A DNA stretch of 27,349 nt from a virus (lineage: Duplodnaviria > Caudoviricetes), in IMG/VR virus record IMGVR_UViG_3300033417_000044, positions 1 to 27,349 of that record; one strand, written 5' to 3'. Below are positions 1 through 27,349 of this stretch, piece by piece. Within the stretch, counting starts at the first letter, position 1. Every line of letters starts with the position of its first letter. The position numbers and the translations under genes are program-made. The notes under the pieces are model-generated. The model saw nothing but the letters and a program-made list of their open reading frames with translations. It was not told where the DNA came from and made no database searches.

Positions 1-28
1 CGCTTCCATGCCCGAAAATGGCTAAGCC

Positions 29-60
29 TTGACACCACCGATCCAGATGTGCCAGAGAAT
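29..60 (+). promoter_or_regulatory. Possible promoter for terS, possibly leaderless
   Basis: TTGACA at 29-34 and GAGAAT at 55-60, 5 nt before ATG 66. No Shine-Dalgarno. The 20-nt spacer is non-canonical. Confidence 0.3.
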
Positions 61-65
61 CCCCC

Positions 66-758
66 ATGCTGAGCGCTAAGCGTGCCCGTTTCGTTGCCGA
101 GTACCTCGTGGACAGCAACGCTACCCAGGCCGCGATCAGGGCCGGGTACTCACCCACCTCGGCGATGGTGACAGGCTGTCGGGTGCTAAAGGACGCTAAG
201 GTCCAGGCAGAAATAGCAGCGCGACAGCTAAGCCTCATTAAAAAACTCGAGATCACGCAACGGCGCGTGGTCGAAGAGCTCGCCCTGATCGGCTTCGCGA
301 ACATGGGCGACTACATGCGGGCAACCCAGAATGGCGACCCGTACCTCGCCTTCGCCGAGCTGACCCGCGAGCAGAAGGCCGCGCTTGCCGAGGTCACGGT
401 CGAGGATTTCGTTGACGGCCGCGGCGAGGAGGCCCGTGACGTGCGGCGCGTGAAGTTCAAGCTCTACGACAAGCGCGCCGCCCTGGTCGATCTAGGCCGC
501 CACCTCGGCATGTTCCCGACCAAGGGCGAGCAGAACGGCGCAGGCGGCCTGAACGTCGGTGTCCGCCTGATCGTGCAGATCGTCCGCGGTGAGGAATCTG
601 TGACCATCGATGCCACGCCGCCGGGACGGGGCGCCCAGGATGCCCCAGGACGCGCGGAGGCTACCCTTGTGGCAGCCAGGACCGGGCAAGATGCCGCCAC
701 GCATCAGCGGGCAGCACAGGCGGTCCTAGGGCCATCCGGCGACCAGGAAGGAGCCTGA
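66..758 (+). CDS. terS: Terminase small subunit
   Basis: N-terminal LSAKRARFVAEYLVDSNATQAAIRAGYS HTH motif typical of Terminase_2 small subunits, plus KFKLYDKRAALVDLGRHLGMF. Confidence 0.93.
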   Translation: MLSAKRARFVAEYLVDSNATQAAIRAGYSPTSAMVTGCRVLKDAKVQAEIAARQLSLIKKLEITQRRVVEELALIGFANMGDYMRATQNGDPYLAFAELTREQKAALAEVTVEDFVDGRGEEARDVRRVKFKLYDKRAALVDLGRHLGMFPTKGEQNGAGGLNVGVRLIVQIVRGEESVTIDATPPGRGAQDAPGRAEATLVAARTGQDAATHQRAAQAVLGPSGDQEGA

Positions 759-760
759 CG

Positions 761-1066
761 ATGCGCGCCCTCGTGATCCTTGCCGCCGTCCTGATGCTCG
801 GTGCCTGTGCCTCACGTCACGCCGCCCGCGAGCACGCCGCCTGCCTGTCCTACGGCCTGACGCCAGAGCTGGCCGGGTATGCCGACTGCCGGCTCGCGCT
901 GGCCCAGCAGCGCCAAGCCATGGGGCTCATGCTCATGGGGCAGGGGCTCGCTACCCTGTCGGCCGCCAACCGCCCGGTGTACCGTCCACCCGTGTTCCTG
1001 CCGCCGATGCGCCTGGACTGCACGTCGATCGCGCAGGGCGCCTTCGTGAACACGAGCTGCCGGTGA
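761..1066 (+). CDS. Small predicted lipoprotein
   Basis: MRALVILAAVLMLGA-C signal peptide with lipobox. GGAG RBS upstream. Confidence 0.7.
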   Translation: MRALVILAAVLMLGACASRHAAREHAACLSYGLTPELAGYADCRLALAQQRQAMGLMLMGQGLATLSAANRPVYRPPVFLPPMRLDCTSIAQGAFVNTSCR

Positions 1067-1070
1067 TGGT

Positions 1071-1466
1071 ATGATCTTAACCCGCCGCGCATTCTTCGTC
1101 GGCACATCGAAAGCGGTCGCGCTGGCGAGCCTGGTCGTCGGCACGCCGGCGCTGGTGCTGGCGGCCAGGCTATTGCCGACAGAGAGCCCGCCCGCGACGC
1201 CGCTCAAGCCATTCTGGCCGATCGGGGCGCTGGCTCGGCTTGATCGCAACGAGCAGGTCGTGATTGGCGAGCGCTACCTGCGAGCTGTGCCGCTCGGCTA
1301 TGCCGAACTCAAACCGTTGATGTCGCGTTATATGCTCCCGCCGGACATGCAAGACATTACCCCGGCGGTGGACTGGTCCGTCCCTGACATTGAGGCGCAT
1401 GCCCTACGCACGCTGATAGAGGCTGCCCGCGAGTACGAGTTTGCCCGCGCCGGATGGCGCCCATGA
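1071..1466 (+). CDS. Hypothetical protein with twin-arginine-like N-terminus
   Basis: TRRAFF followed by a hydrophobic stretch. Stop overlaps the next ATG (ATGA). Confidence 0.6.
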   Translation: MILTRRAFFVGTSKAVALASLVVGTPALVLAARLLPTESPPATPLKPFWPIGALARLDRNEQVVIGERYLRAVPLGYAELKPLMSRYMLPPDMQDITPAVDWSVPDIEAHALRTLIEAAREYEFARAGWRP

Positions 1467-1759
1467 AAGACCACCACCGCGCTTGCAAGACCTGCGCCTG
1501 CTTCGAGCCGCGCAACGCCGCTGACACGGGCGGGACGTGCCACCGGCACCCGCAACGGGAATACGTGGAGCGGGATTATTGGTGCATGGAGCACCGGCCG
1601 AAGGCTGATCCTCTGTTCGGGCGCGACGACGTAGAGCGCGCGCTTGAGCTGGACGATGCGGAGCGCCAAGCTGGCGGGATGTTCAGCCCCGTGACCTACA
1701 GGACCAGCGGCGACGAATGGCCAATTGCGATGCTGCGCCGGCTCACGCGGAGGCTGTGA
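1463..1759 (+). CDS. Small Cys4 protein (CxxC...GxCxRxP...WC), copy 1
   Basis: CKTCACF...GTCHRHP...YWCMEH. ATGA coupling at 1463. Confidence 0.7.
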   Translation: MKDHHRACKTCACFEPRNAADTGGTCHRHPQREYVERDYWCMEHRPKADPLFGRDDVERALELDDAERQAGGMFSPVTYRTSGDEWPIAMLRRLTRRL

Positions 1760-1965
1760 TGAAGCGCCGCGCCCACTGCCGGGTCTGCAACGACCACGGC
1801 TATCTGATCGTGCCGCAGCAGCCCGCGCCAGGGCGCCGGCGCCACGCTCGGATGGGCTGCCCGAACTGCGGTGTACCTGGGCCGGGGCTCGTGCGCCGCG
1901 GGCCGCCGCCAGTGGACGAGGAGCCGGGGCAGGGCGATGAATCTACCCTCCCTGTTCGAGAGTGA
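1759..1965 (+). CDS. Small zinc-ribbon protein
   Basis: CRVCNDHG...CPNC. TGATG coupling with GGAGG upstream. Confidence 0.6.
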   Translation: MKRRAHCRVCNDHGYLIVPQQPAPGRRRHARMGCPNCGVPGPGLVRRGPPPVDEEPGQGDESTLPVRE

Positions 1966-1971
1966 AACGTC

Positions 1972-2115
1972 GTGTTTGAGGTCTTCACGTTCACCATCGT
2001 TGCCGCCATCGTTGCCGCTGCCGCGCTGGTCGTGTTCCTGTCCATCAAGGCCGACCGCGCCATCACGGCCGACCACAACGAAGATGATGATCGAGAGGAC
2101 GACGAGCTGCAATGA
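1972..2115 (+). CDS. 47-aa single-TM protein with acidic tail (not in ORF track)
   Basis: GTG start, MFEVFTFTIVAAIVAAAALVVFLSIK...EDDDREDDELQ. Stop overlaps ATG 2112. Confidence 0.55.
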   Translation: MFEVFTFTIVAAIVAAAALVVFLSIKADRAITADHNEDDDREDDELQ

Positions 2116-2486
2116 CTGAAGGCAACTACTTCCTCACACTGCCCGGCCGCGCCGAACCGCTGCACATCGGGAAGTCCTCTGCCGGCTGGCGCTTCAAGCT
2201 GCACGTCGAGCCAGGACGCGGCATTGAGGGACTGGCCGACTGGGAAGCGCTCTGGCGCCAGCGAGGTGCGGCTATATCGCACGCCGGCGGCGCTGCACTC
2301 CTGGCCGAGGACATGCGCCGGATCATCGCCGAGCGGCGCCACGGCGGCCGGGAGTGGACGCGCGAGCGGCTGGCGATGCACGGTGGCGAGCCCGGGCCGA
2401 ACGGGCTGGCGCGCCACCGGGTCGGCGGCCAGTGTGTCGGGCACGGAGATGGGACGTTTGATTTGTTCGAGGGGTTTTTCCGATGA
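2112..2486 (+). CDS. Phage hypothetical protein (HIGKSSxGW motif)
   Basis: LHIGKSSAGWRF motif recalled from phage hypothetical proteins. Coupled on both sides. Confidence 0.7.
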   Translation: MTEGNYFLTLPGRAEPLHIGKSSAGWRFKLHVEPGRGIEGLADWEALWRQRGAAISHAGGAALLAEDMRRIIAERRHGGREWTRERLAMHGGEPGPNGLARHRVGGQCVGHGDGTFDLFEGFFR

Positions 2487-2800
2487 AAGAGGTTGACGAG
2501 GTTGAGGCTGTAGAGGCCGCGCTAAGGAAAGTATTGGAGGCATGGGCTGCTGGGTCGGTCAATGCGGAGCATGTTGCGGCTGTTGCTGTGCATGCGGCGC
2601 ATACAGCGCGGCTCAAGGAAGCGGTAGGTCAGATAGGCGCCGAATCCACGCCCAAAGAGCCAGCGATCGTTCCGTCCCCCTGCTGGCTGTGCAGCGGCGC
2701 AAAATTCGTACCGCACGATAGGCTCAACATGCCCCGGCCTCAAATTCGTTACGGCATGATCGCGTGTCCCGAGTGTAAGGGGACGGGAGTCGTGCAATGA
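2483..2800 (+). CDS. Hypothetical protein with C-terminal CxxCxG zinc finger
   Basis: CWLCSG...CPECKGTG. ATGA coupling. Confidence 0.65.
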   Translation: MKEVDEVEAVEAALRKVLEAWAAGSVNAEHVAAVAVHAAHTARLKEAVGQIGAESTPKEPAIVPSPCWLCSGAKFVPHDRLNMPRPQIRYGMIACPECKGTGVVQ

Positions 2801-2910
2801 CGGAATACCACAAGATTCAGACCGTGTGGAAACGTGATCCGGCGACCTCTTGCAAGACGCTTCTGCCATCCGAGTGAGCCTTGCCTGAGTTCGCGTATCT
2901 CGCCGGCGAG
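2797..2910 (+). pseudogene. N-terminal remnant of a phage RNA ligase-family gene
   Basis: MTEYHKIQTVWKRDPATSCKTLLPSE*ALPEFAYLA resembles the N-terminus of phage RNA ligases. In-frame TGA at 2875-2877. No catalytic KxDG motif follows. Confidence 0.6.
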
Positions 2911-2949
2911 GAAGAATCATCACGAAGGTCAAGCATAAGGATTTCGTAC

Positions 2950-3153
2950 ATGACGCCGGCTGAGACATGCACAATCTGCGGGTTCTTCAAGCCCATGGGC
3001 AATTCCTCGGTTGGGCTATGCCGGCGCTATCCTGGCGGAGTGAAGATGGACCGCGAAGGCTGGTGCGGGGAGTGGACGCCGGCGGCTGTCATCGCGAAGC
3101 CGCTGGACGAGCTGCGCGAGCCTGACGACGCCGCGCGAACGTCCGGGTTGTAG
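2950..3153 (+). CDS. Small Cys4 protein, copy 2 (HiPIP-like spacing)
   Basis: CTICGFF...GLCRRYPGGVKMDREGWCGEW. AAGGA upstream of ATG 2950. Confidence 0.7.
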   Translation: MTPAETCTICGFFKPMGNSSVGLCRRYPGGVKMDREGWCGEWTPAAVIAKPLDELREPDDAARTSGL

Positions 3154-3173
3154 CAGGCGACAGGAGAACCAAG

Positions 3174-3647
3174 ATGCCGACAAAGCGCGAGATTGAGGCG
3201 GCCTTAGAAGAGTTTGGACGGTACTATCCGACAACGTCGCTTCCAAATTGGCCAGAGGTTATGAGGTTTGCTTTGATCGCCGCCGAGCGCGCGCGAGAGG
3301 AAAATGGCAAACCTCTCGCCATACCAGTTGTTAAGGTCGAGCCATGGCCAGAGAAATGCGACAAGTGCGGGAACGAGGATTTGACAGTCCGAGTACATCC
3401 ATTTGCGCTTGTCGGGACGAGGGGCCGCATTTGTGCTCTGCGGCTGGAAGCTACAGAGGCTATTTGCCAATCATGCGGTAGGACGCTTCGGGACCAGCCG
3501 CGCGATGATAAGCTCGACCGAGCTGCGCAGGCCGTCTGGGCTGTTGGCCAGCACTTGGTAGAATGGGGACATCTCCCAAGGGACACCCGCGAGGATTGTC
3601 TCACTGTCGCCCGTGCCGTGCTCAAGGTCTACGGGATCGAAGCGTAG
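3174..3647 (+). CDS. Hypothetical zinc-ribbon protein
   Basis: AGGAG RBS. CDKCG...CQSCG. Confidence 0.7.
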   Translation: MPTKREIEAALEEFGRYYPTTSLPNWPEVMRFALIAAERAREENGKPLAIPVVKVEPWPEKCDKCGNEDLTVRVHPFALVGTRGRICALRLEATEAICQSCGRTLRDQPRDDKLDRAAQAVWAVGQHLVEWGHLPRDTREDCLTVARAVLKVYGIEA

Positions 3648-3651
3648 CGTC

Positions 3652-3735
3652 ATGTGGGACCGGATTGACGCACTGGTCGGCTACACGGCGCTGGCGGTGC
3701 TGCTCACGGCTGGCGTGCTCGGAGAGTGGTGGTGA
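3652..3735 (+). CDS. 27-aa single-TM peptide (not in ORF track)
   Basis: MWDRIDALVGYTALAVLLTAGVLGEWW fills the gap between neighbouring genes. Confidence 0.4.
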   Translation: MWDRIDALVGYTALAVLLTAGVLGEWW

Positions 3736-4172
3736 AGGGCCGGCTGGTCATCGAGGCGGGCGCGGACGAGATGCTGGGCGATGCGCTGCTCGGGCTGGTC
3801 GAGACGCAAATCAAGGCGGCGGCGGAGGCCGACCAATTCGACCGCATCGAAGGGTTGCTCGCATGGCGGCGTGGGCTTAGCGCATGGCTGGACGGCGCAG
3901 CGGTTGCCGAGCTATCGAATCTGACAACCCACGAGCCGCCCGATCCGCTGGAGCCTGCGGCGCCGCCGAAGCCGAGCACCGTGCGCCGCATGACGATGGT
4001 TTCGGCTGCGGCGTGGTACCGGGCACGGGAGGGCCGCGGCGTCACGGGCCTCGCCGATGGCAACTGGCAGATCGAGGGGCGCGAGGAGCCCTGCACCCAA
4101 GCCGTCTTGGTCAGCGAGATCAAGAAGGCGTGGGGGCGGTCGCACGACTACGACCTGGTGGTGGAGGGGTAG
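3726..4172 (+). CDS. Hypothetical protein
   Basis: 148-aa ORF with GC-rich third codon positions. GTG start, exact position uncertain. Confidence 0.65.
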   Translation: MVVKGRLVIEAGADEMLGDALLGLVETQIKAAAEADQFDRIEGLLAWRRGLSAWLDGAAVAELSNLTTHEPPDPLEPAAPPKPSTVRRMTMVSAAAWYRAREGRGVTGLADGNWQIEGREEPCTQAVLVSEIKKAWGRSHDYDLVVEG

Positions 4173-4535
4173 AAGGTGATGAGGAAAATTCTGGTCCTGG
4201 TGGTTTTCCCGGTTAGTGCGCTCGTGTTTGGGGTTGTAGGTACGCGGCTTTATGATCGGGATCATATGGAGTTTTTGAGAGACCAGCTCAGAACAGCCTA
4301 TCAAACAGTCGGCACCAACACGGTCGAGGAGTTATACACGCAAGTTACGGATGATCCGCCATTATACGTTAGAATTAAGCATACAGACGGATACGAAGGC
4401 CGCGTGGTGGTTGAGTTGCATTATCCGCGTGGGGAAGTTTTGCATCGAGCAACGTTATATTGGAATGGCGAACAGTGGAGGCGGTTGTGATAAATGACGG
4501 ACGGTAAGGAGCACGACTTGGTGGTGGATGGGTAG
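4150..4535 (+). repeat. 23-bp imperfect direct repeat (4150-4172 and 4513-4535)
   Basis: acgacctggtggtggaggggtag vs acgacttggtggtggatgggtag, 21/23 identical, flanking ORF 4176-4490. Confidence 0.75.
4176..4490 (+). CDS. Membrane-anchored or secreted moron-like protein
   Basis: N-terminal hydrophobic helix. Visibly more AT-rich than its neighbours. Confidence 0.65.
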   Translation: MMRKILVLVVFPVSALVFGVVGTRLYDRDHMEFLRDQLRTAYQTVGTNTVEELYTQVTDDPPLYVRIKHTDGYEGRVVVELHYPRGEVLHRATLYWNGEQWRRL

Positions 4536-4536
4536 G

Positions 4537-4650
4537 ATGACATTTCCTTGGCTACTACTTATCGTCCTCATATTGTTCACGATAAGCGTTCCGCTGACGC
4601 TGCTCGTCCTAACAAATTGGTTGGCGCGGCGCCACCGCTCTTGGCAATGA
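4537..4650 (+). CDS. 37-aa single-TM protein (not in ORF track)
   Basis: MTFPWLLLIVLILFTISVPLTLLVLTNWLARRHRSWQ. Stop overlaps ATG 4647. Confidence 0.5.
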   Translation: MTFPWLLLIVLILFTISVPLTLLVLTNWLARRHRSWQ

Positions 4651-4847
4651 CGAACATGGAAGAGCACGACTTATTCAATGCCTGCTTCGATGGCTGCCGC
4701 ACGCCAGCGGATTTTGCACGAGCTGCCGAGCGTTTTGAGGCCGAGCTGAGAGCCATTGGGTGGCTTACCTCGGAAGACTCGATGACTTTACGGATAGGAC
4801 CGAAGGTTGCGGAGATTATCCGGCGCGTGATCGCGGAGCGTCAATGA
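4647..4847 (+). CDS. Hypothetical protein
   Basis: ATGA-coupled at both ends. Confidence 0.5.
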   Translation: MTNMEEHDLFNACFDGCRTPADFARAAERFEAELRAIGWLTSEDSMTLRIGPKVAEIIRRVIAERQ

Positions 4848-5032
4848 ACGCCTGGGTGCTTCTGGCTGCCAATCTGTTGGCACTGGCGAGCGCTTCGCTG
4901 GCGCTGGCACTGGCGGGCTTGGTCGGCTGGTGGGCACCGCTGACGGTCGCGGCGGCAATCGTGGCCACGCTCTGGCGTTTTCGTGTCGCACTGGAAAGTG
5001 AGTTGGAGCAGTTGAGAGATGCAGGTGACTGA
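4844..5032 (+). CDS. Small two-TM membrane protein
   Basis: MNAWVLLAANLLAL...GWWAPLTVAAAIVATLW. ATGA coupling. Confidence 0.6.
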   Translation: MNAWVLLAANLLALASASLALALAGLVGWWAPLTVAAAIVATLWRFRVALESELEQLRDAGD

Positions 5033-5204
5033 GGAACAGGCGGCGTTGTTTGCTTGGCTACTGCTTATCGCCATCGTGCTGCTCCTGTCAAGCCTCCCGC
5101 TGGTGCTGGTTGGCGTGGCAGGTTGGTGGGTGCTGCCCACAGTCGCGATAGCCATGCTGGCTGCGATGTGGGGGCTCTGTCTCGATCTGGTAAAAGGCTG
5201 GTGA
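5019..5204 (+). CDS. Small two-TM membrane protein, paralog of 4844-5032
   Basis: FAWLLLIAIV...GWWVLPTVAIAMLAAMW. Confidence 0.6.
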   Translation: MQVTEEQAALFAWLLLIAIVLLLSSLPLVLVGVAGWWVLPTVAIAMLAAMWGLCLDLVKGW

Positions 5205-5205
5205 A

Positions 5206-5601
5206 ATGCCGACGGAACGCGAGATCGATGCGGTCATGCGCAAGCTGCCGGCATTTAACCGCCGGCTGCATGCGATCCGTATCCTGGAAACTGCTGAGCG
5301 CGCCCGTGACGCAAATGATCACGCTGGCTTAACTGAGCTGGTCATGAAGGCGCTGCGGGCTGCGGCGAACCCGTACTCTACGACGGCCGGTGAGCGCCTT
5401 GCGCTGGCGGGCGCGGCGTTGCGCGACATAGAGCGGCAGGCTGGCGCGGCATTAACGCCCACGCCCGAGATGATCGAAGCGGGAGTCGAGGTTTTTGTGC
5501 GATATGATCCAGACGGCAATCTTCCTGACGAGGCAGTTGCCGAGATTTGGCACGTAATGTGCGAAGCGCGGGACGCAGCTCGTTCCAAGGACACGCGGTA
5601 A
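5206..5601 (+). CDS. Hypothetical protein
   Basis: N-terminus resembles that of ORF 3174. TPEMIEAG motif. TAATG coupling to terL. Confidence 0.65.
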   Translation: MPTEREIDAVMRKLPAFNRRLHAIRILETAERARDANDHAGLTELVMKALRAAANPYSTTAGERLALAGAALRDIERQAGAALTPTPEMIEAGVEVFVRYDPDGNLPDEAVAEIWHVMCEARDAARSKDTR

Positions 5602-6923
5602 TGCTTACCGACACGATCGTCAAGCTGCCGCACGAGTTCACGTACCGCCCGTACCAGGAGCCGTTGCGCAACTACATCCTCGACGGCGGCAAGCGGGCGT
5701 GCGCGGTCTGGCATCGCCGCGCGGGCAAGGACACGACGGCGATACGCCTCACGCTCGAAATGGCGATGCAGAGGCCGGCCAACTACTGGCACATGCTGCC
5801 GAACGCGAACCAAGCGAGGCGCGCGATCTGGAACGGCGTCAACCCGCACACCGGCAAGCCGATACTCGACGAGGTTTTCCCGGCGCCGGTGGTGGCAAGC
5901 CGCAACTCGGTGGACATGCGCATCAACCTGGCCAACGGCGCGATCTGGCAGCTTGTCGGGAGCGACAACTACAACAGCCTGCTCGGCTCGCCGCCCGCGG
6001 CGTTGGTGATGTCGGAATGGGCGGTTGCGAACCCACACGCATGGCCGATCCTTGAGCCGATCTTGCTGGAGAATAACGGCTGGGCGGTGTTCATCTACAC
6101 GCCGCGCGGACGCAACCATGGGTACAAGACGTACCAGACTGCGTTGAAGGAGTCTGATTGGTTCTGCCAGCGGCTCACGGTCGAGGACACCGGCGTTATC
6201 GGCCTCGACATGATCAGGAAGCTCCGCCGCGAAGGCACGTCGGAGGCGTACATCCAGCAGGAATACTACGTCAGCTTCGATGCGCCGCTCGTCGGCTCGT
6301 ATTACGCCGACCTGCTGCTCGATGCCGAGAAAGAAGGCCGGATCAGCAACGTGCCGCACGACACCGCGCATCTGGTCAGCACGGCATGGGACATTGGCCA
6401 TGGCGACGCGACGGCGATCTGGTTCTACCAGGACATCGGCCATGCGCGCCATTGGATCGACTATTACGAGTCGGACGGCAAGAGCGTCGAGCACTACGCC
6501 GCCATGCTGCGGCGCAAGGCCGAGCAGTTGAGATACGAATACGGTTCGCACTGGGGACCATTCGATCTCGAAAACCACGACTGGGGGATCGTGGGGAGCA
6601 ACACGCGGAAGGCCGTGGCGAAGCAGCTCGGCATCGAGTTCAAGATCGTGCCAAAGGTCTCGGTCGAGGACGGCATCCAGGCGGTGCGCTCGCTGTTGCC
6701 GCGCTCGTGGTTCGATGCTACACGGTGCGAGCAGGGCTTGAACGCGCTAAAATCGTATCGGCGGGAAGAGGACGAGAGCAAGGCGCGGGACATGGACCAG
6801 CCGTTCTTCAAGCCGGTGCCGCTGCACAATTGGGCCTCTCACGGCGCCGACGCCGCGCGCTATGCGGCCGTTGCCGAGGAGGAGAAGCCCGGCCGGCTGC
6901 CTCCGATCGAGTACCCGGATTAG
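5601..6923 (+). CDS. terL: Terminase large subunit
   Basis: YQ adenine-binding motif, Walker A WHRRAGKD, Walker B LVMSE, coupling motif YTPRG, nuclease motifs AWDIGHGDATAIW and SHGADAARY. Start ATG 5601 overlaps the upstream TAA. Confidence 0.96.
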   Translation: MLTDTIVKLPHEFTYRPYQEPLRNYILDGGKRACAVWHRRAGKDTTAIRLTLEMAMQRPANYWHMLPNANQARRAIWNGVNPHTGKPILDEVFPAPVVASRNSVDMRINLANGAIWQLVGSDNYNSLLGSPPAALVMSEWAVANPHAWPILEPILLENNGWAVFIYTPRGRNHGYKTYQTALKESDWFCQRLTVEDTGVIGLDMIRKLRREGTSEAYIQQEYYVSFDAPLVGSYYADLLLDAEKEGRISNVPHDTAHLVSTAWDIGHGDATAIWFYQDIGHARHWIDYYESDGKSVEHYAAMLRRKAEQLRYEYGSHWGPFDLENHDWGIVGSNTRKAVAKQLGIEFKIVPKVSVEDGIQAVRSLLPRSWFDATRCEQGLNALKSYRREEDESKARDMDQPFFKPVPLHNWASHGADAARYAAVAEEEKPGRLPPIEYPD

Positions 6924-6934
6924 GGAGCGCGGCT

Positions 6935-7165
6935 GTGAGCTACGAAGGCTCCCATGAGTGCTGCGGGACGTGCAAGTTCTACGAGGCCGACGACCAAGTG
7001 GCGACCGGCCTCTGCGCGCGCTATCCGCCGACCCCGTTTATCCATGGGCCGAACCAGATCAGGTCGGTCTGGCCGCCGGTCAAGAGCACGTTCGGTTGCG
7101 GCGAGTGGCGGCAGCGGATATTCACGGCCAAGGACGTGCAGATGTCGGGGACTCACACCAACTGA
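6935..7165 (+). CDS. Small Cys4 protein, copy 3
   Basis: GGGAG RBS and GTG start. CGTCKFY...GLCARYPP...FGCGEW. Confidence 0.75.
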   Translation: MSYEGSHECCGTCKFYEADDQVATGLCARYPPTPFIHGPNQIRSVWPPVKSTFGCGEWRQRIFTAKDVQMSGTHTN

Positions 7166-7175
7166 GGAGACGAGC

Positions 7176-7439
7176 ATGAGGACCATCCCACACACGCATC
7201 CGCTCACGGTGGGCGAATTGCGTGACATCCTGACCGGGCTGCCGGGCGGGATGCTTGTTACCCGCGCCGAGGCGCTGGAGATCGACGACTACGGGTTCCG
7301 CATCGTGGTGCAGGCACCACCGCCGCACCCACAGGCCGAGCCCGATCCGGCGCCGCGTCGGAAGCACAAGGCCGATGCCGCTACGGCTGATGTGGTGGAG
7401 CCGGAGACAACGGCGCGCATCGAGGGCGGCGACGTATAG
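7176..7439 (+). CDS. Hypothetical protein
   Basis: GAGGAG RBS. LTVGELRDILTGLP motif. Confidence 0.7.
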   Translation: MRTIPHTHPLTVGELRDILTGLPGGMLVTRAEALEIDDYGFRIVVQAPPPHPQAEPDPAPRRKHKADAATADVVEPETTARIEGGDV

Positions 7440-7446
7440 GCGCCCC

Positions 7447-8373
7447 ATGCTGACCCGCATCGAACGATGGTTCCAGCGAAAGAAGGTGCCGCCAGCGATG
7501 ACGAACGGTGTCTGCGTCTGGAATTACGAGAACGATATGTGCGTCGAGTGTGGATTGACGTGTACTCAGATAGAAGACGATCCATCTGCCCACGCCGCGC
7601 AATGTAAAAGGATAACGGACAATGTCGAACATCGGCAACCCGATCCGCAAGTTCACGGCGATCCCGCTCAGCTCCCCTATCTCTCCGACGCCGGAGCCAA
7701 ACAAGCGGCGGTCCTTGCCCAGCAATACGCCATTACCAAGTACGGCGCCGACTACGCCGGCCATGCCCGCGCCGCCCTCCATGCCCAAGCCCAACAAGCA
7801 GCCGGCGATACCAGACGGCCCCTGGACGCAGCGATCTATGCCGGGCTCAGGCAACAACTCGATGCCCAAACCCAATCGGCCCTCACTTCAGGAGCCCTTT
7901 ACCGGCAGATGGGCTCAGCAGCCCAATACTTCGGCCAGTTCCCCCAACCGCCGCCGGAGCCTATCGAAAGCACCGGCATACAGGTCGGCGAGGTCATCGC
8001 ATGGCGGGTGTGGGTTATCAGCTACGGCTGGCTCTACAGCGTGACGCAGGACATGTGCGAATGGGCACCTGGCGAAGTCGTGACCGCGCATAAGGTGACG
8101 GAGGTCATGGGCGATGGCATCCATGCGTTCAAGACGCGGCGGCAGGCGATGTCGTATGTAGGCGCACCCAGTAAGACTGAAAGCTACGCCATCGGCCAAG
8201 TCGCCTTGTGGGGCCAAATCTATGAGTTCGAGAAAGGCTGGCACGGCGAGCACGCCAAGGTTCACAGCATCGAGTCCGTGTGGCCGGACGATGCCGAGCT
8301 GCTAGCCGCCGTGCGCAAGACCTACGGTATTAACGAGCCGGAGCCAGGACCATGGGCGAATCCATTGCCATGA
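7447..8373 (+). CDS. Hypothetical protein with WRxW...GIHA...WG C-terminal domain
   Basis: C-terminal globular domain (IAWRVW, GIHAFKT, GQVALWG). The start is uncertain and may lie further downstream. Confidence 0.65.
   Translation: MLTRIERWFQRKKVPPAMTNGVCVWNYENDMCVECGLTCTQIEDDPSAHAAQCKRITDNVEHRQPDPQVHGDPAQLPYLSDAGAKQAAVLAQQYAITKYGADYAGHARAALHAQAQQAAGDTRRPLDAAIYAGLRQQLDAQTQSALTSGALYRQMGSAAQYFGQFPQPPPEPIESTGIQVGEVIAWRVWVISYGWLYSVTQDMCEWAPGEVVTAHKVTEVMGDGIHAFKTRRQAMSYVGAPSKTESYAIGQVALWGQIYEFEKGWHGEHAKVHSIESVWPDDAELLAAVRKTYGINEPEPGPWANPLP
7622..8044 (+). CDS. Proline-rich protein overlapping 7447-8373 in another frame
   Basis: AAGGA/GGA upstream. MSNIGNPIRKFTAIPL start. GC-ending codons favour this frame over roughly 7622-7810. 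Confidence 0.45.
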   Translation: MSNIGNPIRKFTAIPLSSPISPTPEPNKRRSLPSNTPLPSTAPTTPAMPAPPSMPKPNKQPAIPDGPWTQRSMPGSGNNSMPKPNRPSLQEPFTGRWAQQPNTSASSPNRRRSLSKAPAYRSARSSHGGCGLSATAGSTA

Positions 8374-8648
8374 CGCATCGCGTCCAACAGCACGCCGTGC
8401 TGCTTGAGGACTTGCGCAAGAAGGTCGAGGAGGTCTACCGGCTCGCCGCCGAGCTGAGGGAGCGGGAGCGCGAGACACCCCACGAACCGCTCGTAGTGAT
8501 CGCCGAGCGGCTTGCCGCGCTGGAGAGGTCGTACCAGGAGCTTGCCGCCAAGCGCGATGTCGCGGCGGACATACTGGCACGCCTCGGCGAGGTCGAGGCC
8601 GAGTTGCGCCGGCGCCGGGGCGGGCGGCCCAAGAGTCGGGGATCATGA
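8370..8648 (+). CDS. Small coiled-coil protein
   Basis: Leu/Glu/Arg heptads with a basic tail. ATGA coupling. Confidence 0.7.
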   Translation: MTHRVQQHAVLLEDLRKKVEEVYRLAAELRERERETPHEPLVVIAERLAALERSYQELAAKRDVAADILARLGEVEAELRRRRGGRPKSRGS

Positions 8649-9091
8649 TCGTCGCCAATTACGAAACCGGGAAAGTACTGTTCGGGAGAGGCCGGCGCAA
8701 TTTTATCTGCTGGTGGGCGCGCCGGCCATATCCCGATCTTTTCCCCGGCAAGAAACCGTTGGTTTCGTATATTGTTGCATGGCGCTTTGGGATTGAGCGC
8801 GGCGAATACCGGTATCCTTACGAGGATGATCGACTTTTTCGATGGTTCGTAGAGCCTACATTGGATCGCCAGCGTCATCGGCTCGGTATCTGGTTCTTTG
8901 GCGGCGTAGTTGGTATCGAGGGACCGTTGATGGACGCCCCTACGAAAAACTGGCCAGACAGGAAAATTTGGCACTCCAAACGGCTGCGGCTCTGGCCGGT
9001 CAACCCGCCTCCGAAGCCGTTTACGCATGAAGAGAGGAAGCAGGAGGCTGATCTGCTGTGCCGGAGGGGTCGCGAAAGCCCAGGACCATGA
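8645..9091 (+). CDS. Trp/Arg-rich hypothetical protein
   Basis: ATGA-coupled at both ends. Lower GC than its neighbours. Confidence 0.55.
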   Translation: MIVANYETGKVLFGRGRRNFICWWARRPYPDLFPGKKPLVSYIVAWRFGIERGEYRYPYEDDRLFRWFVEPTLDRQRHRLGIWFFGGVVGIEGPLMDAPTKNWPDRKIWHSKRLRLWPVNPPPKPFTHEERKQEADLLCRRGRESPGP

Positions 9092-9462
9092 TCGCCCTGC
9101 CGTTCCACTATCTCCGCGTCCTGACCCTTTGGAGGTGGGGCCACCGGTCCCGTGAGATCGCCGAGCGGGTCGAGCTTGACACGGGCGCCGTCGCCAACAT
9201 CGCCAGGCGGCTCCGCAAGCGCGGCTTCGACCTGCCGCGGCACGACCACGAGCGCCGGTCGCGGCCGGGGATCAAGCCGCAATACCGCCACTGCCTCAAC
9301 TGCGAGCGGCGGTTCTGGTCGCCTGGCATCCATGTTCGCATGTGCGACGGCTGCAAGGGCCTGAAGGACGATCTGCCGCACTGTCGCGTCTGCGGATCGA
9401 GGTTCCGGGCAATGGCCGGCGCCCGGCTCTGTCCCCGCTGCGAGGCCACCGCGACCGGCTAA
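9088..9462 (+). CDS. HTH plus zinc-finger protein, putative regulator
   Basis: LWRWGHRSREIAERVELDTGAVANIARRL HTH, then CLNC..CDGC and CRVC..CPRC. Confidence 0.7.
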   Translation: MIALPFHYLRVLTLWRWGHRSREIAERVELDTGAVANIARRLRKRGFDLPRHDHERRSRPGIKPQYRHCLNCERRFWSPGIHVRMCDGCKGLKDDLPHCRVCGSRFRAMAGARLCPRCEATATG

Positions 9463-9473
9463 TCGGCTCCCTG

Positions 9474-9508
9474 CCGGACATTAAATCCCGCGCCCCGGCG
9501 CGTACAAT
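9474..9508 (+). promoter_or_regulatory. Putative late promoter upstream of portal, motif copy 1
   Basis: ccggacattaaa...tacaat, 25/35 identical to 18138-18172. TACAAT lies 6 nt before the portal ATG. Confidence 0.55.
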
Positions 9509-9514
9509 CGGGCC

Positions 9515-11908
9515 ATGGCCCACCGCCCGCGCTCAGAAATGACCGAGGACGAGCTGCTGGCGCTCGTCGCCCAGTACATCGAGCAGTCGCAGGGCTACAT
9601 CGGCGGCCAGATCACGAACCAGCGCGCGCAGGCGATGCGCTACTACCAGGCGCAGCCGTTCGGGGACGAGCGCGCCGGGCACTCCCAGGTCATCCTGACC
9701 GACGTTGCCGACACCATCGAATGGATGCTGCCGCAGCTCCTTGAGCCGTTCGTGGCCGGCGATCAGGTGGTCAAGTTCGCGCCGAAAGGCCCTGAGGACA
9801 TCGAGGCCGCCGAGCAGGAGACCGATTACGTCAACCACGTGTTGATGCAAGACAATCCTGGCTTCTCGATCCTGTACACCGCGTTCAAGGATGCCCTGCT
9901 GTCCAAGACCGGGATCATGAAGGCGTGGGCCGAGCAGTACCAGACCGTCCAGGAGGAGCGGTATGAGGGGCTGACCGACTTCCAGCTCATCGAGCTTATG
10001 AACAACCCCGAGGTCGAGGTCGTTGCGGCCGAAGAGCACGGGCAACAGCAGTTCGGCACGCTTTGGGACATCTCGATCAAGCGCGTCCGCGACCACAAGC
10101 GCATCCGGGTTGCCGCGATCCCGCCCGAGCATTTCATGATCAGCCGGCGCGCCACGACGATCGACGACGCCCAGTTCGTCGGCCACAAGGAGAGGCAGAC
10201 CGAAAGCGAACTCATCCTCGAAGGCCACGACCCGGAGATGGTCCGCGACCTGCCGTCATACGACGACGACTTCTCCGAGGAGCGGCTGGAGCGGCATTCG
10301 CTTGACGACGAGTACCCGCTTAGCCTGGAGGCGGCGGTCGAGCGTGACGCCTCGCGCGAGATTTGGACCACCGAGTGCTTTGTCAGGGTGGATTGGGACG
10401 GCGACGGCATCGCCGAGCTGAGGCGGATCAAGATCGCCGGCAGCCTCGGGTCCGTCGTCGGCGCGCAAGGCCGGGGCCGGACGACGATGCTGGTCAACGA
10501 TCATTGGCCGCACGAGCGCGCGCCGTACTACGCGATCTGCCCGCAGCCGGTCACGCACAAGTTCTTCGGCATGTCGATCGCGGACATGACGATGGACATC
10601 CAGCATATGCGCTCGACTCTCGCCAGGCAGATGATCGACGCCCAGGCCAACGCGAACAATCCGGGCGTGGCCGCGTGGTTCGAGAAGGTCGAGATGCAAG
10701 ACCTGCTCGTTACGCGCTCGGGCGGCAGGGTGATCCGCACGCACGGCCCGCCCGGCGAGGTACTGCTGCCGTTCAGCACATCGCCCGCGAACCCGGCGAC
10801 ATACCAGCTCCTTGAGTTCATCACCGGCGAGCGCGAGTCGAGGACCGGCGTCACGAAATACGGTCAGGGTCTCGACTCCGCCAGCCTGAACGACACCGCC
10901 TCCGGTATCAACCAGATCATGACGGCGGCGCAGCAGCGCATCAAGCTGATCGCGCGCCTGTTCGCCGAGACCGGGCTGACCGACCTGTTCCGCGGCTTGC
11001 ACGAGCTGATCAGGAAGTACCAGGACGTGCCGCGCACTATCCGGTTGCGCAATCGGTGGGTCGAGATCGATCCGACCGACTGGTCGGAGCGGATGGATAC
11101 CGTTATCGAGGTCGGGCTTGGCGCGAGCAACAAAGACCTCCAGCGGCTCCACATCGACGCGATCGCGATGAAGCAGCAGGCCATCATCGCGCTCCAGGGC
11201 GGGATTGACGGCCCGCTGGTGAAGGCCAAGCACGTCAAAAACATGATGGACAAGAGTGCCGAGCTTGCCGGTTACAAGGAGCCGGACCTGTTCTGCGGCG
11301 ACCCGGCCGCCCCGGAGAACCAGCCCGAGGCGAAGGAGCAGGCGCCCGATCCCGAGATGATGAAGCTCCAGCTCGACATGCAGAAGGCGATGCAGGAGCT
11401 ACAGGCCAAGAGCCAGTTAGAGCAGGCTAAGCTGCAAGCGGCCGGGCAGGAGTTCCAGGCCGAGATGCAGCTCAAGTATGAGGAGCTTGCGCAGAAGCGC
11501 CAGATCGAGGAAGCCAAGCTCGCCCAGGAGCGCCAGGAGATGCAAGAGAAGCTGGCGCTCGAATACGCCAAGCTCAATGTCGCGCGCGAGGGTCAGAACA
11601 TGGACGTGCTGGACAAGCAGATCGCGCGGGCGACGGCCGATCAGGGTGCCTTCGGGTCTCGGGCCACGGCGGCGCGCGAGGGCGGCAGTGCCCGCGAGAA
11701 GGCGGCTGCCGCCGAAGTCGAGGTCGAGGCTGCCCGCGAGAGGGCGACGATGGCCGCGGCCGAGGTCGAGCGGTTGCGGGCCGAGAACCTGCGGCTACAG
11801 GGCGAGCAGGCCGGGATGTCGAGGACGAAGCGCGTCAGCTTCGAGCGCGACCGCAGCGACAAGCTGGTGGGAGCGACCGTGATCGAGGGACCGCAGACGG
11901 TGCAGTAG
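9515..11908 (+). CDS. Portal protein (P22/SU10-like) with long C-terminal coiled coil
   Basis: 797 aa after terL. GHSQVILTDVADTIEWMLP, FKDALLSKTG, VDWDGDGIAELR and RTGVTKYGQG motifs. Q/E/K/A-rich helical tail. Confidence 0.93.
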   Translation: MAHRPRSEMTEDELLALVAQYIEQSQGYIGGQITNQRAQAMRYYQAQPFGDERAGHSQVILTDVADTIEWMLPQLLEPFVAGDQVVKFAPKGPEDIEAAEQETDYVNHVLMQDNPGFSILYTAFKDALLSKTGIMKAWAEQYQTVQEERYEGLTDFQLIELMNNPEVEVVAAEEHGQQQFGTLWDISIKRVRDHKRIRVAAIPPEHFMISRRATTIDDAQFVGHKERQTESELILEGHDPEMVRDLPSYDDDFSEERLERHSLDDEYPLSLEAAVERDASREIWTTECFVRVDWDGDGIAELRRIKIAGSLGSVVGAQGRGRTTMLVNDHWPHERAPYYAICPQPVTHKFFGMSIADMTMDIQHMRSTLARQMIDAQANANNPGVAAWFEKVEMQDLLVTRSGGRVIRTHGPPGEVLLPFSTSPANPATYQLLEFITGERESRTGVTKYGQGLDSASLNDTASGINQIMTAAQQRIKLIARLFAETGLTDLFRGLHELIRKYQDVPRTIRLRNRWVEIDPTDWSERMDTVIEVGLGASNKDLQRLHIDAIAMKQQAIIALQGGIDGPLVKAKHVKNMMDKSAELAGYKEPDLFCGDPAAPENQPEAKEQAPDPEMMKLQLDMQKAMQELQAKSQLEQAKLQAAGQEFQAEMQLKYEELAQKRQIEEAKLAQERQEMQEKLALEYAKLNVAREGQNMDVLDKQIARATADQGAFGSRATAAREGGSAREKAAAAEVEVEAARERATMAAAEVERLRAENLRLQGEQAGMSRTKRVSFERDRSDKLVGATVIEGPQTVQ

Positions 11909-11938
11909 GCGCAATTTACGGCTGGAGGCCGGACGACG

Positions 11939-12085
11939 ATGCCTAAGAACACCAAGGTTGGCCGCTGTTACGACAGCATGGTCAAGAAGGGCGCGAGCAA
12001 GGGCAAGGCTGCGCGGGTGTGCCAGAGTGCGACTGACCAATCGCTTAAGACTGGCAAGCCGCCGAAGGGCAAGAAGCGTTCATGA
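11939..12085 (+). CDS. 48-aa basic protein (not in ORF track)
   Basis: GGAGG upstream. MPKNTKVGRCYDSMVKKGASKGKAARVCQSAT...KGKKRS. Stop overlaps ATG 12082. Confidence 0.65.
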   Translation: MPKNTKVGRCYDSMVKKGASKGKAARVCQSATDQSLKTGKPPKGKKRS

Positions 12086-12924
12086 GGCTGATTGCCATCA
12101 TACTCTGTCTGCTGGTCGCCGAATCTGCAAACGCGGCGACCTTGGTCAAGCGGGCGATGACCTATGAAGGCCAGCCTCGCACTTATTGTGAGTACACTCC
12201 TCCCGGTGTCCCAGCAGATGCGCCGGTCGTGATGTACCTGCACGGTGGGCTGTCTGGCAACTGCGCGGCGGACAAGTTTGGCAAGTACTGGGCGAACCTG
12301 GCGCAGACGACGCGCGATTTCATGGTGCTGGCCCCGCAGGCGCCGGATACTGCCTGGAACGCCTGTTCTGCCCCACCCGAGGTCTGCGCTGCTCCGGCTT
12401 GGGCGAGCGAGGCAGCGAACCGTGACGACGTAGGCTTTGTGCGTGCCATGCTCGCGCTATACCCTGGGCGGGCCGTGCGGGTGTCGGGCATGTCAGCGGG
12501 CGGGATGTTCGCCTACCTGGTGGCCTGCCACATCGAAGGCATCCAGGCTGTCCACGTAGTTGCCGGAGTGTCGCGGACGCAGTCGTGCCCAGGCGGGCCG
12601 GTGCCACTCCTGCACATGCACGGCGGTTCTGACGGTTGGGTGCCATGGGCCGGTAATGCGAATTACCCGCCGGTGCAACCTGGTCTTGACCTACGCGCCT
12701 GGACCAATGGCTGTACCGGGCCGTCGGTCGAGACATGGAATGCGCTCAAGAGACGCACTGAGTACGCCTACCCTGGCTGCGCCGCGCCGGTGGTGTACTA
12801 CCGCTACGCCTGCGCCCACGGATGGCCGGGGCAGTATAACTCGTTTTGGGATTGGATTTTCGGTCTGAACTGCTCGACCAACTGGCGGGCGGAGATTGAC
12901 GTTTTGGGATGGTGGGAGCAATGA
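12082..12924 (+). CDS. Secreted alpha/beta hydrolase (LpqC/PHB depolymerase-like esterase)
   Basis: Signal peptide ending ANA, LHGG oxyanion motif, GMSAG nucleophile elbow, HGGSDGWVP (Asp) and HGWPG (His). Confidence 0.85.
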   Translation: MRLIAIILCLLVAESANAATLVKRAMTYEGQPRTYCEYTPPGVPADAPVVMYLHGGLSGNCAADKFGKYWANLAQTTRDFMVLAPQAPDTAWNACSAPPEVCAAPAWASEAANRDDVGFVRAMLALYPGRAVRVSGMSAGGMFAYLVACHIEGIQAVHVVAGVSRTQSCPGGPVPLLHMHGGSDGWVPWAGNANYPPVQPGLDLRAWTNGCTGPSVETWNALKRRTEYAYPGCAAPVVYYRYACAHGWPGQYNSFWDWIFGLNCSTNWRAEIDVLGWWEQ

Positions 12925-13184
12925 CCTGGTTCGCAATTTACGATGACGCTACAGGCCGGCTGGAGAGCGTCGGGACAGTGGTCGCGCCGCCTGGTGAGTT
13001 GGCGAAGCGCGGCTTGGTCTCGAAGGCGCTTGCGAGCGACCCGCAGGTAGGGACCAAGCGGTGGAACGAAGGCACGCGGGATTTCGACGACGTGGCGCCG
13101 TCCCCACCCGAACCGTCGGACGGTGATGAGATCAAGGCATCGCTCGCGCGCATCGAGGCAAAGCTGGCTGGGGGGGCGCGGTAG
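12921..13184 (+). CDS. Hypothetical protein
   Basis: GGGAG RBS and ATGA coupling at 12921. Confidence 0.7.
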   Translation: MTWFAIYDDATGRLESVGTVVAPPGELAKRGLVSKALASDPQVGTKRWNEGTRDFDDVAPSPPEPSDGDEIKASLARIEAKLAGGAR

Positions 13185-13508
13185 ATGGCGACCGTCAAGA
13201 CATCGGGATCGCAGACCGCAACGCTCACCACCGAGCACGATCTGGCGACCGTGACCGACGCTGGCACTTATCAACTCGTGGTAGATGCCGCCTTGCTCGT
13301 CGATGACGAGACGCTGGAACTGCGCATTTACGGCAAGGCCCGGACTACCGATACCGAGCGGCTGCTCTACGAGGCCAGCTTCACCCACGCGCAGACCACG
13401 ACGTTGAAGGCGAGTCTCGCCGTGGTCAGTCCGCACCATGCGCGGTTCACGCTTGAGCAGAACGGAGGCACCGGCCGGGCGTTCCCCTGGGCGGTGTACG
13501 AGCTATGA
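13185..13508 (+). CDS. Beta-rich hypothetical protein, putative virion component
   Basis: Thr-rich beta-strand pattern. Abuts its neighbours. Confidence 0.7.
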   Translation: MATVKTSGSQTATLTTEHDLATVTDAGTYQLVVDAALLVDDETLELRIYGKARTTDTERLLYEASFTHAQTTTLKASLAVVSPHHARFTLEQNGGTGRAFPWAVYEL

Positions 13509-14350
13509 GCAACTGGCCGCTGCACGATGGGGCGCGCTATGAGGGCTTTGGCAAGGTCACGAGCGGGGCCAGTAATGGGACGGTCGTAAATGCGTCCGCC
13601 TCCGCCAATACGAAGGGTGCTTGGACGGAACTTATAGCCAGCACGGGTTTTGCCTACGCCGGTTTTCAGCTTTTCGCCAACACCGATACCAACAACGAGG
13701 ACTTCCTGATCGACATTGCCATAGGCGCGGCGGCTAGCGAGAAGATCGTCGCTGACAACATCTTCTCAGGGACATATAGGGCTCATGCTGCGGTGATGCT
13801 GCAAATTCCTGTCGGGATACCGGCTGGGAGCAGGATTTCCGCTCGGGTGCAGAGCAACGTCGGCAGTGCTACTTGTGTCATCAGTGGTATAGGCTATGCG
13901 GTCGGCTTTGCATCGCCTCTCATTGGGCCTCATTCGCGCATGATCTCGATGGGGGCGGCAACCGCCAGCACAACCGGAGTAGATGTAAATGCTGGAGCGA
14001 CAGCGAACACTAAGGGTGCTTGGTCGGAACTCGTCGCTTCGACATCGGCAGATTTTGCCTCGCTTGTTGTAAGCATGGGATCGAATAAAAACGGTGTGCC
14101 TGCTATTGCTCTGTTTCTTTTCGACATTGGCGTGGGCGCGGCAGGTAGCGAAAAAGTCATTGTCCCCAACTTCTGCATAACGACTCGCTACGTGGCGTTT
14201 GAAACAGTTTCCACGATCTTTCAATCGGCGCAGGGGCCATTTCCCTGTTCCGTCCCAGCGGGCAGCAGGCTCGCCATGCGTTCGCAGTCCACGACGAACG
14301 ACGCTACGGATCGCATCTTGGACGCGGTGCTTTACGGCATCGCGGCTTAA
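13505..14350 (+). CDS. Putative structural protein with a tandemly duplicated domain
   Basis: ANTKGAWTELIAST...DIAIGAAASEKIV and ANTKGAWSELVAST...DIGVGAAGSEKVI. Confidence 0.75.
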   Translation: MSNWPLHDGARYEGFGKVTSGASNGTVVNASASANTKGAWTELIASTGFAYAGFQLFANTDTNNEDFLIDIAIGAAASEKIVADNIFSGTYRAHAAVMLQIPVGIPAGSRISARVQSNVGSATCVISGIGYAVGFASPLIGPHSRMISMGAATASTTGVDVNAGATANTKGAWSELVASTSADFASLVVSMGSNKNGVPAIALFLFDIGVGAAGSEKVIVPNFCITTRYVAFETVSTIFQSAQGPFPCSVPAGSRLAMRSQSTTNDATDRILDAVLYGIAA

Positions 14351-14353
14351 ACG

Positions 14354-14548
14354 ATGAGCGCGCTCCGCTACCTGCCGCTGTATGTGCCGCAAGCGGCGGC
14401 TGGTGGCATCCCTCCGTCTGTCGCGCTCTACCACCACCGGCACCACAACCTGGCAGCCTGTGTTTTCGTACTGGTCGGCACAATGTTGGCCGCTGGCGCG
14501 CTAATCATCATGTTGTTCGGCCCGGACTGGCTCAAATTGGCGGCGTGA
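14354..14548 (+). CDS. Small membrane protein
   Basis: His-rich YHHRHHN followed by one TM helix. Confidence 0.55.
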   Translation: MSALRYLPLYVPQAAAGGIPPSVALYHHRHHNLAACVFVLVGTMLAAGALIIMLFGPDWLKLAA

Positions 14549-15540
14549 TGAAGGTCGCCCACATAGCCGTGGTTACGCCCGGCAGGTGCGGTCTTTTCGA
14601 GACGGCGCGCGAGCTGGTGGTCGCCTTGCGCCGGCAGGATGTGGATTCGCGGCTGGTCGATCCGACGCGCGAGACCAACAAGCTCTATCCCGAGGGCACA
14701 GAGGATCGCGGCGCACCGCTCGCGGATATGGGCTGGGGACTGAAGGCCGATGTGCTCGTGAACCACTCGGGGTACGACAACACGCCGCTCGGAGACACGG
14801 AACAGCCCGTGGTCCACATCGCCCACGGTCGGCCACGATCGAGCTTCCTGAGCGAGATGAAAGGCTCTACGCCGATCTACTCATACCACTATTCCAAGAA
14901 CAAAGACCCGCGTTTCAAGGCGGTGGTGACGTTCTGGCCGCAGCATCAGCCGTATCTCGAAGTGATGTTCCCGGACAAGCCGATCCACGTTGTGCAAGCG
15001 TGCGTCGATCTGGAGGCATGGACGCCGAACGGGCCGAGCGGGTACAAGTTCCACGGCCACAAGGGGAAGATCAACGTCGTCTGCACCGATGCGTTCCGCG
15101 ATGACATTGACCCGTTCGTGCCGATCAACGCTTTCGCGCTGTGGGCGCGACAAACGCCCGGCGAGGCCAAGCTGCATGTCTATGCCAAGCCAGCGAACGT
15201 AAAAGGGTGGGGGCCGTTGCTGAGGCGGATTAAAGATGACGGCAATCTCGGCGAGGTCGCCGGCTGGGTTAAGGGATTGGAGAACGTCTACCGCGCCGCG
15301 ACGTTCATGATTACGGCGCATGAGATCGACACCAGGAGCGTGCGCGAGGCGATGGCGTGCGGTTGTCCTGTAGCACGGATTCCAGTTCTCGGTGTGCATC
15401 CATACGATGACTACAAAGAGGCGATCTATTGGGGCGTGACTGGTGATAGGGCCGTTGCCAGGAAGCAGGCGGAAGATAATTTCGGGATGCAGAAAACCGG
15501 CGAGCAGTTCAAGGCCGTGCTTGAGGGGGCGCTATCGTGA
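14545..15540 (+). CDS. Glycosyltransferase, GT-B fold (GT4-like)
   Basis: MKVAHI N-terminal strand and EX7E motif EIDTRSVREAMACGCPV. Start is GTG 14545 or ATG 14548. Confidence 0.85.
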   Translation: MMKVAHIAVVTPGRCGLFETARELVVALRRQDVDSRLVDPTRETNKLYPEGTEDRGAPLADMGWGLKADVLVNHSGYDNTPLGDTEQPVVHIAHGRPRSSFLSEMKGSTPIYSYHYSKNKDPRFKAVVTFWPQHQPYLEVMFPDKPIHVVQACVDLEAWTPNGPSGYKFHGHKGKINVVCTDAFRDDIDPFVPINAFALWARQTPGEAKLHVYAKPANVKGWGPLLRRIKDDGNLGEVAGWVKGLENVYRAATFMITAHEIDTRSVREAMACGCPVARIPVLGVHPYDDYKEAIYWGVTGDRAVARKQAEDNFGMQKTGEQFKAVLEGALS

Positions 15541-17477
15541 CGCAAATCCTGAGACAATCGACAGCCGTTGACGTGCTGGCTGGCCCGTTCCTTGACAGCA
15601 CCGATGGCTTCACCGCCGAGGTCGGAGTATCCCCTGCGGTCAAGCTGTCGAAGAACGGGCAGGGGCTCGCCGCCAAGACCGACATAACGACGCCGGTCCA
15701 TGACGCGGACGGCTACTACAACTGCGAGCTTGACGCGACCGACACCAACACGGTCGGGACGCTGGTGCTCACGGTCGTCGGCAGCTCGACCTCGCTACCC
15801 GTGCGGCACGAATTTATGGTTGTCGAGGAAGCTGTTTATGATGCCTTCTTTGCATCGACGGCCGACCTGCATACGGCATCCATTTCTGACATCGAATCCT
15901 CGCTGGTCATCGTCAAGTCGGACTTAGTGGTGATCGACGACTTCGTGGATAACGAGGTTTCCGATATCAAGTCGCAGCTCGTCGTGGTGGCGTCCGATCT
16001 GCTCCAGGTTTACTCCGATACGACGATCATCGCGTCGGACGTGGTGCAGGTCTACAGCGACACGACGATCCTCACATCGCAGACCGTGATCGTGAAATCG
16101 GACACCAGCGACATCAGGTCGCATCTGGTGGTCATCGCCTCTGACGTTGTGCAAATCTACTCGGATACCACGCACATCGACAGCGACGTGACGCTGGCGG
16201 AGTCCCGCCTGCTGGTCGTGAAATCAGACACGAGTGATATTCAGAGCCACTTGACGAAGGTCTATAGCGACACGACCAGCATCGAGGCCGATCTTGCCGA
16301 GGCCGATACGAGCGACATCCACAGCCTTTTGACGCTGGTCCGCAGCGACACGACAAGGATTGAGCTTGCATTGGTGACAGCCACCGGCGCGCTAGAGGAT
16401 GTGCCGACAACGACGGTCTTGCAGACCAATCTCGCCGAGGCGACGGACAATCATTACAACAACATGGTTTTCGTCATGACCAGTGGCGACGAAGCCGGCG
16501 AGGCGCGGCGCATCCTCGATTACACAGGATTAACCGGGACGATCACGCTCGAAACTGCATTGTCCGGCGCACCGTCCGCCGCCGAGACGTTCGCCATTCT
16601 CAACATCCCGTTGATTGGCGAAGCATCAGAGTGGGATACCGTCGTCAGTGACGTGGCGGCAATCGAGGTCGGCGTCAGCGATACCGAGAGCGCCTTGGTG
16701 GTCATCAAGTCTGATTTGGCCCAGGTCTATAGCGACACCACGATTATCTATTCGGATACGACTCACATCAACAGCGACACGACGCATATTGAGTCGGATG
16801 CTGCCGCAATCGAAGTGGGCGTGAGCGACACGGAAAGCGCGCTGGTCGTGATTAAATCCGATTTGGCGCAGGTGTATTCGGACACCACCGTCATTGCCTC
16901 TGACGTGGTACTAATCTACTCGGATACGACCGCGATCGAGGCCGCCGGCGCGGCTCTGACTGCTGCCCAGGATAGCAAGCTCACGCAAGTTCATTCCGAC
17001 GTGATTGTGGTCGGCTCGCAAGTGCTGATCGTGAAGTCGGATACGTCCGATGTTAAGAGTTCGCTGGTCAGGGTGTATAGCGACACCACGAAGATCGAGT
17101 CCGACACTGCCGCTATCGAGATCGGGGTATCAGACACCGAGAGCAGCTTGGTGATCGTGCGCTCCGACCTGCTGCAAGTGTATTCCGACACGACGATCCT
17201 GGTTCCCGCCGTCTCGGATGTCGAGAGCAGCCTGGTCATCATCAAGTCCGATCTGATTGTGATCGACGCCATCCCGACCACGGCGCTCACCGAATCCTAT
17301 GCGGTGAACGGAGCTGCGCCGACCCGCGACCAGGCGTTGATGGCGATACACCAAATGCTGATGGACTTCGCGATCTCCGGTACGTCCGTCACGGTCAAGA
17401 AGCTCGACGACGCGACAACGGCCTTCGTCGTGACGCTGGACGACGACACGAATCCGACTAGCGCCGCGAGAACTTAA
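15537..17477 (+). CDS. Fibre-like virion protein with xxSDxxx heptad repeats
   Basis: Globular N-terminal and central domains, each followed by a long V/I-x-S-D-T-x-x heptad array. GTGA coupling to the GT gene. Confidence 0.8.
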   Translation: MTQILRQSTAVDVLAGPFLDSTDGFTAEVGVSPAVKLSKNGQGLAAKTDITTPVHDADGYYNCELDATDTNTVGTLVLTVVGSSTSLPVRHEFMVVEEAVYDAFFASTADLHTASISDIESSLVIVKSDLVVIDDFVDNEVSDIKSQLVVVASDLLQVYSDTTIIASDVVQVYSDTTILTSQTVIVKSDTSDIRSHLVVIASDVVQIYSDTTHIDSDVTLAESRLLVVKSDTSDIQSHLTKVYSDTTSIEADLAEADTSDIHSLLTLVRSDTTRIELALVTATGALEDVPTTTVLQTNLAEATDNHYNNMVFVMTSGDEAGEARRILDYTGLTGTITLETALSGAPSAAETFAILNIPLIGEASEWDTVVSDVAAIEVGVSDTESALVVIKSDLAQVYSDTTIIYSDTTHINSDTTHIESDAAAIEVGVSDTESALVVIKSDLAQVYSDTTVIASDVVLIYSDTTAIEAAGAALTAAQDSKLTQVHSDVIVVGSQVLIVKSDTSDVKSSLVRVYSDTTKIESDTAAIEIGVSDTESSLVIVRSDLLQVYSDTTILVPAVSDVESSLVIIKSDLIVIDAIPTTALTESYAVNGAAPTRDQALMAIHQMLMDFAISGTSVTVKKLDDATTAFVVTLDDDTNPTSAART

Positions 17478-17944
17478 TGGCCATCAGGGCGGTTGTAAGC
17501 CGGGGTTTCGGGAACGGAACCTTCGACGGCACGATTGCGCTTATCGCCACCCGCGGCTATTTGCCGGGTGTTGCGGCGGTCGGCTGGTGGCCGATCGAGC
17601 TTGAGAAGAAGCGCCGCCAGCGCCGTCTCTATGCCGAGGCCGGCTACCGCCGCCAGGTTGTCGAGCCAACCCTAGACCGGATCATCGCCGAGCTGCTACC
17701 GCCGGAGCCCGTAGCGGAGCCGGCCGAGTTCACCGCTCCGACTGTCGAAGAGCCGTGGCTGCCGGCAGAGTCCTATGCCGCCCCGCCATCGCAAGAGCCG
17801 ATCGTCACGTTCTCGCCGCTCCTGCCGGTCACGGTGGGATTGCTGGCGATCGCCGAACGGCTCAAGTGGCAACGGGCGCTGGATGCAATGCGCGAGCGCG
17901 AGGACGAAGAGGCGATCCTGCTGTGGCTGCTCGCCGATGATTGA
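17477..17944 (+). CDS. Hypothetical phage protein
   Basis: TAATG coupling. C-terminal EDEEAILLWLL motif. Confidence 0.75.
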   Translation: MAIRAVVSRGFGNGTFDGTIALIATRGYLPGVAAVGWWPIELEKKRRQRRLYAEAGYRRQVVEPTLDRIIAELLPPEPVAEPAEFTAPTVEEPWLPAESYAAPPSQEPIVTFSPLLPVTVGLLAIAERLKWQRALDAMREREDEEAILLWLLADD

Positions 17945-18109
17945 GACGCGGGCCGGTCGCTACTCCGGCATCTGGCCTGCCTCCACGGCAGTTGTGTTCT
18001 TGCGATTCCCGCCGTTCACTAGGTCACAAGCGTCTCGCTCTCAGCCTCGCCAGCAACGTCAGCCCAGTTCTCGAAAGCGTGTCTGCGACTTTCCACGCCG
18101 CCGCGTCTC
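17943..18109 (-). ncRNA. Putative tRNA-like structured RNA
   Basis: 9-bp terminal stem (18109-18101/17951-17943), D-arm-like 5-bp hairpin GCGUG/CACGC, and T-arm-like GCCGG-8nt-CCGGC stacked on the terminal stem. Fills the only large intergenic gap. Confidence 0.55.
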
Positions 18110-18137
18110 GGCACCTTGCTACCACATAACCGTCCGT

Positions 18138-18172
18138 CCTGACATTAAAATCTGCGCCCTGACGCCTATCCT
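18138..18172 (+). promoter_or_regulatory. Putative late promoter, motif copy 2
   Basis: cctgacattaaa...tatcct, an ungapped match to 9474-9508, upstream of the scaffold/capsid block. Confidence 0.55.
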
Positions 18173-18198
18173 GGGATCGAACAACCCAGGAGGGCGCA

Positions 18199-18420
18199 AT
18201 GCCTTACGATCGCAACGATCCCCCTTCGGTGGGCGGCAGCCACGAGGTTCAGCACGGCCTGAAGGTCGGCGAGCCGGGCGGCAAGCAGACCACCAAGATG
18301 CAGGACACCCAGGGCACCAGCCTGCCGAACGGCGGCGCGCCGCGGCGTCACGGGATGGGCGGCGGCCGGCATAACAACGGCCGCTACGGCGGATCCAAGA
18401 AGATGGGCATGGACTACTGA
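18199..18420 (+). CDS. Small Gly-rich disordered protein
   Basis: AGGAGG RBS. Confidence 0.7.
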   Translation: MPYDRNDPPSVGGSHEVQHGLKVGEPGGKQTTKMQDTQGTSLPNGGAPRRHGMGGGRHNNGRYGGSKKMGMDY

Positions 18421-18423
18421 TCC

Positions 18424-18792
18424 ATGGTCGTCCCGACCCCGCCCACCGTTGCCGAGATCGACCGCCAGATCGCCGACCTCGCACCCGATATCCATCGGGG
18501 CGCCGAGGCCAAGCGGTTTCTGGAGCATCCGCTGTTGCGGGATGCGCTCGCACGCATCGAACGCGGCATCCATACGAGCTTCGAGGAAGTCGCCACGGGG
18601 CCGCCCGGCCCTGAGCAGGCCGAGCGCTACCAGATGCTCGGCATGAAGCTCCGGGTGCTCAACGACTTCAAGACGGTGTTCAACGCTGTGGTGCAGACCG
18701 GGGCGATGGCCGAGGCAGACAGCGCCAATCTCGAAAGCCAGCGGATGTATTCGCGGGAGTTCGAGCATCCGGTTTTCGCGGAGGCCGAGTGA
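18424..18792 (+). CDS. Helical phage protein of the type found between portal and scaffold
   Basis: RGAEAKRFLEHPLL motif and gene position. Confidence 0.75.
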   Translation: MVVPTPPTVAEIDRQIADLAPDIHRGAEAKRFLEHPLLRDALARIERGIHTSFEEVATGPPGPEQAERYQMLGMKLRVLNDFKTVFNAVVQTGAMAEADSANLESQRMYSREFEHPVFAEAE

Positions 18793-19574
18793 TGCCTGGC
18801 GCACCGCCTTCTGGACAAGGCACGGCCCCCAAGAGAGTCTGGCTGGCAAGCGAAGGTCGCTACGTGCTTGTGGGCAGCCCGGAGCATTTGGCCTCTCTTC
18901 AGCGGTCGAACGTCCCACCGGGGACGCCTCCCGCCAGTTCGATACCGGCAGCCGGTTCACAACCGCCGCCCGTAGCCGCGCCGTCATCCATGCCGACCGG
19001 CCCTGCCCCCGCGCAAGGGACTATGGATTTTCACGCCTTTCAAGCGGCACAGGGCAGCGCCAACGACATCGCTGCGCTCAAGACCTATCTGGACTTGGGC
19101 AACCAGAACGCGACGGCCTCGATCGAGAAATACGGCATCGGCAATCTGTTTGATCTGCCTTCGGGTAGCCCGCAGCCGCCACCAGCCGATCCCGCCGTGC
19201 CACCGCCTCCCGGCTCTACGTTGGGACCGCCACCTACGGGGACGGGACCGCCGATCCTGAATCCCAATCCACCGCCGCTGCTCAATCCTGAGACGCCGGC
19301 GCGGATGTTCGGGCAAGCGACACCCTATCCCCAACTCGGAGGGATGTTCGCGCCGCGGCCGTGGCAGCAGGCGGCCATGTTTCCGCCGGCCCAAGCTCCG
19401 GCCCAGCCGCCAGGACAGCCCCCTGCTCAGCCGCCAGGACAGCCGGCCCAGGGGCAACCGCCAATGGGTCTGCCCTGGCAGATGCAGCAACCGGAGATAC
19501 CGGAGTTCCTGAAGAAGCGGCTGGCTGCGGCGCAAGCCTTTCAGCTCGGCCCGTCGATGCTTTTCGGAGGTTGA
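18789..19574 (+). CDS. Pro/Gln-rich low-complexity protein
   Basis: GGAGG RBS and QPPGQPPAQPPGQ repeats. Coupled start. Confidence 0.7.
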   Translation: MMPGAPPSGQGTAPKRVWLASEGRYVLVGSPEHLASLQRSNVPPGTPPASSIPAAGSQPPPVAAPSSMPTGPAPAQGTMDFHAFQAAQGSANDIAALKTYLDLGNQNATASIEKYGIGNLFDLPSGSPQPPPADPAVPPPPGSTLGPPPTGTGPPILNPNPPPLLNPETPARMFGQATPYPQLGGMFAPRPWQQAAMFPPAQAPAQPPGQPPAQPPGQPAQGQPPMGLPWQMQQPEIPEFLKKRLAAAQAFQLGPSMLFGG

Positions 19575-19577
19575 GAC

Positions 19578-20090
19578 ATGGCTTTCGGTGGACCGACCGG
19601 CGCGTTGTTCGGGGGCATGCCCGGGGGCGGGCAGATGGACCCGAGGATGATTGCTGCGCTGATGCAGCGGGCTGGGATGTCTGGCCAGATGCCCGGCCCG
19701 CAGAGCGGTGGGATGCCGCTCGCCGGCGCGCCGATGATGGGCGGGGGGATGCCCGGAATGATGCCGCCCGGCATGGGCGCCGGCGGGCCTCCAGGAATGG
19801 GCGGCGGTGGCCCTCCTGGCATGCCAGCCGGGATGCCGCCGGGTATGGGCGGTGGGATGCCGCCCGGCATGGGACCGCCCGGCATGGGGATGCCCGGCGT
19901 ACCGCCGGGGACCAATCCGCAGCCCACCCAGGCGACACCGCCGATCCAGCAGCCGATGCCCAATCAGCAGGCGTTCGGCAACGCCAATCCGTTTGCGCGC
20001 TTCCAGCGTCCGGGGGGCGCCTTCGGGCGGCCCTTGTCGATGATGAGCGCGACGACACCACAGTTGCCATGGAGACGATATGGCGCTTGA
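19578..20090 (+). CDS. Gly/Met/Pro-rich low-complexity protein
   Basis: GGAGG RBS and GMPPGMG repeats. Confidence 0.7.
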   Translation: MAFGGPTGALFGGMPGGGQMDPRMIAALMQRAGMSGQMPGPQSGGMPLAGAPMMGGGMPGMMPPGMGAGGPPGMGGGGPPGMPAGMPPGMGGGMPPGMGPPGMGMPGVPPGTNPQPTQATPPIQQPMPNQQAFGNANPFARFQRPGGAFGRPLSMMSATTPQLPWRRYGA

Positions 20091-21159
20091 TCCTTCGCCC
20101 GGCGCTGCCGAGGCGTCAACCATTCAGAGTTTGGAAGCCATCCTCGCAGAAGGCGAGGCTGGTTCCGAAGAAGCGCGAGACGAGGCGACCGCAGAGGCCA
20201 CCCCGGAGCCGACCCCGCACGAGCGGGAGGCCGAGGACGCTACGAGCGAGCCTGACGAGAGCGCTGACGAGGCCGTCAAAGCCAAGAAGGCCGGCGAGAA
20301 GGCCGACACCGAGGATGTCGAGGTTCCCGAAACGATCGGGGCCTGGGCTGAGGAACTCGGGGTCGATGCCGAGGCGCTGGCCGCGCACGTCAAGGTCCAG
20401 GTCAAAGTGGACGGGGCCGTGCGCGATGTTCCGCTGTCCGATGTCGTCAAGAACTACCAGCTTGAAGGCCACTGGCAGCGCAAGGACATGGCTTTGGCGG
20501 ATGAGCGTCGGGCGTTCGATGACGCCCGGCAAGCGTTCAACGCCGAGTACCAGAGGACTTCGCAAGTCCTGCACGCTCTTGCCCAACAGGCTGAACATCT
20601 GATCGCCGGCGAGATGCAGGCGCTCAACCCGGAACTCGAAAAGGACGACCCGATCGAGTATGCGCGTCAGGAACGCGCGATCCGGCAGCGGCGCGAGTAT
20701 CTCAACCAGCTCTACGGCGGGATCGGCAATGTGCTTCAGTACGCACAGGGTCAGCAATTTCAGCAGCACGAAGCTCTACGTGAGTTTCACGCCCGTAACC
20801 TTGCCGAGAAGGTGCCCGAGTGGGGCAGCGACCCGTACAAGGCGCAGCGTGAGATCGGCGAGCTGAGGGCATTGGCGCGCGGGGCTGGATTCTCGCAGGC
20901 CGAAACCGACAACCTCATCGACCACCGGACCATCCTTCTCCTTCGTGAGCTGAAGCAGCTTCGCGAGCAGAAGGCGGGGGTGCCGCTCGCGCGCAAGAAG
21001 CTCAAGACCCTACCCAAGATCAAGCTCACGCGGCCTGGTGCTGGGCAGGGTGCGGGCGGCGACCGTGCGGCGACAACCAAGGTGGCGCTGAAGAAGCTGC
21101 GGCAAACCGGCGACTGGCGAGACGGAGCGGACGCCCTTATGGGCCTCGGCATCGTTTAG
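20080..21159 (+). CDS. Capsid scaffolding protein
   Basis: Acidic N-terminus, VKVDGAVRDVPLSDVVKNYQ...RKDMALADERR motif and basic C-terminus, directly before the capsid gene. Confidence 0.88.
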   Translation: MALDPSPGAAEASTIQSLEAILAEGEAGSEEARDEATAEATPEPTPHEREAEDATSEPDESADEAVKAKKAGEKADTEDVEVPETIGAWAEELGVDAEALAAHVKVQVKVDGAVRDVPLSDVVKNYQLEGHWQRKDMALADERRAFDDARQAFNAEYQRTSQVLHALAQQAEHLIAGEMQALNPELEKDDPIEYARQERAIRQRREYLNQLYGGIGNVLQYAQGQQFQQHEALREFHARNLAEKVPEWGSDPYKAQREIGELRALARGAGFSQAETDNLIDHRTILLLRELKQLREQKAGVPLARKKLKTLPKIKLTRPGAGQGAGGDRAATTKVALKKLRQTGDWRDGADALMGLGIV

Positions 21160-21171
21160 GAGGAGGCCTAG

Positions 21172-21318
21172 ATGGCCCAACCGTCACCGGCACCGTTCAG
21201 CACCTACGACGCGATTGGTAATCGCGAGCACCTGGAGAATGTCATCTACATGATTTCTCCGCACGACACGCCTTTCTACTCGGCGATCCCGAGGTCGAAG
21301 GCGACGGCCACGCTGCAT
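21172..21318 (+). CDS. Major capsid protein, exon 1 (49 aa; missing from ORF track)
   Basis: AGGAGG RBS. MAQPSPAPFSTYDAIGNREHLENVIYMISPHDTPFYSAIPRSKATATLH matches the DUF5309/SU10-type capsid N-terminus as recalled. TTG TAG follows if unspliced. Confidence 0.9.
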
Positions 21319-22322
21319 TTGTAGACCACTTGTGCAGATAAAACGTAGCTATATGACGGGGATAGCCTGAGAGTTCCATGACCCACAGCGGAAAATACAT
21401 GGAAATTGGCCAATCCGCAGCTAAGAGCTACGCTTACTTGTTGGGCGTATTTCTTGGAGATGGGAGCGTGTCGCGCGGGCGATATGCTCAAAGCACCATC
21501 GACAAGGATTTCGCCGATGCCGTTGTGGCAGCGTTCGCAGATTTGAGCGACTGCCGCGTATGCGTCTCGTATCAGGAAAAGCCCAAGAAAGACAGGCCGG
21601 CAAGTCCGATCTGGAATGTCAGTTGCGGCGACAAGGCGCTTGCAGAGCGTTTGGTCGCTGACACAAAGGGCAAAACCATAATTCCTGATTATGTGCACGC
21701 ATGGGATGACGAATTGCGGAAGCAGTTCGTTATCGGCCTAATGGATAGCGAAGGGTTTGTCGCGGCCAACGGTAATGGCCGTGGTTACAACTGGAAACGT
21801 ACAAACCGCGCCTATTACATGGGCTATAAATCGTGCGATATATGGGTTCCTGATCTAATCAGGATCATGGAGGGCGTCGGCCTGCGGATTGGCAAAATCT
21901 CGCAGGAACAACCTCGGAAGCCCGGATATAAAACGCCGACCAGATTCCACATCAAAATGCAGTCGTGGATTAATGCTGGGATGCGTTTCAATATCGCACG
22001 TAAGCAGGACCGCGTAGATCAATGGGCAGCCATTGGTCCTTACGAAAGGCGTGCCTTGCATCCGCGTGGTGGTCCGCAGCGGTTTTGTGCTGTGCCATTA
22101 TGCGGCCACAAGCATCTCGCCAAGGGTCTTTGCAACCGGCATTACAAGCAAGCGCAGGCTAAGCTCAGAGACTTGTACGCTACGCATGGTGTTTACCATG
22201 ATGAGCCAGTCCGATCTCAGACCGAAAGGCTGAGAGTAGCATGGAAACATGCTGCCGCCGCAGTGATGCGGTCAGTAGCGGCTTCAATCGCTTTGATTGT
22301 TGCCGTGAATGTAACAGAAATC
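21319..22322 (+). mobile_element. Group I intron in the major capsid gene
   Basis: P1 CUGCAU/GUGCAG with U-G at the 5' splice site. P10 CCACUU/GAGUGG. P3 CGUAGC (21344-21349)/GCUACG (22179-22184). Q element AAUCCGCAG, R element CUCAGAGACU, P8 hairpin 22185-22200, S element ...CAGUCC, and three GNRA-capped P9 hairpins. 3' boundary is 22322 or 22323. Confidence 0.92.
21378..22322 (+). CDS. Intron-encoded LAGLIDADG homing endonuclease, open in frame into capsid exon 2
   Basis: Two motifs, YLLGVFLGDG and FVIGLMDSEG, and a C-terminal CAVPLC...GLCNRHY motif. Lies mostly in the P6 loop. Start is 21378 or 21399. Confidence 0.88.
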
Positions 22323-23120
22323 GAGTGGCAAATCGACGCACTCGCTGCCGCGGCGCAGAACCGTGTGATCGAAGGCGACGACGCGACCACGGATGTTGGC
22401 ACGGCAACGACTCGCCGTGGCAACTACACGCAGATCAGCGACAAGGTGCCGCGCGTCACCGGCACCCAGGAGGTCGTGTCGAAGGCCGGCCGGCGCTCGG
22501 AAATGGCGCATCAGATCATGAAGCGCAGCTTCGAGCTCAAGACCGACATCGAGAACGACCTGTGCGCCAACGCAAGTCGCGCCGCGGGCAGCGATTCAGT
22601 CGCCCGAGGCTCGGCTGGCCTGGTGTCATGGATCGCGACCAACGAGAGTGTCGGCACCGGTGGCTCTGCGCCGACCGGCGACGGCACCAATACCCGCACG
22701 GCCGGCACTGCCCGCACGTTCGAGGAGTCGATGATGCTGAGCGTATCTCAGCAAATCTTCGTCGCGGGCGGCAACCCCGACTGCATCATGCTCGGGGCGT
22801 TCAACAAGCGGCGTTTCTCGACGTTCCAGGGCAACGCCACCCGCAACGTCGGCGCGGCCGATCGGAAGCTGTTCAGCGCAATTGACGTTTACGAGACCGA
22901 CTTCGGCGACATCGAGGTCGTCGTGAACCGCTTCCAGCCTGCGGGTGTCGCGCTGATCCTCGAAAAGAAGATGTGGGCGTTCGCATCCTTGCGGCCGTTC
23001 CGGCTCGTTGATCTCGCTAAAGACGGCGACAGCGATCGCAAGCAACTTTTGATCGAGTTTACCTTGGAGGCTCGGAATCAGGCCGCGTCGGGGATCGTCG
23101 CCGATCTTTCGACGGCTTAG
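22323..23120 (+). CDS. Major capsid protein, exon 2 (265 aa; spliced product 314 aa)
   Basis: EWQIDAL...EGDDA, NYTQI, ELKTDIE, YETDFG and LAKDGDS motifs. Joining restores TLH-EWQ. Confidence 0.92.
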   Translation, partial: EWQIDALAAAAQNRVIEGDDATTDVGTATTRRGNYTQISDKVPRVTGTQEVVSKAGRRSEMAHQIMKRSFELKTDIENDLCANASRAAGSDSVARGSAGLVSWIATNESVGTGGSAPTGDGTNTRTAGTARTFEESMMLSVSQQIFVAGGNPDCIMLGAFNKRRFSTFQGNATRNVGAADRKLFSAIDVYETDFGDIEVVVNRFQPAGVALILEKKMWAFASLRPFRLVDLAKDGDSDRKQLLIEFTLEARNQAASGIVADLSTA

Positions 23121-23135
23121 GCTAGGGAGGCCGAC

Positions 23136-23729
23136 ATGAAGAAGTTCCTCATCGGCCTCTTGGCGGTTACGGCGCTGGCCCTGCTTGCGGGGCCGGCGTC
23201 CGCCGCCAAGCTGCTGCGCCAAAACAACGACGGCACTGCGTCCTGGTGCGACAACGTGAGCGGCGAGTGCGTGCCTACGGGCGAGCACACGTTCACGGTG
23301 ACGATCTCCGATATCGCCACGGCCGCGACGCAATACGTGACCATCCCGTTCGCGGGGCGGGTCAAGAGCTACAGCGTGACGGTCGGTGGTCAAATCCTGA
23401 CCGCGACCGAGGTTATCACGTTCTACATCGCCGAGATGGCGAGCAGCGGATGCGTGTTGCAGCTCGGCTGCGGCGCTACCACCCAACAGTTCACGCCGAT
23501 CACGCCGGTTATCGCCCAAGCGGCAACGGGTCTGTACGAGCTTCAGCTCGGTATCGCCTACGCCGTGACCGGACAGCGGTCGCATGTGGACATCCCATAC
23601 AGCAGCGCCAACACGTCGCCGACCTTCGGCGCGAACGCTGTGATCGCGATCAACAACGACGGCGGCTCCACTATCGCCGGTCCGAACGACTGGGAAGATG
23701 AAGCCGTCGTAACGATCATCGTCCATTGA
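23136..23729 (+). CDS. Head decoration-like protein with N-terminal Sec signal peptide
   Basis: GGGAGG RBS. MKKFLIGLLAVTALALLAGPASA signal. TISDIATAATQYVTIPFAGRV resembles post-capsid decoration proteins (from recall). Confidence 0.7.
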   Translation: MKKFLIGLLAVTALALLAGPASAAKLLRQNNDGTASWCDNVSGECVPTGEHTFTVTISDIATAATQYVTIPFAGRVKSYSVTVGGQILTATEVITFYIAEMASSGCVLQLGCGATTQQFTPITPVIAQAATGLYELQLGIAYAVTGQRSHVDIPYSSANTSPTFGANAVIAINNDGGSTIAGPNDWEDEAVVTIIVH

Positions 23730-25417
23730 CGAAGGTCATACCATACCTCGCCTGGTGGGGCGGCGGCACACTCCTCGCCGCCGCCCTACTGGCATTTGAT
23801 CCCAACATCTCGGCGATGGCGCCGCGGTGGCTGGCCGTATTCGGCCTTGCCTTGGCAGCCCTCGCCGCATTGGCGATCACCGGCCGGCCGAGGCTCGGCT
23901 GGATCGAGATTGCCGCAGTGGCGTTCCTTGGCTGGGCGGCCCTGTCCATTGCGTGGTCCGGCGACTGGCGGGCCGGCATCTTCCAGTGGCAGAATATGGC
24001 GTGCCTGTTCGCCATCGCGCTGATGGTGAAGCACTGCCCGGCGTTCGACCGCGTGTTCTACCGGGCGGTCATGATCGGGGCGGTCGGGCTTCTCGCGCTC
24101 GCCTGGTGGAGGCCGGACTGGCACGCCGGGGTCGGCAACCCGAACTTCCTGGCCGAGCTTCTGGTCCTGCTGTTCGCATTCCTGGTGTTCATGCCGGCGC
24201 ATGACACGTCCAGGCTGATGCACTGGCTGCTGGTCCCGATCCTGCCGGCCATCGCGCTGTACCTGTTCATCTGGAACCCGTCCAACGTGCAGCACGCGGC
24301 GATCGCGGGCTGGATCGGCATCGGGCTCGTCGGGCTCGCCAAGGCGCGGCAGTGGCGCCTGCTCGGCGTGCTGATCGCGGTTCTTGCGGTAGTCGGTATC
24401 GGTATGTGGCACGCCGGCTGGCTTGGCGATATCGAGACATCGCTGATGCGCCGGGCGGAAATCTGGATCAACACCTTGGCGATGATCGCCGGCCATCCCC
24501 TGTTCGGTGTCGGGCTGGGCTCGTTCGATTACGACTACCCGCGGGCGGCGCACCTCGGCGTCATGGGCGGGACGTTTCTCGAAAACCCGACCGATTTCAT
24601 GGGCGCGGTCCACAACGAGTATCTTCAGCTCATCGTCGAGCTGGGCCTTGTCGGGGCAGCGCTGGCCGGGCTGGTGGGCTGGCTGTGCGCCCGCGCCCGC
24701 TGGACGGTGTGGAAGCCGCGCGCCTGCGGGGCCGGCGTACTGCTGACGGCAGCCGCCATCGCCCTGTTTGGCTTCCCGGCGCAGAACCCATCGACCGGCG
24801 TTCTCATAGCGATTGCCGCCGGCCTGTTCGCCCGCGGCCTGGATGCCAGGGTGGCAGTCCCGTTCGCGAACCTCGCCGGGCTCGGCTTGGTGCCGCTGGC
24901 CGTGAGCATGTACCTGTTCGCGATCAGCTCGGTGCAGACGGCGCTCGTGCCGCGATGGATTCCGGTCGAGCCGGTCATCGCCCTCCAAGCGAACCTCGAC
25001 GCAATCAGGACGTACCCATTCCCGGTCTGGCCGCGGTTGCAGGCCGTGCTCTCGCTCCGCTCGGTCATCGCGCGGCATGGCGACCGGGTACGGCTACAAC
25101 CGGATGCGGCCGACCGGATTCATTGGTGGGGCATGACCGCCGGGCCGAACCATCCCGGCATCCTGATCTCGCGGGTCGAGTATCTGCTGGCCTACGACCG
25201 CTGGATGGCTGATGGCGAGATCGAGCAGTTGTTCGACAAGCTGCACAAGGTGGCGCCGATGTACGCGCACGGCTACGCGCTCGAAAGCGTGTACGCCGGG
25301 CTGATCAACGACGAGGAACGGATCAAGAGGTCGGTCCTTGCCGCAGTCGCGCTGCCCGGCGGGCTGGGCATCTTCCAGCAAATGGGGCTGCTAAGGACAA
25401 CGGAGACAGCACAATGA
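23726..25417 (+). CDS. O-antigen ligase / O-oligosaccharyltransferase family (Wzy_C) membrane protein
   Basis: Many TM helices. GNPNFLA, RAEIW...HPLFGVGLGSF and HNEYLQLIVELGLVG motifs. Soluble helical C-terminus. Confidence 0.9.
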   Translation: MTKVIPYLAWWGGGTLLAAALLAFDPNISAMAPRWLAVFGLALAALAALAITGRPRLGWIEIAAVAFLGWAALSIAWSGDWRAGIFQWQNMACLFAIALMVKHCPAFDRVFYRAVMIGAVGLLALAWWRPDWHAGVGNPNFLAELLVLLFAFLVFMPAHDTSRLMHWLLVPILPAIALYLFIWNPSNVQHAAIAGWIGIGLVGLAKARQWRLLGVLIAVLAVVGIGMWHAGWLGDIETSLMRRAEIWINTLAMIAGHPLFGVGLGSFDYDYPRAAHLGVMGGTFLENPTDFMGAVHNEYLQLIVELGLVGAALAGLVGWLCARARWTVWKPRACGAGVLLTAAAIALFGFPAQNPSTGVLIAIAAGLFARGLDARVAVPFANLAGLGLVPLAVSMYLFAISSVQTALVPRWIPVEPVIALQANLDAIRTYPFPVWPRLQAVLSLRSVIARHGDRVRLQPDAADRIHWWGMTAGPNHPGILISRVEYLLAYDRWMADGEIEQLFDKLHKVAPMYAHGYALESVYAGLINDEERIKRSVLAAVALPGGLGIFQQMGLLRTTETAQ

Positions 25418-25824
25418 AGAAGATCATCGCAGCCGCGCTTCTGGCGATGCTGGCGGGCTCTGCGGCGGCCCAGGACATCTACCGCCCGGCCTATGGGCCG
25501 CTGGGGTCGTTGCTCGGCACCGACGGGCTCAGTTTCCACGCCACGCAACCTGCCTTCACGGTAGGAACGCCTGTCGTGACCGGGGCGACGATTGCCCAGT
25601 TCGTCGATGCCATCCGGGTCATGTGCTCAGCATCGTGCTTTGTCGCGCTATCAGCCACCAACTTCACGTCGGGGGAATCGGCGACGTGGACCGTCAACGC
25701 CGCGTCGGGCCTAGTGCTCCCGGCCAACGTCCCGGAGTACTTCCTGACGAACGGGGGGGAGTATGTCGTGGTGGTCGGGGTGTCTGCCAGCGGCACCGTT
25801 TACCTTCGCACGATGACACGCTGA
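25414..25824 (+). CDS. Beta-rich virion-type protein with Sec signal peptide
   Basis: MKKIIAAALLAMLAGSAAA-Q signal. IRV...CFV...LPANVPEYF...GE motif recalled from genes downstream of this capsid type. Confidence 0.7.
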   Translation: MKKIIAAALLAMLAGSAAAQDIYRPAYGPLGSLLGTDGLSFHATQPAFTVGTPVVTGATIAQFVDAIRVMCSASCFVALSATNFTSGESATWTVNAASGLVLPANVPEYFLTNGGEYVVVVGVSASGTVYLRTMTR

Positions 25825-26174
25825 TGTCGTTCAAGATTACAGATCGCCGCAGTGGGTACGTCGAAACCATCGAGTTCGACGAGAGCGAGGATCGCTACGT
25901 GTTCGGCCGGCATGAGAACGTGCAACCGTTGCTCGACCATCTCGGCGACCGCAATAGCGACCACACTGGCGGGTTCTCGCCATCGCGCAATGCGCGGCTG
26001 AAAGCGTCGATCCCGCCCTCGCTCTACGATAGCTGGCTGTGCGAAGCGATGCAGCAAGGCATCCCGCTCTATGAACGGGCGGAACGCGACGCCTTTCTCA
26101 AGCGCAAGCTCGTCGAGATGGACAGGTTGAAGGTTTCGGCACGGGCGCAGGGGCGGATTGGCTACGGGGATTGA
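25824..26174 (+). CDS. Phage protein between capsid and adaptor genes
   Basis: TGATG coupling. ENVQPLLD...KASIP...W motif. Confidence 0.75.
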   Translation: MSFKITDRRSGYVETIEFDESEDRYVFGRHENVQPLLDHLGDRNSDHTGGFSPSRNARLKASIPPSLYDSWLCEAMQQGIPLYERAERDAFLKRKLVEMDRLKVSARAQGRIGYGD

Positions 26175-26177
26175 CCA

Positions 26178-26828
26178 ATGGCGATAACGACGCTCGCGGA
26201 ACTCCGGACGGCGGTCGGGAATTGGTTGGTAACGTCCTATGCGTCGGCCAGGATTGACGAGTGGGTGGCGCTCGCCGAAGGCGAGTTGCACGGCAAGATC
26301 ATGCGGCGCGGCGGTATCCGAGACATGGAGGCGACTGCCGATCTGTCGCTGACGGCCGATGACCGTGATGTTGACCTGCCGACGCGCTACCGGGGAATGC
26401 GACGGCTGTATCTCGACGGCAGCCCGGTCAGGAAGCTCAATTTCGTACCGCCGATAACGTACTGGGAGACGTACCTTTCGACTGAGACTTCCAAGCCTGT
26501 AGCCTTCACGATCGAGGGCGACTCGATCCTGTTCGGCCCGATCCCTGACGCTACGTACACGGGCAAGATTCTTTTCTATCAAGGGTTCGCGCCGCTCACG
26601 GACGCCGCACCGACGAACGATCTGCTGACCAACAATCCGCAGCTCTACTTGACCGCGACGTTAAAATGGGCGTGGACGTACAAGGCCACGACGCAGCCGG
26701 AAGGCACGACGTGGGATGCGCTGATGCGCGACCTGATCGACGACATGATCGTCGCCAACAACATGGACCGCTTCTCCGGCGACGTGCTCGAAATCCGGCC
26801 TGATACCGCGATATCGCCGCAGTTCTGA
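26178..26828 (+). CDS. Head-tail adaptor protein
   Basis: MAITTLAELRTAVGNWL, LAEGEL, FGPIPDATY and TNDLLTNNPQLYL motifs, plus gene position. Confidence 0.82.
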   Translation: MAITTLAELRTAVGNWLVTSYASARIDEWVALAEGELHGKIMRRGGIRDMEATADLSLTADDRDVDLPTRYRGMRRLYLDGSPVRKLNFVPPITYWETYLSTETSKPVAFTIEGDSILFGPIPDATYTGKILFYQGFAPLTDAAPTNDLLTNNPQLYLTATLKWAWTYKATTQPEGTTWDALMRDLIDDMIVANNMDRFSGDVLEIRPDTAISPQF

Positions 26829-27349
26829 TGCCTGATCTGACGCCAGTCCTATTCGGCGAGTGGCTGCCCGATCAAGGGCTGGTCGGCAATCCGGGCAGTG
26901 CGGAGATCAAGAACTGCATCCCGACGCCGAGCGGCTATCGGCCGATGCCAGGGCGGATTTTGCGGTCGCTTACGGACGCCGGCGCGATCAGCGGTCTCGA
27001 TGCACGATGCCAAGGAGCAATCACCTTTCATAACGCTGAGGGGGACTGGGCGCAGGTCGGTAACGGCCTGACCATCACTGGCGCCGGAGACCCGGCTCTC
27101 GCCGCGCTCAGCTCTACCCGCGTCGCATTCTTTGATCTCACACTTGACTCTCTCCGCACTTACGACTTCGACGGCACGGACTGGGCACAGGTCGGCAATG
27201 GCCTGACCATCACCACCGTCGGCAAGCCGGCTCTCGGCGCGCTCAGCTCTACCCGTGTCGCATACATGGATGACGCGCTTGAGTCTCTTCGCACTTACGA
27301 TTTCGACGGCACGGATTGGGCACAGGTCGGTAACGGCCTGACCATCACT
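26828..27349 (+). CDS. Tail nozzle/stabilisation-like protein, partial
   Basis: TGATG coupling. FGEWLPDQ...NCIP...GYRPMP N-terminus. Frame stays open to the window end. Confidence 0.7.
   Translation, partial: MPDLTPVLFGEWLPDQGLVGNPGSAEIKNCIPTPSGYRPMPGRILRSLTDAGAISGLDARCQGAITFHNAEGDWAQVGNGLTITGAGDPALAALSSTRVAFFDLTLDSLRTYDFDGTDWAQVGNGLTITTVGKPALGALSSTRVAYMDDALESLRTYDFDGTDWAQVGNGLTIT
27044..27349 (+). repeat. 135-bp (45-aa) in-frame tandem repeat
   Basis: Units start at 27044, 27179 and 27314: DWAQVGNGLTIT...PAL.ALSSTRVA..D..L.SLRTYDFDGT. Confidence 0.9.

Follow-up and report, generated by a model that had tools for sequence, protein, structure and literature searches.

The DNA analyzed here (the window, 27,349 nucleotides in full) is a linear fragment of an uncultured soil phage and is 38% complete. 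Its head genes, as identified by a Pfam search, encode a small and a large terminase, a portal protein, and a major capsid protein, the last two of SU10 type. The major capsid gene, on the plus strand, is split between a His codon and a Glu codon by an intron. Exon 1 (21172 to 21318) has 49 codons, of which the last is the His codon ending in the 5' splice-site base U21318; exon 2 (22323 to 23120) has 265 codons, begins with the Glu codon, and is open to its stop. The translated exons matched PF17236 (SU10-type major capsid, SU10_MCP) above the cut-off and colinearly, exon 1 at model positions 4–43 (E 4e-7) and exon 2 at positions 38–291 (E 8e-77). In this record, itself a fragment, the Pfam search returned no second SU10 capsid match.

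Other open reading frames (ORFs) of the window were also noted. A 646-aa ORF (15537–17477) carries many imperfect D/S/V-rich repeats, and low-complexity Gly/Pro/Met-rich ORFs (19578–20090 and 18789–19574) lie upstream of a likely scaffold gene. Among the virion genes are a 563-aa ORF (23726–25417), which we take to be a membrane protein, and a 331-aa ORF (14545–15540), presumably glycosyltransferase-like.

The intron is a group I intron of 1,004 nt, from 21319 to a predicted end at C22322 on the plus strand. Its helices were assigned by inspection and by alignment with 35 relatives, and its boundaries were set from intronless capsid genes. The fold of 21313–21337 gave P1 (21313–21318 with 21332–21337) and the P10 guide strand (21326–21331), which co-varies with exon 2 in the relatives. 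Within the 6-bp P1, U21318 at the end of the His codon pairs with G21332, in keeping with the U-G rule for 5' splice sites of group I introns. The 5' half of the core (21344–21419) was placed by alignment and a weak Rfam Intron_gpI match, and contains the 5' strand of P3 (21344–21349), P4 (21354–21360 with 21414–21419), and P5. The 3' half (22168–22212), placed by alignment and fold, contains P7 (22168–22173 with 22208–22212), the 3' strand of P3 (22179–22184), P8 (22185–22200), and J8/7. The P7 pair that binds guanosine, G22170-C22211, is kept, as the earlier note on this DNA had stated. Next comes the 5' strand of P9.0 (22213–22215), in which A22214 pairs with U22321, U22215 pairs with A22320, and G22213 lies opposite C22322. 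Fold and alignment place a GNRA-capped P9, more 3' hairpins, and a conserved 6-nt motif (22311–22316) in the remaining 22216–22319. The core helices P3, P4, P7, P8, and P9 are all present.

Rfam RF00028 did not match the window at its gathering score; the best hit, 14.8 bits with an E value of 0.63, covered 21354–21493 in the 5' half of the core. This score is low because an ORF splits the core. Relatives lacking the ORF scored 60.6 (L170; cut-off 50), 46.5 (L242), 26.3 (L163), and 25.2 (L172) bits. Two bases of J8/7 in the window, 22205–22206, are at odds with the family consensus; here L030, L180, and the window, none of which ends in G, have C in place of an A kept by most relatives. Compensated base-pair changes adjoin the unchanged G-binding pair in P7 of L163, L172, L401, L306, and L173.

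A stop codon lies in frame two codons inside the intron, and the junction holds a single G, at 22323. Conceptual splicing that keeps G22323 yields a capsid protein of 314 aa, and loss of G22323 yields a peptide of 63 aa. The sequence H-E-W-Q is unbroken in 26 of 29 capsid loci (another residue precedes E-W-Q in two, and L002 has the intron), so the Glu codon is needed. We therefore agree with the earlier note that the H-E-W-Q frame requires G22323 and leaves an intron ending in C. A terminal omega-G is then lacking; because it is near-universal with published exceptions, it was not treated as defining group I introns. When all in-frame combinations of ends 21312–21325 with 22314–22329 were scanned, only two junctions gave H-E-W without gain or loss. 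A junction after A21317 with the exon starting at C22322 was rejected, since it breaks the U-G rule and the intron would end in U. A 5' cut one base later creates a stop codon, and recoding of that stop was rejected because the gene itself ends in the same TAG codon.

The last base of related introns

The earlier note had offered three ways out of the single G: splicing at an omega-C, a real 1-nt deletion that inactivates the capsid gene, or an assembly error that dropped a G. The junction was compared with Logan contigs from two public soil runs, X1 and X2. The X1 contig spans 22254–22404 and the X2 contig 21826–22343; both agree with the window at every letter and have no gap, and the extra G that would mark an ordinary omega-G intron is absent from both. 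These are low-depth contigs (2.5 and 5) rather than raw reads, one of the runs may be the source of the window, and only the X1 contig bridges the site with at least 31 letters on both sides. A look for RNA runs that carry the sequence listed none, which counts neither for nor against splicing. Against an error, the 580-aa endonuclease-capsid frame of the window is also present in another assembly, on a contig of 29,361 nt, and 12 of the 46 same-site relatives among the matches listed likewise lack the extra G. Because two runs show no indel and the relatives share the trait, we reject an assembly or sequencing error, to which we would give hardly any credence, and conclude that the C-ending junction is genuine sequence.

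Relatives were collected by protein and pattern scans and filtered for a capsid exon and an intron core; the patterns required a fixed motif, and the result is a sample and not a census. At the His|Glu site, the matches listed comprised 46 distinct relatives, with a separate terminal G in 34, A in 11, and C in one (L308). Including the window, the 47 same-site introns among these matches thus end in G (34), A (11), or C (2). At a second site, 4 nt downstream, 13 of the introns listed end in G and one (L394) in A. The absence of a separate omega-G is therefore a family trait, which the earlier note had missed. For L277 (A) and L308 (C), the sequence does not include the 5' end. L161, with Ns near its 5' end, was excluded from the trees and P10 counts, and L419, a G-ending intron whose exon starts with C, lies outside the P9.0 and spacer counts. 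The bases after P7 of L394 were read by eye; both of its P9.0 pairs form, and it was counted among the 14 non-G introns.

Among the matches listed, the distance from the conserved motif to the exon was 5–6 nt in 46 of 48 G-ending and 13 of 14 non-G introns, and is 6 nt in the window. Because the spacer length is equal, no base is missing; the last base has changed. A private deletion is accordingly unlikely. L394 (A) and its sister L414 (G) differ here by a plain G-to-A substitution, with equal length, the same spacer, and the same P9.0. One candidate C-ender, L260, proved to be an ordinary G-ending intron at a site one base upstream, in which the C before the Glu codon is exon.

A protein search listed 27 clusters at 61–72% identity to the window endonuclease, so this lineage is larger than the sampled loci. 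The endonuclease was found in 0 of 50,697 records of cultured phages. Searching with the intron core DNA returned only a 29-nt exon match, and none of 67 loci from a pattern scan of genome contigs passed the capsid and core filter. The first viral pattern gave mostly intronless genes among the matches listed, and a looser one gave seven introns in at least 120 loci. A survey independent of the exons resolved 21 of 117 introns among the matches listed: 15 ended in G, and six non-G calls with weak P10 are likely mis-picks.

Pairing on the two sides of the junction

In 13 of the 14 non-G introns among the matches listed, bases 2 and 3 downstream of P7 form pairs with the two bases that precede the final one. 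These P9.0 pairs occur in eight base combinations; shuffling, which ignores kinship, gave a mean of 4.0, and 0 of 20,000 shuffles reached 13. Either neighboring register formed in 0 of 14. Both pairs were present in only 11 of 48 listed G-ending introns, and in 31 of those 48 base 2 downstream of P7 is paired to the base that directly precedes omega-G. By this register, together with the spacer length, C22322 rather than G22323 falls in the omega slot.

The helix also allows another reading. L163 and L182 have the same P9.0 followed by A, their own omega-G, and a separate exon G, so the family can place omega one base further out. In the window and L308, moreover, P9.0 can reach 3 bp if the terminal C is paired to the first G downstream of P7, and the exon G is then placed as a textbook omega-G. 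In P0122, the closest relative (80% identical), the spacing is kept and the codons indicate that the outer P9.0 pair has changed in a compensatory way; its last intron base could be G. On these comparisons the P9.0 helix alone does not name omega. The earlier note had paired GA 22213–22214 with UC 22321–22322 and taken G22323 as omega-G. That pairing can form (U22215 can also pair with A22320) and can seat G22323, but the register joining 22213 to 22322 is not the sole one, and the family register assigns the omega slot to C22322.

On the exon side, P10 forms at all six positions (21326–21331 with 22323–22328), with G22323 paired to U21331 as first exon base, where the earlier note had placed this helix. 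The P10 of the window co-varies with its own Glu codon. All 11 non-G introns with a 5' end among the matches listed pair the exon G, and the guide base opposite it is U in 11 of 11, compared with 10 of 21 G-ending introns. Guide pairing favors the in-frame product over the one that has lost G by 3.1–3.8 kcal/mol in these 11 introns and by about 3.4–3.8 kcal/mol in the window. The guide base switches together with the intron end in the twins L163 (G) and L172 (A), and again between L160 and L170 (G) and L242 (A). From the P9.0 and guide-base patterns, loss of the terminal G accompanies tighter helices on either side of the bond before G22323. A kinship-aware check had only four independent pairs, none in the opposite direction (sign test p 0.125–0.5).

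A quite different scheme would keep G22323 as omega-G and supply the exon with a new G from the GTP cofactor, through guanosine attack at the 3' site and a ligation that loses pyrophosphate, so that the ribozyme would rebuild the Glu codon by insertion. Such a route would reconcile three features, namely the intact G site, P9.0 in its outer register, and a G-U first pair in P10. A natural group I intron reportedly carries out a pyrophosphate-releasing ligation (Vicens and Cech are said to have described it in 2009). A G follows all 14 non-G introns among the matches listed, an observation that carries no weight because both surveyed sites begin with G. Two rare side reactions would have to run efficiently for an abundant protein, and published omega-A introns need no such step; we consider this scheme very improbable.

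The endonuclease lineage and the state of the capsid gene

An ORF of 580 codons (21378 to 23120, plus strand) encodes a predicted two-motif LAGLIDADG endonuclease with a Cys/His zinc-finger-like tail, and continues in frame across the 3' core and on into exon 2 of the capsid gene. The likely start across the family is the ATG at 21399. Both LAGLIDADG motifs are invariant in 20 aligned proteins. The window protein matched Pfam PF14528 with an E value of 7e-4 and 20.2 bits, below the cut-off of 22.5, and most listed homologs carry PF14528. The zinc-finger-like tail (22086–22142 in the window) is also found in L175, L206, L228, L233, and many close proteins, and is absent from the aligned G-ending relatives. 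A related endonuclease with 36% identity, in L416–L418 (about 198–815 in L416), has no adjoining intron core and is apparently free-standing between head genes.

The frame shared by endonuclease and exon 2, common to the window and P0122, raises the prospect of rescue after splicing: G22323 would leave with the intron, and capsid protein would come from a −1 ribosomal shift at the junction or from the 580-aa endonuclease-capsid read-through. No slippery heptamer lies within 30 nt of the junction. The last 150 nt are open in the read-through frame in only two of the 47 same-site introns among the matches listed, the window and the ORF-less L242, so read-through cannot explain the family. The fusion would also lack exon 1, whose 49 residues align with the beginning of the Pfam model. 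We regard rescue of either kind as highly unlikely.

In the protein tree, the non-G introns that have an intact endonuclease, nine with that of the window, all fall to the same side of one branch (support 91/92, unstarred). The core tree, read without a root, requires at least four changes of end, and a single clade of non-G introns was rejected (AU p 8e-5). This conflict points to recombination, reversion, or several origins. Carrier capsid genes differ by up to 43% at non-synonymous sites, and the spread of the intron and its endonuclease over such divergent genes suggests mobility. Second group I introns occur within the same capsid genes in L030, L166, L228, L233, L035, L038, and L431.

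In a starred clade of 14 rows, the end is A in seven of seven introns with an intact endonuclease and G in five of seven without one (Fisher p 0.02, kinship ignored). The cost of slower splicing may be offset by homing, or the endonuclease protein may help. The latter idea can be taken further: the LAGLIDADG protein would be a maturase needed for the in-frame second step at a non-G end, and its loss would leave mis-splicing or a regained G. Maturases of the LAGLIDADG type have been described for a Thermotoga intron (PMC3984707). On the other hand, L172 and L242 end in A without an ORF, and the same association would also arise if homing did no more than offset slower splicing. Dependence on a maturase is possible but seems to us quite improbable.

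The capsid frames next to the non-G introns are either open or interrupted solely at second introns. The capsid dN/dS was 0.06–0.51 in 16 of 21 pairs (0.07 in the closest pair) and saturated in five. As judged from these ratios, the capsid genes of the family are living ones; the ratios are not a measure of the window copy since it gained its C.

That limit bears on the alternative that we take most seriously, although we consider it unlikely: the A-ending relatives work, and the C-ending copy is crippled. The change to C would be recent, G22323 would nearly always act as omega-G, and the resulting 63-aa frameshift product would belong to a defective phage or prophage. Several features are compatible with this. 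The 3-bp P9.0 and intact G site seat G22323 as described; C-enders are rare (two of 14 non-G introns among the matches listed), the second, L308, being unconfirmed without its 5' end; and L260 is a precedent for a C before the Glu codon that is exon. The window branch in the core tree is long (0.44), its J8/7 is off the consensus, and the record is an incomplete fragment. On the other side, the six P10 pairs include co-variation with the Glu codon of the window itself. The terminase and portal genes and both capsid exons are open with Pfam matches, no other SU10 capsid match is present in the fragment, and the identical sequence occurs in two runs.

Proposed splicing and known introns compared

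Splicing at an omega-C was the best supported of the three earlier options. We favor, with fair but far from complete confidence, a reading in which C22322 occupies the omega slot and P9.0 and P10 together fix the cut just before G22323, in a reaction that is probably slow and gives some frameshifted by-product. The first step would follow the usual course, in which free guanosine occupies the intact P7 site and cleaves after U21318. In the second step, as covariation suggests, P9.0 (22214–22215 with 22320–22321) would hold the intron side and the 6-bp P10, stacked on P1, would hold G22323 on the exon side, leaving C22322 alone between two helices as the leaving group. This step is probably slower with C than with G, and product lacking G22323 is probably also made. 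A mixture is likely given the P10 gain for the in-frame product as against G-site binding for its rival. The non-G trait appears to have passed down with a single endonuclease lineage, in which most ends are A, and to have reverted to G on occasion.

Standard teaching holds that group I introns cannot do without a terminal G in their second splicing step. The present family would offer a natural series of G, A, and C ends, with near-twins differing only there and with compensated P9.0 and P10, in an essential and abundant gene where a competing G lies one base away. With such a series and such a competitor, the contributions of G-site binding and of P9.0/P10 pairing to the choice of the 3' site are directly testable. 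The series may also be of use in the design of circular-RNA and trans-splicing ribozymes, and it calls for caution in annotation, since the omega-G rule would mis-call such capsid genes as frameshifted.

Searches of open-access full text returned no natural omega-C intron and no account of this family of capsid introns. The excerpts of PMC4227781, PMC2532722, and PMC1995217 contain nothing on non-G ends.

Among the close systems are the G-ending same-site introns (34 among the matches listed; for example L034, L227, and L002), which share the site, the core, and the endonuclease family at 46–58% identity. They differ from the window intron in having a separate omega-G and, as noted, seldom both P9.0 pairs. 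Among bacterial group I introns, the Coxiella burnetii 23S rRNA intron Cbu.L1917 is said by Raghavan et al. to have an omega-A and to splice more slowly. That Cbu.L1917 is spliced is stated in PMC4990558. As a bacterial group I intron with a reported non-G end, it resembles the window intron; in contrast to the latter, the host is an rRNA, the base is A, and no reading frame is at stake.

Mycobacteriophage LittleE has a spliced intron in its major capsid gene, although that intron ends in G and its ORF is on the opposite strand (excerpts of PMC3706429). The review PMC3984707 gives omega-G as the rule for group I introns. In engineered Tetrahymena constructs, omega A, C, or U supported at least 55% efficiency with no indels (PMC11417360, in part); homology arms had been added, and the base after omega is unstated in section 23 of that source. 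As in our proposal, their 3' site is set by P9.0 and P10 where a G at omega is lacking, and C is tolerated; unlike the window intron, these constructs are artificial, carry homology arms, and sit in no natural gene.

Another natural parallel is the hexacoral mitochondrial ND5-717 group I intron. According to excerpts of PMC6545197 and PMC8146996, it ends in A and its exons are perfectly ligated in vivo, and the ligated ND5 mRNA is over 10-fold less abundant than the mRNA ligated at the G-ending COI intron. Both ND5-717 and the window intron are group I introns in an essential protein gene without omega-G. The A end and an obligatory, giant, back-spliced mitochondrial form are, in those sources, features of ND5-717; the window intron has a C end, an endonuclease ORF, a phage capsid gene as host, a G right after the site, and coexisting relatives that end in G, A, or C. 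Ending in C, it falls outside the omega-A class of ND5-717, to which the ends of 12 relatives among the matches listed (all A) correspond. By comparison of sequences, its C end adds another base to the known non-G exceptions, and the intron likely works like the omega-A introns.
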